NCBI GenBank assembly: GCA_041640595.1
Contig: JBEPZY010000002.1
Coordinates: 50,884 to 114,883 of the forward strand
Reading direction: 5' to 3'
Length of the DNA: 64,000 bases
Source: Gemmatales bacterium
GTDB taxonomy: Bacteria; Planctomycetota; Planctomycetia; Gemmatales; HRBIN36
Shown: one piece after another, positions 1 through 64,000 of the stretch
How positions within the stretch are numbered: the first letter of the stretch is position 1
Layout of the letters: every line of letters begins with the position of its first letter
Translations under genes and position numbers: made by a program
Notes under the pieces: generated by a model
Seen by the model: only the letters and a program-made list of their open reading frames with translations
Database searches by the model: none
What the model was told of the DNA's origin: nothing

Positions 1-3000
1 GGTTCGACCACGATGTCGGGAACCACCCCCGCTTTTTCCATGTTGATTCCCTGCGGTGTGTACACACCGAGTCGGGGCACGCGGAAAAACGAGCCATCAA
101 TCAGCCGTTCGTTCACCGTGCCAATGACCAGTCCGCCGGTTGGTACGCCGACCAGTTTCCCCAGCCCCAGTTCGCGGAAAGCATTGGGGAAAATCTCGGC
201 ATCGCTGAAGGAACGGTTATTACACAGCACAACCACCGGCTTGGTCCACTTGCGATCGTAGGAGCGAAGCACCGTGCCATACTGACCCTCGCGGCTGACG
301 AAGTAAGTGTGTTCTTTGCCCCCTAAAAAGGAAAGCACCTGATCGTGGGTAAACCCGCCACCGTTGAATCGCACATCGAGGATCAGCCCATCCTTGTCGA
401 AATGCTCCGAGTAAAGCGCTCGCACAAACTCGTCCAGGCTCTCGAAATCCATGGCGCGGAGGTGAATGTAACCGAGGCGGCCATTGGAAAGCTCGGCAAC
501 CATGCGTTCATTGCGGGCGACCCAGTGGCGGTAATAGAGCCGAGCCGCTTCCGATCGCCGGATAGGACGAATCTCAACGATACGCGAATCACGACCGTCG
601 GGAAAGCGGCTGACCTGCAGGCGGAGGGGTTCGCCAGCCTTGTCGTTGAGAAGTCGGCTGAGGTTGGTCTGGTCGGTGAGCCGTTCTTCGTCTATTGCCA
701 CCACATACTCGCCGGGATGCAACTCGATTCCCTTGCGATCGGCCGGGCCGCCTTTGAGTATTTCGCGCACTCGCAAGGCCGGGCCGGGATAATTCTCGTC
801 CCACAGGATACCCAGTTCGGCGGTCTGTTCTTCGGGGCTACGGTTCTGGCCACCGATGCCCAGATGGGAGGCGTTCAGTTCACCGAGCATGAGACTGACT
901 AGGTCGTAAAAATCTTCGACACACGCAATGTGGGGCAAAAGGGCACTGTATTTCGCACGCACCGCTTCCCAATCGGCCCCGTGCAGCCGCGGATCGTAGA
1001 AGGAGTGCCGCAGCTTCCGCCAGCCTTCCGCGAACATTTCCTGAAACAGGGCCGGTCGTTCGATCCGCAATCGCGCCTCGAAGCGGAGCCTGGCGGGAGT
1101 TTCAGCCGTCGGTGCGGTTCCTGGCGTGAGATTCGGACGAACGCTGCGCAGGGCACCGAATTCGTCCAGAAACAGGAGCGCTCCCGAACGAGTCCAGGTG
1201 ATTTGCCGCGGTCGTACATTGCCGACCGTCAGGCGGAAAACCTGTTCGCCAGTTACACTCGCCAGCCAAAGATCATCGCCTCCCAGGGCATTGGAACGAA
1301 AAGCGACGTAACGACCATCGGGGCGGATCACCGCTTCCGATTCGTCGCTGCTCATGGCCGTCACTCGCCGCACACGCAGATGAATGTCGTCCAGATCGAT
1401 TGGCAGGCGTTGCTGGCCAGGCTTACTGCCGGGCGAAGCTGAAGGTTTCGACGGACTGGTCGCCTGGCTGCTTTCGCCAGCCGGTTTCTGCAACTGCATC
1501 ACAAACACGTCCAGGTCCTGCCGACGCTGACTGATGAAGCAGAGCAGTCGGCCATCCTGACTCCACGAGACGCCGAAATTGCGGGTGGCATAGCGCGTGA
1601 TGTTGACCGGTTGGCCACCGCTGGCCGGGATCAGATACAGCTCGCTGGCGAAATGGGAGTCCATCCGCGAATAGACAATCCAGGAACCATCCGGCGACCA
1701 GCTATACTCGATGACACGCGGTTGTGCGACCAGCGGTTTGGCGTCGGAACCATCCCGATTCATCACCCAGAGCGTTCCCTGACGCAACACCGCCAGTTTC
1801 TTGCCATCGGGCGAGAAAGAAAGACCCGATTCCGGTCCCGCGTGGTGTGTCACTCGGCGAATGCGATACTGCCGGGCCTGACCGAGTTCAGCACCGGGCG
1901 GCTCAGCGGATTCGACCAGGTAAACGTTTTCCTCACCGTCGCGGTCGGAGATAAAAGCGAGAGCCTTGTTATCCGGCGACCAGACCGGCTCTCGATCGTG
2001 AGCCGGGCTGTTGCTGACATTTCGCGCCTTGCCCCCGCTGGCCGGCACCAGGAAAATTTCCCCGTGCACCACGATGGCCAGGTGTTGTTCGTTCGGCGCC
2101 AGGGCGTATTCGGTAACTCCCTGGGTGAAAGTGCGATAGATGTCGGGATTGCTGGCCAGATCAGCCCGCGCCACGATGGGTATCCGCTGCGGTTGGGCAT
2201 GGACCTCGCTTACATGCAGCCGGTACAGCTCGAAGCCGCACTCGTAAACAATCCATTCCCCATTGCGGGAAATGCGTGCCCGGCGCACGCCTTCCTGCGT
2301 GTGATGCGTAATTTGCACCGGCAATCCCGTGCCATCGGCAGCGCGACGGAAAATATTGCTGACACCGTTTTCCTCCGACACGAAATAAATCCACCGGCCA
2401 TCCGCCGACCACATCGGCGATCCGTCCTGACCGTTGAAACTGGTCAGCCGGCGATGATGCGTGCCATCGGCGCGGCAAACCCAGATGTCATCGTTGGCCG
2501 AGCCTCGATATCCTTTGCGATACCATAGTCCGGGCCCGCGGATGTAAGCGAGTTCCAGACCGTCCGGGCGAAAGACACCGTCGCGGCCTTCGTCGAGCGG
2601 GAGTCGGCGTTCGCGGCCACCTTCGACCGGCACCAGATACATTTCCGGTAACGGCGGGAACTGCGGCGTGCGACGCGTGGAAAAAAGGATATATCGCCCA
2701 TCCGGCGTCCAGTCGTTGACCAGTTCGTTTGCGGAATCGAAGGTGAGTCGCCTGGGCGGACCACCTTCCACACTGACCACGAATACATCGTAACTGCCGT
2801 AGCGATTCGAACTGAACGCCAGCCAGCGGCCATCCGGGCTGAACACCGGATTGATCTCGTGCGCCTCGTGAGTCGTGATTTGCCGCGCCACACCTCCTTC
2901 CGCCGAGACTATCCAGATGTCGCCCAGATAACTGAACGCCACCCAGCGACCGTCCGGCGAAACATCCGGCGTCCGCGCAAAGCGAACGGTACCCGGCGAC

Positions 3001-3095
3001 GCTTCCTGCGCACGAATCGCCTGAATTCCCCACAACCACACCAGCATTACCAGCGCATTCAGCAGCATCGCGCGCAACAACTTCTGATGGCACAT
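1..3095 (-). CDS. Tricorn-protease-like S41 peptidase (signal peptide, PD40/TolB-like propellers, PDZ, S41 domain); 3' end runs off the window
   Basis: Not in the ORF track because there is no stop in the window. Manual translation from ATG 3095 gives MCHQKLLRAMLLNALVMLVWLWGIQAIRAQ...RTPDVSPDGRWVAFSYLGDIW. The same frame near position 1 has DVRFNGGGF, SFSDAEIFPNAFRELGLGKLVG and GINMEKAGVVPDIVVE. Confidence 0.9.
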   Translation of the reverse strand, partial: MCHQKLLRAMLLNALVMLVWLWGIQAIRAQEASPGTVRFARTPDVSPDGRWVAFSYLGDIWIVSAEGGVARQITTHEAHEINPVFSPDGRWLAFSSNRYGSYDVFVVSVEGGPPRRLTFDSANELVNDWTPDGRYILFSTRRTPQFPPLPEMYLVPVEGGRERRLPLDEGRDGVFRPDGLELAYIRGPGLWYRKGYRGSANDDIWVCRADGTHHRRLTSFNGQDGSPMWSADGRWIYFVSEENGVSNIFRRAADGTGLPVQITHHTQEGVRRARISRNGEWIVYECGFELYRLHVSEVHAQPQRIPIVARADLASNPDIYRTFTQGVTEYALAPNEQHLAIVVHGEIFLVPASGGKARNVSNSPAHDREPVWSPDNKALAFISDRDGEENVYLVESAEPPGAELGQARQYRIRRVTHHAGPESGLSFSPDGKKLAVLRQGTLWVMNRDGSDAKPLVAQPRVIEYSWSPDGSWIVYSRMDSHFASELYLIPASGGQPVNITRYATRNFGVSWSQDGRLLCFISQRRQDLDVFVMQLQKPAGESSQATSPSKPSASPGSKPGQQRLPIDLDDIHLRVRRVTAMSSDESEAVIRPDGRYVAFRSNALGGDDLWLASVTGEQVFRLTVGNVRPRQITWTRSGALLFLDEFGALRSVRPNLTPGTAPTAETPARLRFEARLRIERPALFQEMFAEGWRKLRHSFYDPRLHGADWEAVRAKYSALLPHIACVEDFYDLVSLMLGELNASHLGIGGQNRSPEEQTAELGILWDENYPGPALRVREILKGGPADRKGIELHPGEYVVAIDEERLTDQTNLSRLLNDKAGEPLRLQVSRFPDGRDSRIVEIRPIRRSEAARLYYRHWVARNERMVAELSNGRLGYIHLRAMDFESLDEFVRALYSEHFDKDGLILDVRFNGGGFTHDQVLSFLGGKEHTYFVSREGQYGTVLRSYDRKWTKPVVVLCNNRSFSDAEIFPNAFRELGLGKLVGVPTGGLVIGTVNERLIDGSFFRVPRLGVYTPQGINMEKAGVVPDIVVE

Positions 3096-3375
3096 GGCTA
3101 AGTCCCCGTGGTGCAGTTTCGCAATCGTAACGATTCCCCGTTGGTCAGGCTGGCCTTTGCCATGCTGGCACCCGACGCTTCTAAATTAGCAGACGACTGC
3201 TGGCGTGTCCAAGTCACAAACGCCCGGCTCCAGGGCTGCACCGCCACCGAGGTAACGGCAACTTCCCGCAAGAGGCCCGATGCAAGCTGCAAACACCGGA
3301 TCGAGAGCAGCACCGAATCCGCGACGGCCGTGCGCCGAGGGCATATTCGGAAGCGGCGCACCAGGCGAGTAAGTC

Positions 3376-4757
3376 TTGCTCTTTGCGATGCACGAACGCA
3401 TGTGCACCAGGAGCGGGGGGCGTCAGCCCCCCGTGGTTCACGGTAACGCACGTGCAAGGGCGTGGCGCAATTGTTCGGGGGACATCCGACCCATACACTG
3501 GCGAGCGCCAGCGCAGTTACGGTACCACATCCACTGCGGGCTGACGCCCGCCGCTCTTCCGTCCGAACGCGAACGTTTGCCGGCGAAATTGCGACTTTTG
3601 CGATGCACGAACGCACATGCACCAGGAGCGGGGGGCGTCAGCCCCCCGTGGTTCACGGCAACGCACGTGCAACGGCATTCGCGCCAATGTCGGTGCGATT
3701 GCCGACCGTGCATCAGCGGACTCCGACGCAGTCGTGGTGCTACATCTTCGACAACACCCACGGCGGGCTGACGCGCGGCGCTCTTGCGCCGGGCGAATCG
3801 GCGCCTGCTTGTGCGTGGCGATTTCCCTTGCACGCGCGTTCTCCTAACCACTGCGGGCTGACGCCCGCCGCTCTTGCGTCGGAATGCGAACGTTTGCCGG
3901 CGAAATTGCGACTTTTGCCATGCACGAACGCACATGCACCAGGAGCGGGGGGCGTCAGCCCCCCGTGGCTCGCGGAACCGCACGTGCAAGGGAGTGCGAC
4001 TTTTGCGATGGACGAACGCATGTGCACAGGAGCGGGGGGCGTCAGCCCCCCGTGGCTCGCGGCAACGCATCTGCAGCGGCGTGGCGCAATTGTTCGGGGG
4101 ACATCCGACCCATACACTGGCGAGCGCCAGCGCAGTTACGGTACCACATCCACTGCGGGCTGACGCCCGCCGCTCTTGTGTCGGAATGCGAACGTTTGCC
4201 GGCGAAATTGCCACTTTTGCGATGCACGAACGCACATGCACCAGGAGCGGGGGGCGTCAGCCCCCCGTGGCTCGCGGCAACGCACGTGCAACGGCGTTCG
4301 CGCCAATGTCGGTGCGATTGCCGACCGTGCATCAGCGGACTCCGACGCAGTCGTGGTGCTACATCTTCGACAACACCCACGGCGGGCTGACGCGCGGCGC
4401 TCTTGCGCCGGGCGAATCGGCGCCTGCTTGTGCGTGGCGATTTCCCTTGCACGCGCGTTCTCCTAACCACTGCGGGCTGACGCCCGCCGCTCTTCCGTCC
4501 GAACGCGAACGTTTGCCGGCGAAATTGCCACTTTTGCGATGGACGAACGCACATGCACCAGGAGCGGGGGGCGTCAGCCCCTCGTGGTTCACGGCAACGC
4601 ATCTGCAGCGGCGTGGCGCAATTGTTCGGGGGACATCCGACCCACACACTGGCGAGCGCCAGCGCAGTTACGGTACCACATCCACGGCGGGCTCACGCCC
4701 GCCGCTCTTGCGTCGGAATGCGAACGTTTGCCGGCGAAATTGCGACTTTTGCGATGC
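3376..4757. repeat. REP/BIME-like mosaic palindromic array 1
   Basis: About 13 copies of CCACGGCGGGCTGACGCCCGCCGCTC or its inverse GAGCGGGGGGCGTCAGCCCCCCGTGG. Spacer modules recur, e.g. a block near 3650-3870 repeats 619 bp downstream. Confidence 0.9.
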
Positions 4758-4863
4758 AAGAATGCACGGTGAACAGAAGCGGGGCGCAAACGCATAGTGG
4801 TGGTTGCCGCGGTGTCTATTGCGGTAAATTGCCTGGTGTCGAGGAGTATTTCGAGCGGGGGTG

Positions 4864-7800
4864 TCAGCTATCCGACTGCGAAGCCAGTTGGAGGAACTCC
4901 TGAAAATCGGCACGCGAGCGGATAGGCTGAAGGCGTGTCGCCGTTCGGAGCCGACGCAGGAACTGTGCCCGCTCGGCTGGAGCGTTTTCTAGTTTTTTCC
5001 AGGCTTGCTGCACGATAGCGACTGCCGTTGCACCGAGCCGTTCAAGCATGTCGTCCACCGTGGTGTCGGGAGAAGAGTGACTGGCCAGCCAGGTAATGGC
5101 GTTGGCTAAGGCGGTGGCAGCGGCGTAAGCATCTTCAGACGGATCAAATCCCAGAGCAGCGAGGCGCTGGGCTGTCGAACATGCGGACTCGACTTGGTGA
5201 CCGGCGGCCTGGTAAACGACCAGCGTGCTGAGGTATCGCCGATAGTCCTGGCGATAGAGCCTGTCCCGTGGCTGGGCATCCAGAGCGGATTCTAACAGTC
5301 GTTGCGCTGCATCCAGCTGCTCACGGATAGAGGCCAAATCCGAACGGCTTTCCAGGAACTGCTCGGCCTGCAGGGTATGCAAGTAACCCAGCCAGTGCCG
5401 GTAGTTGACTTCGTAGGGCAAACGCTGGTAGAGGGCGGTGACCAGTTCCTGGGCCCGTTGGAGGTGGAGCAATGCTGCGGTCGGCTTTTTTGGGCCGCCA
5501 GAATGCGTCCGAGGCGCTCTTCGGCCCGGGCCAAGTCCTCCTGCACTGTCGGCCAGCTGGGAAACCTGTTCGCCAGCTCCTGGTAAATCTGATGGGAGCG
5601 GCGAAAGAAATCCTCGGCCTCCTTATAGCGACGGGCACTGGCTAAACGATTGCCTTTGAGGGCATATCCCGAAGCCAGTTCGCGGGCGTATTCTGGAAGG
5701 TGAGGAAAATGCTGCGCGAGCTTTTGGCGGATCGTCAGCGCTTCGTCGAGCAAGGCATCGCTCTGGCGAGTGTTGCCATTCTGCCGATGCCAGCTACTGT
5801 AGCGGAGCAAGGCAGAGGCGAGCGAATCCTGGTAACGTGGCGCTGCGGGAAACTCTGCGGCCAGCCGGCGATAAATGGCCACGGAATTCGCGAAAGCGCG
5901 GTCGGCATCGGTCTGTCTGCCCAGACGCTGCCAGCAACGTGCCAGCAGAATTTCCGCCTCGGCCAAGTTCGACTGTGCGAGGGGATTGTTGGGCTGATTG
6001 GCGAGCAAACGCTGAGCCAGATTTCGCGCAGTCTGCGCCAGGTGCTCGGCTTCAATGAAGCGGCCAGTTTCCAGGAACCGTTCGCTGAGCTCGACCAACA
6101 AATGGAAATATCGGCGGGTGGCACCAGTCGCGTTTGGCTGCTGCGCCAGGTGCCGCTCGCAGGCGTCTATGCCGTCCAGGAACGCTAATTCAGCTAACTG
6201 GGGCTTGCCCTGGATATCCAGCAATTGTCCGACGGCCTGGCAACTGTAGGCCCAGGCATCGAGCAGTTCAGGACTGAGCGGCTCGGTCTGCACCAGGGAC
6301 TGGCGCAACTTCCAGCAACGCAGGTGGGTCTCCAGAGCCTCGTGGAATCGGTATTGCGCGCGATACACGTAACCCAGCACCAGCCAGACGCGCGACAGCC
6401 CCAGGGCGTAGTTGCGATTGCCGCTATCCTGCCGGAGCAGAGATTCCCATTCGTGAGCGGCACTCCGCAGGTACGTTTCAGCAGCAGCGAGTTGCTTCAG
6501 TCGGTAATTCAGGATACTCAGGCGCAAGTAGCCCTCAGCACGCAAGGAACAACTGGCCGGGTCTTCGCCATGCACCCGCGCCAGCGCTTGAAAATGCTGG
6601 GCCAGCCGTTCCAGAAAAGCCTGGTCCTGTTCGTTCCATTGCGCGGCCCGCAGCACGAAACTTTCCAGGGTGTCGTCGGTGAGATCACGCAGGACCCGCA
6701 ATACCTCCTCGCGGGCCCGACGCTCCTGGTGACGCGCCAGTTGTTCGGCGTGTCGGGCCTGTTGTTCGGCTAACAGAGCTTGTTCGGCACGGAGGCGATG
6801 ATACTCTGCCTGTTCCTGCCGCTGTTGTGCTTCGAGGCGGGCCTGATGCTCGGCACGAGCAGATTCGCGTGCCCGTTGCCAGGCCACACCGACCAGCACC
6901 GTGCTCAGGCCGAGCACCAGGATTACTGCCAGACTCCAGATCAGCGACTGCCGACGACGCTTGCGTTCTTCCACCTCGCGGATGGCGGCTTCGGTTCGTT
7001 CGCGTTCTGCACGCTGCGCCCGCTCTTCGGCCGCCTGCCGCAACTGCGCTACAATCCGAGCCAGCACTTCCGCATCGGAAAAGCGTTCCTCGGGAGCGAA
7101 ATTCAGGCACTTCTTGCAAAGCTCCACCCATTCCGGACTCACAGGAGCCTGGGCTAATCGTTGCAGCGCGGGTTGGATTTGCCAGCAACACGCCTGTAAG
7201 CGGACTTCATGGGCCGTGGTGCCCACATAAGGAGGTTGACCGGTCAGAATTTCACAAAGAATGGCTCCCAGGCCGAAAACGTCGCTGCGGGGATCAAGTT
7301 TATCCACTTCGCCGGCGGCCTGTTCGGGAGGCATATAAGAGGGTGTCCCCAGTACAGTGCCGGTTTCCGTGCGGATGGCACTGCCCCAGTCGGAAGTTTC
7401 CTCGGAGGACATCCCGTCGAACTGGACCGTTTCTTCGACCGCCGATGCAGCTGGCACAGTTTCCCCATTACTCAACCGATACTGGAAACATTTAGCCAGG
7501 CCCCAGTCCATCACCTGCACCTCCCCGTGGGCACCGACCATGATGTTGGACGGTTTCAGGTCACGGTGGATGTAACCTTGACTATGTGCGTAACCCACGG
7601 TCTGACAGACTTGCTCGAATATTCCCAGCAGCTGACCTAGTTTGTCAAGGCAAGGCAGACCAGGCCGGCCACCGGTTGTTCACAGATCGGCCAGGATGTC
7701 TTTGAGGCTGCGACCCTCCACCACACGCATCACGATGTAAGGCAAACCTTGTTCCAGGAAACCCAGATCGTGGACACTGGGGACACCGGGATGATCCAGC

Positions 7801-8024
7801 CGGGCGGTTATCTGAGCCTCCAGCAGGAACCGTTCCCAGGCGCCAGGACGCGAAGCCCGATCCGCGCGGAGTAGCTTGACCGCAACGCTGCGCCTCAACT
7901 GGGTATCCTCCGCGAGCCAGACCTGGCTCTGTCCGCCCACACCGAGTATCCGCAACAACCGATAACGCCCCGCGATCAAATCACCGACCTCGAACGACGG
8001 TAGCTCTTTGCTGTCGTCTGGCAT
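4864..8024 (-). pseudogene. Ser/Thr protein kinase with C-terminal TPR-like repeats, disrupted by an in-frame TGA and a frameshift
   Basis: Kinase N-lobe (LGVGGQSQVW, VAVK) in 7680..8024 continues in the same frame past TGA 7680-7682 (DILADL*TTGG...GIFEQVCQTVGYAHSQGYIHRDLKPSN, MDWG, GTPSYMPPEQ). The TPR-like tail switches frame at an A6 run (5486-5491) into ORF 4864..5472. Confidence 0.85.
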
Positions 8025-8257
8025 GATCTTGTCTCTCCACGCTGCAGTTCACTCGGCAGCAAGCACAAGCCCGCCATGCGTCCCCAAAAGTGCCGGAAGC
8101 GCACGCTTCACCTGAACATGCGACCCCAGATCATCCTATCAGCACTCCGTGGTACGCGGAAACACATTGCCAACGAGGTTTAACTTTTGCGACGCACCAA
8201 CGCCCATGCGCCAGGTAACCGTCTTTCCGGAATTCGAACTTCCCGTCGGGCGTTTGA

Positions 8258-9800
8258 CTTTTGCGATGGACGAACGCACATGCACAGGAGCGGGGGGCGT
8301 CAGCCCCCCGTGGTTCACGGCAACGCACGTGCAGCGGCGTGGCGCAATTGTTCGCGGGACATCCGACCCACACACTGGCGAGCGCCAGCGCAGTTACGGT
8401 ATCACCACACCCACGGCGGGCTGACGCCCGCCGCTCTTGCGTTGGGCGAATCGCTGCCTGCTGGTGCGTTGCGATTTCTTTTGCACGCGCGTTTTCCTAA
8501 CCACGGCGGGCTCACGCCCGCCGCTCTTGTGTTGGAATGCGAACGTTTGCCGGCGAAATTGCGACTTTTGCGATGCACGAACGTACATGCATCAGGAGCG
8601 GGGGGCGTCAGCCTCCCGCGGTTCGCGGCAACGCACTTGCAAGGGCTTCGCGCCAATGTCGGTGCGATTGCCGACCGTGCATCAGCGGACTCCGATGCAG
8701 TCGCGGTGCTACATCCTCGACAACATCCACGGCAGGCTCACGCCCGCCGCTCTTGCGTCGGAATGCGAACGTTTGCCGGCGAAGTTGCGACTTTTGCGAT
8801 GCACGAACGCACATGCACCAGGAGCGGGGGGCGTCAGCCCCCCGTGGCTCGCAGTAACGCACGTGCAGCGGCGTGGCGCAATTGTTCAGGAGACATCCGA
8901 CCCACACACTGGCGAGCGCCAGCGCAGTTACGGTACCACATCCACTGCGGGCTGACGCGCGGCGCTCTTGCGTCGGAATGCGAACGTTTGCCGGCGAAAT
9001 TGCGACTTTTGCGATGCACGAACGCGTGTGCACCAGGAGCGGGGGGCGTCAGCCCCCCGTGGTTCACGGCAACGCACGTGCAAGGGCTTCGCGTCACGGT
9101 CAGCGCGATTGCCGACCGTGCATCAGCGGACCCCGACGCAGTCGCGGTGCTACATCCTCGACAACATTCACGGCGGGCTGACGCGCGGCGCTCTTGGCTG
9201 GGCGAATCGCCGCCTGCTTGCGCATGGCGATTTCTTTTGCACGCGCGTTCTCCTAACCACGGCGGGCTGACGCCCGCCGCTCTTGCGTCGGAATGCGAAC
9301 GTTTGCCGGCGAAATTGCCACTTTTGCGATGGACGAACGCATGTGCACCAGGAGCGGGGGGCGTCAGCCCCCCGTGGTTCACGGTAACGCACGTGCAAGG
9401 GCGTTCGCGTCACGGTCAGCGCGACTGCCGACCGTGCATCAGCGAACTCCCACGCAGTCGCGGTGCTACATCCTCGACAACATTCCCGGCGGGCTCACGC
9501 CCGCCGCTCTTGTGTCGGAATGCGAACGTTTGCCGGCGAAATTGCGACTTTTGCGATGGACGAACGCACGTGCACAGGAGCGGGGGGCGTCAGCCCCCCG
9601 TGGTTCACGGTAACGCACTTGCAAGGGCGTGGCGCAATTGTTCGGGGGACATCCGACTGACGCGCTGTCGAGCGCCAGCGCAGTCACGGTACAGCCACAC
9701 CCACGGCGGGCTCACGCCCGCCGCTCTTGTCTCCGGCGAATCGCCGCCTGCTTGTGCGTGGCGATTTCTTTTGCACGCGCGTTCTCGGAACCACGGCGGG
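8258..9800. repeat. REP/BIME-like mosaic palindromic array 2
   Basis: About 15 copies of the same palindrome, with the same spacer modules and orientation as array 1. Confidence 0.9.
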
Positions 9801-10061
9801 CCGAGATGCGGAGCTCGCGATGCAGTTCGTTCACGGTGGGTAGTCGCAGTGCTCTGCCAGCGTGATTGTCGCAAGCCTGCGGCAGACCGACGCGCGCTGC
9901 TTGTCTCGCAGGGATCGGGGCCTGCTTGTGCGTTGCGATTTCCCTTGCCGGTGCGTTCGTTTGAACCCGGTTCCGCAAACACGCTATTGTGTACCGCAGA
10001 AGTCGCCTTTTCTCCCGCGACCGAATGATGTGCACCAGGGCCGCGGTTTTCGGTCAACGGC

Positions 10062-10838
10062 TCAAGCGTCGCCCCGAACACTGAAGTCGCGCTCAAGCAT
10101 CTCGAGATGGCGGTAATCGGTCAGGTCGAAATGCAACGGGGTAATAGTGATGTAGCCTTCGGCCAGGGCGGTGACATCCGTGTCGGGCGTGGTTTGTAAT
10201 GGCACCAGTTCGGGCATGCTCCAGAAATAGACCCGTCCACGCGGATCGGTGCGGCGCTGGAATTGTTCACGGTAACGCACAATGCCCTGGGGAACGACGC
10301 GCACACCTTTGGGCGGCCCGGCATCGAGACTGGGAATGTTGATGTTGAACAGCCGACCACTGCCACGATATTTCTCCAGCAGTTGCACGATCAGCCGCCT
10401 CGCCCATCGGGCCGCTTCGGCAAAGTCCAGGTGCACCGGATCGCGGTATTCCAAAGAGACGGCAATGCTGGTGATGCCGAAGAATGCTCCCTCGATTGCC
10501 GCCGCGACTGTGCCTGAATACAGCACGTTGATGCCGACGTTGGAACCGGCATTGATGCCGCTGACGATCAGGTCGGGAGTTTCGTCGAGGAGTTCGACAA
10601 GGGCGAGTTTGACACAGTCGGCCGGTTTACCTTCCACCGCCCAGCCCAGCAGCGAACCATCCACATCGTGAACGGGCTGGACAATCAGCGGGGTCAGGAG
10701 CGTGATGGAATGGCCGACGGCACTCTGTTCCGTGGCCGGCGCCACGACACTCACTCGACCCAGACTCAACAACTCCTGGCGTAACGCTCGCAGGCCCGGT
10801 GCATAGATGCCGTCGTCGTTGGTCAGGAGAATCTGCAT
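10062..10838 (-). CDS. surE: 5'/3'-nucleotidase SurE
   Basis: MQILLTNDDGIYAPG, VAPATEQS, GKPADCV, SGINAGSNVG...YSGTVAAAIEG, GYITITPL. Confidence 0.96.
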   Translation of the reverse strand: MQILLTNDDGIYAPGLRALRQELLSLGRVSVVAPATEQSAVGHSITLLTPLIVQPVHDVDGSLLGWAVEGKPADCVKLALVELLDETPDLIVSGINAGSNVGINVLYSGTVAAAIEGAFFGITSIAVSLEYRDPVHLDFAEAARWARRLIVQLLEKYRGSGRLFNINIPSLDAGPPKGVRVVPQGIVRYREQFQRRTDPRGRVYFWSMPELVPLQTTPDTDVTALAEGYITITPLHFDLTDYRHLEMLERDFSVRGDA

Positions 10839-10891
10839 GGTTGTCTCTGGTGATGAGGCCGGTGGTCGCAACCGTCGGGGCTGCGGCGTGG

Positions 10892-11722
10892 TCAGGGTTT
10901 GGGCTTGCGGGTATCGGGCGGCAATTGCAAATCCTGGGCGGTCACCTCACACGGGGCACCTTCCGCGGGTACTTCCAGGTGGGCAGTCCACAGAATGCCG
11001 TTGACCAGCAGGCGTCGAAACGCTTTTTCGCCGAAATTGGCGTGGAAATGTCCGAGCACACAACCGAAACTGCGTCCTCCGTTGTTGCGTTCATACACCC
11101 AGCCCACCACATGTTTTTGCCCGTCGAGTTCTACGGTGAGCACCGGGCGAATCTTCGGCGAAAACTTCAAGTGCAGGTAATACTCATCGCGGAGCTCGAA
11201 CGGTTGCCAGCCACGGGCAATCGGATGCTGCGGGTCGGCCTGTTGCAATTTGGTAGTGCGGATGGCAAGTTTGCTGAATTTGGTGTGGAACCAGCCCCCG
11301 AGAATTTCCAGCCAATCCTCGCCGACTTCCGGACTGGCACCGGTGCTCCAGTGGATAGCGGTCAGCCCGACGCCCTGGTTCAGCAGGCTTTCCACCTGTT
11401 TGCGTTGCGGGCCACGCAGCAACACGTCGCCACCGTTAGCCGTATAAAGCACCACTGCCCGCACGCCCTGCCACTGCGCTTCGTCTTTGGGCCAGCCGTT
11501 GGACACGGTGGCTCGCACACCGGGCGTCTGCTCCAAACATTTCGCCAGCACCTGGCAGTCGGTCATGTACTCATGCGTGCCGAACGGATGGTCGCGATCC
11601 TTGCCAATGAGCAGGATGCGCACGCCCGGCGAAGGTTTGTCCGCAGCGGGAAGATTCGCACCCAAGGTCAGCAGCCCGACCAGCAAAACCGCACAGCTTC
11701 CGAGGCACAGCCACCAGCGCAT
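10892..11722 (-). CDS. Secreted ThuA-like domain protein (class I glutamine amidotransferase-like fold)
   Basis: Signal peptide MRWWLCLGSCAVLLVGLL; DHPFGTHEY, GLTAIHWST, HPIARGWQPFELRDEYY, GGRSFGCVLGH. Confidence 0.8.
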   Translation of the reverse strand: MRWWLCLGSCAVLLVGLLTLGANLPAADKPSPGVRILLIGKDRDHPFGTHEYMTDCQVLAKCLEQTPGVRATVSNGWPKDEAQWQGVRAVVLYTANGGDVLLRGPQRKQVESLLNQGVGLTAIHWSTGASPEVGEDWLEILGGWFHTKFSKLAIRTTKLQQADPQHPIARGWQPFELRDEYYLHLKFSPKIRPVLTVELDGQKHVVGWVYERNNGGRSFGCVLGHFHANFGEKAFRRLLVNGILWTAHLEVPAEGAPCEVTAQDLQLPPDTRKPKP

Positions 11723-11751
11723 AAGTTTCCCCCGATTGCTCCGATGCAAGA

Positions 11752-12000
11752 TCGGCGGACGTAGGCCCGCCGTGATCGTATGCGGCAAGTGTGTTCCCGC
11801 GCCGAATCGGCGTTCGAGATCGGCACTCGTCACTCCGCCGTGCTGCGAAAATGCCAGCGTGATCGCGCAAGTTTCCCACGGCTGGCTTACGCCAGCCGCT
11901 CCTGGTGCACACCATCATGCCCATTGCAAAAAGCGACATTTTCGATGCACATCCGCACATGTACCAAGTTCGGCGGACGTAGGCCCGCCGTGCTGCCGTG
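11752..12000. repeat. Small degenerate cluster of the same REP-like palindrome
   Basis: GGCGGACGTAGGCCCGCCGTG (~11755 and ~11972) and CCACGGCTGGCTTACGCCAGCCGCTC (~11876). Confidence 0.7.
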
Positions 12001-12013
12001 CGACATGGCATTT

Positions 12014-12949
12014 CTATAAAGCCGCTTTTTCCTGGCGAGCGCTATCCTCCCGCGAAGCCGGCACCAGACCGAGATTGCTCAGCAACTCGCGGGCACTTTC
12101 GACACGGTTCAGGCAATAGATATGCAGTCCCGGCACGCCATAGTCCAACAGGCGCATGCACAACTCCGTGCACACTTCCACACCATAGCGGCGAACCGAC
12201 TCGTCATCGCCGAGCTGATCGAGCCGGCGATTGATTTCTGCCGGCAGTTTTGCTCCACACATCTGCGTAAAGCGGCGGATCTGCTCTTTGCTCAAAAACG
12301 GCAGAATTCCCGGCACCAGCGGCACGTTCACGCCACGTTTCTGGCGGAGGTACTCGACGCACTCGATAAAATCCTCGGCTACATAAAAGAGCTGGGAAAT
12401 CAGGAATTCCGCTCCTGCTTCGACTTTCAAAGCCGCGTAGTCCCAATCGCGGTATTTGTCAGGGGCTTCCTGATGACCTTCGGGATAAAAGGCTGCACCG
12501 ATGCTGAAGGAATACCGGCTGCGGATAAAGCGAATGAGATCGGTAGCGTGTGCGAAACCGTCGGGTTCGGCGATAAATTGCGTTTGTCCCCGGGGCGGAT
12601 CCCCGCGCAACGCCAGAATATTCTCCAGGCCAAGGGTCTGGGCTTCGTCGAGCACTGCGGCGATGGTTTGCCGACTCTGACCCGTACAGGTGAGATGAGC
12701 CATGCTGGTCACGCCGAACTGCTGTTGAATGCGACTGGCAATGCGAAGGGTACGTTCGCGGGTGCCTCCACCGGCACCGTAAGTAACGGAAAAAAACGAC
12801 GGCCCTAACGCCAGCAATTGCGGCAGGGTCTGGCGGAAAAGGAGAGCTTCGGCATCATCGGACTTGGGTGGGAACAATTCCAGCGAAATGACCAGATCGC
12901 GGCGGTTCACAACCGCTTGCGCTTGCCGATACAGTTGTGCAATCCGCAA
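12014..12949 (-). CDS. metF: 5,10-methylenetetrahydrofolate reductase
   Basis: SLELFPPK, SVTYGAGG, MAHLTC, ALRGDPP, YPEGH, ISQLF, GLHIYCLNR; TTG start after a GGAGG RBS. Confidence 0.95.
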   Translation of the reverse strand: MRIAQLYRQAQAVVNRRDLVISLELFPPKSDDAEALLFRQTLPQLLALGPSFFSVTYGAGGGTRERTLRIASRIQQQFGVTSMAHLTCTGQSRQTIAAVLDEAQTLGLENILALRGDPPRGQTQFIAEPDGFAHATDLIRFIRSRYSFSIGAAFYPEGHQEAPDKYRDWDYAALKVEAGAEFLISQLFYVAEDFIECVEYLRQKRGVNVPLVPGILPFLSKEQIRRFTQMCGAKLPAEINRRLDQLGDDESVRRYGVEVCTELCMRLLDYGVPGLHIYCLNRVESARELLSNLGLVPASREDSARQEKAAL

Positions 12950-13017
12950 TGCCTCCGCTCCCGTTCTTGGACCAGCTGACCGGGCCGGCAATTAACGACG
13001 CAGCCAGGTCAATCGCC

Positions 13018-14784
13018 TTATGCCTTGATTATATCGCGGACGGTCATGCCGCTGGGAATCATCGGCAAAACGTGTTCCTGATACGGTACCAGGACGTCGA
13101 GGACGAAGGGGAGTTTGGCGTCGAGCATTTCCCGCAGGGCATCATCGAGATCGGCCTTCTGCGTCACCTGCCGGGCAGCGCAGCGGAAACTTCTGGCCAT
13201 CTGGACGAAATCGGGGTATGGCCCTTCGTCGGGGCCGGCCCCCAGGTAAGTGTGAGCGCGATTGCTGGCGTAGAAACGATCTTCCCACTGCACCACCATG
13301 CCCAGGTGCTGGTTATTGAGCAGCAGCACCTTGACGGGCAGCTTTTCGCAATAAGCACAGGCCAGCTCCTGCACGTTCATCAGGAAACTGCCGTCGCCAT
13401 CAATGTCAATGGCGATTTTGTCCGGATGCGCAGCCAGTGCACCGATGGCGGCAGGTAAACCGAACCCCATGGCTCCCAGTCCGCCCGAAGTAAACCAGTG
13501 CCGCGGACGGGTGAATTTGAAATACTGAGCCGCCCACATCTGATGCTGACCAACTCCCGTCGTGACGATGGTTCGATCCAGCCAGCCGCGTTCGTGGAGA
13601 ATGTGCCACAACCGCTCGATGCAGTATTGCGGCATAATCGCATCGTCGCGGTCTTTGTAACGCAAAGGCTCGGTTTCTCGCCAGTAGTCAATCTGCCGGT
13701 ACCAGTCGCGGTATTTCTGCTCCGGGGTCTCGCCCGGATACAGATGCAATCCCTGGTCCACGAGCTTGAGGAGTTCCTGCAAGGCGTACTTGACATCGCT
13801 GCAGATGGGCAAAGTGGCAGGCTTGCATTTGTTGAGTTCGGCGGGGTCAATGTCAATGTGGACAATGCGGCCATGTTTGGCGAATTCGCTTACCTTGCCG
13901 GTCACCCGGTCGTCGAAACGCACGCCGAGGGCCAGCAGCAGATCGGCCTCGTTGATGGCGTAATTGGCATAGACAGTACCGTGCATTCCCAGCATTTGCA
14001 GGCACTGGTAATGCGTGCTGGGAAAGGCACTCAGCCCCATCAACGTCAACGCCACGGGAATGCGCGTCTTCTCGGCAAACTGGCGCAGCTCTTCAGCGGC
14101 GTTGCCGGAAATGATACCGCCACCGGCGTAGATGATCGGTTTCCGGCTGTCGCGCAAAAGCTCCATTACCTGTCGCAATTCTTCGGGCTTTGCTTTGCGA
14201 AACGGTTTGTAGCCGGGCAGATTCATCGGCGGGTCCCAATCCGGCACCACCTGGCGATTTTGCACGTCTTTGGGAACATCAATAATCACCGGCCCGGGCC
14301 GACCCGTGGTGGCGATGTAAAACGCTTCCTTCATGATCCGCGTAATGTCTTCAGTGCGGGTGATCAGGTAGTGGTGCTTGGTGATGGCGCGGCAGATTTC
14401 GATGGTGGGCGTCTCCTGAAACGCGTCGGTGCCGATGACCGGCGTGCTCACCTGACCGGTAATGGCGATGAGGGGCACGGAGTCCATTTTGGCGTCGGCC
14501 AGACAGGTAACGAAATTGGTCGCCCCGGGGCCGCTGGTGGCGATGCAAACTCCGGGTCGGCCGGTGCTGCGGGCATAACCGCTGGCCATGAACCCGCCGC
14601 CCTGCTCATGGCGAGGCAAAATGGTGCGGATTTTGTCGGCGACACGGGTCAGCGCCTGGTGGATGGGCATGCTCGCCCCGCCCGGATAGGCAAAGACCAC
14701 CTGCACACCGTGCCGCACCAGACATTGCACCAGAATATCCGCGCCCGATAACGGCGCCGTTCCCGTCAGCAATGGTTGTTTCAC
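13018..14784 (-). CDS. ilvB: Acetolactate synthase large subunit
   Basis: [53 protein letters not shown]. Confidence 0.96.
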
Positions 14785-15158
14785 AGCCTGCTCCCATCTC
14801 GTCGTGATTGAAAAGCAACCTCGGTTCTGGGCAGGTTACCGCCAATTGTATTTTTATATGCACCGTGGCGAGGCAAAAGCCAGGTGCTGCCTTCACAATC
14901 GCACCATGATCGCGTGTTTCCAGGCAAGCGCGGCCCGAACAGACTGAATTAATCGCTATTCCCGGCAGCCAGTACACCGGCAGAACGTCTGGCCATACGC
15001 ACACCGTCGCGCAAGCAGGCCCGCAACCCACTCGCCCGCAGCACCGACCCCCAGAGTCCCGCAAACGTTTCCCGAGCATATCGCATTTCAACTCAGCGCG
15101 CGGGTGGGGATGGAGCTCGGCACATCGGCCAGGCCGAAAGACAACCGAACATGCCGTC

Positions 15159-17072
15159 CTAAGGCTTGACGGGGATCGGCACGGGTTTGGCCATCAGTCC
15201 GCCCAGCAATTGCTGCAGAACGACCTGCAAGGCATTTCCGAGGGCCGGATAACTCGCCTCCAGACGAATAGTCGCGGTCCCTGTTTCGTCGCTACGGATT
15301 TGCAGGCTCTTTTCGACATCCTTGACCAGATCGGGAGCCAGGGCAGCGAACTGGACCAGTGCCGGTTTTAGTCCTTGCTCGTAGGCTTCCCGAGCTATGC
15401 TCTCCAGTTGTTTCGCAGCATTGGCATCGCCTAACCCGACCTGCAATTGCAAGGCCATGCTTTGCGGCAAGAACTCGATTTTGGCAAACGCCACGTGAAT
15501 CTTCTCCAGCACAGTTGCGATCTTCTGCATTTCCGGAGGCAACGGGGCACTGGCTAAGGCGGCTTTCAGGTCTATGTTGCGTGCCAGCACAGCCAGTTGC
15601 GCATTGCCAACCGCCTGGGCGAGCGGTTCCCAATCCTTGGACAAGCCTTCGCTCGACGGAGAACCAAGGCCAGGTACGGATTTAACGGCTTCCGGCGCAC
15701 CGGTTAGGAGAACATCGGCCGCCGGCCAGGTCACAAACGCCTGCTGTCCCTGAACGGTGCCGAAGTAAACGGTCTGCTCGCCAATTTTTTCCTCGCGCCA
15801 GTCGGTCGAGGTTCGTTTGAGCTCCTGAAGGACCTTTTCGCGGTCCACAGGGCGATGGAACCGCACACCGACCACCATCGTCGGCAACACTTCCTTCTCG
15901 TTCAACGAGTTCGGCACCCTGGTCCAATCTAATCGCAGGCTAATCATCACTTCTGCTATGTCTGTCGGGGCGATCGCAGGAGGAAGCTGGCCTGTTTGCT
16001 TTTGCACTTCGGGCCGGCGAAGGAATTGTTGTACAAGTGGATGCTGAGTAAACTCCGCCGGGTTCAGGCAAACAACCACGTTCGCATCGGCCGGGACATA
16101 ACGCCAGCACTGCATTGCCGCGACCGGTCGCGCAGGCGCTTCCTGGAAAATCTTTCCCAACTGTTCCACGATTCCCTGTTCCGGAGACGCCGCCGGGCCC
16201 GACGGGGTTTGCCCTGGTGAAGTATTCGTGCCGATCGGCTGTGGCCTGGATGGAATACCCGACGCATCGGGCGATGTGGATGATGTTGATGGAGAAGGCT
16301 CCGAGTTGGCGTTCGGCCCGGGCTTTCCACTGGCGACCTGCGGTGCGGTCTGCCCAACCTGGGAAACGCCGCCCAAACCGATGGCTTGCAAGACTGGGTC
16401 AAGCCAGCCCAGATACCAGGCGGTTGCCACGCCGCCCGCCAGCAGCAAGAGCAACACCACCAAAATCAGCCACACCCACCACCGCGACTTCTGCGCCGCG
16501 GGTTCCTGGCCGAAGTCAATTTCCTCCGGCTCGGTCGCCTCGACGTAAGGCTCTTCGCCGACTTCTTCCGGGACCTCGGCAGCTTCGGATACCGGTTCGC
16601 CAGCTTCCACCACTTCGCCGCCAGTTTGGGCCACCTCTCCGGAAAACACATCGCCCGCTTCCTCTTCGGACCATTGCACCGTAGGCTTTTCCTCAGGGGC
16701 GGGCGGAGGGGATGCCGACTGCGCAAGCTCCTGTTCCCAGGGTTCTGGCTCAGGCACCGCCTTTGGGGTTGGTTCAGGAGGTGACGTGCTCGGAGGTGGT
16801 TGAGACTGAGCCTGGGTGGGCGTAGGTTCGGGACCGAGGATGTCTTCCATCCCCACCAGTTTCACCCGCGGCGATTCAGCACCGACTCCCGAAGTAATGT
16901 CCGGCCCACCGGTCATGGTTCCCCCGGGCGAACTCGACGAACGCAACAGATGGGCAGGCACAGGGAAAATCGTTTCGCACTTCGGGCACAGAATGCGTTT
17001 GTCCGAGGTAAGTTCCGCGGAGGTTTTCAGAGGTGCCCCGCAGTGCACGCAATTGAACCGCGTAATCGGCAT
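15159..17072 (-). CDS. Membrane protein: N-terminal zinc ribbon, Pro/Glu-rich linker, one TM helix, extracytoplasmic domain
   Basis: CVHC...CPKC near the N-terminus; acidic Pro-rich linker; TM WWVWLILVVLLLLLAGGVATAWYL. Confidence 0.75.
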   Translation of the reverse strand: MPITRFNCVHCGAPLKTSAELTSDKRILCPKCETIFPVPAHLLRSSSSPGGTMTGGPDITSGVGAESPRVKLVGMEDILGPEPTPTQAQSQPPPSTSPPEPTPKAVPEPEPWEQELAQSASPPPAPEEKPTVQWSEEEAGDVFSGEVAQTGGEVVEAGEPVSEAAEVPEEVGEEPYVEATEPEEIDFGQEPAAQKSRWWVWLILVVLLLLLAGGVATAWYLGWLDPVLQAIGLGGVSQVGQTAPQVASGKPGPNANSEPSPSTSSTSPDASGIPSRPQPIGTNTSPGQTPSGPAASPEQGIVEQLGKIFQEAPARPVAAMQCWRYVPADANVVVCLNPAEFTQHPLVQQFLRRPEVQKQTGQLPPAIAPTDIAEVMISLRLDWTRVPNSLNEKEVLPTMVVGVRFHRPVDREKVLQELKRTSTDWREEKIGEQTVYFGTVQGQQAFVTWPAADVLLTGAPEAVKSVPGLGSPSSEGLSKDWEPLAQAVGNAQLAVLARNIDLKAALASAPLPPEMQKIATVLEKIHVAFAKIEFLPQSMALQLQVGLGDANAAKQLESIAREAYEQGLKPALVQFAALAPDLVKDVEKSLQIRSDETGTATIRLEASYPALGNALQVVLQQLLGGLMAKPVPIPVKP

Positions 17073-17422
17073 GACTTCTCTCCCGCTGCTACACCCTGGG
17101 TCTGGCTGAAAGTCCGCCCAATCGGCTCGGCAAGAGGAATGATTCCAGTCTGCCTGAAGCGGTCTCGGCCGCGCCTGCAAAGATACCGACCCTCTTCGCC
17201 TTGCATTCAGTCTAGCCCTGCCTGCCGGGCAATGCAAGCAGTCGGGCCAACCGCTTGCCTGACGGCGTGGCCGGGGTTCACCGATTTTTCGCAATTGCTT
17301 CACAATCCAACCTGCCAGCGGCTCATAAAATCTCCTGGCCAGAACCGACCACGCCCCACAGAGCAAATGCATCTGTGCCGGGCTTGACCGACACCGATAC
17401 GCTCGAAACAGGAAATCCTTTC

Positions 17423-18385
17423 ATGAACATGGCTCGCAGCAAACGAATCATTGCCCTGGCCATCACCTTAGCCGCGACCCTGCTGGTCTCGTGCCGATCA
17501 CAGGCACCCCAGGAACCCGGGCAGGAAGAACTCTCAGGCGAAATCAAAATTGACGGTTCCAGCACCGTTTACCTCATCACCGAAAAAATGGCGGCCGCGT
17601 TTCGCTCCCTGCACCCCAACGTGAAAATCTCCATCGGTGTATCCGGAACCGGCGGCGGATTTAAAAAATTCGCTAACAACGAAACCGACATCAGCGACGC
17701 CTCGCGGCCGATCCGCGCTGCCGAAGCGGAAGCCTGTCGAAAGAACGGCATCGAGTATCTGGAACTGAAGGTCGGCATAGACGGGCTGGCCGTGATTATC
17801 CACCCTGAAAACACCTGGGCCCGGAAACTGACGGTGGAGCAGTTGCACCACATCTGGCGACCGAACAATCCCGCTCAGCGATGGAAAGACCTCGACCCGA
17901 ACTGGCCCGATAAGAAAATCGAGCTTTTTGGCGCAGGCACGGATTCCGGCACCTTCGATTATTTCACCGAGGTCATCAACGGCAAGGAAAAAGTCAGCCG
18001 ACCCGATTACACCGCCACCGAAGATGATAACGTCACGATCAACGGCGTGGCCAGGAGCAAGTATGCTCTGGGTTATCTGGGCGTGGCCTATTACGAAGAA
18101 AACAAAGACAAAGTCGCCGTCGCAGCCATCCGCGACCGCAACTCGGAAGAGTACGTTTTGCCGACCCCCGAAAACGTCCTCAGCGGCAAATATCGCCCCC
18201 TGAGCCGGCCCCTATTTATTTACGTGAAACTGGCCTCGCTGAAACGGCCGGAAGTGCAGGAATTCGTCCGCTTTTACTTACGCCGATCCGATCTGGTGCG
18301 GCAGAGCGGCTACATCGAATTGCCTCTCGCCGAGCAACTGGAACAACAGAAAAAGTTCGAAAGCGTGCTGGAACAATTGCGCTAA
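17423..18385 (+). CDS. pstS: Phosphate ABC transporter substrate-binding lipoprotein
   Basis: Lipobox LLVSC; IDGSSTV, SGTGGGFKKF, DASRPI, DSGTFDYF, YRPLSRPLFIYV. Confidence 0.93.
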   Translation: MNMARSKRIIALAITLAATLLVSCRSQAPQEPGQEELSGEIKIDGSSTVYLITEKMAAAFRSLHPNVKISIGVSGTGGGFKKFANNETDISDASRPIRAAEAEACRKNGIEYLELKVGIDGLAVIIHPENTWARKLTVEQLHHIWRPNNPAQRWKDLDPNWPDKKIELFGAGTDSGTFDYFTEVINGKEKVSRPDYTATEDDNVTINGVARSKYALGYLGVAYYEENKDKVAVAAIRDRNSEEYVLPTPENVLSGKYRPLSRPLFIYVKLASLKRPEVQEFVRFYLRRSDLVRQSGYIELPLAEQLEQQKKFESVLEQLR

Positions 18386-18499
18386 ATCGCCGAAGCGCGA
18401 TCCTGGTTGCAGTACGCCCAACACTACCACAATGCTCTAACAATTGCGCTAAATCGCCGAAGCCACGTTCGCTAACGCAGTCGCAACAACACTCACTTT

Positions 18500-19500
18500 C
18501 CACGGTCGGCTTACGCCAGCCGCTCCTGGTTCGGATGTGCCGATGCGTTTGCACAGTAACGCTTGTGTTCCGCCTGTTCGTTCTGCCTTGCACGATGGCT
18601 AACCACGGGGGGCTTACCCCCCCGCTCTAGCGTTGCGGTGCGGACGTCTGCCGGCGAAAAAAACGATTTTTGCGATATGCGAACGCACATTCACAAGAGC
18701 GGCGGGCGTCAGCCCGCCGTGGTACCGAAAAACGCATGTGCAACGGCGATCATCTATGGCCGGGTGATTGCGTTTCTCGCGCATGACCGACACCGGCACC
18801 ACGGTCGACTCACGCCAGCCGCTCCTGGTTCGGATGTGCCGATGCGTTTGCACAGTAACGCTTGTGTTCCGCCTGTTCGTTCTGCCTTGCACGATGGCTA
18901 ACCACGGGGGGCTTACGCCCCCCGCTCTTGTGTTGGTGTGCGAACGTCTGCCGGCGAAACAACGATTTTTGCGATATGCGAACGCACATTCACAAGAGCG
19001 GCGGGCGTCAGCCCGCCGTGGTGAGGGCAACGTTCTGGCACAGGAAAACGAATGCGTCGTGCGTGGCGAGCGTCAGGATCAAGAGCGGCGGGCGTCAGCC
19101 CACCGTGGGTGGGAAAATGCGCATCGGCAGACACGAGCGCCGTTCGTCGGCAGACCGGCGACGGTGTTGTGGATCGCCGTTGCGGTCGCGGGCATCGGGG
19201 CCACGGGGCTAACGTAGCGCCAGAATCGTTCATGGGCCATACGGCTCCGGATTACAATCGCGTGCATTGGCGCCACGGGGGGCTTACGCCCCCCGCTCTT
19301 GCGTTGGTGTGCGAACGTCTGCCGGCGAAACAACGATTTTTGCGATATGCGAACGCACATTCACAAGAGCGGCGGGCGTCAGCCCGCCGTGGTACCGAAA
19401 AACGCATGTGCAACGGCGATCGTCAATGGCCGGGTGATTGCGTTTCTCGCGGATGACCGACACCGGCACCACGGTCGGCTTACGCCAACCGCTCCTGGTT
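18500..19500. repeat. REP/BIME-like mosaic array 3
   Basis: Variants CCACGGTCGGCTTACGCCAGCCGCTC, CCACGGGGGGCTTACGCCCCCCGCTC and GAGCGGCGGGCGTCAGCCCGCCGTGG; one block repeats at a 299-bp offset. Confidence 0.88.
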
Positions 19501-19563
19501 GCACGCGTGCATATCGTCGCAAATGCAGGGTGGCGATTTGCAACGGCCTCCGGCCAGGCTGGG

Positions 19564-19712
19564 GCTAGCGACGGGGTTCGGCCGCGAAACTTTTTATGTG
19601 TGATGTGATTCGGATTGCCGGCCTAGAGCTGGCGGTGGGATTCGAACGTGAAGACTTTATGCCTGCGATGTGATTCGGATTGCCAAACTAGAGCTAGCGG
19701 TGGGATTCGAAC
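19564..19712. repeat. tRNA-linked tandem repeats (64-65-bp period) containing the tRNA-Thr 3' end
   Basis: GCTRGCG...GGRTTCG units start at 19564, 19628 and 19693. The first two are followed by TTTATG...GATGTGATTCGGATTGCC...CTAGA. Confidence 0.8.
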
Positions 19713-19763
19713 CCACAACCTGCGGTTTACAAAACCGCTGCTCTACCGTTGAGCTACGCTAGC
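19692..19763 (-). tRNA. tRNA-Thr(UGU), CCA not encoded
   Basis: Reverse complement GCTAGCGTAGCTCAACGGTAGAGCAGCGGTTTTGTAAACCGCAGGTTGTGGGTTCGAATCCCACCGCTAGCT folds as a cloverleaf: anticodon stem GCGGT/ACCGC, anticodon TGT, T-loop TTCGAAT. Confidence 0.97.
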
Positions 19764-19813
19764 GTACCACTGGGCCATAGTTGCCGGGCAAGTTCTGCGT
19801 CATGGGTCGCATT

Positions 19814-19819
19814 ATTATA
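19814..19819 (-). promoter_or_regulatory. Putative sigma70 -10 box of the tRNA promoter
   Basis: Perfect TATAAT on the minus strand about 50 bp upstream of the tRNA. Confidence 0.5.
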
Positions 19820-20162
19820 GCCTATCGGAACGGCACGAAACTAGTTTGAAACCGTGATCGGTGCCCAATTGAGCGGGTCGAGAGCTCATGCGTTGGCGCG
19901 GAGCGTGCTTTTGCACTCTCGGCAATGCTGGCCCAGCTTGGGAGCAGCGTGGAGACCGTTATTCGAGCCGGGGCAGCCTGACGGTAACGGAAAAGGAATA
20001 CCGCGGGGTCAACCCGACCCGCCGACGAAATAAGCAAACGCGGGTACGATTCCGCCCTAGCTTGTGCGTTTCTTGGTGTTCTTGGCACTGGCGGACTGGC
20101 CGACGAAGAGCAAACGCGGGTACGGTTCCGCCTCTGCTTCGACTCGTCGCAGCCGGTGCCGT

Positions 20163-21587
20163 TCAGCGTCGCCACAACAGGAAGAAAATGCAGCTGCCGA
20201 GAAAACCGAGCAGCAGGCCAAGGTAGAGGAAAAACAGACGTTCCAGCCAGCCGAAACGACGAATGACAGCGAAGCCAGAAGACGTCGCGGAAGAATCGCT
20301 GGAGGAAGGTGGATCAGATGGAGAGGGCGAACCGGTGGCCTGCGTGGCTGCGGGATTTGCCGGTGTCTGCGAAAGCGGTACCGCCGACGCTCCCAGGTCG
20401 GGATTGGACAACGTTGCCGCCGAGTTTGGCACCAGAAGCCAGCCACTGCCCAGTTCGGGATTGCTCGGGGTAGCGCGAGGCGGGCCGGTCAGCGTGTCGA
20501 GACTGGAATAGCTGCGTGGTCCGGGAATGCCCAAAGGCTCGAGAGCTGCCAGCAGTTCGGCCGGGGTCTGGAACCGATCTTCCGGCGACTTGGCCAGCAG
20601 TTTGTGGATGATTTCCGCCAGGGGCACGGGAATTTCGGGACGCAGTTCGCGTATCGGTCGCGGTTCTTCGGTCAGGTGTTTGATCAGCTTCTCCATGGCC
20701 GTGTCGCCTGGGAATGGCACCCGACCGGTCAAGCCGTAATAGAAGGTGCAACCGAGACTGTACAGGTCGGAGCGGATGTCCACCTCGTGGAAATCGCGAC
20801 CCTGTTCCGGGGACATGAAATCGGCGGTACCATAAACCTGACCGGCGCGGTTCTGGCGAATGACCGACTCAACCATACGCGAGACGCGACCGGAACGGAG
20901 ATGGGCCAGGCCAAAATCCACAATTTTCAGCAGGTAATCGCCGCTTTTCCGCAAGTTGGAAGAAGTGGCCGAGGATTTGCTCCGACTTTTGGTCACCAGC
21001 AGGTTGGACGGTTTGAGATCGCGGTGAACCAGACCGAGTCCGTGGGCATAATCGAGAGCGGAGGCAGCCTGGCGCATCAATTCCACAGCAAGACCGATCG
21101 GCAACGGTCCACGTTCCTGCACTAACTCCTGGAGCGATTTGCCCGGCACGTATTCCATGGCGAGAAAATGCACCCCGCGACCGCGATTGGCATCGTAAGC
21201 CAGCACGATGTTGGGATGCTGCATCTGCGCCAGCACCCGAATTTCCCGCTCGAACTGCAACAACTGCTCCTTATCGCGAACGGCACTGAGTTTCAGTACC
21301 TTGAGAGCCACCAGCCGTCCCATCCCGGTGTGAACGGCCTTGAACACCGTCCCCATCGCTCCCTGGCCGAGACGATCCAGGATGCGGTATGGCCCCAGCC
21401 AGAATCCTTTTGACCGGCCCAGAAGAATCTGTTCCGCCTGGTAAGCAGTAAGTAAACCTTCGGCAACAAGCGTGCGGGCGAGCAGTATCGGATCCTTTTC
21501 TTGCAGCCGATGCTCCAGAGCGTGAATCTGATCCTCAGCCAGCAACTGACTGCGGCGGAGATGGTAAAAGAATTGGTCGCGATCCAT
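20163..21587 (-). CDS. Ser/Thr protein kinase with C-terminal TM anchor
   Basis: LGQGAMGTVF, VALK, HRDLKPSN, VDFG, GTADFMSPEQ, DLYSLG; hydrophobic C-terminus; TATAAT at 21656-21661 upstream. Confidence 0.93.
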   Translation of the reverse strand: MDRDQFFYHLRRSQLLAEDQIHALEHRLQEKDPILLARTLVAEGLLTAYQAEQILLGRSKGFWLGPYRILDRLGQGAMGTVFKAVHTGMGRLVALKVLKLSAVRDKEQLLQFEREIRVLAQMQHPNIVLAYDANRGRGVHFLAMEYVPGKSLQELVQERGPLPIGLAVELMRQAASALDYAHGLGLVHRDLKPSNLLVTKSRSKSSATSSNLRKSGDYLLKIVDFGLAHLRSGRVSRMVESVIRQNRAGQVYGTADFMSPEQGRDFHEVDIRSDLYSLGCTFYYGLTGRVPFPGDTAMEKLIKHLTEEPRPIRELRPEIPVPLAEIIHKLLAKSPEDRFQTPAELLAALEPLGIPGPRSYSSLDTLTGPPRATPSNPELGSGWLLVPNSAATLSNPDLGASAVPLSQTPANPAATQATGSPSPSDPPSSSDSSATSSGFAVIRRFGWLERLFFLYLGLLLGFLGSCIFFLLWRR

Positions 21588-21764
21588 GTCGGCTGTTTCC
21601 CTGGTGCCGAGCCGCTTGCACCAATTGTTTTTCCGGTGCGATCTGCACGGGGATGATTATAGGGAAAGTTCAGGCCTGCTGACAAAGGCGTGTCAGTGAC
21701 CGGCCTGGTGTGCGCAAGCGAGCCCGCATGGGAATACACGCAGCAAACGCTATGCCACTCCCTT

Positions 21765-22670
21765 TCAGGCTGGTCGCTGTAACAGATGCCGCAGCGCCGA
21801 CTCCAGTTGCGGATAGTCAAACGTGAAGCCCTGCTCCTGGAGTTTGCGGGGTACAGCGCGGGCACTGCTCAAAAACAATGCGTCGGCCATTTCGCCAAAC
21901 ACCAGACGGGCCATGAAGCCCGGCATGGGAAACAGTGTCGGTCGCCGTAAGACTCGTCCGAGCGTGCGAGTAAATTCCGCATTGGTCACCGGCTGGGGCG
22001 AAACGAAATTAACCGGCCCCTGAACACTCTCCTTTTCCAGGACGAACTGAAAGGCCCGGACGGCATCGGCGATATGAATCCAGCTCCAGTATTGCTGGCC
22101 CGAACCGATACGACCACCCAGGCACAGCAAAAAAGGCAAGCGCATTTTCGCCAGTGCCCCACCGCGATCACTCAGGACAACTCCAAGCCGACAGCAAACG
22201 ACACGGATTCCCGCTTCAGCAGCCGCTGCGGTCGCCGATTCCCATTCCTGACACACCTGGGCCAGAAAATCGTTACCTGGCGGACTGGATTCGGTCAATT
22301 CTTCGCTGCCGCGGTTACCGTAGTACCCGATGGCCGAAGCATTCACCAGCACACGTGGTTTCGGCTGGAGCCTGGCGAGGGTCTGCGCCAGCAAGCGTGT
22401 GCTCAGCACGCGGCTATTGCGAATCAGAGCTTTGACTTCCTCGTTCCAGCGCCGCTCGGCGATACCGTAACCGGCCAGGTTCACCGCGGCATCAATACCT
22501 GCCAGTGCCGCGCTATCCAGCTGTTCCCTGTCAGGGTCCCAGAAAATTTCCCCCGGTCCGACCGGTGGGCGGCGAACCAGACGAATTACCTCATGGCCAG
22601 CCGACTGCAACTGTGGAACCAGAGCCGACCCGATTAAACCCGAAGAACCGCTCACCAGCACCCGTGCCAT
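21765..22670 (-). CDS. TIGR01777/YfcH-family NAD-dependent epimerase
   Basis: VSGSSGLIG, VNLAG, NASAIGYYG, QVCQEWE, GSGQQYWSWIHIAD; TATAAT at 22711-22716 upstream. Confidence 0.92.
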   Translation of the reverse strand: MARVLVSGSSGLIGSALVPQLQSAGHEVIRLVRRPPVGPGEIFWDPDREQLDSAALAGIDAAVNLAGYGIAERRWNEEVKALIRNSRVLSTRLLAQTLARLQPKPRVLVNASAIGYYGNRGSEELTESSPPGNDFLAQVCQEWESATAAAAEAGIRVVCCRLGVVLSDRGGALAKMRLPFLLCLGGRIGSGQQYWSWIHIADAVRAFQFVLEKESVQGPVNFVSPQPVTNAEFTRTLGRVLRRPTLFPMPGFMARLVFGEMADALFLSSARAVPRKLQEQGFTFDYPQLESALRHLLQRPA

Positions 22671-22991
22671 GGTGATTTCTCCTATCCATGATGTGGCGAT
22701 TCATTGAACTATTATACGGCACGCCCCACACAGAGATTGGCCGGGATGTTTCTCTCGCCGATGCGGTGTTGCGTGAGCCGGTGTTGCTTGCCAGGCCTAT
22801 CGCCTGGTGTTCGCTGGATACATTACCGCTGGCCAATGCTTCCACCGAGCCTGGATTGTTTCAAGCCAGCGACAGTAAACAACCATGCACGCCGGGCAAG
22901 CCAGGGTCGTTCGCTGTTCGGTTTGCATTGCCGGATGCGGCATGATCAGGGAGACTGGTCAGCGTTGAGTGTGGGGCATAAGATCGCGGCA

Positions 22992-23355
22992 GCCGACAGG
23001 TGCCTGACGTGGTGCCAGTCCATCGCCGGGCAAGAGACGGCAGGTGTCAGTTCACCGACAATGCTGCGAGGAATGCGTCAGCCTGCCGGGATGCTCGGCA
23101 TCTTGCCGCGGTGATCGGCTGAGCGCTGCGTCGGGAGAATAGGGAAGTACGGTGCGAATCCGTCGCGGGGCCGCCGCTGTGTTCGGCCAGGCTCCACGGC
23201 TGGGGTAGCCCGAACGGGACTATCCGGCCACTGCGGTCTGTGCGTGGCGAACCAGTCTCCGCATCGGCAGGAGGCATTCGCCATGGACACGTTTGCCGTG
23301 GGAAGGCTGTCGTGGGGCCGCTATGAGCCGTCAGCCAGAAGACCTGCCTGTCGGC
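22992..23355 (+). promoter_or_regulatory. Cobalamin riboswitch with long insertions
   Basis: P1 GCCGACAGG(22992-23000)/CCTGTCGGC(23347-23355); AATAGGGAAGTACGGTGCGAATCCGT; GCCGCCGCTGT; GCCACTG; GGGAAGG; B12 box AGCCAGAAGACCTGCC. Confidence 0.92.
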
Positions 23356-23518
23356 GTCGGCAATCCACGGTGGGGAATGTCTCCGCTGTGGGGAGGATGC
23401 TTCGGCCCTCAAGCATCCGGCGGACGCGCGACTTTCTGCCAAACCCGGGCCGCGTCGGCGCCTCGGGGGCCGAAGCAGTATGCTTCCTGAAGCCCGGCCC
23501 GGCAGAAAGGAGCGTGTC

Positions 23519-24445
23519 ATGCTGCACTGCTTCCTGTGCTCCCACTGCGCTTCTGTCCTACGCACGTCACAAGTGGACGTGGATTATGCTCGCCGGCTCG
23601 TCAAGCGGTCAACGGATCGCGTCCCGGCAACGTGTTCCCACCGGTTGTTCAGGTGGCGGAGCGGTTTTACGCTGGTGGAGCTGCTGGTGGTGATTGCCAT
23701 CATTGGGCTGTTGATGGCCCTGTTGCTCCCGGCGATACAACGGGCCCGCGAAGCTGCCAACCGTGCCCGCTGTGCCAACAACCTCCGTCAGCTGCTCATC
23801 GCCGCCCATAACTACGCCACCGCGAACAGCGACGTCCTGCCGCCCGGACTGATCAGCGACACCAGCGGCAATACCTACTGGTTCGGCAAAACGTTACCGG
23901 GTTCGCCTCTGGGTACGGTGGATGTGACCCAGGGCTGGCTCACCCCGTATTACGAACGCAATCGGCAGGTCACCATGTGCCCGAATTTTCCCAGGGATCG
24001 CGTGGTGCTCAAGTACGAAGGAGGCACGGGTGGCTACGGTTACAACTACAAATACCTGGCTCCAATCAGCTGGGCGAATCAGAGCGGCACCTGGATCACG
24101 CAGTGGACGCCGATCACCCTCGGCCAGGTTCAGGCCACCAGCCGCACCATTGCCTTCACCGACAGCCTTGGCACCGACACGTTCTCGGCTGGGACGCCCA
24201 GCAATCCAGCGCTGATTGAAGTGCCGCTTATTGAACCGCCCAGCGGACGTTATCCGACGGTGCATTTTCGGCATGGCGGCGGACGGGTGGCGAATGTGGC
24301 GTTCCTGGACGGCCACGTGGAAGGATTTTCCCCAGGCACCCGCAATCCCGCCGCACCGTGGGACCCACCGTCGCTTACCGCTTTCCGCGACCAGTGGAGC
24401 ATCTTCGACATCGGCACCAACGACGAACTCTGGGACCGCGAATAA
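23519..24445 (+). CDS. DUF1559 protein with prepilin-type N-terminal cleavage/methylation motif and H-X9-DG motif
   Basis: [32 protein letters not shown]...[27 protein letters not shown]; start chosen from the AAGGAG RBS. Confidence 0.92.
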
Positions 24446-24508
24446 AACCGCGATAACTCGCATACGCTGGCACCGTAACCACTGGAAACCCGCCGGCGTT
24501 TCCGGGTA

Positions 24509-25050
24509 GTGCGGCGGGCTCACGCCCCGCGACAACTTCTTCAAATTGGAAGTAAACGACACTCTGCCAAGTCCTGTTTCCCAATCCCACGGCGGGCTGA
24601 CGCCCGCCGCTCTTGTGAATGTGCGTTCGCATATCGCAAAATCGCCGTTTCTCCGGCGAGCGGACACCATGCACCAAGAGCGGTCGGCGTAAGCCGACCG
24701 TGGAGCCCCAGCGACTCAGTTCACAAAAACCACCTGCATCTGCAAGTGCGTTACCGAACCACGGCGGGCTCACGCCCGCCGCTCTTGTGAATGTGCGTTC
24801 GCATATCGCAAAATCGCCGTTTCTCCGGCGAGCGGACACCATGCACCAAGAGCGGTCGGCGTAAGCCGACCGTGGAGCCCCAGCGACTCAGTTCACAAAA
24901 ACCACCTGCATCTGCAAGTGCGTTACCGAACCACGGCGGGCTCACGCCCGCCGCTCCTGATTGTGGCGGCGACAGTTGCCGAACATTACGCAATTCTTCT
25001 CGCACACCGTGCGTAATGCGAACCACGGCGGGCTGACGCCCGCCGCTCTT
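24509..25050. repeat. REP/BIME-like array 4 with a 172-bp tandem duplication
   Basis: Palindrome copies at 24587, 24759 and 24931 (period 172), with inverse variant GAGCGGTCGGCGTAAGCCGACCGTGG; lies between convergent genes. Confidence 0.9.
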
Positions 25051-25173
25051 GATCCTCGGAGTGATGTCGCTTCACCGACTGGCTCGGAATAGCGGCCGGA
25101 AGTGCGACTACTGATTCACGGCTAACGCTTGGGGCGAACGCTCGCGCTTGCTGATGGAACGACGCTGGCGACG

Positions 25174-26274
25174 CTAAACCTGGTACACGCTTTGCCAGGC
25201 GTGGCCGCGATGTCCGAACCCCAGCCGATCCGGATGCAGCATCTCCGCCAGAATTTCGACGGACTCGGCCAGACGTGGGCCGGGACGGTTGAAGTACTGG
25301 TTGCCGTCCGCGACAAAGACCTGGCGATGCCGCACTGCGTAGAGGTGCTGCCAGCCAGGCAATCGCTCCAGAACATGGATTTCCTGCAAGCTGCGCTGCA
25401 TGTCCCAGCCGCACGGTATCAGGATGATGACTTCCGGATCGGCCTGGACTAAATCCTGGTAACGAAGATAGGCCGAAGGTTTGCCGGCTTCGTCAAGAAC
25501 AGGCACGCCACCGGCCAGGTGAACTAATTCCGGCATCCAGTTGCCCGCACCCATAAGCGGATCAAGCCATTCCAGGCAGATGACAGTGGGACGATGGGCG
25601 TTCCTGGGCAAGACCAGGTTCACCTGCTGCATACGTTGCTTCAGGCGGGCGACAAGTTGCTCGGCTTTCTCGCTCGCGCCCAGGGCATTGCCGATGTCGA
25701 GCATTCCCTGCCAGACGTCAGCCAGAGAATGCGGCTTGAGGGCAACGATGGTCGGTGGGCCGGAAGGTAGTTCCTCGGTGTCCTGCACGGCGAGGCGCTC
25801 AGTTGGGAAGTGGCCGGCACCCTGATGCGTTGCTCCATCCGTTGCTGCGGCATTCGGGGTGGATTCGGGACTGGCGGAATCCGCAAAACTCGCCGCTATT
25901 TCGTTCCCATCCGAAACCGGAGCCGGCATGTTCCACGTACAAATGGCCTGTTCTACATCGCGGAGACTGACGGCGCAGACCTCGCAATGATCCTGGGTAA
26001 CGATCACTGTCGGGCGGAGCAGCCGCAGCAGTTCGGCATTGATCCAGTAAACCGGTTCGCCACGCCGGACTACCTCGCGTACCTGTTCGTCAATGGCACG
26101 ACTGTTTCCGGAAACGTCAATGCGTGGCCCGGTCAGTACGGGCAGGCGTTCGACTTCCGGGGGATAATCGCACTCATGCGATCGGCCCACCAGAAACCGG
26201 CCCATACCCAGGGCGTAGATGGTTTCGGTAGCGCTGGCCAGTAACGAGACGATTCGCGGCTGCATGTTTGGCAT
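25174..26274 (-). CDS. BtuF-like cobalamin/Fe-siderophore substrate-binding protein
   Basis: RIVSLLASATETIYALG, VGRSHECDYP, VTQDHCEVCAV, LEWLDP...GNWMPE, DGNQYFNRPGPRL; no obvious signal peptide. Confidence 0.8.
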   Translation of the reverse strand: MPNMQPRIVSLLASATETIYALGMGRFLVGRSHECDYPPEVERLPVLTGPRIDVSGNSRAIDEQVREVVRRGEPVYWINAELLRLLRPTVIVTQDHCEVCAVSLRDVEQAICTWNMPAPVSDGNEIAASFADSASPESTPNAAATDGATHQGAGHFPTERLAVQDTEELPSGPPTIVALKPHSLADVWQGMLDIGNALGASEKAEQLVARLKQRMQQVNLVLPRNAHRPTVICLEWLDPLMGAGNWMPELVHLAGGVPVLDEAGKPSAYLRYQDLVQADPEVIILIPCGWDMQRSLQEIHVLERLPGWQHLYAVRHRQVFVADGNQYFNRPGPRLAESVEILAEMLHPDRLGFGHRGHAWQSVYQV

Positions 26275-26375
26275 CCCGGCAGTGAGGCGACAGGCGAACC
26301 AGGATCGCTGCTGTCGCAGCCATTGCCTGCTGCATGATCGGTCGGCGACGTGGATGGCAACAGGGCGCGGTTATT

Positions 26376-28082
26376 CTATTTCTGCCTGAGCAACTGCAGA
26401 GCCTGGGTTCGGGCAATTTCCAGAACAGCGTTGTCGAGGGCTTGTTGCACGGCTGGGTCGTCCATCATTCCGGCCGGGTCGCCACCGTTGGGCAATTGCG
26501 GTTTGATCAGCACATCGGGCTGGATACCACGGCCGCTCACGGTTTCGCCGTTAGGCAACAACCAGCGGGCCGCCGTCATGCGAGTGCCGCCTGCCTGTCC
26601 CCGCGCCAGCTCCAGCACATACTGCACTTCCGCTTTGCCCCGGGTCGGTTGACCGGCGACCAGTGCCTGAATGTGTCCCAGTCGGGCATGCGCTTGCAGA
26701 GCTCCCGCCAGCATCTCGGCTGCGCTGGCCGTCTTTTCATCTACCAGCACGACCACCGGCAACAGCCAGTCGTCGCCCCGCTGTGCCAGATAATGATGAT
26801 TCCACTCCGGAATGCGGCTTTGCACCACCGCCAGCGTCCCTGCAGGGATAAAGCGATCGGCAACCTGAAGAGCAGCCGTGACCAGTCCCCCGCGATTGCC
26901 CCGCAAGTCCAGCACCAGCGCACGCATTCCCTGACTGCTCAAATCCTGCAAAGCGCGATCAAACTCCCGCACCGTTCGTGTCTGGAACAACTCGACCCGA
27001 ATGTACCCGACCCCTTCCATGCTATCGAGCATACTCCGCCGCACGGTTACCGTATCCGCTGGCGTCTGGCGCGTCAGCAGGAATTCCCGCGTTTCACCTT
27101 CCTCGGTCTGAACCGTAACCGCGACCCGCGTCCCTTTGCGCCCCAGTAAACGTAACCAGACCCCTTCCAGACTCTCCTGGTCCACGGATTCGCTCTGAAT
27201 AGCCAGGAGTCGGCTGCCGACACGCAGACCCTGTCGCGCAGCATCACTGTCCGGGGCGACACCGAGGATAATAATCCCGTCGTCAGTGGCAGTAATATCC
27301 AGGCCAGGCGTAGCTGTGTGCGGATCGGCGAGCAATTTCTCCAGCAACACAGCGGTCGGCGTCAGGTATTCGCCATACGCATCCAGAGCTTCGCAGCCGG
27401 CGGCGAGACATTCCCACACGGTCAACACCGGCCGCATTTGTTCCCGCAACTGCATCCGTCGCGCCTGCCGACGCAGTTCGTGTAACAGTTCTGCCTTGTT
27501 TGACGGCTGCACCGTTGCCAGCTCGGCAAACCATTCCCGAAGCCGTTGCCTCCGTTCAGCTGTGGGTGCCCTGTCGAACGCCAGCTCGGCAAAGGCCGGG
27601 TTGTCCAGGGCCCAGTTCAGGTGTTCCCAACCGCGCCGCCAGATGGCCGCCAGCGTTAGCTCGCCGACAAAAACGTGCTCGGCATAATCCACAAACTCAC
27701 TGTAAACGGCCAGCGCTTCGTCGAAATCCAGCTTAGCCAGCCAGGCTCGCAGCTGGCGATCCTGGTAGCGCTGGCGAATCCGCTCCTGGGTCAGGCACCG
27801 CCGCAACGCTTCCCGCCAGGCGGTTTGATCCGGCTCCCGTTCAAGCAACCGGGCATAAATGGCGGCGGCAGTGAGCCAGCGGTGCGCCTGTTCGTGTTGT
27901 TCGGCCTGAGCGAGCAACTCCGGGGCATCGGTTACCGGGGCCGTCTGCGCCAGCGTCTCGCTTGTGATAAACACCAGTGCCAGCACGAAACCGCTGGCCA
28001 GCCACAAGCATTTCCGTCTGTTCCGTTGTGCCCGGTCAACGACCACGCCCATCCCCGTTTTTACCCGCAGGCCGACCTGCAT
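26376..28082 (-). CDS. CtpA/Prc-like S41A peptidase with PDZ domain (start uncertain)
   Basis: N-terminal TM/signal; GVGYIRV, LDLRGNRGG, TASAAEMLAGAL, GQPTRGKA, GRGIQPDV. Confidence 0.88.
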   Translation of the reverse strand: MQVGLRVKTGMGVVVDRAQRNRRKCLWLASGFVLALVFITSETLAQTAPVTDAPELLAQAEQHEQAHRWLTAAAIYARLLEREPDQTAWREALRRCLTQERIRQRYQDRQLRAWLAKLDFDEALAVYSEFVDYAEHVFVGELTLAAIWRRGWEHLNWALDNPAFAELAFDRAPTAERRQRLREWFAELATVQPSNKAELLHELRRQARRMQLREQMRPVLTVWECLAAGCEALDAYGEYLTPTAVLLEKLLADPHTATPGLDITATDDGIIILGVAPDSDAARQGLRVGSRLLAIQSESVDQESLEGVWLRLLGRKGTRVAVTVQTEEGETREFLLTRQTPADTVTVRRSMLDSMEGVGYIRVELFQTRTVREFDRALQDLSSQGMRALVLDLRGNRGGLVTAALQVADRFIPAGTLAVVQSRIPEWNHHYLAQRGDDWLLPVVVLVDEKTASAAEMLAGALQAHARLGHIQALVAGQPTRGKAEVQYVLELARGQAGGTRMTAARWLLPNGETVSGRGIQPDVLIKPQLPNGGDPAGMMDDPAVQQALDNAVLEIARTQALQLLRQK

Positions 28083-28298
28083 AATCGCACTCCTGAGATT
28101 ACTCCCCAATTACGACGAACCGCAAGCCCATACGGCCTGCGCTCTTCACGAAAATCGGCCAGCACTTTTCCGTATATGTTCCAATTACATCAGCGTCCAG
28201 CGGCACTGTCAACCTCGCTGGTCGAGCCTGAGCATTCCGCGATCCCGGCTGCGGATTCGCGCGAGTAGCCCGCCGTCTGCGCTCATCGCTTTGCTGGA

Positions 28299-29261
28299 TC
28301 ATTCGGCGGGCACGGGCGTGTATTCGAGACGATAGCGCCAGGGACGCTGGGCCGATCGAAGCTCCGGTGTCGGACGGGCGGCGAATTGTTTCCACAGTTC
28401 TTCCGCACGTTGCCGCTGGACATCGCCGCGATGCACATGGAAACCGTACCGCAAGGTCAGTGTCTCACCCTTGCGGAGCAGGTAAGCCTGGCGGAGATTG
28501 AAAGCAGCGCTCATCCAGCCATCGTCGCGGACATGCCAGCTGGTCGGATGACCGGGATTGTCGCGATGGTCAAACCAGGTGATGCCTTCCCAATGCTCGG
28601 GGCTACGATCGGCTGCGCCCGATGCGCCCGCACTCGGGCCACTGTAATCCGTCCAGCGTGCCGGTTTGGCGAAAATCTGGGCCTCGCCGATGCCCCCTTC
28701 GCTGTTGCTAAGACGACCGCCACCGTAATGGGCGGAGATACTCCGGGCCACACGCAGTCCGGCAAAACCGAAGTTGGTTTGTCCCAGCCGAAGCTCGGCC
28801 AGCGGCGTCGTGAATTGCAAACACCATTCGAGCCACAATTCCTCCTGCGGCAGTGGTTGCACGATGAGATAGAAATCCTGTTGCACCAGCAACGTGTTGT
28901 GGGCGTCGAACCAGCCGAGCCGAACCGCCATACCGCCGTAGCTTTCCCCGTCTTGATAATGCAACCATTGCATCTGGCGGATTTGCTGGCGATTGGTCGG
29001 TCGCTCTTCCCAGAAATTGATCCCGGCCACATCGCGGTGGCCGAACCACCAGGAGCGATGGTGCTCGTGGTTGGAATCGGCAGGATGACCCATCCGCGTC
29101 AGCATTCGCCCGGACGGGCCGATCACCGGCCAGAAAAACGGCCGCGGATGCCGGGCACCGTAGTGCCAGCGTAATCGTTCCTTTCCGGCCACGCAGAAGG
29201 AGACCTGTTCGTCGGGAGCGGGCACGACTTCGACCGGCAAGCTCGGTTTGCCTGCGGACAT
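28299..29261 (-). CDS. Pfam 'PmoA'/DUF6807-like protein of unknown function (not a methane monooxygenase)
   Basis: RPFFWPVIGPSG..LTR, HEHHRSWWFGH, NFWEE, GFAGLRVA, WHVRDDGW; AAGGAG RBS. Confidence 0.65.
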   Translation of the reverse strand: MSAGKPSLPVEVVPAPDEQVSFCVAGKERLRWHYGARHPRPFFWPVIGPSGRMLTRMGHPADSNHEHHRSWWFGHRDVAGINFWEERPTNRQQIRQMQWLHYQDGESYGGMAVRLGWFDAHNTLLVQQDFYLIVQPLPQEELWLEWCLQFTTPLAELRLGQTNFGFAGLRVARSISAHYGGGRLSNSEGGIGEAQIFAKPARWTDYSGPSAGASGAADRSPEHWEGITWFDHRDNPGHPTSWHVRDDGWMSAAFNLRQAYLLRKGETLTLRYGFHVHRGDVQRQRAEELWKQFAARPTPELRSAQRPWRYRLEYTPVPAE

Positions 29262-29679
29262 GGCTGACTCCTTGGTGAGTCTGGCGACGCTCTGCCCAAA
29301 CCATATCCCGCCACCCAGCGCCCGGCCAGCATTCCCGCTCAGAGAGTGGGAACGCGCTTGCTCTGTCGAAAACATAGTTGCGTGTGGGCGCAAACTAACG
29401 GCGAACGGCGTAAGCCACCACCCGCAGAGCCACTTCATTGTTCAACGTCCTCTCCCGCCACGTCCTCAACTGTGGCTGACAGTGTAGCGCCTGGCTACCA
29501 AGTTAACTCTACCGCCGCGCCGTCCACCGCGACTCAGTGCTACGCTCCAACCCACTGATGAACGATTCCACGTGCCAAAACCATTTCACTACCAACCTCG
29601 TCCTTAACTAAGTAAGATGGCGCCGCGAACCTTTCCGAGTGGCCCCATTGGGCCGACAATTCAAGTAAGGAGAGCAGCT

Positions 29680-31308
29680 ATGTGTGGGAAGCTGCGAGGC
29701 AGAATGGCAACGGTGATGTTGGTTGGGATGATGCTCGGCATAGCGAGGGTTTTCCTCGCGGCCCAGGAACCGCCCGAACAAGAGGCGAAGCCTGTTGCCC
29801 AAGCGCCGGCGGAACAAAAGCCGACACCCTTGCCGGAGGCCATTGAAAAAGCCTGGGCCGCTGCCGGAGCCGAAATCGGCTGGATGCGAATACGAATGCA
29901 AATTGATGAGCAGCTCTGGCGCGCTCCTGGGTATACGCTCATGTTCGTGCCCCGAGATGAGGGTCAGAAGGGGGACATTCCCGCGTTTCGGCTTCGGGCT
30001 TGGCAGGCGGGGTTGCTTCCTAAGCTCCCAGAACCACAAGTCCCCTTTGGTCTGGACCTCACCGAGCTACCGTTGACCGACAGATGGCTGGTGGATTTGC
30101 GAGATCTGAAGAATCTGCAAGCATTGAATTTGGGCGGCAGGCAGGTAACGGACGCGGGGCTGAAGGAACTGGCGGCACTGAAGAACCTGCAATGGCTGAA
30201 CCTGTGGGGCGCGCGGATAACGGACGCGGGGCTGAAGGAACTGGCGGCGCTGAAGAACTTGCAATGGCTGAGCCTGGGCTGCACGCAGATAACGGATGCG
30301 GGGCTGAAGAAACTGGCGGCACTGAAGTACCTGCAATGGCTGGACTTGTCCCGGACGCAGGTAACGGACGCGGGGCTGAAGGAACTGGCGGCGCTGAAGA
30401 ACTTGCAATGGCTGAGCCTGTGGGGCGCGCAGATAACCGACGCGGGGCTGAAGGAACTGGCAGCACTGAAGAGCCTGCAAACGCTCTACTTGGCGGCCAC
30501 GAAGATAACGGACGCGGGGCTGAAGGAACTGGCGGCACTGAAGAACCTGCAAGGGCTAGACTTGGCCTTCACGAAGATAACGAACGTGGGGCTGAAGGAA
30601 CTGGCGGCACTGAAGAACTTGCAAGGGCTGGACTTGGCGGCCACGAAGATAACGAACGCGGGACTCAACGAACTGGCGGCACTGAATAACCTGCAATGGC
30701 TGAGCCTGTGCGAAACGAAGATCACCGACGCGGGGCTGAAGAAACTGGCGGCATTGAAGAACTTGCAATGGCTGAGCCTGGGCGAAACGAAGATAACCGA
30801 CGCGGGGCTGAAGGAGCTGGCGGCACTGAAGAACCTGCAATGGCTGAACTTGGCCTGGACGCAGATAACCGATGCTGGGCTGAAGGAACTTGCCGGACTG
30901 AAGCTGAAAGACTTGTCAATCCCCGACGCTGCTCAAACCGACCTGGGGCTGAAGCATTACCTGGCGCTGATCGAACGGCCGACGACATTGGACTTGAGAT
31001 GCTGGCGAGTGACGGACGCGGGGCTGAAGGAACTGGCGGGACTGAACAACCTGCAAACTCTGAACCTGAGCAAGACGCACATAACCGACGCGGGGCTGAA
31101 GGAGCTGGCCGGACTGAAGAACCTGCAATGGCTGAGCCTGGCATGCACGGAGATAACCGACGCGGGGCTGAAGGAACTGGCGGCACTGAACAACCTGCAG
31201 GTATTGTTCCTCAACGAGGGCGTAACCGGACCTGGGGTCGAGGAATTGCGAAAGGCACTCCCGAAATGCGTCATCGACAGACTCGTCCCATTCAGGACCG
31301 GCGACTGA
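29680..31308 (+). CDS. Secreted leucine-rich-repeat protein 1 (about 16 x 24-aa repeats)
   Basis: Signal peptide; consensus NLQxLxLxxTxITDAGLKELAALK; C-cap ELRKALPKC. Confidence 0.93.
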   Translation: MCGKLRGRMATVMLVGMMLGIARVFLAAQEPPEQEAKPVAQAPAEQKPTPLPEAIEKAWAAAGAEIGWMRIRMQIDEQLWRAPGYTLMFVPRDEGQKGDIPAFRLRAWQAGLLPKLPEPQVPFGLDLTELPLTDRWLVDLRDLKNLQALNLGGRQVTDAGLKELAALKNLQWLNLWGARITDAGLKELAALKNLQWLSLGCTQITDAGLKKLAALKYLQWLDLSRTQVTDAGLKELAALKNLQWLSLWGAQITDAGLKELAALKSLQTLYLAATKITDAGLKELAALKNLQGLDLAFTKITNVGLKELAALKNLQGLDLAATKITNAGLNELAALNNLQWLSLCETKITDAGLKKLAALKNLQWLSLGETKITDAGLKELAALKNLQWLNLAWTQITDAGLKELAGLKLKDLSIPDAAQTDLGLKHYLALIERPTTLDLRCWRVTDAGLKELAGLNNLQTLNLSKTHITDAGLKELAGLKNLQWLSLACTEITDAGLKELAALNNLQVLFLNEGVTGPGVEELRKALPKCVIDRLVPFRTGD

Positions 31309-31367
31309 CGCTGGCGTCTAGGAATTGCGAAAGGCGCACCCGAACTGCGACATCAGGAAGAAGATAA

Positions 31368-31976
31368 AGCCCGCCGCTTTTCAGGCAACTATACGGTCGA
31401 ACCAGAGCATGGTCGCGCCGCTCACTCGCAAGATTGGCGGTTGGCGAATCGCCGCAGAACCGCCTCGCTTGGGCCAGGGTCGAAGCTGGCGCCCGACCGC
31501 AACATTGGCGGTTGCCGAATCGCCGCAGAACTGCCACACCTGAGCCAGGGTCGAAACTGGCGTTGTCGAGGCTCCACCGGTTGTGCGGATGTTTGTGCAC
31601 CTGAGCCAGGGTCGAAGCCGGCGCCCGACCGCAACATTCGCCGTTGGCGATCGTCGGAGAGGTGCCTGAGTCACGGTCGAAGCCGGCGTTGTCGTGGCTC
31701 CGCCGGTTGTGCGGATGTTTGTGCACCTGAGCCAGGCTCGAAGCTGGGCACCCGCTGCAAGATTCGCGCTTGGTGAATCGGCGCAGAGCCGGTTAAGGGT
31801 GGGCCAGGGTCGAAGCTGGCGCCCGACCGCAAGATTCGCGCTTAGCGAGTCCGCAGCCCCCGGGCTGCCACGAAGCGGCCCGCATCGCCGACTGCTGAAG
31901 CAGCGCGCATTACAATGACAGCAGCGGGCAGGCAACCGGTAAACGGTTCCCATCACCGAGCCGCAGGAGGAAAGAC
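31368..31976. repeat. Intergenic cassette copy 1, containing a second repeat family (GAGCCAGGGTCGAAGCTGGC)
   Basis: About 6 copies at 61-75-bp spacing; ends with TACAAT (31911-31916) and GGAGGAAAGAC-ATG; homologous to 33111-33650. Confidence 0.85.
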
Positions 31977-33110
31977 ATGAGCGTGTATCGGTTTCTGACC
32001 TTATGCGGCACAGCGGCACTGCTGCTGATTTTCTGTAGCGCCAAGAACCCGGCACAGCAGCCTGGCTTGCAAAAGCCGACACCCTTGCCGGAGGCCATTG
32101 AAAAAGCCTGGGCCGCTGCCGGAGCCGAAATCGGCTGGATGCGAATACGAATGCAAATTGATGAGCAGCTCTGGCGCGCTCCTGGGTATACGCTCATGTT
32201 CGTGCCCCGAGATGAGGGTCAGAAGGGGGACATTCCCGCGTTTCGGCTTCGGGCTTGGCAGGCGGGGTTGCTTCCTAAGCTCCCAGAACCACAAGTCCCC
32301 TTTGGTCTGGACCTCACCGAGCTACCGTTGACCGACAGATGGCTGGTGGATTTGCGAGATCTGAAGAATCTGCAAGCATTGAATTTGGGCGGCAGGCAGG
32401 TAACGGACGCGGGGCTGAAGGAACTGGCGGCACTGAAGAACCTGCAAGGGCTAGACTTGGCCTTCACGAAGATAACGAACGTGGGGCTGAAGGAACTGGC
32501 GGCACTGAAGAACTTGCAAGGGCTGGACTTGGCGGCCACGAAGATAACGAACGCGGGACTCAACGAACTGGCGGCACTGAATAACCTGCAATGGCTGAGC
32601 CTGTGCGAAACGAAGATCACCGACGCGGGGCTGAAGAAACTGGCGGCATTGAAGAACTTGCAATGGCTGAGCCTGGGCGAAACGAAGATAACCGACGCGG
32701 GGCTGAAGGAGCTGGCGGCACTGAAGAACCTGCAAGGGCTGAGCCTGTACAAGACGCGGGTAACGGATGCGGGGCTGAAGGAACTGGCAGGACTGAAGAA
32801 CCTGCAATGGCTGAACCTGGCCTTGACGCAGGTAACGGACGCGGGACTGAAGGAACTGGCCGGACTGAAGAACCTGCAATGGCTGAACCTGGCCTTGACG
32901 CAGGTAACGGACGCGGGGCTGAAGGAACTGGCAGGACTGAGGAACCTGCAAACGCTGAGCTTGGCGTTCACGCAGGTAACGGACGCAGGGCTGAAGGAAC
33001 TGCCCGGACTGAAGAGGTTGCAGGTATTGGTCCTCTACGAGACGAACGTGACCGACGCCGGCGTTGGTGAATTGCGAAAGGCGCTGCCGAACTGCTACAT
33101 CCGGAGATAA
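31977..33110 (+). CDS. Secreted leucine-rich-repeat protein 2 (10 x 24-aa repeats)
   Basis: Different signal peptide but the same N-cap as LRR1; same repeat consensus; C-cap ELRKALPNC. Confidence 0.93.
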   Translation: MSVYRFLTLCGTAALLLIFCSAKNPAQQPGLQKPTPLPEAIEKAWAAAGAEIGWMRIRMQIDEQLWRAPGYTLMFVPRDEGQKGDIPAFRLRAWQAGLLPKLPEPQVPFGLDLTELPLTDRWLVDLRDLKNLQALNLGGRQVTDAGLKELAALKNLQGLDLAFTKITNVGLKELAALKNLQGLDLAATKITNAGLNELAALNNLQWLSLCETKITDAGLKKLAALKNLQWLSLGETKITDAGLKELAALKNLQGLSLYKTRVTDAGLKELAGLKNLQWLNLALTQVTDAGLKELAGLKNLQWLNLALTQVTDAGLKELAGLRNLQTLSLAFTQVTDAGLKELPGLKRLQVLVLYETNVTDAGVGELRKALPNCYIRR

Positions 33111-33653
33111 AGCCCGCCGCTTTTCAGGCAACTACACGGTCGAACCAGAGCATTTTGGCCCCGCTCACTGGCAAGATTCGCGGTTAGCGAATCGCCGCAG
33201 AGCCGCCTCACCTGAGCCAGGGTCGAAGCTGCAGCCCGACCCGCAAGATTCGCGCTTGCCGACCGCCGCAGAGCCGCTTGAGTCACGGTCGTAGCCGGCG
33301 TTGTCGTGGCTCCGGCAGTTGTGCGGATGTTTGTGCACCTGAGCCAGGCTCGAAGCTGGCACCCGACCGCAACATTCGCGCTTGCCGATCGCCGCAGAGC
33401 CGCCTGAGCGTGAGCCACGGTCGAAGCTGGCGTTGTCGTGGCTCCGCCAGTTGTGCGGATATTTGTGCACCTGAGCCAGGCTCGTAGCTGGTGCCCGACC
33501 GCAACATTCGCGCTTAGCGAGTCAGCAGTCCCCGGCCTGCCACGAAGCGGCGCGCATCGCCGACTGCTGACGTAGGGTGCATTACAATGACAGCAGCGGG
33601 CAAGCGACCGGCAAACCGTTTCCACCACCGAGCCGCGGGGGAAAGACATGAGC
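33111..33653. repeat. Intergenic cassette copy 2
   Basis: About 5 copies of the same motif, TACAAT (33583-33588) and GGGGGAAAGAC-ATGAGC, but no LRR gene follows. Confidence 0.85.
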
Positions 33654-33712
33654 ATCGGCCCATTTGCACGCAGCCTTGGAGCTGTCAGTCATGTGCAACC
33701 GTTTCGCACGGG

Positions 33713-36397
33713 CTAGCGCCTGGCGCGAACGTAGAGAATCGCAAACAGGCCGACGAATCCGGCCAGCGTCAGCGTTGCCAGCCAGGCGAACGATTGCCCT
33801 GGACGATGCCGAACATCCCGCGGGAAATGGCGTTCGGCAATATCCGGCGGACGCATGGGTGCCGGCTGGTTACCTTGCCGCTCGGTGTTATTCTCGCGCT
33901 CCATAGCGTCTGCTTCCAGCACCACCATACCTTCATAGGCCCAGCGGGTCGGCATGAAACGGGAGACGAACTGCATTATGTCATGCATCTTGCCAATCGG
34001 CATCATGGCCCCACCCAGCACCACCATGGGGATCAGCACCAGCGGCAACAGTGCGACCGCCATCTCCGAAGTGCGAGCCAGTGCCGAGATACTCAAACCC
34101 ATAGCCAGCCCGGCCAGCGCTGCTGTCAGGGTGAATCCGTACATCGCGGCCAGATTCGCCTTCCAGCTACACGGCAGGGAAACCAGCAGCAGTAACACCA
34201 GACATTGCAGGAGGCATAGCCCGCCGAGAATAGCCAGCTTGGAGAGCAGATACGGCCACAGTTGCAAACCGACCATGCGTTCGCGGCGGAAGATCGCCCA
34301 CTCGCCAACAATTTCACGCACCGCGTTGGAACAGCCAAACCATATTGCCGAAAGCCCCGTCAGGAAAAGCGTCAGCGGTTTGGCCTGCAAATAATCCTGC
34401 GGCTGGCTGCTGGAGGCATTACGTCCAAAGACCAGGGCGACAAGCATAGCCACCGCAGGAGCTTGTGCGATCAGCACGGCGCTGCCCCAGGTGTCGCGGC
34501 ATTTGACACGAAAACAGCGGCGGATCAGCGTCCAGGCTTGCATCCAGCCAGGGGGACGGAGCGAGTCATCCGCCGAGGCTGGCTGGTGGCGTTCAGCTAC
34601 CCGTTGCTGCTGCAATTCCACACGGCGACTTTCGACAAAGTCGCGGTAATACTTCGATTGCCGGTACGTTTGTGCCCACTGGCTTGCCGGTCGCTTGCTC
34701 AAACCCCGCAGGATTTCGTCGGGCAGCGGATCCGCCCCCGGTTTGAGGTTCGGTATGCCCTGGGGATTGAAAAAGTGCACCGCGTCCGGATATGCTGGGC
34801 CGTAATAAACCAGTTCGCCCGGCCCTGGGCTGTTGCGATCTTTGGCGATCAGAATGAGCTGGTCGAAGAGCCGATACACATCGAGGCCCGGCTGGTGGAT
34901 GGTGACCACGACGGTTTTGCCACTGTCGGCCAGCTTACGCAACGCTTCCACCACCAGCAAAGCGTCCTCGGATGAAAGCCCGGAAGTCGGCTCATCGAGG
35001 AAAAGCACCAGCGGATCGGTAAGCAGTTCCATCGCCAGGTTGACGCGTTTTCGCTGACCGCCGCTGATCCCTTTGCGTTCCGGCGAACCGATCAGCACAT
35101 CCTCGCAGCCTTCCAGGCCCAGCTGGGCGATGACCGTTTTGATTCGCTGGTGAATTTCCGCATCGGTATAGTCCGGCGGCAACCGCAGCCGCGCCGAGTA
35201 ATACAGCGCTTCCCGCACCGTCAATTCGCGGTGCATGATGTCGTCCTGGGGCACGTAGCCCATAAACGGAGAAAAGCGGGCGTAATTGTCGTACAAACTT
35301 TCGCCATTGAAAAGCACCTCGCCCTGACTCGGCCGCAAATAGCCGCACAGACACATCAGCAGCGTGGTTTTGCCGGCACCGCTGGGTCCCATCAGAGCAA
35401 CGAGTTCGCGGGGAAACAGGGTCAGGGAGATGTCGCGGATGAGCCATTTGTCGCCGACACGCACGCCGACCTGCCGCGCCTCCACCACCAGCCGTTCGCG
35501 GTAGTTCCACTGTTCGAGCCGACCGTCCGGACTGATCCGCAGACAATGCGTCCCGATCTGCACCTGGTCGCCCGGTCGCAGTGCCACATTGCCCTGCAGT
35601 GGTCGGCCATTGACGAAGACGCCGCGTGCCGGACCCTGCGCTTGCAGCAGAAAGCCATTCCCCTGCTGCACCAGTTGCGCGGCCTGACGACCGAGCCAGG
35701 GATCGGCTCCGGGTTGCTGACGGCCCAGGATCAGCGGCTCGTTACGCGGTGTAACCAGCCCGGGACGCGATGGCCATTGCAGCAAACTGGCCACCGGCAC
35801 CCGCAACGTTCCCAAAAACACCACATCCTGCGGTGAAACCCGCGCTCGCTGCACCCGCTGGTACACATGGTTCACCGCCGTACCGTTGTACGATTGCAAA
35901 TCCTCGATGTACCAGCCGTCCGCCGTCTGCACCAGTCGGGCGTGATACCGCGACACCGTGGGATTTTCCAGCACCACATCATTGTCCGGCGCCCGGCCGA
36001 TACGGATGACACGACCGGCACCTATTACGGGAACCTGCGGCGCATTGGCTGGAGCAGGCGGGGGCGAAACCGGATTCGGCCTGGCGGCGACTGGGACATC
36101 CGGCGGAGCGACGGTATCGTCAGCCTGGGTGCCCCCTTCGCTTTCGGCACGCAGGCTCGGCCAGGGAAACGGCACGCTGTTGGCCAGCAAAATTCTGTCC
36201 CCAGGCCGCACGGTTACCGTACCGTGGATCCGCACCCCGTTGACAAACGTCCCGTTGGTCGAACCCAGATCCCGCAACAACCAACCTGCTTCGGTGCGTA
36301 TCAGCTGACAGTGTCGGGCAGAAACCTGCGGGTCATTGACCACGATATCGCAGTCCGGCGCCCGCCCAATCACCCACTGCCGCTTCCCCACGGCCAT
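33713..36397 (-). CDS. FHA-domain ABC transporter (FHA x2-3, ATPase, ABC-2 membrane domain; Rv1747-like architecture)
   Basis: IGRAPDCD..VSARH..STNGTFVNG and IGRAPDND..VSRYH..SYNGT; Walker A GPSGAGKTT, signature ISGGQRKR, LFLDEPTSG; C-terminal TM helices. Confidence 0.93.
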   Translation of the reverse strand: MAVGKRQWVIGRAPDCDIVVNDPQVSARHCQLIRTEAGWLLRDLGSTNGTFVNGVRIHGTVTVRPGDRILLANSVPFPWPSLRAESEGGTQADDTVAPPDVPVAARPNPVSPPPAPANAPQVPVIGAGRVIRIGRAPDNDVVLENPTVSRYHARLVQTADGWYIEDLQSYNGTAVNHVYQRVQRARVSPQDVVFLGTLRVPVASLLQWPSRPGLVTPRNEPLILGRQQPGADPWLGRQAAQLVQQGNGFLLQAQGPARGVFVNGRPLQGNVALRPGDQVQIGTHCLRISPDGRLEQWNYRERLVVEARQVGVRVGDKWLIRDISLTLFPRELVALMGPSGAGKTTLLMCLCGYLRPSQGEVLFNGESLYDNYARFSPFMGYVPQDDIMHRELTVREALYYSARLRLPPDYTDAEIHQRIKTVIAQLGLEGCEDVLIGSPERKGISGGQRKRVNLAMELLTDPLVLFLDEPTSGLSSEDALLVVEALRKLADSGKTVVVTIHQPGLDVYRLFDQLILIAKDRNSPGPGELVYYGPAYPDAVHFFNPQGIPNLKPGADPLPDEILRGLSKRPASQWAQTYRQSKYYRDFVESRRVELQQQRVAERHQPASADDSLRPPGWMQAWTLIRRCFRVKCRDTWGSAVLIAQAPAVAMLVALVFGRNASSSQPQDYLQAKPLTLFLTGLSAIWFGCSNAVREIVGEWAIFRRERMVGLQLWPYLLSKLAILGGLCLLQCLVLLLLVSLPCSWKANLAAMYGFTLTAALAGLAMGLSISALARTSEMAVALLPLVLIPMVVLGGAMMPIGKMHDIMQFVSRFMPTRWAYEGMVVLEADAMERENNTERQGNQPAPMRPPDIAERHFPRDVRHRPGQSFAWLATLTLAGFVGLFAILYVRARR

Positions 36398-36502
36398 GTG
36401 CAGATCCTCACCAATCCCGTGAACCTGTTCCGCATCTTACGAAATCCAGCCGCCCGCAGGCCCAGTGCCTCTCGCTACAAATCGCCTCCACCGCAAGCGA
36501 GC

Positions 36503-39483
36503 TTATTCCACATTCAGGTTACCACCACGATTGCCTTCCAGAATATTTGGTCCCAGCAGCGGCTTGGCCCCCTTCCTTACGTAGATGCCGTTGTCCCCAT
36601 TGTTGCGACAGATGTTGTTACGCGCAATGCCGCCGGCACTGCCGAAATACGCGATGCCGCTTTGCGTATTCCTTTCGCAGGTGTTGCCTTCGAGGGTCGG
36701 CTGCGCCTGGCCACTTAACGCGATGCCGTGCAATCCATTGTTGCGGCAGACACAGTTGCTCACCATTCCCCGAGCTGTTCCCATCAAACGTATACCGGTA
36801 CCAACACCCTCGGCTTTCTCGCCGATGTCCCACAAACGCACCGTTTTGTCCCAGCTTCCCGAAACGACGTATTTGCCGTCGGGCGTAACCGCGACGCTCC
36901 AGACCGCATCCACGTGCCCCGTGAACCGCCGCACTTCTTTACCCGTCGCCAAATCCCATAAGCGCACGGTGTTGTCTCCGCTTCCCGAAACGATGTATTT
37001 GCTACTGGGCGTCATCGCCACGCTCCTGACTGCCCTCGTGTGCCCCGTGAACCGCCGCACTTCTTGCCCCGTCGCCAGGTCCCACAGACGCACCGTATTG
37101 TCCTTGCTTCCCGAAACGGCGTATTTGCCATCGGGCGTCACCGCGACGCTCCAGACCGCATCCACATGCCCCGTGAACCGCCGCACTTCTTTCCCCGTCG
37201 CCAGCTCCCATAAACGCACCGTGTGGTCCCAGCTTCCCGAAACGACGTATTTGCCATCGGGTGTTACCGCCAAACTCAAAACGGTACCCTCGTGCCCCGT
37301 GAACCGCCGCACTTCTTTCCCCGTCGCCAGCTCCCACAAGCGCACGGTGTTGTCCACACTTCCCGAAACGACGTGTCGGCCATCGCGGGTGACCGCCAAG
37401 CTACTGACCCAATTGTTGTGCCCCGTGAACCGCCGCACTTCCTGCCCCGTCGCCAGGTCCCACAAGCGCGCGGTCTTGTCCTTGCTTCCTGAAACGACGT
37501 ATTTGCCATCGGGCGTCACCGCCAAGCTACTGACCCAATCCGCGTGCCCCATAAACCGCCGCACTTCTTGCCCCGTCGCCAGCTCCCACAAACGCACCGT
37601 GTTGTCCCTGCTCCCGAAACGACGTATTTGCCATCGGGGGTCACTGCGACAGTCTCAACCATATCCTTGTGCTCCGTGAACCGCCGCACTTCTTTCCCCG
37701 TCGTCGGGTCCGACACCGCCCCAGAGAAATGACAATTGCGAATCGTAATCACGCCGCTATCCACCACGACAACATCCGCCGGCTTGTTGCCGACATGCTC
37801 AAGGGACAGGTTTTCCAGCGTCCACTGGCAGTCACCTGTGAATTTAATGGCAAATTCCGGCTCCGAGGACAACAGAGTGGTTTTGTCTGGGCCGGCGCCG
37901 CGAATGGTAAGAGACTTGTTGACGAGGACGGACTGCGTCAGGGTGAAACGTCCGGCAGGCACTTCGATGGTGTCTCCGGGTTGAGCACGGGCAACCGCTT
38001 GTTCGAATGTGAGATTGTTTTGCCCAACTCGCCAGATTCGCTCGCGAGGTTCGATGGAAGGAGAAGGAAGAGTGTCAAGACCTCCCCGGTTCATCGAAGG
38101 CCGGGATTCGGAACCACCTGTTGGCCCAGTAGGTACAGTTGCAGTGCCGGCAGGGTCTGGCGACGGCCCGGAGCCAGGCACTTGCTGCGCAGAATCAGGG
38201 CTGGACCTTAGATGGCCTACAAACATAGCAAGCAGCAACATCCCGGTAATGAACACGCCGCCGGCAACGACGACGCCGAGCACCACAGGCTGGCTCAGCA
38301 TCCGTTTCAGCCCCTGGAGGGGCGTCGGTTCCTGCTCCATTATCCGGCGAAGCGGAGCGGGAGCGGGAAGTGCGTCTGCTGGACTGCCAAAACCTTCAGC
38401 ACGTGAAACACCACCTGGCTCGGCTGGGAGAGGCGAAGCGGCGACCTTTGGTGCGAGACCAGGCCCAACCGGAGCGGGAGTGTCTCCCGACGCCGGCCGG
38501 GCCTTCGCTGGTGCGATAACCGGGGGAGGCGTTCCCGCAGCTACGGTGGGCATCACCCGGGGCGACGGCCTGTCGCCTGCCGCAGCACCAGCTCCGGATG
38601 GCCGCGCCGGGCTCTTCAGCGTGGCCGGACTTCTCACAAACCCCACCCGCACAGCTTTCGCAAACTCCGTACAGCTGGGGAATCGCTGATTCGGGTCGCG
38701 TGCCAGACCCCGCGCCACCGCTTCGGCCACGCCTGTCGGGGCGCCGCATCGCGAGTCCAGCCGTTCCGCCTCCGGCCCTTGCAGCGATTGAATCAGTGCT
38801 CCCAGTGAACTCGCGTCATAAGGATGCTGGCCAGTAAACGCTTCGTACACAATCACCGCCAGCGCATACTGGTCGGCTCGACCGTCGTAAGGCCGACCCA
38901 GGATCAGTTCCGGCGCCATGTACGGCGGCGTACCCAAGGCCGTGCCGGTTGCCGTCAATTTCGTGCGTGCATCTACGCTGGAACCTTCCTGAACCTTGAC
39001 CGCCCCCAAATCGGTCAGATACGCGACTCCCTGCTCATCGAACAGCACGTTGTCCGGCTTGACGTCGCGGTGCACCACATTCTGAGCATGCAGATAATCC
39101 AGCGCGGCAGCAATCTGCGCCAGCCACGGGAAAAGGTCGTCCGGACCCCTGGCCAGCTTTTCCTTGAGCCGCTGGCGTAAGTTGCCCCCGGACAGGTACG
39201 GCATCACAAAAAAGGGGATGCGTTTATGTTCGCCGACATCCAGCACCGGAACGATGTAGGGATGGCGTAACTGCAACAGCGCCTGCATTTCCCGCTGGAA
39301 CCGCTTGAAGAAAGCCGGGTCTTCCAGCAGAGCAATGCGGGGCGTCTTCAGGGCAACGGTCTTACCGGATTGCAGGTCGGTGGCGCGATAGACGGTGCCC
39401 ATGCCCCCTTCGCCCAAACGGTTGGTGATACGGTAACGGTCAGCGACCGTCTCCCCTTCCCAGTTGAGACGCACGCGTGCCAT
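36503..39483 (-). pseudogene. Membrane Ser/Thr kinase with an extracytoplasmic beta-helix containing 7 WD40 repeats; 1-nt frameshift near 37612
   Basis: Kinase motifs LGEGGMGTVY, HRDVKPDN, TDLG, GTPPYMAPE; TM VVLGVVVAGGVFITGMLLLAMFV; PGDTIEVPAG/LTIRGAG beta-helix. The first WD40 repeat reads TCGGGAGC where the others read TCRGGAAGY, splitting the gene into 37516..39483 and 36503..37597. Confidence 0.85.
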
Positions 39484-40135
39484 GTTTCGCTCCTGGGTGA
39501 ACTACCGGTCGGGCTTATTCTACCAGTCGGCCAATCACTGTCCAACGGTTGCCCATCGCCGGCAAGTGGGAGCTAGCTGTGCGTCCTTGCCACTGTCCAA
39601 CGATTGCCCGGCCCCGGCAGATGCGCTTATTTGGAGCGGCCGGCCCGGGGTAACGTGTGTCTGGCGACTGTAGTGGTTGAGCCGGTGGATAGAGTTGAAG
39701 TTGCTGAGGCCCACGGTAACCTGGGTCTGGCGACTGACCCGTTGAGCTGCGGTCGCAAGATGCAAAACGGAGGAACGGCCTTTACTGCGGTAACTTGTGG
39801 CTGCCGATTGGTTCCTTGAGCTGGCGGCGAGTGTCAGCGTGCTATCAGCCACTTGAGACTACCCTCTGACCAATGTCCACTGCCACGGATCGCAGGTCAG
39901 GCAACTCAGGGCAGGCTGCTCTTCCTGCCTTGATATGAGGGTAGTTTAATCCTGCAAAAAGGTACAACTGGGTCAGATAACTCAGGTTAGGCTGCCCTTC
40001 CTGCTGGGGCATGACTGGCCACCGATCACCGCCCGCTGACCACAGGGCCAGATCCTGGTTGCTTCTCGGACTCAGCAGATTAAGGGCATGCTACGGGCTT
40101 CCTGCACCAGGGGCAGGTCGTGGTTGCTTCTCGGA

Positions 40136-40250
40136 CTCGACCACCGGCGCGATTGGCCACCGATCACTGGCCACTCATCACCGCCACTGACCACGAGCCA
40201 CCGACCACCAGCCACTGATCACCGGCCACCGATCACCGGCCACTGATGAT
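40136..40250. repeat. Degenerate heptamer tandem repeats (CCACYGA/TCACCGG type)
   Basis: ...CCACTGA TCACCGG CCACCGA TCACCGG CCACTGA... Confidence 0.75.
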
Positions 40251-40406
40251 GGGGACGCGATCACCGGTGAAATCGCTGGGCGCGTGGAATGCCGTGCCCC
40301 GCTGCCAAGGTTGGGCAGTCCGATTTCGTCGGAGCTGTGATGGCCTCGCGGCGGGTTGGAAGTTGTAGCAGGACGGCCAGGAGAAGCCGTGCGATACTAG
40401 CTCAGG

Positions 40407-40919
40407 TTAGCGGCGATGGCGAGCGGCAAATTCTCGAACGGCGTCCTCCTGTTCGGGAGTCTCGATAGAACCGGGACGCAGTTGACGAACGCGGCGAATG
40501 GCTTGTTCTGCACTGCAGCCGCGGAGAACGAAATAGCAGGCCAGGACAACACCGGTTCGGCCCATCCCTGCTTCGCAATGCACGGCCACACCCATACCGC
40601 TTTTCCGTGCCCGCTCGATTGCCGACACGCACCGGTCTAAATCCTCCTGCGACGGTGGCTGCATGTCCTCAAGGGGAACATGGTAAAGCAACAGACCGGC
40701 ATCCTCGACATCGCGGCGAGGCGGTGGTTCTTCGGTGAGGGAAATCAGCACCTCGATGCCATGCTGCCGAAGCCAGCGCAAGTCCTCCACGCCTGCTGGT
40801 CGAGCTAACGCCGCCAGATAAGGTTCTTCAATCCAGGAAAAACCCAGCGGTGCCTCGTCCACACTCTGGAAAATGGCCGGCATAAATTGACCGTGGTACA
40901 CGCAGTTGTCGGCAGCCAT
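40407..40919 (-). CDS. Dual-specificity/PTP-like protein phosphatase (start uncertain)
   Basis: FSWI, LISLTE, VAVHCEAGMGRTG (CX5R), AIRRVRQLRPGSIET.EQ. Confidence 0.92.
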   Translation of the reverse strand: MAADNCVYHGQFMPAIFQSVDEAPLGFSWIEEPYLAALARPAGVEDLRWLRQHGIEVLISLTEEPPPRRDVEDAGLLLYHVPLEDMQPPSQEDLDRCVSAIERARKSGMGVAVHCEAGMGRTGVVLACYFVLRGCSAEQAIRRVRQLRPGSIETPEQEDAVREFAARHRR

Positions 40920-41008
40920 CCTCGCGGTACGCTGCCGGGGCAGTGGTCGGCTTCGAGAGCGATTGAAGAACCAGCTCGGTCAGGCCGACCACAGGCGTTT
41001 GTGGCATT

Positions 41009-42421
41009 TTACGCCCGTCGCCGCCTTTGCCAGAGCTGGCGAAAGCTTTGCCGTGCTGGTGCGGGGAAATCTCGAGTTTTTGTCCATGCCGAAGCCGGTC
41101 CCGGCAAGGCCGAGCACCAGTCCCCGGCGGAGCCAAACCACCATTGCGCCAGCCGCACGGCCCAGCGATAGCGGCGAGGCGATTCCAGTACCCAGCGCCA
41201 CAGGCGGTACGCCCAGCGCTCGCCGATTCCCCCCTGGCTTTCCGCCAGGTCGCGACGCAAGGCGATCAACAAGTGCGGCAGGTTGATCTTCACCGGACAG
41301 GCCGCCAGGCACGCTCCGCACAGCGAGGAGGCATGCGGTAACGGAGCGTAACCTTCCTTGCCGCTATAAAGCGGTGTGAGCACCGCCCCGATCGGGCCGG
41401 AATAAACTCCGCCGTAAGCATGTCCGCCAACCCGCCGATAAACCGGGCAGGCATTCAGACACGCACCGCAACGGATGCACTGTAAACTTTCGCGATAAGG
41501 CCCGCCCAGAATCCGGCTGCGACCGTTGTCGAGGAGGATGAGATGCAGTTCGTCCGGCCCATCCAGTTCGCCAGCTCGTCGCGGTCCGGTCACAAGCGTG
41601 GTGTACACCGAGAGGGGATGCCCCGTCGCTGCCCGTGCCAGCAACTTCAGAAACACCGGCAAATGTTCCCAGCGGGGAATGACCTTTTCGATGCCCATGA
41701 TGGCAATGTGAATGCGCGGCCAGGTGGTGGTCATGCGACCGTTACCTTCGTTGGTGACCAGCACCAGTGTGCCGGTCTCGGCAACCGCGAAATTGACGCC
41801 GGTAATGCCCGCTTCCGCTTCGTAGAAGCGTCTCCGCAATACCTGCCGGCCAGTCTGGGCGATCGCCGGAGCCTCGTCCGGCACCGGCTGGCCGAGGTGT
41901 CGGGACAGAATGGCAGCAATATGTTCCCGGGTGTAATGGATCGCCGGCGCCACGATGTGCGAGGGACGTTCACCGCTTAGCTGGATGATAAATTCGCCGA
42001 AATCCGTTTCGGTCACCTCGATTCCCGCCGCCAGGAGTGCCGCGTTGAGGTGGATTTCCTCGGTGGTCATGGATTTGGCTTTGACCACGGACTTGACCTG
42101 GTGGCGCTGGAGAATTTGCAACACGGTTTGCCGCGCCTGCTCCGCATCCTCCGCCCAGTGCACCTGCCCTCCGGCCCGCTGTACCGCCGATTCCAGTTCT
42201 GCGAGGTACCGATCGAGGTGAGCCAGGGTGTGGGCTTTGATTTGTTTGGCATAAGTGCGCAAACGATCACTATCGGGCAATTCTGCAAAACCGCGGCGAT
42301 TGCCCTGCTGCAGGGTCTGGGTCAGGCGTGCCAGAGCTTGCTGCAAACGCGGGTCGTGCAAGGCCAGCCGACTGGCCGCCCGGAAAGCCTGATGCTCTTC
42401 TCGACGGTAATCGTGGACCAT
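41009..42421 (-). CDS. lutB: L-lactate utilization Fe-S protein LutB/LldF
   Basis: KSMTTEEI, ETDFGEFIIQL, PSHIVAPAIH, TNEGNGR, CIRCGACLNACP, SSLCGACLAACP; ATG overlaps the lutA TGA. Confidence 0.93.
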   Translation of the reverse strand: MVHDYRREEHQAFRAASRLALHDPRLQQALARLTQTLQQGNRRGFAELPDSDRLRTYAKQIKAHTLAHLDRYLAELESAVQRAGGQVHWAEDAEQARQTVLQILQRHQVKSVVKAKSMTTEEIHLNAALLAAGIEVTETDFGEFIIQLSGERPSHIVAPAIHYTREHIAAILSRHLGQPVPDEAPAIAQTGRQVLRRRFYEAEAGITGVNFAVAETGTLVLVTNEGNGRMTTTWPRIHIAIMGIEKVIPRWEHLPVFLKLLARAATGHPLSVYTTLVTGPRRAGELDGPDELHLILLDNGRSRILGGPYRESLQCIRCGACLNACPVYRRVGGHAYGGVYSGPIGAVLTPLYSGKEGYAPLPHASSLCGACLAACPVKINLPHLLIALRRDLAESQGGIGERWAYRLWRWVLESPRRYRWAVRLAQWWFGSAGDWCSALPGPASAWTKTRDFPAPARQSFRQLWQRRRRA

Positions 42422-43143
42422 CACCCGTTTTGGCACGCCAGAACCTCCGCCAGATGCATCGGCCGGACGCCAATCTTATGCCGACGCAGATACCCGCCGA
42501 TGTTCATCAGACACCCGGCATCGGTGGAGATGACATAATCGGCACCGCTGGCCTGGATACAGCGGCATTTATCCCGCACCATGGCGGTGCTGATTTCCGG
42601 AAATCGCACGCTGAACGATCCGCCAAAACCGCAGCATTCGTCCTGCCGTTCCAGGGGCAACAATTCCAGCCCACGCACCTGGCGGAGCAGCCGCAGGGGA
42701 TAATCGCTGATGCCCAGTGGGCGTAAATGACAGGCAGGATGGTAAACTGCTTTTCCCTTCAGGGTCGCCCCGACGTCTTCGCGTCTCAGCACTTCGATCA
42801 AAAACGCGGAGAGTTCCCAGGTCTTTTCGGCCAGCGCTTTCGCTCGCCGGAACCAGTCTGCATCGTCCCGAAACAATTCCGGATATTCCAGCCGCACCAT
42901 GGCCGCACACGAACCGGAAGGCGTCACCACGTATTGCGCCTGCGAAAAAACCTGCACCGTGTGCCGTGCCAGTGCTCGGGCATCCTGCCAGTAGCCGCTA
43001 TTGAAATGCGGCTGGCCACAGCAGGTTTGCCCGTTCGGAAACTCCACCTCCACTCCCAGACGCTCCAGCAATCGAACCGTGGCCCAACCGACCCGCGGAA
43101 AAAACACATCCCCCAGACACGTGACCAGCAAAGCGACGCGCAT
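42421..43143 (-). CDS. lutA: L-lactate utilization CCG-domain protein LutA/LldE
   Basis: VTCLGD, QTCCGQP, PSGSCAAM, YHPACH, ECCGFGGSF, DAGCLMNI. Confidence 0.92.
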   Translation of the reverse strand: MRVALLVTCLGDVFFPRVGWATVRLLERLGVEVEFPNGQTCCGQPHFNSGYWQDARALARHTVQVFSQAQYVVTPSGSCAAMVRLEYPELFRDDADWFRRAKALAEKTWELSAFLIEVLRREDVGATLKGKAVYHPACHLRPLGISDYPLRLLRQVRGLELLPLERQDECCGFGGSFSVRFPEISTAMVRDKCRCIQASGADYVISTDAGCLMNIGGYLRRHKIGVRPMHLAEVLACQNG

Positions 43144-43144
43144 G

Positions 43145-43882
43145 TTATAGAAGCCTGCGTGCCTGGCGTTCCAGCTCCTCCCGTACAAAACGCAGGGCCG
43201 GTTCCGCCATGCGGTAAAAGTAATCCCAGGAATGGCCGCCCGCGCTGGTGAGCAGGTCGCAGGTATGCTCGATCCCCAGGGCCGTCAGCTTTTCTCGCAG
43301 CCTCTCGTTGCCGCGGTACCAGAAGTCCGCCGGATCACAGCAAAAGTAAATGGCCCGCGGCCAAGATTCCAGTTGGATTTGCAACACCGCACTCGCCAGC
43401 CGACAGTGTTCCCGACTGGAATACATCACATCCAGTTCCGAACCCTGGCCCCAGGCCTCGTAAAAGTCAATGGTCGGGCTAATCGCAGCCACTACCGGAA
43501 ACGTTTGCGGATAACGAAACGCCAGACGCAACGCCCCATGGCCACCCAGACTCACCCCGAACAGCCCAATACGTCCGGGCTTCAGTTGCCATTGCTCCTG
43601 CAACCACGGCAGCACTTCCTGCATCAGGTACTCCTCGGCAGAACGCTCAGCGTCAAAACTCGGAGCAATCCGATCCAGCCACCAGCCTTCTCCACCTAAC
43701 GGCGCCACACACGCCAAACCTAACCGTTCCAGCCAGTAGGTGAAATATGGTTCGTCGCGCAGTAAAACCCGATCGCGACCATGCAAATAAATCACGCACC
43801 AGACCGGTCGCCTGTCCTCCACCGGACAGAACCAGTCCAGTTCATGCCCTGCTACCTGGTAGCGCTGCCAATCTGCTGGCAT
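43145..43882 (-). CDS. Esterase-family alpha/beta hydrolase
   Basis: YLHG, GVSLGG nucleophile elbow, GGHSWDY. Confidence 0.85.
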   Translation of the reverse strand: MPADWQRYQVAGHELDWFCPVEDRRPVWCVIYLHGRDRVLLRDEPYFTYWLERLGLACVAPLGGEGWWLDRIAPSFDAERSAEEYLMQEVLPWLQEQWQLKPGRIGLFGVSLGGHGALRLAFRYPQTFPVVAAISPTIDFYEAWGQGSELDVMYSSREHCRLASAVLQIQLESWPRAIYFCCDPADFWYRGNERLREKLTALGIEHTCDLLTSAGGHSWDYFYRMAEPALRFVREELERQARRLL

Positions 43883-44094
43883 CGTCGCCCTTGTTCACTC
43901 TCGCCTTTGCTACCCCTCCGATAGCTCGATCGCTTCGTGCCTGGCGTCTCGCTGGCACCGCCGCTGGCATTGTATGGAAAATCTGTCACGTTTTTGATTC
44001 TCGCCGCGTTTTAAAGGCAAGCGGTTCCCGGATCGCCCAGCCAGTCGGCAGGGTAATGACTGGCACCGGAGCCGTCCTATCCAGGAGACAAGCG

Positions 44095-45021
44095 ATGATG
44101 AGTGTCGCCATCCACCCGCCCGTCACTTTCCACGGTCTCAGCGTCTATTTCCTCGAAACACCAGCCTCGGCGAATTTGACCGATTGCGAGTTTACCACTT
44201 TGCTCGACGCTCTCGAAACCGGTCTGGTCATTATCCAGGAGCATCGCCAGCCGACCATCCGCCAACTGCGGGTGGAAAATCGCAGCGACAAACTGGTATT
44301 CGTCCTGCCCGGCATGGTGGTATTCGGAGGATACCAGGATCGCGTGATTGCCACGGCCGCGGTTCTCGAACCCGGAGAGCAAACACTCGACCTGCCGGCA
44401 TTCTGCGTCGAACCGCAACGCTGGCACCCCATTCGTGGGCGGGAATTTTACGTGACTCAGGCCAAAGAAATGCACTACGCTCCCCGCAAAGTTCGCACTG
44501 CTGCCCTGCTTCAGGAAGACCAGTTAGCTGTCTGGGAAGCCACAGATTCCTTCCGCAAACAGGCCCGCACCTCCGTACAGGCACCGCTTTATTCCAGTAG
44601 CCTGCGCGATGTTATCGAGTGCCAGGACCTGGTAAAGACCACTGCCAACTTCAGCCGGCAATGCGATGACGCCCTGGCCTCTTATCCCAACGCAAATGGT
44701 CTGGCTTTCGTTCTTGGTAATTCAGTGGCCGAGATAGACCTGTTCGGCACGCCCCAGCTTCTTGGTGTTTGTGCCCCTATCTTGATTCAAAGTTATGCCC
44801 GAGACGCTATTATCACCCGGCCAACTGAAAAGCAACCCAGCACCCAGGTCGAGAATCAGATTTACCAGCTGACACTTGCCGAGTTAGCCACTAAACATCA
44901 CGAAGCCCGCCCCGCGAAACATAACCGGCTCTATCTTGGTTCGCACAACGACACTTATGATGTTCTGCTGCTAACTTATCGTGACCAGCCCGTGTATAAG
45001 CAAATCCTTTCTCGCCTCTGA
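44095..45021 (+). CDS. DUF6569/ARPP-1-like domain protein
   Basis: L.VENRSDK.VFVLPG.VV.GG.QDRVI, LPAFCVEPQRW, Q.AVW; AGGAG RBS; family recognised from memory only. Confidence 0.6.
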   Translation: MMSVAIHPPVTFHGLSVYFLETPASANLTDCEFTTLLDALETGLVIIQEHRQPTIRQLRVENRSDKLVFVLPGMVVFGGYQDRVIATAAVLEPGEQTLDLPAFCVEPQRWHPIRGREFYVTQAKEMHYAPRKVRTAALLQEDQLAVWEATDSFRKQARTSVQAPLYSSSLRDVIECQDLVKTTANFSRQCDDALASYPNANGLAFVLGNSVAEIDLFGTPQLLGVCAPILIQSYARDAIITRPTEKQPSTQVENQIYQLTLAELATKHHEARPAKHNRLYLGSHNDTYDVLLLTYRDQPVYKQILSRL

Positions 45022-45037
45022 ATTGCCCGATAAGCCA

Positions 45038-46021
45038 TCAGCCTGCTTTATTCGGCTTGCGTACATGGCCCAGGCATATTTCCATGGCGGGAATAAAGTA
45101 TAAGATGGCCCCATGATGACTGCAATCGAACAAAATAAGTTTTGCGTTAGCGGCTCTGGCGAGATTCTCCGCTGCCTGAGCAGGAACAATCTCATCGCGC
45201 TTGCCCGCCAGCATGATCACGTCGCGATCCCGCAACCTCGCCGCATAAGTGAGTGGATCAAGCGGTGCGATAAGCTCCTGTAACCGCTCTTTCGTACCGC
45301 CGAGCGCCTCCCAGAGCTTTCTATAGGGGGCGATACGAGGATGATGATAGTAGGCCTCCACCAGTCCTCCCCCGCCTAGCATCAACATCACCCGCCGAAA
45401 AGCCGGCTCCATTTCCGCAGATAAAGCCGCTACAAAACTGCCAAAACTGGTACCCAGAATCGCCAGCCGCTCATTATCTATCTCAGGCCGACTAAGCAAG
45501 ATCGCTGCAGCACGCCGGACATCACTGACTGCTTGCGCCATGGCAGAGCGCGTGTGGTCGAGATTGAGCGAAAGAAAGCGAACGTTTCCTGGCCGACGCG
45601 GGCCATAATACGGAAGATAGAGCGTCATCGCAGCCACACCCCGCATGGCTAAATACAACGCCTGCGCTCGCGCCACCCGCTGCGTGCCATCTAATATGTC
45701 GAGCACAATTACCCCGGGCACGCGCTGACCGTTCGCCCGACGCGGCAGATAATAGTGACCATATACCACATTATTCACCTCATACGGCGACGGACGGGCA
45801 CTGGGAAACCTGATCTCATAAATAAACAGGTCTAAGTTCTCCACCTCCTGCACCAGGCGCATGCGATAACGAAACGGCTCCGCCGACATTCGATACAACT
45901 CTGGCTTAGTGGCTTCCGCCTGTTCATCTATGCGAGGCCGAACCTCATGTTCTACACTGGCAGCCTCGTGGAGTCCGCACAGGAATGTCAGCACCACGCT
46001 GAGAATGCCGGCCGGGATCAT
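45038..46021 (-). CDS. Secreted alpha/beta hydrolase
   Basis: Signal peptide; LPYYGPRR, GTSFG, DEIVP, CSHHG. Confidence 0.8.
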   Translation of the reverse strand: MIPAGILSVVLTFLCGLHEAASVEHEVRPRIDEQAEATKPELYRMSAEPFRYRMRLVQEVENLDLFIYEIRFPSARPSPYEVNNVVYGHYYLPRRANGQRVPGVIVLDILDGTQRVARAQALYLAMRGVAAMTLYLPYYGPRRPGNVRFLSLNLDHTRSAMAQAVSDVRRAAAILLSRPEIDNERLAILGTSFGSFVAALSAEMEPAFRRVMLMLGGGGLVEAYYHHPRIAPYRKLWEALGGTKERLQELIAPLDPLTYAARLRDRDVIMLAGKRDEIVPAQAAENLARAANAKLILFDCSHHGAILYFIPAMEICLGHVRKPNKAG

Positions 46022-46035
46022 AGGGAATACCTCAT

Positions 46036-48231
46036 TCAGTTTTCAAAGCGAGTGCCTCGTTCACTGAGAGCCAGAGCACTGCGGGCCACTTGTCGCACTG
46101 TTCGTTCCTTAACTTCGCGTTGCAGGCGTTCGATGACGGCAGCCAGAGGCATAAGTCCTAAGTCTCCTTCGAGCCGGTCGCGCAGGGCCACACCGCCGCT
46201 CTGTTGCTCTCGCTCACCCACGATAAGCATATAAGGAATTTTTTCTAATTGAGCGTCGCGGATTTTGGCGCCAATTTTTTCCGGCCGCAGATCACAGGTA
46301 ACGCGAAACCCGTGATCCCGTAATTGGGCTTCGATCTGCAAAGCGTATTCCTGAAACCGATCACTCACCGGCAGGACGCGGGCTTGCTCCGGCGCCAGCC
46401 AGAGCGGAAAGGCTCCGGCAAAATGCTCTATCAAGATGCCGCAAAATCTCTCAAAGGAGCCAAAAGGAGCCCGATGAATCATAATGGGCCGATGCCGCTG
46501 ATTATCAGCTCCGACATATTCGAGCTCGAACCGCTCCGGCAAGTTATAATCGAGTTGCACCGTGCCCAGTTGCCACTCTCGACCTAAACAATCGCGCACC
46601 ACGAAATCAATCTTCGGCCCGTAAAACGCCGCTTCGCCTTTTTCAGCATGATAGGGCATCTGCAATTGGCGGACTATGTCTAATAAAGTTTGCTCTGCCC
46701 GATTCCAGTTCTCATCCTTGCCGACATATTTATTGCTGCCGGGATCACGCAAACCCACACGCACGCGGTAATCGTTCAAGCCAACGCTCCGCAGGACGAA
46801 CAGGACGAGCTCCAGGTTGGAAACCATTTCGGCCTCGACCTGTTCCGGCGTAACAAATAAATGGGCATCATCCTGCGTGAAACCGCGGACGCGAGTCATG
46901 CCCGAAAGTTCACCGGTCTGCTCATAGCGATAGACCGTGCCAAACTCCGCTAAGCGTACCGGTAAATCGCGGTAGCTGCGCAACTCCGCTTTGTAAATCT
47001 GAATATGATGCGGGCAATTCATTGGCTTAACTAAATACGCCTCCTGCTCCGCTAACCATTCCTGCAAAGCGCGCAACTTCTCAGTATCACTTCCTGCCCG
47101 CTCATAGTCGCCGATATTTAGACCGAAACTTTTTGCCAGAGCGAGAAAGGCAGCCTCCTGATCGGGTCTAAGCTTACCAGCAGCGAGTAGTTCTGCCCAG
47201 GTGTCCACTGTCTGGCCCAGCGGGTGCACATAAAGGGGAGGATACTGAGCATCGCGATAATAAGGAAAATGCCCGCTGGTACGATATAATTCCAGCCGTC
47301 CAAGATGCGGCGTATAGACCGGCTGATAGCCTCGCTTGACTAATTCCTCGCGGATAAAACTTTCAAGAATATGGCGAATCGTGGCACCGCGAGGCATCCA
47401 TAGCACTAAACCGCTGCCCACCATCGGTGAGAGCGTGAATAAGCGCAACTGCTTACCGAGAACTCGGTGGTCCCGTTTTTTCGCCTCCTCGAGTTGCTGT
47501 AGAAAAGCATCCAGGTCCTGTTGCCGGAAGAAAGCCGTGCCATAGAGCCTTTGTAATTGCGGACGGTTAGCATCATTTTTCCAGTAGGCCCCAGCGATAC
47601 TAAGTAACTTGAAGGCGCGGATATAACCAGCATGCGGCACATGGGGGCCGCGACATAGATCGAGAAACTCACCCAGGCGGTAGAAACTTAGTCGGGGATA
47701 CTGGTGAAGTTGCTCATCTATATGCTCGACTTTATAGGTCTGCTGCAGGTCTGCACAAAGTGCACGGGCTTCCGCTGTGGATAGTTCTAAGCGTTCGAAA
47801 GGCTCGGCTCGTTCCGCGAGCCGACGCATTTCCGCTTCGATGCGTGGAAAATCCTCTTCCCGAATCGGCGGCTGGACATCAATGTCGTAATAAAACCCGC
47901 TTTCTGTTGCCGGTCCGAATGCCAGTTTCGCTCCGGGAAACAGACGCAGCACCGCCCGCGCCATCAGATGCGCTGCACTGTGGCGCAATACGTCCAGGGC
48001 TTCCCGATCCGCCGATGTCAGTAAGCGCAGGCTCGCCGTCTTCTGCTCCAGGCCGAGTTCGCGCAGCAATTCCTGAGTAATCGGTCGGCTCAGATCGAGA
48101 ATTTGGCCATCCAGAGCCGCAGCCACGTACTCTTTCTTATCCCGCCCTTTTAGCTCAGCGGCGATCTCCAGTGGCCGAATTCCTTCGGGGTATCCACGCA
48201 CAGTTCCGTCGGGCAATTGCAAGCGAATCAT
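46036..48231 (-). CDS. thrS: Threonine-tRNA ligase
   Basis: TGS domain, RHSAAHLMA, DLCRGPH, KPMNCPHH, RVRGFTQDDAH, AAFYGPK, IHRAPFGS. Confidence 0.98.
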   Translation of the reverse strand: MIRLQLPDGTVRGYPEGIRPLEIAAELKGRDKKEYVAAALDGQILDLSRPITQELLRELGLEQKTASLRLLTSADREALDVLRHSAAHLMARAVLRLFPGAKLAFGPATESGFYYDIDVQPPIREEDFPRIEAEMRRLAERAEPFERLELSTAEARALCADLQQTYKVEHIDEQLHQYPRLSFYRLGEFLDLCRGPHVPHAGYIRAFKLLSIAGAYWKNDANRPQLQRLYGTAFFRQQDLDAFLQQLEEAKKRDHRVLGKQLRLFTLSPMVGSGLVLWMPRGATIRHILESFIREELVKRGYQPVYTPHLGRLELYRTSGHFPYYRDAQYPPLYVHPLGQTVDTWAELLAAGKLRPDQEAAFLALAKSFGLNIGDYERAGSDTEKLRALQEWLAEQEAYLVKPMNCPHHIQIYKAELRSYRDLPVRLAEFGTVYRYEQTGELSGMTRVRGFTQDDAHLFVTPEQVEAEMVSNLELVLFVLRSVGLNDYRVRVGLRDPGSNKYVGKDENWNRAEQTLLDIVRQLQMPYHAEKGEAAFYGPKIDFVVRDCLGREWQLGTVQLDYNLPERFELEYVGADNQRHRPIMIHRAPFGSFERFCGILIEHFAGAFPLWLAPEQARVLPVSDRFQEYALQIEAQLRDHGFRVTCDLRPEKIGAKIRDAQLEKIPYMLIVGEREQQSGGVALRDRLEGDLGLMPLAAVIERLQREVKERTVRQVARSALALSERGTRFEN

Positions 48232-48441
48232 GTATCACCTCTTTCGTATTTTTGTTTTTCAGGCCTTCGCGCAGTAAGTGTACATTATCCGGCCACTCCT
48301 GTCAGCTGCTAAAATCCCCCAGGTTCGGTGGTGGACGGTTACGCTGGCCGTGGTTAGTACGCGCAGGCCAGCACACCTGCCAATCGTCCAGATTCGCTGG
48401 GAATACTTGACGCATCGAGGCCATGAAATAAAATGGACGTA

Positions 48442-48457
48442 TCAAACAAATGTTTGA
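48442..48457. promoter_or_regulatory. Putative TetR operator palindrome TCAAACA-AA-TGTTTGA
   Basis: Perfect 7-bp inverted repeat ending 28 bp before the TetR start codon. Confidence 0.7.
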
Positions 48458-48484
48458 AACGAACGATCCAAACAGGCGCTGGCC

Positions 48485-49153
48485 ATGCACGAGAAGGTGT
48501 CAGAACACATTTTGCAGGTTGCCGGTCAGCTTTTTGCTGAGCGGGGTTATCGCGCGGTGACGGTACGGGAGATTTGCCGACGGGCCGGCGTCAACATCAG
48601 TGCGGTAAATTACTATTTCGGCAGCAAGGAAACGCTGTATCTGGAAACCGTTCGCTTTGCCGCCCGGCAGTGCACGAGAAATGTTCCAATCGTTACCTGG
48701 ACCGAAACTGACCCCCCGGCAAGCCGGTTGCGACAATTCATTCACGGCATGTTACATCGGGTGGTGCGCGATGAGGAGCCAAGCTGGCCGGCGCAATTGC
48801 TCATGGTGGAAATCGTCCGGCCAACACGCGCCTGTCAGCGTTTTGTCCGCGAATTTGTCCGTCCTAATTTCCAGGCTCTGCTGGATATTTTGCAACAATT
48901 CCTGCCCAGGCCATGCCCGGAAAAAACCCTCTACCGCCTGGCTTTCAGTATCGTCGGCCAATGTCTCTATTACCGAATGTGTCGGTCGGTGATGTCGTTG
49001 CTGGCAGGTCCTCAAGCACCTGCCTTATTAGACCTGGAGAGTCTTACCGAACATATTACCAATTTTAGTCTGGCCGGGATTCAGGGTATTGCTCGGCCGC
49101 TCCGTCGCCGTCGTCGCTATGCTCCTGCGACCACACGAGGAGAACTGTCATGA
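48485..49153 (+). CDS. TetR-family regulator (CecR/DUF1956-like)
   Basis: LFAERGY..VTVREIC.RAGVNISAVNYYFGSKETLY; FSIVGQCLYY; ITNFSLAGI. Confidence 0.9.
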   Translation: MHEKVSEHILQVAGQLFAERGYRAVTVREICRRAGVNISAVNYYFGSKETLYLETVRFAARQCTRNVPIVTWTETDPPASRLRQFIHGMLHRVVRDEEPSWPAQLLMVEIVRPTRACQRFVREFVRPNFQALLDILQQFLPRPCPEKTLYRLAFSIVGQCLYYRMCRSVMSLLAGPQAPALLDLESLTEHITNFSLAGIQGIARPLRRRRRYAPATTRGELS

Positions 49154-50286
49154 TCTGGATTGCGTTCCAGATGCTGACCGGCGATAGAGCTAAGTATTTT
49201 GGCATACTGGTCGGCATTTCCTTCGCTACTCTGCTCATTGCTCAGCAAAGCTCGATTTTCTGTGGCCTGCTGCTCACTGCCAGCAGCCAGATTTATGACG
49301 CCAAGGATGCTCCCATCTGGGTTATGGACCCCGGTATGCAGTTCGTGGATGATATCAAGCCCCTGTCTGAGAATGAACTTCTGCGCGTTCGCGGAGTTAG
49401 CGGTGTGGCCTGGGCTGCCCGATTTTATAAGGGACTCGGTCGGGCTCGTTTCAGTGACGGCAAATTCCAGCAGATGATGATTCTCGGACTCGATGACGCT
49501 TATATGGTGGGTGCCCCGCGGGAAATCGTCGTTGGCAGTCTGGATGATTTGCGCCAGCCCGATGCGGTTATCATGGACGAACGCGGTTATCGTTATCTCT
49601 GGCCCGGAGAACCTTATATATTGGGACGAACCTTCGAGATGAACGATCGGCGGGCAGTGCTGGTAGGTATCTGTAAAGCCTCGCGCACATTCCAGACCTT
49701 CCCGATCATCTATACGCGATTCAGTCAGGCTCTTCGTTTTGCTCCTCAAGAACGCAAGGCTCTTTCGTTTATTTTAGCAGCACCGAAACCAGGCTTAGAT
49801 GCTAAGGAGCTCTGCGAACGAATTACTAAGCAAACACGCCTCAAAGCTCTTACCCGAGAAGAATTTGCCTGGGTGACCATCTGGTACTATCTTCGGCGAA
49901 CCGGCATTCCTATCAATTTCGGGACGACTGTGCTTCTGGGGTTTTTCGTGGGCACTGCTATAGCAGGACAAACGTTCTACCTCTTCACAATCGAGAACCT
50001 GCGGCAGTTCGGGGCGTTGAAAGCTATGGGTCTAACCAATCTGCGTCTTATCGGGATGGTTCTGTTCCAGGGACTTTTTGTCGGCACGGTTGGCTACGGG
50101 TTAGGCATCGGTCTGGCGGTGGGATTTGGCTTACTCGCCGACCGTTCCGATCGGCTCTCGTTTTTTATGCCCTGGCAGGTATTAGTGGGGACTGCGGTTG
50201 CGGTATTACTGATCGTGGTGCTTTCGAGTATTTTCAGCCTGCGCAAAGTGCTCGTATTAGAACCCGCGCAGGTTTTCCGTGCTTAG
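49150..50286 (+). CDS. ABC transporter permease (DevC/FtsX-like)
   Basis: ML.GDRAKY, ENLRQFGALKAMG, LEPAQVFR; 4 TM segments. Confidence 0.9.
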   Translation: MIWIAFQMLTGDRAKYFGILVGISFATLLIAQQSSIFCGLLLTASSQIYDAKDAPIWVMDPGMQFVDDIKPLSENELLRVRGVSGVAWAARFYKGLGRARFSDGKFQQMMILGLDDAYMVGAPREIVVGSLDDLRQPDAVIMDERGYRYLWPGEPYILGRTFEMNDRRAVLVGICKASRTFQTFPIIYTRFSQALRFAPQERKALSFILAAPKPGLDAKELCERITKQTRLKALTREEFAWVTIWYYLRRTGIPINFGTTVLLGFFVGTAIAGQTFYLFTIENLRQFGALKAMGLTNLRLIGMVLFQGLFVGTVGYGLGIGLAVGFGLLADRSDRLSFFMPWQVLVGTAVAVLLIVVLSSIFSLRKVLVLEPAQVFRA

Positions 50287-50296
50287 GAAGCTAGAG

Positions 50297-51016
50297 ATGA
50301 ATGCTGCGGTGATTTGTCGAAAGGTAGTAAAGGTCTTTGGCGACGGCGAGCCAGTTTACGCCCTGCGCGGGGTGGACCTGCAACTTCCGTTCGGAGAACT
50401 GTCACTGCTGGTAGGGCCCTCCGGGTCAGGCAAAACGACGTTATTGTGTATCTTAGCGGGTCTCTTATATCCCACCTCTGGCGAAGTAGAGGTGCTTGGA
50501 CATCGCTTACACGAGATGAGTGCCCGAGAGTTAGTGCGCCTGAGAGCCCGCGAAATTGGTTTCGTCTTTCAGCAGTATAATCTTTTGCCCGCGCTAACAG
50601 CTCAGGAAAACGCTGCGGTACCCTTGTTAATTCAGGGGGTGCCGCGTCGGCAAGCATTACAGCGGGCGGCAGAATTATTAGAAGAATTAGGCGTGGCCGA
50701 TCGGATGCACGCTTATCCTCACCAGCTGTCCGGAGGTCAGCAGCAGCGGGTGGCCATTGCTCGTGCCCTGGTGCATCAGCCACGCTTCCTGGTATGCGAT
50801 GAACCGACGGCAGCCCTCGATGCGGAATCTGGACGTCGGACTATGGAACTGATTCGCCGGGTGATTGTCCGGCCCGATCGCGCTGTGCTGGTAGTCACGC
50901 ACGATTCCCGCATTTTTGATTTTGGCCAGCGCATCATCTATATGAACGATGGTGTGGTGGTCCGTGAGGAAGTTCCCAGCCAGCAAGGGCACTTGATTGC
51001 AGGAGCGCCGTCATGA
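50297..51016 (+). CDS. ABC transporter ATP-binding protein (DevA/LolD-like)
   Basis: GPSGSGKTT, LSGGQQQR, CDEPT, VTHD. Confidence 0.93.
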   Translation: MNAAVICRKVVKVFGDGEPVYALRGVDLQLPFGELSLLVGPSGSGKTTLLCILAGLLYPTSGEVEVLGHRLHEMSARELVRLRAREIGFVFQQYNLLPALTAQENAAVPLLIQGVPRRQALQRAAELLEELGVADRMHAYPHQLSGGQQQRVAIARALVHQPRFLVCDEPTAALDAESGRRTMELIRRVIVRPDRAVLVVTHDSRIFDFGQRIIYMNDGVVVREEVPSQQGHLIAGAPS

Positions 51017-52062
51017 TTCGCCGCTATATATTACCCGTGCTATCACTGCTCCTGGTAGCCCTGGCCATTTACCGGGTCTATTCCACACAACGCCAGGAGC
51101 CGATATTAGAGCCGGCCGTACCTCCGCCGAGCAGCCCTTATCAATATACGGTTGCCGGAGCCGGGATGGTTGAAGCGCGGATGGAAAACGTGCAGATAGC
51201 ACCGGCAATTCCTGGGTTGGTGCTGGAAATATATGTAGATGTCGGCCAGCGGGTGCGAAAAGGCGACCCATTGTTGCGAGTGGATGATCGTCATCTGCGG
51301 GCACAGTTGCAGCAAGCTGAGGCACAATTGCGATACGCCCAGGCTCAGTTAGCGAAACTCGAAGCCATGCCACGACCGGAAGAATTGCCGCCCGCTCGAG
51401 CACGAGTCGCTGCTGCTCAGGTAGCCCTGGCTCTGGCGGAAGACGCTTTCCGTCGCGCCGAGCGTGTCTGGATGACTAAGCAAATTGCCGAGGAAGAGTA
51501 CGTGCAAAAGCGGTTACAACGTGACTTAGCCCAGCAGCAACTGGCTCAGGCGGAAGCAGATTTGCGTTTATTAGAAGCCGGCGCCTGGGAGCGAGATAAG
51601 GAAATTGCCCGCGCCCAGGTCGAGCAGATGCGAGCACAAATCGCCACGCTCAAGACCGAAATTGAGCGAGCTATCTTGCGGGCACCTATGGACGGCATTA
51701 TCCTGCAGCGCAATGTTCGACCGGGCGAATATATAGCGGTTTCGTTTCCGGGAGCGGCCCCGGCTTTTGTCCTCGGCGATATGTCGGAATTGCATGTGCG
51801 TGTGAATATAGACGAGTACGATATCCCACGATTTCAGCCCGGTGCGCCGGCTAAGGCTTTCGTCCGCGGCTATCCCCGTTCGGAATATCAATTGCGTTTC
51901 GTTCGTGTCGAACCTTATGTCGTTCCGAAGAAATCGCTTACTGGCGAAAATACGGAGCGGGTAGACACGCGGGTGTTGCAGGTCATTTATGCGGTGGAAA
52001 ATCCGGATCCGCCGCTCTATGTAGGTCAGCAACTAGATGTTTTTATCCAGGCGAGCCGTTGA
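51013..52062 (+). CDS. HlyD/DevB-like periplasmic adaptor
   Basis: N-terminal TM, lipoyl halves (V.VGQ.V.KGD.LL; RAP.DG.I), coiled coil, ERVDTRVLQVIY. Confidence 0.9.
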   Translation: MIRRYILPVLSLLLVALAIYRVYSTQRQEPILEPAVPPPSSPYQYTVAGAGMVEARMENVQIAPAIPGLVLEIYVDVGQRVRKGDPLLRVDDRHLRAQLQQAEAQLRYAQAQLAKLEAMPRPEELPPARARVAAAQVALALAEDAFRRAERVWMTKQIAEEEYVQKRLQRDLAQQQLAQAEADLRLLEAGAWERDKEIARAQVEQMRAQIATLKTEIERAILRAPMDGIILQRNVRPGEYIAVSFPGAAPAFVLGDMSELHVRVNIDEYDIPRFQPGAPAKAFVRGYPRSEYQLRFVRVEPYVVPKKSLTGENTERVDTRVLQVIYAVENPDPPLYVGQQLDVFIQASR

Positions 52063-54393
52063 GAGGCGCTGCGCCTTGATTGCTTCCCACTCCTCGGGCT
52101 TAATCAACACCTGGCGTGCATTGCTTCCATTATAAGCTCCAACAATGCCATCCTCCGCCATCCAGTCAATCAAGCGTGCGGCCCGACCGTAACCAATACC
52201 TAGTACCCGCTGTAAAAGCGAAACGCTGCCCCGCTGTTCCCGGATAACGATCTCGATAGCCTGTTCGTAAAGCTCATCAGGACGCCGGCTGGTTTCTTCT
52301 TCATCCTCCGCTTTCGATTTTTTCGCGGTGCTCAGCTGAATCAGCTCCCGAGAAAAGCAAGGCTCCTGGGCGAGATATTCCACTACCCGTGTGATCTCAC
52401 GGTCGCTCGCATAGGTACCCTGAGCGCGAATCAAGGTGCTGGTGCCTGGCTGCAAAAAGAGCATATCGCCCTTGCCTAATAGTTTTTCCGCCCCGATTTC
52501 ATCGAGGACAACGCGACTATCCGACCGGCTCGACACCTGAAAACATATCCGTGCCGGTAAGTTCGACTTGATAAGACCGGTAATGACATCCACCGTAGGT
52601 TTCTGCGTAGCGACCACTAAGTGAATGCCGGCCGCCCGGGATTTCTGTGCCAATCGTATGATGTGCCCTTCCACTTCTTTACGCATCACCATCATCAGGT
52701 CGTTCATCTCGTCCACGAAAATGACGATATAGGGCATCTTCTTGGGAATCCGTGCCTTTTCTTCTTCATCTTCGGGACGCAGGCGACGGTAAAGCTCGGC
52801 TTCGTCGAGTTCGTTATAAGCGGCGATATTGCGAACCCGTGCCCGGCTGAGCAGATCATAGCGTTCTTCCATTTTGTCCACCGCCCAGGCCAGGATTGCT
52901 TCCGCTTTGCGCACATCCTTGACAACCGGATGAATAAGGTGCGGAATGTTACCGTATTCGCTAAGCTCTAACATTTTGGGGTCAATCATGATCATCTGCA
53001 CCTCATCCGGTCGGCGGGTCATCAGGATACTGAGAATGATGGCATTCATGCACACCGATTTGCCGGTACCGGTGCGTCCTGCAATCAAGAGGTGCGGCAT
53101 ATCTGCCAGGTCGTAAACGAGCGGGCGCCCCTGCGTGTCTTTGCCCAGGAAAAGTGGAATTTTCATGCGCAAAGCCATCGAACCGGCTGCCTGGATCACT
53201 TCTTTCATGCGAACCGTCGCACGATAGTCGTTAGGGATTTCGATACCCACAGTGTCTTTGCCCGGAATGGGAGCGACGATACGCACACTCGGCACTTTGA
53301 GGTTGAGAGCTAAGTCATCAGCAAGGGCGGTGATCTTATTAACACGTAAGCCTGTCTCTAACGCGATCTCATATTGAGTAATGACCGGGCCGGTGTTGAT
53401 ACCGACGACACGCACATGATACCCGAAATCGGCGAAAGTCTGTTCGAGCTTAGCAGCCCGCTCCCGTAATTTTTGCTCGTGCAATTCGATGGGAAACGGA
53501 TCCGGGTCCTCTAACAAGTCTAATGGCGGTAACTTTCCGGAAGTCCGCGAGGCGGAATGGGATGCCTGTTCCAGACTGGCGGCGATTTCCTGATCCTGAG
53601 CGTCTTTGCCATGCACTCGGTCATAAACGCGAATAGGAATTTCCTCGATCTTGCGAGGTGGGGCGGTTTTTGCTTCTTGTTTCGCCTGTGCCTGCTTATT
53701 AGATGCCGAAGGTTCGGGACGCAAACGAGGACTTCTAAGCAGCGCATGCAGCATTAACCACAACTTATGTCCACCTCGATAGAGCCAGCCATTTAGAGCT
53801 AAGCAAAGGGCGAGCACACTTGCCAGGGGGGAGAAAATACGAATATAGAAAGGTTGGAAATGTTGTTCGGCAGCATAGTAAAGAGCGGCGCCTAGCAGGC
53901 CAGCTATATTTTCCCGTTCCAGATGCGAAAGGAAAGCTGCGAGGCTCAAGCTAAGCAGGAACAGCAAAGCCCATGTTGCCGCCAGACGCAAGGCCCACCG
54001 CCCGCTGCCATCTTCTAACAGTAAAGCCAGCACACTGATGAACCATACGAACGGCACCAGCCAGGCGGTTATGCCAAACCAGTGCAGGACGATCCCGCGC
54101 AGTCTCTCGCCCAGTTCAACCGGATCGAAAAGCCAGTTGCGTAATGACTCGCCAGGCGACGGAGCATCGAGGCCAAGGATAGCCGAGCTGCACAGCAGGC
54201 AAAACCCTGCCAGGAGGCCGAGCAGCAGCAAGACCACGCCAGCTAGGCGCGCCGCCAGCCGTAAACGCTGCACCAAAATATAGATTTTTTCGCGGATCAT
54301 AGCCGTGCTATCAGATGGCTGCATGCAGGTTAATAGATCGGATGCCTGATGTGGCGCTGAATATGGCTTGACCTTCGGGCCAGGATGGTTCAT
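52033..54393 (-). CDS. ftsK: DNA translocase FtsK (start may be at 54300)
   Basis: N-terminal TM helices; HLLIAGRTGTGKS, MIDPKMLE, VDEMNDLMM, ATQKPTVDVITG, gamma domain LQRVLGIGYGRAARL. Confidence 0.96.
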   Translation of the reverse strand: MNHPGPKVKPYSAPHQASDLLTCMQPSDSTAMIREKIYILVQRLRLAARLAGVVLLLLGLLAGFCLLCSSAILGLDAPSPGESLRNWLFDPVELGERLRGIVLHWFGITAWLVPFVWFISVLALLLEDGSGRWALRLAATWALLFLLSLSLAAFLSHLERENIAGLLGAALYYAAEQHFQPFYIRIFSPLASVLALCLALNGWLYRGGHKLWLMLHALLRSPRLRPEPSASNKQAQAKQEAKTAPPRKIEEIPIRVYDRVHGKDAQDQEIAASLEQASHSASRTSGKLPPLDLLEDPDPFPIELHEQKLRERAAKLEQTFADFGYHVRVVGINTGPVITQYEIALETGLRVNKITALADDLALNLKVPSVRIVAPIPGKDTVGIEIPNDYRATVRMKEVIQAAGSMALRMKIPLFLGKDTQGRPLVYDLADMPHLLIAGRTGTGKSVCMNAIILSILMTRRPDEVQMIMIDPKMLELSEYGNIPHLIHPVVKDVRKAEAILAWAVDKMEERYDLLSRARVRNIAAYNELDEAELYRRLRPEDEEEKARIPKKMPYIVIFVDEMNDLMMVMRKEVEGHIIRLAQKSRAAGIHLVVATQKPTVDVITGLIKSNLPARICFQVSSRSDSRVVLDEIGAEKLLGKGDMLFLQPGTSTLIRAQGTYASDREITRVVEYLAQEPCFSRELIQLSTAKKSKAEDEEETSRRPDELYEQAIEIVIREQRGSVSLLQRVLGIGYGRAARLIDWMAEDGIVGAYNGSNARQVLIKPEEWEAIKAQRLSTARLDKNI

Positions 54394-54600
54394 GCCCGGC
54401 CGAGTCTGGTCTCCCTTAGCACTCTAAACATCGTGCCGGCGATAAGCATGAGTTTTATGTCCTGCAACGGGGGCTTTTGAAAGGCCAACGTGCCGAAGCT
54501 AACGATTAGATAAGATGTAACGGCTCAGCCCGCCCGCTAGCATGTGACTAAGCCAGCTGGGTACATCTGCTGTGTAACATTTTCCCACGAGGTCGGGCTC

Positions 54601-55056
54601 ATGCTGCATGTGGTGCTGGTGGAACCGGAAATTGCTCCGAATGTGGGCAATGTCGCGCGAACCTGTGCGGCCACGGGTTGCCGCCTGCATCTGGTAGGCC
54701 CGCTCGGTTTTCGTCTGGACGATCGGGCATTGCGACGGGCGGGCGTGGATTACTGGCCGGCGGTGGATTGGCGACGTTACACGAATTGGCTGGAATTTCT
54801 GCAAGCCATGTCCGGACACCGTCTGTGGCTTTTTACGGCCCGGGGTGGGCAACCTTATCATCGGATACAGTACGAGGACGAAGACTGTCTGGTCTTTGGC
54901 TGCGAATCTCGCGGTCTGCCGGAGTCGCTGCTGCAAGAATATCCCCAATGTCGGGTGTGCATACCGTTGCCCAGCGGAAAAGTGCGCAGTCTCAATTTAG
55001 CCACGGCGGTCGGTATTGCAGTTTTTCGCGCTCTGGAATGCCTGGGCCGCATCTGA
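54601..55056 (+). CDS. trmL: tRNA (cytidine/uridine(34)-2'-O)-methyltransferase
   Basis: VLVEPEIAPNVGN, LRRAGVDYW, VFGCESRGLP, RSLNLATAV. Confidence 0.93.
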   Translation: MLHVVLVEPEIAPNVGNVARTCAATGCRLHLVGPLGFRLDDRALRRAGVDYWPAVDWRRYTNWLEFLQAMSGHRLWLFTARGGQPYHRIQYEDEDCLVFGCESRGLPESLLQEYPQCRVCIPLPSGKVRSLNLATAVGIAVFRALECLGRI

Positions 55057-55153
55057 AGCGGACCGGCATCTTGGTATCCGGCCGGATCGGCTGAGCGGGC
55101 AGCGTGTGCGTGCCGATAATTGCCGATGCTCACCGACACCGGGAGAAGAGGCG

Positions 55154-55456
55154 ATGGATAACGCCCTCGAGACCGCCACACTGAAAACCTGGGAGGAACT
55201 TCGCTGGTTTGTGCTCGAAAAGCTCTGTGCTCAAGATGGCCTGGATCCGCAGCAGGCGCAGTTGCTGGAACAACCGTTACGTCGGCAGGGACAGCTGGCC
55301 GGGGTGTTGTTTGAATTGCGTGGTCCGCGGCGTTTGCGAACGCAGGCCATCTGGGCTTGTCCCGATCGGCGAATTTACCTGTATAACTCCGCGGGGGAAC
55401 GAACCGCAGTGGTGCGGTTGACGGCCTGGCCGAAATTGAAAGACGAAGCTGCTTGA
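55154..55456 (+). CDS. Small hypothetical protein
   Basis: GAGG RBS; protein-like composition (GPRRLRTQAIW...YNSAGER); co-oriented with trmL. Confidence 0.65.
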   Translation: MDNALETATLKTWEELRWFVLEKLCAQDGLDPQQAQLLEQPLRRQGQLAGVLFELRGPRRLRTQAIWACPDRRIYLYNSAGERTAVVRLTAWPKLKDEAA

Positions 55457-55479
55457 CCGGGAAGCCCACAAACACACTG

Positions 55480-57294
55480 TCAGTAACTCGGCGGCTTGTC
55501 GCTGGGCGGGAAACCGTGGAACTGTTGGCCGACAAAAATCCATTCCTGGGCGATTGCGTAGCCGTAACGCTGAATGACCACAGCTGGCCCCGATTGCACG
55601 CTCGCAAATCCGGATTGGGCTGATTGCGACAACGGACCGACGCAGAGAAAAGTTTTGCCCGCAAATCGCTCCGGATCGGCCAGCGGATTGGGTCGCCAGA
55701 GATCGTACTGTGAAAAGCGGAGATCGCTGGCCAGGCTGATGCAGTAAACCCGCGGTTGATCCGGAAGGTAGAAAGCCAGTTCCGCGGCCAGACCGTACCA
55801 GGTGGCAACAATGATCGGTTCCTCGCCTTGCTGTCGAAGAGCTTGACGCCACTGATGCACGTGCAACGCTAATTCCCGCCAGCCCTGCAACCGACAGGTC
55901 GGATCAAAACGGCGTGGCCAGAGGTCCTTGTCGGTTTGGCCGAGCCAACCAGCGATCGCTGGCAGCAGTCCCGTGCGGTAGGCAATGTCCGGTCGGTGCA
56001 GAGTCAACGTGATAGCGACTGCCAGCAACGTCGAGATCACCAGCAGGACGCGCACGCTTCGGCTCCACGACTCGCAGGGTTTCGAGACGTGTGCCAGCCA
56101 GACCGCTACCAGAGGCACTGCCGCCAGGTAAGCCGGTGCGGGCCAGTTCGGTTGAATCGGTGTTCGCAGACTAAAGCCGGCAAACACGGCAAACACCGGC
56201 CAGGAGAAACTCAACAAGAACAGGCCGACCGGCCACGATAGGCCCAAGCGGATTCGCCTTTTGTCGGACAAAACGAACCATGTAGCCGCCAGCCAGGCCA
56301 GCATGCCGGCGCCGAATAGCAAAGCCGTCTGAACTCCGATGTATTCGAACATGCCCCACCATCGCCACGATCTTGACCCGGTCAGACTGGCCTGTCGAAA
56401 CACGTGGCGAAACGTTACCCAGTCATGCTGAGCGTTCCAGTAAAGGATCGGCCCCGCGCCGACGACAAGGGCCACCGTCAGCATGACCGCCAGCCGTTTG
56501 AGTAGCATTCCCCGCTCCGCGACGAAATTAGTCGCTTTCGGCCCGGCCGTTGCAAATGCGGCAGACAAAAACAGAACCAGGCAAAACGGGAACAGCACCA
56601 TCGTCGGTTTGGCCAGTATGCCCAGGCCGGTAATCAGCCCCAAACCGAACCAGGCCAGTGTCGTACCGTGCGTGCTTTTCCCTGGCAGGAAACACTCGCG
56701 GACTTGCCCATCCAGCGGTGCACTGCCAAACATGGGAGGTTCGGTCAATCGTCTCATTCCCAGAGCGTGCCACGCGAACACTAACGCCCACTGCCAGCAG
56801 CACAAGAACGGCGAGTCAATGGTAATCAGCGTGCTGATGACGCTATGGTGGGGAGCCAGCATCAGGGCAAGCATGGTCAGATACGCCAGTTTCGGAGAAC
56901 CACTCACCCGCCAGGTCAAACAAAAACATCCCAGTGCCAGCAGCTGGCCGCAGATGACGGCTGGTAGTCGTACCGCCGGCATTTTTGTGCCCTGCTGATC
57001 GAGCAACCAGCTGCCGCAGCACACATCGGCAGCGCGGATCAGCCAGGCAACAAGCGGTCCCTTGCTGTAATAGCACCAGTCCAGTTGTCTCGACCAGTCC
57101 CAGTAATAAGCCTCATCCGGCGCCAGATCGAACGGACATAGCCAGACCAGATAAACCACCCGCATCAGTCCGGCAACCAGCACGGTGATCCCGGCCGCCA
57201 TCCACCACCGTGTTGCCGTGCGCTGGCCCGGGAGGGTAACTTCAGAGGAACCCCATGCAGCAATGCTGTTGTGCTTGTGCAGGACCAGTTGCAT
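55480..57294 (-). CDS. ArnT/PMT-family (GT-C) membrane glycosyltransferase
   Basis: DEAYYWDWSRQLDWCYYSKGPLVAWLI, ITIDSP, GLGILAK, WNAQHDW, NWPAPAY; many TM helices. Confidence 0.88.
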   Translation of the reverse strand: MQLVLHKHNSIAAWGSSEVTLPGQRTATRWWMAAGITVLVAGLMRVVYLVWLCPFDLAPDEAYYWDWSRQLDWCYYSKGPLVAWLIRAADVCCGSWLLDQQGTKMPAVRLPAVICGQLLALGCFCLTWRVSGSPKLAYLTMLALMLAPHHSVISTLITIDSPFLCCWQWALVFAWHALGMRRLTEPPMFGSAPLDGQVRECFLPGKSTHGTTLAWFGLGLITGLGILAKPTMVLFPFCLVLFLSAAFATAGPKATNFVAERGMLLKRLAVMLTVALVVGAGPILYWNAQHDWVTFRHVFRQASLTGSRSWRWWGMFEYIGVQTALLFGAGMLAWLAATWFVLSDKRRIRLGLSWPVGLFLLSFSWPVFAVFAGFSLRTPIQPNWPAPAYLAAVPLVAVWLAHVSKPCESWSRSVRVLLVISTLLAVAITLTLHRPDIAYRTGLLPAIAGWLGQTDKDLWPRRFDPTCRLQGWRELALHVHQWRQALRQQGEEPIIVATWYGLAAELAFYLPDQPRVYCISLASDLRFSQYDLWRPNPLADPERFAGKTFLCVGPLSQSAQSGFASVQSGPAVVIQRYGYAIAQEWIFVGQQFHGFPPSDKPPSY

Positions 57295-57672
57295 AGAGGG
57301 TTGCGAGATTGGCGGTGCCCTTTCCGGCTAAGCCCAGCCAAACAGGCCAGACACCGAGCGTTATGTTTCTCGATGCGGCCAGCCATTGGGAGACGCATGG
57401 TAACACAACCTGCCGCACTGCCGCAAGGGCACTTTCCTCGCTCCTGGTTCCTTACCCGCCTTACGCTATGGTCGGCTTCTCAACGGGTGTTCACGGCGTG
57501 GTTGGCGAGAACGGCTGGGCAGTCTTTGCAACTTTTACCGCCGATAGGTACACCGAGTTTGCAAAAATTACAATCCGTGAGAAGCGCGTCTCGTGGTGTA
57601 ACAGTCGCAATAGCGCCGTAACCTGGCGAGCCAAAGACGGTTACGTACAAATTCGGACAAAAGTTTGGCGAT

Positions 57673-57688
57673 TGGCACATTTTGTGCT
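57673..57688 (+). promoter_or_regulatory. sigma54 (RpoN) -24/-12 promoter
   Basis: TGGCACATTTTGTGCT = GG-N10-GC, one mismatch from TGGCAC-N5-TTGCW; predicted TSS near 57699. Confidence 0.7.
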
Positions 57689-57698
57689 TGTGTCAGAA

Positions 57699-57940
57699 CG
57701 GTGATTATGAGCTGCTGAAGCATCTCGACCGGCAGACTGCGAGAGGCAGCTTTCCCCGCGTCGGCTACGGTGCCCCCCGACCGTAGCTGGAGCGAGTGCC
57801 GTCCGGAAGGTTTCCCCGCCCTTCCGTGTATGCCTCGCTGATGCCTCTTCAGGCCGGTGCTTCTCCTCATCTTCCCGCCAGGCCCCATCTTACCTGGCCC
57901 CGAAGCCACCTGCGACCCCGGCGGGTGGCTTGTTTTTTTT
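57699..57940 (+). ncRNA. Putative structured small RNA with C-rich loops
   Basis: Bounded by the sigma54 promoter and a terminator; nested stems with CCCC-containing loops; no credible ORF. Confidence 0.6.
57903..57940 (+). terminator. Rho-independent terminator
   Basis: AAGCCACCTGC-GACCCCG-GCGGGTGGCTT followed by G and T8. Confidence 0.85.
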
Positions 57941-58027
57941 GCGCTTCCGTGCATGGTTCTACTGGCAGGTCGCACTCGCTTTGGCTATAATCTTTCCTCG
58001 GACAGTTCGAGGCCGGAGCAAACCACC

Positions 58028-58483
58028 ATGACTGACCAGTACAAATATTTCCGCAGCACGCTGCGGGGCGGCGTGTTGATTGTTGAAATGACCGAGCCAA
58101 GCCTGCACGGCGATTTAATGGAAGAGCAACTTCGCCAGGATTTGTTCCAGGCCTGGCAGCAAAGCGGGGCGGACGCCGTGGTGCTTGATTTTTCCCAGGT
58201 GCGATACGTCACCAGCGCTGTTCTGCGGGCCTTGATTTTGCTGCGCCGCGAAGTTGTTTCCCGTAATGGCCGTATTGCTCTCTGTGGAATACAAGATGAG
58301 CACGTTCTGCGAATTTTCACCACGACGCGACTAATAACCAGTAGCGGCACCGCGCCCGCGCTCTTTCAGGCTTATGCCGATTTACCCACGGCACTGGCGG
58401 AATTGCGGCCAGGTTTGTCTGAAGAGACTCCCTCCGCAACGGCGTCAAACCCCGAGGCTGCTTCTCCGAAAATCGGCCCTTGA
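58028..58483 (+). CDS. STAS-domain protein (anti-sigma-factor antagonist)
   Basis: VVLDFSQVRYVTSAVLRALI...GRIALCGI..VLRIF.TTRL; own TATAAT at 57986-57991 and GGAG RBS. Confidence 0.85.
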   Translation: MTDQYKYFRSTLRGGVLIVEMTEPSLHGDLMEEQLRQDLFQAWQQSGADAVVLDFSQVRYVTSAVLRALILLRREVVSRNGRIALCGIQDEHVLRIFTTTRLITSSGTAPALFQAYADLPTALAELRPGLSEETPSATASNPEAASPKIGP

Positions 58484-58714
58484 TCGCGCCGGATTGACCG
58501 TCAGCGTTGCGGTAGGAGCACTGGTCTCCTCCAAGGTCGCTTGTTAACTTGCTTGGCGTCTGAGTTTGTCGGCTGGCCTGCCGCTGGTGGCGTTCCGCTC
58601 CAATTTTGTCCCGTCGCAACGAAACGTGCGCCCGCACCACTGCGCCGTAACTGAAAGTTCCGCTCCTATTTTGCCCCAATCGCGGCCCTTTGGTTGGTTC
58701 ATCTCATCCGGTTC

Positions 58715-58804
58715 CACGCTCCGCCTGTGAGCGGCTCAAATACGTTGCTGGCAATAGCATCTACTTCGGTTGTAAACTTCACGCTCCGCCTGTGAGCGGC
58801 TCAA
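58715..58804. repeat. Two exact 25-bp direct repeats separated by 40 bp
   Basis: CACGCTCCGCCTGTGAGCGGCTCAA at 58715-58739 and 58780-58804. Confidence 0.85.
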
Positions 58805-59185
58805 CGGACACCGAAAGACCAGCAATCCCTGCCGCAGGAAGGGCCGCAGCAAAAACCACGGTGCGACGGTCACCGCAAGGCCAGCCGGAAGTGAGGGAAA
58901 AGGCACCAGCAATGGTACCGGCGTGCGCGTTGCAGTTGCTCCTGGCGTTCTCTCCACCAAACGCCGGGCAACAATCGCCCGGGAGAGGAAATAGGTATCA
59001 GGCTATACGCCACCTCTTCATGGCCGCTCACCAGTGTACATGACGATCCTGCCGCACTGCCCGCCGTGCCGTAACGAAACGCAAGCGGATAGAATGACGT
59101 GTCAGGTGTCGGGGCGTGCCAGTGTGCGTTGCTCGTGCTGCTGCGAGACTGAGCTTGCCGCCAACAGCTAACCTGTGGGATAAGC

Positions 59186-59875
59186 ATGCGCTTGGCGGAG
59201 ATTTTTTACTCTATCCAGGGAGAAGGCTTACTGGCCGGGACGCCTTCGGTTTTTGTCCGGGTCAGCGGTTGCAATCTGCGCTGCCGCTGGTGTGACACCG
59301 AATACGCCTCCTGGTATCCCGAAGGCAAATCGTGGGGGGCACAGGAGATTGTCGCGGAGGTGGTTCGTTATCCCGCCAGGCATGTCGTCATCACGGGGGG
59401 CGAACCGTTCCTGTTTCGGGATCTCGGCGAGTTGTGCGCGGCGCTGCATGAAACGGGTCGGCACATCACCATCGAGACCGCGGGGACGATTTACCGCGAA
59501 GTGGTCTGCGACCTGCTCAGTCTCAGTCCCAAGCTCAGCAATTCCACGCCCTGGCAGCGCGACGCCGGCCGCTGGGCTCACCGCCACGAACAATTGCGAC
59601 TCCAGCCGGCAGTGCTCCGGCAATTTCTCCAGCATTACCCCGAATATCAACTGAAGTTCGTCATCGAAGAACCATCCGACCTTACGGAAGTGCAACAGTT
59701 ACTTTCGGAGCTGCCCGCTGTGCCGAAGGAGCGCGTGCTTCTGATGCCCCAGGGCGTGACTCCCGAAGAGTTGCGTGAGCGAAGCCGGTGGCTCGTTGAA
59801 GCCTGCAAGGAACTCGGCTATCGCTATTGCCCGCGGCTGCATATTGAACTGTTCGGTAATCGCCGCGGTGTTTGA
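59186..59875 (+). CDS. queE: 7-carboxy-7-deazaguanine synthase (radical SAM)
   Basis: EIFYSIQGEG, GCNLRCRWCDT, ITGGEP, IETAG, SPKL, PRLHI. Confidence 0.93.
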   Translation: MRLAEIFYSIQGEGLLAGTPSVFVRVSGCNLRCRWCDTEYASWYPEGKSWGAQEIVAEVVRYPARHVVITGGEPFLFRDLGELCAALHETGRHITIETAGTIYREVVCDLLSLSPKLSNSTPWQRDAGRWAHRHEQLRLQPAVLRQFLQHYPEYQLKFVIEEPSDLTEVQQLLSELPAVPKERVLLMPQGVTPEELRERSRWLVEACKELGYRYCPRLHIELFGNRRGV

Positions 59876-59946
59876 AGGACAGGCCGCCAAAAACCAATGG
59901 GTGTGCTTTCGGCTTGCTGACTTTGTTGACCGGTTGCCTCGCCAAT

Positions 59947-60966
59947 TCACTTGCTCGGAATCCCGGGCAGGACGACGCTGGCAGATTTTCCATGCGGTAA
60001 CTTCCCGACCAGAGGCGATGCTGCCGTCGGCTTTTCCAGCCCGCGGATCACGTGCGAACCGCGATCGGTGCGATAATAAACCAGCCGGGCGGAAAACCAT
60101 AGTTCCGGCAGATGCAGGTACCGTCCACCCTTGCACCCCCACTTGCTTTCAACCAGCACGAAATCTTCTTCCCCGATTGCCCGCACCAGGGCCGTGTGAG
60201 TAATCATGCCGCCCTGGTCATAATAGACGACGATATCCCCGACGCGCGGTCGTTCGACCGGATAGTAGCCGTTGTCGTGCAGGATCATTTCCACCGCATC
60301 GGGAGCGAGAATGAACCGCCCGCCCGTGAACACCCAGCCGTGGCAGTTGTAATTGGGGGCTGGCGGAGCCGTGCGGATGAGCTGACTGCCGAACGCATGT
60401 TCCGGCCAGTAAACGCCCGGATCGGGAAGACGCCTTTCCGGCAAAGGCGGCTGATCCTTAGCCGTGTACAAAGGAATCACCCGACCGCGATCCGTGTAAG
60501 CCTTCTGTTCGCTCAACGGATGGTTGATGCCTCCCAGAAGCATCGCCGGCGAGGCAAACTCCGACTCATCGAGAGTGGGAATGTTATCCGTTGTCGCCCC
60601 TGCCAGGGCCAAGGCAAAAACGCCTCCCGCCAAGCCAGTAACCAACCAATCCGCCAGCCACTGCCGACCAGCATTCAGCCAGACCAGACGTGTCAATATC
60701 CCGGCCAGGACCACACCCAGTATTGTTCCGCCAGCGCAAATAGCCGAACGCCAGGCACCATCCACCAGATTTTCCGTAGCGGTGATTGCTTCCCAGGCCA
60801 GCAAACCCGTAAGTGCCAGCCCGGCCGGCCAGATGACCTGAGCCAGACGCAGTCGGTGGGCCAATTGCCGCCACAATTGGGCCATCAGAGCAAGCACAAG
60901 CATTCCCCCGGCCAGAAGCATACTGGCCAGGTGAGCATATTGCGTCGGGGTGAAATCGAAAGGCAT
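59947..60966 (-). CDS. Membrane protein with a C-terminal putative Cys-His (papain/NlpC-like) domain
   Basis: About 4 N-terminal TM helices; YNCHGWVF...GDIVVY...HTA...ESKWG. Confidence 0.65.
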   Translation of the reverse strand: MPFDFTPTQYAHLASMLLAGGMLVLALMAQLWRQLAHRLRLAQVIWPAGLALTGLLAWEAITATENLVDGAWRSAICAGGTILGVVLAGILTRLVWLNAGRQWLADWLVTGLAGGVFALALAGATTDNIPTLDESEFASPAMLLGGINHPLSEQKAYTDRGRVIPLYTAKDQPPLPERRLPDPGVYWPEHAFGSQLIRTAPPAPNYNCHGWVFTGGRFILAPDAVEMILHDNGYYPVERPRVGDIVVYYDQGGMITHTALVRAIGEEDFVLVESKWGCKGGRYLHLPELWFSARLVYYRTDRGSHVIRGLEKPTAASPLVGKLPHGKSASVVLPGIPSK

Positions 60967-61547
60967 CGGCAATCCCTTCGGTCGGAGCAGACCAGTTGGT
61001 CGCCCACACCATCGGCTGCTTCCTGCAGCGAAGCCGCATTGGCAGCCCAGCAATGCAACCGAGTCTTGGCGGGGAAAGTTTCTTGAGGAGATTCGCGGGA
61101 GGGCTCATTCATTTTAGACGCCGATCCCCGCCAGAAGTTCCGTCCCCGTTTTCAAAGAGGCAAGCCCACGGCGTTCCGCTGCGATTGTAATGTCGCCGCG
61201 ATTAAAGCCCCGTGAAACGGAAATGAGCTTTCTATGAAAATCGCCCCTTGCGGATGTCTTCCCCGGCAACGTTCGCTGCCTCGGTCATCTGGTTAAACGT
61301 CTATCCGGCAATAGTGTTAGCAGTGCTTCACCGCAATGATTTTCGTGTCGGCTGCCCAATAACTGTTCCCGCGAGCCAATTCGTAGGGCAATACTACGCC
61401 AAGGGCTTTCTTACACCTGACCCCATTCACGCTCAACTAACCGCCCACGCTTTTTCGCAACTTTATTCCCACCCCCTACGGAAGCGAATTCGTTGGCCTT
61501 AAATTCACAAGCCGCACTGCTAGCATCCGTTGCGGTTTCCGACACAC

Positions 61548-62405
61548 TCACGCCCACAATCGCCGCTCTCTGACCGGGTAATTGGTAATAATCGCCTCGC
61601 TGACTTTGCCCCGTTTTCTGCCGTTGCAGTTAATGGCTCGACCAGCCCACACCAAGTCTATATGAAAGCACACCGTATTATAAAGCTCGCGCACTAATTG
61701 CGTGTCAGAATTAGAAATAAGCACATAGACACCCCTGCGATCTAAGTTTAGAGCCACATCTCGCAATAGTCGGTGACTGGCTAAGTCAAAGCCGGTCGCG
61801 TGATATTCGGTGAAATTAGCCGTCGCAGAAAGCGGAACATAAGGCGGGTCTAAGTACACAAAATCACCCTTCGCGGCACGCTCAAGCACAGTTTCAAACG
61901 AGGCACAGACCAGTTGCACTTCGCGTAAGGCAATCGCTACCGCACGCAGGTTCTCCGGATCATAATATTTAGGGGACTTATAGCGTCCGAACGGCACATT
62001 GAACTTCCCCTGACGATTTACACGGTAGAGGCCATTATAACCAGTCTTATTCAGGTAGATCATGCGAGCAGCACGTTCGGCCGGACTTAGTTGCCACGGA
62101 TCCTTCGCACGCAAGCTGTAATAAAAATCCCGATCGTAAGGAAACTCCCCCAGTAAATGAATAACCTCTTCCACGCGGTCACGAATCGCCTCATAAGTCG
62201 CAATCAGCTCGGCGTTGATGTCGGAAAGGACGGCGTGGCGAATCCGACCCAGCCTGTATAGATGGAAAAAGAATGCCCCACCGCCCAGGAACGGCTCATG
62301 ATAGACCTTGAACTGAGCCGGAGCTCGCTTCGCCAGTTCGTCCACTAACTGCATCTTTCCGCCCGCCCATTTCAAGAAAGGGCGTGGCACCGCCAGCGTT
62401 TTCAT
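61548..62405 (-). CDS. dam: Dam-family (D12 class) N6-adenine DNA methyltransferase
   Basis: [42 protein letters not shown]. Confidence 0.9.
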
Positions 62406-62609
62406 GCCTTTAGCCCAGGGTCTATATTCTCGTACATGCCCAGTCCGAATATATGCTCGTCACCATATAGATGGAAACTGTTATTCTTTTCACGGCGAAA
62501 TCGTGATCGATATTCAGCGCCTGTATCTTCCATCATCTAAGCATCTTATACCTCAAAAAGCGATGCGGTAACTGTTTCTCTCTGCATGCGTCGCACCAAT
62601 CGCGCCGAC

Positions 62610-64000
62610 CGTCTACCCGCCGTGGGTCGGGGAAGTCAACCCCGTCCGGTGAAAATCGCACACTATTCGGCGACGATGCGAACGACGAACAAGAGCGGCG
62701 GGCGTCAGCCCGCCGTGGATTTGGGAAGCGCATCTGTGATGGCGACACTACGCACACGTTCTGCGGCAGACTGTCGCGCGACGAAGGAGCGGCGACCGTC
62801 AGCCCGCCGTGGATTTGGGAAGCGCATCTGTGATGGCGACACTACGCACATGTTCTGCGGCAGACTGTCGCGCGACGAAGGAGCGGCGACCGTCCGCCCG
62901 CCGTGGGTCAGGGTTGGTCGTATGTTCTCCGCGCTGTGCCGACCACGCACTTGCAAGAACGGTTCGTTTGCCACGGTCGGCTCACGCCGACCGCTCCTGG
63001 GTGCACAACGGATGTTCGCTGCATATAGCACCATCTGCGATGTGCACACGCACGTGCGCAGGAGCGGCGGGCGTTAGCCCGCCGTGGGTGACTGGTATGG
63101 TCAGTGACTGGTAAATTCCGGGTTTGGTTCGGCGACGACCGAAGAACAGCCGTGACCCCTGAACGTTAGCCCGCCGTGGGTCGGGGAAGTCAACCCCGTC
63201 CGGTGAAAATCGTGCACTATTCGGCGACGATGCGAACGACGAACAGGAGCGGCGGGCGTTAGCCCGCCGTGGATTTGGGAAGCGCATCTGTGATGGCGAC
63301 ACCACGCACACGTTCTGCGGCAGACTGTCGCGCGACGAAGGAGCGGCGACCGTCCGCCCGCCGTGGGTCAGGTTGGTCGTATGTTCTCCGCGCTGTGCCG
63401 ACCACGCACTTGCAAGAACGGTTCGTTTGCCACGGTCGGCTCACGCCGACCGCTCCTGGGTGTACAACGGATGTTCGCTGCATATAGCACCATCTGCGAT
63501 GTACACACGCACGTGCGCAGGAGCGGCGGGCGTTAGCCCGCCGTGGGTGACTGGTATGGTCAGTGACTGGTAAATTCCGGGTTTGGTTCGGCGACGACCG
63601 AAGAACAGCCGTGACCCCTGAACGTCAGCCCGCCGGGGATCGGTGAACCGAGCCCCGTCCGGCAAAAATCGCGCTCTGTTCGGCGACGATGCGACCGACG
63701 AACAGGAGCGGCGACCGTCCGCCCGCCGTGGGTCAGGTTGGTCGTATGTTCTCCGCGCTGTGCCGACCACGCACTTGCAAGAACGGTTCGTTTGCCACGG
63801 TCGGCTCACGCCGACCGCTCCTGGGTGTACAACGGATGTTCGCTGCATATAGCACCATCTGCGATGTACACACGCACGTGCGCAGGAGCGGCGGGCGTTA
63901 GCCCGCCGTGGGTGACTGGTATGGTCAGTGACTGGTAAATTCCGGGTTTGGTTCGGCGACGACCGAAGAACAGCCGTGACCCCTGAACGTCAGCCCGCCG
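62610..64000. repeat. REP/BIME-like mosaic array 5 (runs off the window)
   Basis: GAGCGGCGGGCGTYAGCCCGCCGTGG, GAGCGGCGACCGTCCGCCCGCCGTGG and CCACGGTCGGCTCACGCCGACCGCTC; a ~300-bp block is present three times (last offset 365 bp). Confidence 0.9.

Follow-up and report, generated by a model that had tools for sequence, protein, structure and literature searches.

An apparently undescribed small regulatory RNA gene with C-rich loops and a sigma54-type promoter in Gemmatales planctomycetes

Introduction

Does the segment of about 240 nt bounded by a sigma54-type promoter and an intrinsic terminator in a Gemmatales genome encode an RNA of its own, and how might such an RNA act? The segment lies within a stretch of 64,000 nt that was analysed as a whole and is referred to here as the window. 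A first-pass annotation had proposed an independent, activator-controlled structured RNA of a family it did not recognise, with CCCC displayed in every loop. The comparisons described below indicate that positions 57699-57940 of the plus strand are a real small regulatory RNA gene of Gemmatales planctomycetes, and one that is apparently undescribed. Literature searches on small RNAs of planctomycetes or of Gemmata found no planctomycete regulatory small RNA described, and the locus provides a concrete, conserved regulatory RNA of these bacteria with a defined promoter class. A search of the whole window against Rfam at the gathering score returned just a tRNA and a cobalamin riboswitch, both located elsewhere in the window. 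Searched separately at E values up to 10, the RNA region gave three weak and unrelated matches (HOXA11-AS1_5, sR43 and ar14), with no match to 6C, in line with the annotation's view of a family that it could not place.

Structure of the predicted RNA

The outer stems, hairpins, central arm, junction, linker and terminator listed in the first-pass annotation were all found in their places (Table 1), and the architecture they compose was reproduced by the minimum-energy fold computed with ViennaRNA. The fold has an energy of -110.9 kcal/mol (z = -6.29), and none of 200 shuffled sequences folds as well; the opposite strand yields z = -2.38, so that the fold signal is strand-specific. The terminator is strong, with a stem of 11 bp followed by T8.

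Table 1. The RNA locus and its surroundings, with positions given in the window
Feature	Position	Strand	Remarks
PMT_2 glycosyltransferase gene	55480-57294	-	Upstream, divergent
Distal repeat TTTGCAACTTTTACC; its TTACC lies at -138, counted from the T of TGGCAC	57525..57539	+	Possible second activator site
Proximal upstream activator-like sequence TTTGCAAAAATTACAA (TTACAA 57568-57573, at -105)	57558..57573	+	Candidate activator site
Sigma54-type promoter TGGCAC-ATTTT-GTGCT (GG 57674-57675, GC 57686-57687)	57673..57688	+	Predicted start near 57699
Predicted small RNA, about 240 nt	57699..57940	+	Ends placed from promoter and terminator; supported by fold z, orthologues, compensatory pairs and no Rfam match
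5' multi-branch domain	57728..57858	+	Closed by ACCGGC/GCCGGT and AGAGGCA/TGCCTCT; contains the TTTCCCCGC junction
Outer stem ACCGGC/GCCGGT	57728-57733 / 57853-57858	+	Read from sequence; in minimum-energy fold
Outer stem AGAGGCA/TGCCTCT	57742-57748 / 57842-57848	+	Read from sequence; in minimum-energy fold
Junction TTTCCCCGC	57751-57759	+	Within 5' multi-branch domain
First hairpin GCTACGGT (57764-57771) / ACCGTAGC (57780-57787), loop GCCCCCCG	57764..57787	+	
Central arm, outer helix AGCGAG (57791-57796) / CTCGCT (57834-57839)	57791..57839	+	Internal loops
Central arm, inner hairpin CCGGAAGG / CCTTCCG, loop TTTCCCCGC	57803-57810 / 57820-57826, loop 57811-57819	+	
C/U-rich linker GCTTCTCCTCATCTTCCC	57859..57876	+	Unpaired in predicted fold; candidate seed
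Second hairpin GCCAGG (57877-57882) / CCTGGC (57893-57898), loop CCCCATCTTA	57877..57898	+	
Intrinsic terminator AAGCCACCTGC-GACCCCG-GCGGGTGGCTT	57903..57940	+	Stem-loop 57903-57931, then G and T8 (57933-57940)
Sigma70-like STAS promoter CTGGCA-18-TATAAT	57962..57991	+	Context, outside the RNA; 10 of 12 matches
STAS-domain protein gene	58028..58483	+	Context; Pfam STAS 7.2e-10

All five hairpin loops of the minimum-energy fold (TTTCCCC, GCCCCCCG, TTTCCCCGC, CCCCATCTTA and GACCCCG) contain CCCC, and none contains GGA. The statement that CCCC occurs in every loop thus holds for the window RNA, whereas it fails for the orthologues taken together, as the arm loop of the orthologue in genome G002 and small 5' hairpins lack the motif. 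The genome contains 139 TGGCAY-N6-TGC sites (84 expected from composition); the 243 nt that follow such a site carry six CCCC at this locus and three at the next best one, and the CCCC content of the locus therefore exceeds chance.

Conservation among same-genus orthologues

Orthologues are present in three genomes of the same genus, and the -24/-12 element, the fold (z = -4.5 to -4.9) and the 3' part are all kept across the resulting four loci. In the genus alignment, 93.0% of cells are paired (88.7% in shuffles) and compensatory, two-sided changes are found in 11 of 54 pairs (4.6 in shuffles), values that none of 500 shuffles reached in either case; partners slid out of register pair in just 37-50%. 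The fold proposed at first pass is hence supported by covariation between homologues, within the genus and likewise in the helices of the wider family described below. The first hairpin (helix 3) provides the clearest instance, with 11 pairs that are 100% paired, 5 of them changed on both sides between the window genome and its relatives, and a loop that reads G(U)GCCCCCG at all four loci. The closing helices of the 5' domain are also kept, with one-sided as well as two-sided changes. The entire 3' part, stems included, is invariant across the four species; it is unlike the form found in Gemmataceae, yet constant within the genus. This invariance extends to the 3' half of the linker (TCTTCCC) and to the GCCAGG/CCTGGC stem of the second hairpin, a hairpin found in this genus only, whose lack of variation argues neither for nor against its pairing.

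No RNA gene would be needed if the region coded for a small protein, or if it were a conserved piece of DNA, such as a repeat or a set of binding sites, that folds only incidentally; ORFs of 32-135 codons do overlap the region on both strands. No ORF is common to the four orthologues, however: one has none of at least 12 codons on the plus strand, an ATG start occurs in only one, and indels of a single base separate them, in keeping with the earlier verdict that the region holds no credible ORF. The compensatory stem substitutions and the strand-specific fold signal also speak against this explanation, as do the single copy in the window genome and the promoter and terminator that flank the region, and we consider it very improbable.

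Independence from neighbouring genes

The flanks are as the first-pass annotation described them, with a divergent PMT_2 gene on the minus strand upstream and, downstream, a STAS gene that has its own TATAAT, found here as part of CTGGCA-18-TATAAT. In all four genus genomes the STAS gene lies directly downstream of the RNA and on the same strand. This arrangement would suit a cis-acting 5' leader or attenuator of the STAS (anti-sigma antagonist-like) gene, regulated by read-through of the terminator, and a contig of RNA run X19 does extend from the RNA past the terminator to 58018. Outside the genus, however, the neighbours vary (GatA, GatB, homoserine dehydrogenase, PurQ and others) and are often on the opposite strand, and a scan of flanking ORFs that took in 17 further loci, and 51 ORFs with the genus loci included, met no STAS protein outside the genus. 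Given these changing neighbours, the RNA is an independent gene, as the annotation had claimed, and not a STAS leader. Moreover, the strong terminator is followed by the sigma70-like promoter, with a -10 box (TATAAT or TACAAT) at the same place in the orthologues, and no alternative anti-terminator pairing was noticed. A leader function is accordingly most unlikely.

The RNA runs X19 and X20 are available as contigs. In X20, a metatranscriptome, the sole contig placed on 1.4 kb around the locus covers 57737-57909 and lies inside the RNA, which gives a weak hint of expression. In X19 the whole 1.4 kb is covered, and its contig 57659-58018 spans both promoter and terminator and is uninformative as to discrete ends.

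Sigma54-type promoter and upstream elements

The -24/-12 element is kept at all four genus loci while its flanks diverge, with TGGCAC/T-N5-TTGC present in all three orthologues. A strict sigma54 motif also occurs upstream of 5 of 16 distant loci that came from a model holding no promoter sequence. Further upstream, 18 of 24 family members have a TTAC[AC] element that begins at -101 to -109, and two others have it at -115/-116; the element was absent from the patterns and the model that yielded these 24 long-form loci, TTACA having served as a search pattern only later and for short forms alone. A comparable second upstream element stands at about -147 in the orthologues, inverted in two of them; the distal repeat of the window is the weaker of the two candidate activator sites.

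The genome encodes rpoN, whose presence the annotation had named as a check, together with eight strong Sigma54_activat genes. With the conserved -24/-12 motif and the fixed distance of TTAC[AC], these genes support the earlier reading of a sigma54-driven, activator-controlled RNA, and we infer transcription from the locus and its dependence on sigma54. No activator gene was found beside the RNA among the 51 and 19 flanking ORFs of the copies examined, and TTACA at the right distance accompanies 10 of 477 loose sigma54-like sites in the window's own genome, which form no clear regulon. At the level of sequence comparison, the gene, its predicted fold, the conservation of its putative promoter and enhancer and its independence from its neighbours can be regarded as established.

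A wider family in Gemmatales

Of the 267 genomes of the order, at least 31 (12%) carry the family by a strict pattern, compared with one genome for the reversed pattern, and the named records among the carriers are Gemmataceae or Gemmatales. Outside the order, a single genome among 294 of the class matches, probably by chance. The strict pattern has no match in the 11 other genomes of the window's own family. Among 120 pattern matches in genome contigs, 21 stand sharply apart as a class that combines 2-5 CCCC loops and a T tail with far more C than G (base fractions of 0.35-0.49 and 0.21-0.30, respectively), and this class consists of planctomycete-type records throughout; the remaining matches have 0-1 CCCC loops.

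Common to the members are a sigma54 promoter, TTACAA some 105 bp before it, loops rich in C that mostly read UUCCCCC, a linker rich in C and U, and a terminator whose own loop is C-rich. All five traits of the working definition, which is drawn from the loci of this analysis and undescribed in print, are found in the window RNA: the promoter, the TTACAA element, at least two loops of C4 or more with C well in excess of G, the central arm and the terminator. The window copy takes the family beyond Gemmataceae, into a lineage known from hot-spring metagenomes.

The central arm, GGAGG-UUUCCCC..-CCUCC inside a variable outer helix, is present in all 14 members examined, and the arm of the window RNA has GTGTATG where Gemmataceae members typically carry a 3' bulge, CGACCCA. 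The terminator stem CCRCCYGC/GCRGGYGG and its C-rich loop are kept family-wide, with covariation from A-U to G-C. When 28 members were aligned globally with MAFFT, RNAalifold found the terminator alone, and for this reason named helices were counted and the central arm was compared member by member. For two helices of the family alignment, in a count that covered the inner stem of the central arm and the terminator stem, 90.5% of cells are paired as against 81.9% in shuffles (0 of 500 as high), with a covariation score of 0.352 as against 0.194. Three distant members fold with z of -4.9, -4.6 and -6.5. In a set that includes 8 chance sequences, 88 of 212 runs of four or more C sit in hairpin loops, compared with 15.3 +/- 4.1 in shuffles, and C-rich unpaired linkers are found in all family members.

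The smallest members are about 105 nt long, with a single C-loop hairpin, and are present several times per genome; the largest reach about 260 nt and carry five or six such hairpins. The short forms occur in three copies in some Gemmataceae genera, and one copy adjoins a gene for a PAS hybrid histidine kinase. The spectrum between three short copies and a single long RNA with many hairpins represents a natural experiment in the growth of a regulator by addition of hairpins.

Other search strategies were of less use. Outside the genus but within the window's own family, model R1 gave only weak matches (E 0.03-0.1); these turned out to be protein-coding or simple terminators and were rejected, and a pattern of terminator plus CCCC matched nothing in five genomes of other genera that were large or complete. 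Of 151 genomes of the order, a pattern of enhancer, promoter and CCCC picked out 47 and its reversed control about 32, which makes it useless for prevalence; it was informative only where several distinct loci per genome proved to be short sRNAs.

Possible modes of action

The C runs suggest how the RNA might work. Bound some 105 and 138 bp upstream, at the sites that contain TTACAA, an activator would cause the promoter at 57673-57688 to fire; the transcript, a trans-acting RNA of about 240 nt ending at its own intrinsic terminator, would expose C runs of four to six residues in its hairpin loops, junction, C/U-rich linker and terminator loop. These runs could pair directly with G-rich sequences at or near the ribosome-binding sites of several mRNAs, and such pairing may block translation without Hfq, as for the Xanthomonas sX13 and actinobacterial 6C RNAs. 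We lean, with modest confidence, towards this account as a whole, from sigma54- and activator-driven transcription to the pairing of C runs with G-rich mRNA sites.

A search for Hfq in the window's genome, which is 95% complete, was negative. Use of Shine-Dalgarno sequences is clear, with a peak of AGGAGG at about -13 to -10, and GGGG occurs between -19 and -5 of 136 of 2480 crude gene starts (5.5%), compared with 3.0% and 3.6% in control windows. A candidate target is a perfect 22-nt match in the genome itself, around 497327-497348 of contig C3 and antisense to a gene for an RND transporter, whose best homologues are about 30% identical in genomes G001 and G002; none was found in G003. Against pairing, CCCCC is an imperfect complement of the dominant Shine-Dalgarno motif (GGAGG), and a pairing seed alone would not call for the invariance of the entire 3' part, stems and all. 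An 11-mer perfectly complementary to the conserved linker of the short forms was no commoner than control in five genomes. A duplex scan of the unpaired segments found strong duplexes (<= -18 kcal/mol) at 346 starts and at 176 gene-internal positions, of 3417; as the starts had been picked by SD-like motifs this enrichment is circular, and the scan was set aside.

In the main alternative to pairing, the repeated C-rich loops would sequester a protein that binds C runs, or the transcription terminator Rho, with sigma54 setting the level of free protein. Rho prefers C-rich, G-poor RNA, CsrB and RsmZ titrate CsrA, and CrcZ is a sigma54-dependent sponge that titrates Hfq. Many near-identical loop motifs on one RNA are a hallmark of such sponges, and each member of the present family carries 3-7 near-identical UCCCCC-type motifs, mostly in apical loops and including the terminator loop. 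The variation in hairpin number, from 1 to 6 between genera with an unchanged motif, is likewise typical of sponge RNAs, and the excess of C over G, the long unpaired C-rich, G-poor linker and the invariant 3' part, which suggests a constraint beyond pairing, point in the same direction. However, no candidate C-binding protein was identified. CsrA is encoded in two copies, but CsrA binds GGA, which the loops lack; the genome yielded no Hfq for a sponge to titrate; and the C-rich-loop RNAs that have been studied experimentally (sX13 and 6C) act by base pairing in the parts of the published accounts drawn on here. Sequestration of a protein thus seems unlikely to us, and pairing with mRNAs is, on this analysis, the most likely mode of action.

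A more elaborate form of sequestration, which we advance as speculation more doubtful still, is a sigma54-controlled sponge with a logic opposite to that of Csr/Rsm, in which arrays of UCCCCC and the linker would titrate a C-specific protein or Rho. One enhancer-binding activator could then reset translation or termination globally in planctomycetes devoid of Hfq, and three copies of 105 nt or one RNA of 260 nt would be different ways to set the number of sites. Whichever way the RNA acts, the conserved enhancer motif should lead to its activator, and the C runs form an obvious set for mutation.

Comparison with known regulatory RNAs

Like CsrB and RsmZ, the RNAs described here have many hairpins that each show the same short loop motif, with a repeat number that varies between taxa. 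The motif is CCCC(C) and not GGA, however, and the CsrA that is present would not be expected to bind C runs.

The sigma54-dependent RNAs Qrr1-5, GlmY and CrcZ have a -24/-12 promoter and upstream activator sites and work with Hfq or other proteins. The predicted RNA resembles them in its promoter and upstream sites, and the three paralogues of about 105 nt recall the multi-copy Qrr genes. It differs in the composition of its seed, in the absence of an activator gene beside the copies examined and in a genome in which Hfq was not found; Rfam revealed no homology to Qrr, GlmY or CrcZ, the promoter class alone being held in common.

6C itself is short and has two C-rich loops. The RNA of the window shares with it such loops and a high-GC organism, and differs in phylum, promoter type and size. 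In the parts of the published account used here, the C-rich loops of 6C/B11 bind several mRNAs, and several G-C pairs formed between single-stranded stretches are enough, with no need for Hfq or ProQ (PMC6486639).

The sX13 RNA of Xanthomonas, as described in the portion of its report drawn on here, has three C-rich apical loops and represses mRNAs with G-rich motifs near their translation starts, Hfq being dispensable, and about 5% of genes were noted to have G-rich motifs at their ribosome-binding site (PMC3771888). Both RNAs are structured, with stable stems and C-rich apical loops, and the proportion of crude starts with GGGG in the Shine-Dalgarno window here (5.5%) is similar to the figure of about 5% given in that portion. 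No relation to sX13 emerged from Rfam, a result that holds only if Rfam 15 includes an sX13 model. The window RNA is about twice as long or more, has 4-7 C runs, a sigma54 promoter and an upstream enhancer, has no fixed neighbourhood, and belongs to another phylum. If the pairing model is true, Xanthomonas, actinobacteria and planctomycetes, from three very distant phyla, would share one chaperone-free solution in which C-rich loops are set against G-rich ribosome-binding sites.

Locus and predicted structure

The window very probably carries a genuine gene for a small RNA of about 240 nt (57699–57940, plus strand). The promoter, stems, hairpins, linker and terminator described at 57673–57940 in the first-pass annotation are all present in the sequence as claimed, and the proposed nested architecture was reproduced by the minimum-energy fold of 57699–57942 (−110.9 kcal/mol, z = −6.29, equalled by none of 200 dinucleotide shuffles; z = −2.38 for the complementary strand). 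CCCC is indeed displayed in all five hairpin loops of this fold. The whole genome contains 139 TGGCAY-N6-TGC sites, compared to 84 expected from composition, and among these 139 only the window's site is followed by six CCCC within the next 243 nt, the runner-up having three.

Features of the RNA locus (minus figures in bp from the T of TGGCA)
Feature	Position	Strand	Basis or relation
PMT_2-type glycosyltransferase gene, 604 aa	55480–57294	−	upstream of RNA
Second upstream element TTACC	at −138	+	sequence reading
Upstream element TTACAA	57568–57573 (at −105)	+	
−24/−12 sigma54 element TGGCAC-ATTTT-GTGCT	57673–57688	+	sequence reading
Nested closing stems ACCGGC/GCCGGT and AGAGGCA/TGCCTCT	3′ of promoter	+	sequence and fold
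Hairpin GCTACGGT/ACCGTAGC, loop GCCCCCCG	within closing stems	+	sequence and fold
Arm AGCGAG...CCGGAAGG/CCTTCCG...CTCGCT, loop TTTCCCCGC	within closing stems	+	sequence and fold
Second copy of TTTCCCCGC	junction	+	sequence and fold
Unpaired C/U-rich linker, then hairpin GCCAGG/CCTGGC, loop CCCCATCTTA		+	sequence and fold
Terminator, loop GACCCCG, then T8	57903–57931	+	sequence and fold
Sigma70-like CTGGCA-18-TATAAT	57962–57991	+	precedes STAS gene
STAS-domain gene, 151 aa	58028–58483	+	downstream of RNA

The RNA had been left without a recognised family, and it matched none in Rfam 15; three weak matches to the RNA region at E up to 10 are all unrelated. At gathering score the whole window gave only a tRNA (19692–19763, minus strand, 76.5 bits) and a cobalamin riboswitch (23099–23365, plus strand, 55.9 bits), both outside the RNA. 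Population variants in other hot-spring runs comprise 57689 T>C, 57699 C>T, 57830 A>G, which falls in one of the central arm's internal loops, and loss of one T from the U tract at 57933, with none of the four positions in a stem. A 131-codon ORF (57309–57704, plus strand), which covers the enhancer region, reaches into the promoter and has no Pfam match, is probably not a gene.

Conservation within the genus

A BLAST search of 40 relatives located the region in each of the other three genomes of the genus, with no convincing match beyond these. All three orthologues lie upstream of the STAS gene, near which a search for homologues had been proposed, and are preceded by TGGCAC/T-N5-TTGC within diverged flanks. 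From TCTTCCC onwards, across the GCCAGG hairpin and the terminator, the 3′ part differs among the four genomes at two loop positions only, and the 5′ domain has diverged. The orthologues fold similarly (z = −4.53, −4.66 and −4.90), and RNAalifold on the four-sequence alignment yielded 54 pairs, 11 of them with changes on both sides. The covariation test proposed at the outset supports the fold here: 93.0% of cells are paired versus 88.7% with shuffled partners, and the 11 two-sided changes compare with 4.6 in shuffles (each reached by 0 of 500), while sliding the partners by 1–3 columns lowers pairing to 37–50%. Five compensatory pairs fall within the GCTACGGT hairpin; the two 3′ hairpins do not vary across the four genomes and are therefore neutral on pairing. 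The absence of a credible ORF was also borne out: no ORF is common to the four sequences, which differ by one-base insertions and deletions, and one orthologue has no plus-strand ORF of 12 codons or more.

A family across the order

A covariance model built on the genus alignment, and beginning downstream of the promoter, detected 19 further places in 151 genomes of the order (E up to 0.1). The RNAs found in this way have many hairpins with UUCCCCC loops, a C-rich linker and a terminator of the form GCCACCCGC-loop-GCGGGTGGC. The strict sigma54 motif lies upstream in 5 of 16 fetched loci, and looser versions (CGGCAC-N5-GTGCA and TGGCAC-N5-TCGCT) at two more. A joint pattern of promoter and terminator gave at least 120 matches in genome_contigs; 119 were classed, and these loci among the matches listed form two sharply separate classes. 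The first, 21 loci among the matches listed, has 2–5 CCCC loops, a T-rich tail and far more C (0.35–0.49) than G (0.21–0.30), under the titles Gemmataceae, Gemmatales, Planctomycetota, ‘Bacterium HR36’ and, in three cases, ‘uncultured Alcaligenaceae’. These three (L073, L105, L119) are bins from one study, each with a typical family member, and probably have wrong titles or mis-binned contigs. The remaining loci among the matches listed (Streptomyces, proteobacteria and others), with 0–1 CCCC loops, were rejected as chance matches.

Because the joint pattern is strict, its counts are lower bounds: 31 of 267 genomes and 23 of 96 genera in the order, always with one locus per genome (one genome for the reversed-pattern control); 4 of 4 genomes of the window's genus and 0 of 11 others in its family; and, among 401 genomes of the class at least 85% complete, 10 matches within the order and 1 in 294 genomes outside it, where the printed start resembles coding sequence.

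Members have several structural features in common. In 36 sequences, including eight chance ones, 88 of 212 runs of four or more C lie inside hairpin loops closed by at least four pairs, versus 15.3 ± 4.1 (maximum 21) in 20 shuffles with the runs held in place; the terminator loop is C-rich too. All 14 members examined, the window's included, have a central arm whose inner stem (GGAGG/CCUCC type, UUUCCCC loop) is enclosed by an outer helix wholly different in sequence between members. With pairs taken from each member's own minimum-energy fold, this helix has at least six pairs in 11 of 14 and 3–5 pair types per position; when its strands are swapped between members, 41% of positions pair, and pairing is complete in 1 of 110 combinations. 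RNAalifold on a MAFFT alignment of 28 members recovered the terminator alone. Over the 17 pairs of arm inner stem and terminator, six of them terminator pairs preset by the search pattern, 90.5% are paired versus 81.9% in shuffles, with a covariation score of 0.352 versus 0.194 (0 of 500 for both), and sliding the partners leaves 36–50%. The R/Y positions left free in the terminator covary (A-U 20, G-C 8, unpaired 0). For three distant members, the fold z-scores are −4.91, −4.58 and −6.46. A 3′ arm bulge, CGACCCA, occurs in Gemmataceae members and is absent from the window's genus, to which the GCCAGG hairpin is particular.

Promoter, enhancer and short forms

The consensus promoter of members is TGGCAC-N5-(T/G)TGC(A/T)TT. 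Upstream of it, TTAC[AC], an element absent from every pattern and model used to find the 24 long-form loci, starts at −101 to −109 in 18 of the 24, at −115/−116 in two and only at about −126 in three, with a second copy 19–24 bp farther upstream in nine. The genome encodes rpoN, as the proposed dependence on sigma54 implies (Sigma54_DBD, 214 bits), and eight strong Sigma54_activat genes (206–251 bits), none of these inside the window. Predicted control of the RNA by sigma54 and an activator is well supported by conservation.

In five large genomes of other genera, no family-type terminator was found. A pattern of TTACA, promoter and downstream CCCC gave three loci per genome in a pair of genomes from one genus (G019: L192, L195, L197; G029: L193, L196, L198) and one in a third genome, of another genus (G027: L194); applied to 151 genomes, the pattern lacks specificity (47 genomes match, versus about 32 with the reversed control). 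The RNAs of the first two genomes are short forms of about 105 nt in three paralogous copies, with a single hairpin GGGCC-GAGUCCCCC-GGCCC, a linker containing CUUCCCCCAACCUAUCCACGA and a plain terminator at the end. Their enhancer, at about −95, lies one helical turn nearer than in long forms (−105 in the window). With four or five C loops, the RNA of the third genome is about 130 nt long. The short forms' linker motif, CCCCC(A)ACCUAUC, also turns up in long forms, and the family therefore extends from RNAs with one hairpin in several copies per genome to RNAs with five or six hairpins in a single copy. One short copy (L195/L199) adjoins a gene for a 1001-aa PAS x4-HisKA-HATPase-REC hybrid kinase; none of the short copies has an activator gene next to it.

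Outside the window, another candidate small RNA of the sigma54 type, about 150 nt long, was noted (G000:C9:116315-116470; L188 266–420). It features TGGCACCGTCCTTGCT, TTAC at −101 and a hairpin, GGAGAG-GCCCAAC-CTCTCC, with CGACCCTCCCC after it, the two together resembling the central arm and bulge of the family, as well as a terminator-like hairpin containing AATCTTTTT. Two genomes of the genus conserve it (G001, 81%; G002, 84%), and Rfam returned nothing for it at E up to 1.

Genomic context and expression

The location upstream of the STAS gene in all four genomes of the genus could suggest a leader of that gene. In a Pfam scan of 51 flanking ORFs at 21 loci, STAS was restricted to this genus, and neighbours elsewhere, on either strand, include GatA amidase (two loci), GatB, homoserine dehydrogenase (two), PurQ-type amidotransferase, LytB, aminotransferase, sulfatase, MlaD, EutC and others. 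These unrelated neighbours make a STAS leader very unlikely and uphold the RNA as independent, as first suggested. The upstream gene is divergent and the STAS gene has its separate TATAAT, both as originally read. No activator gene was found by Pfam among the 51 ORFs.

DNA matching the stretch, exactly or nearly so, is present in 20 listed runs that come from 15 studies, for the most part metagenomes of hot springs and microbial mats; two of the runs are recorded as RNA. Region 57200–58600 was compared with four of the runs, whose contigs show neither ends nor strand and whose libraries may contain DNA. The one contig in RNA run X20 (173 nt, 57737–57909) lies inside the RNA, with the flanking genes uncovered, which hints weakly at a small, abundant transcript. 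RNA run X19 covers all of 57200–58600, with a contig (57659–58018, depth 69) spanning promoter and terminator, and is uninformative on the transcript.

Mode of action and comparison with known RNAs

In Xanthomonas, sX13 forms three stems whose apical loops are C-rich, does not require Hfq and represses mRNAs bearing G-rich motifs at translation starts (PMC3771888); the actinobacterial 6C RNA binds several mRNAs through C-rich loops, chaperone-free (PMC6486639). In the present genome (95% complete), Hfq was not found and CsrA occurs in two copies. Shine-Dalgarno sequences are used, words of the AGGAGG type being most frequent around −13 to −10. Of 2480 crude starts, 136 (5.5%) have GGGG between −19 and −5, as against 3.0% and 3.6% for the two control windows. 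The exposed C runs of the RNA may thus pair with those ribosome-binding sites that are G-rich, which appears feasible given these precedents, Shine-Dalgarno use, GGGG at starts and the lack of a detected Hfq. A duplex scan was set aside as circular, and perfect complements of the short forms' linker are not enriched over the control in five genomes.

A 22-nt perfect match links window 57862–57883 to G000:C3:497327-497348 in the same genome (L002 1501–1522, E 5.8e-4). It comprises linker and 5′ arm of the GCCAGG hairpin, including genome-specific linker letters, and lies antisense within an ACR_tran (RND transporter) ORF, so that over these 22 nt the transporter mRNA is a perfect complement of the RNA. 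No close orthologue of this transporter occurs in the three genus relatives.

The main rival explanation is that the RNA acts as a sponge for a C-binding protein or Rho. This would fit the many identical loop motifs on one RNA, the change in hairpin number from genus to genus, the G-poor linker and the invariance of the entire 3′ part within the genus. On balance we lean towards a small RNA controlled by sigma54 and an activator and acting by pairing, the pairing being a best guess.

Full-text search of the literature on planctomycete or Gemmata small RNAs returned nothing relevant. New here are a family member outside Gemmataceae with an invariant 3′ part of its own, the short multi-copy forms, the enhancer phasing and the metatranscriptome hint. 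Since it has no Rfam match, the window RNA belongs to none of sX13, 6C, Qrr, GlmY or CrcZ. By analogy it would be most like sX13 and 6C in action, and like Qrr, GlmY and CrcZ in control.
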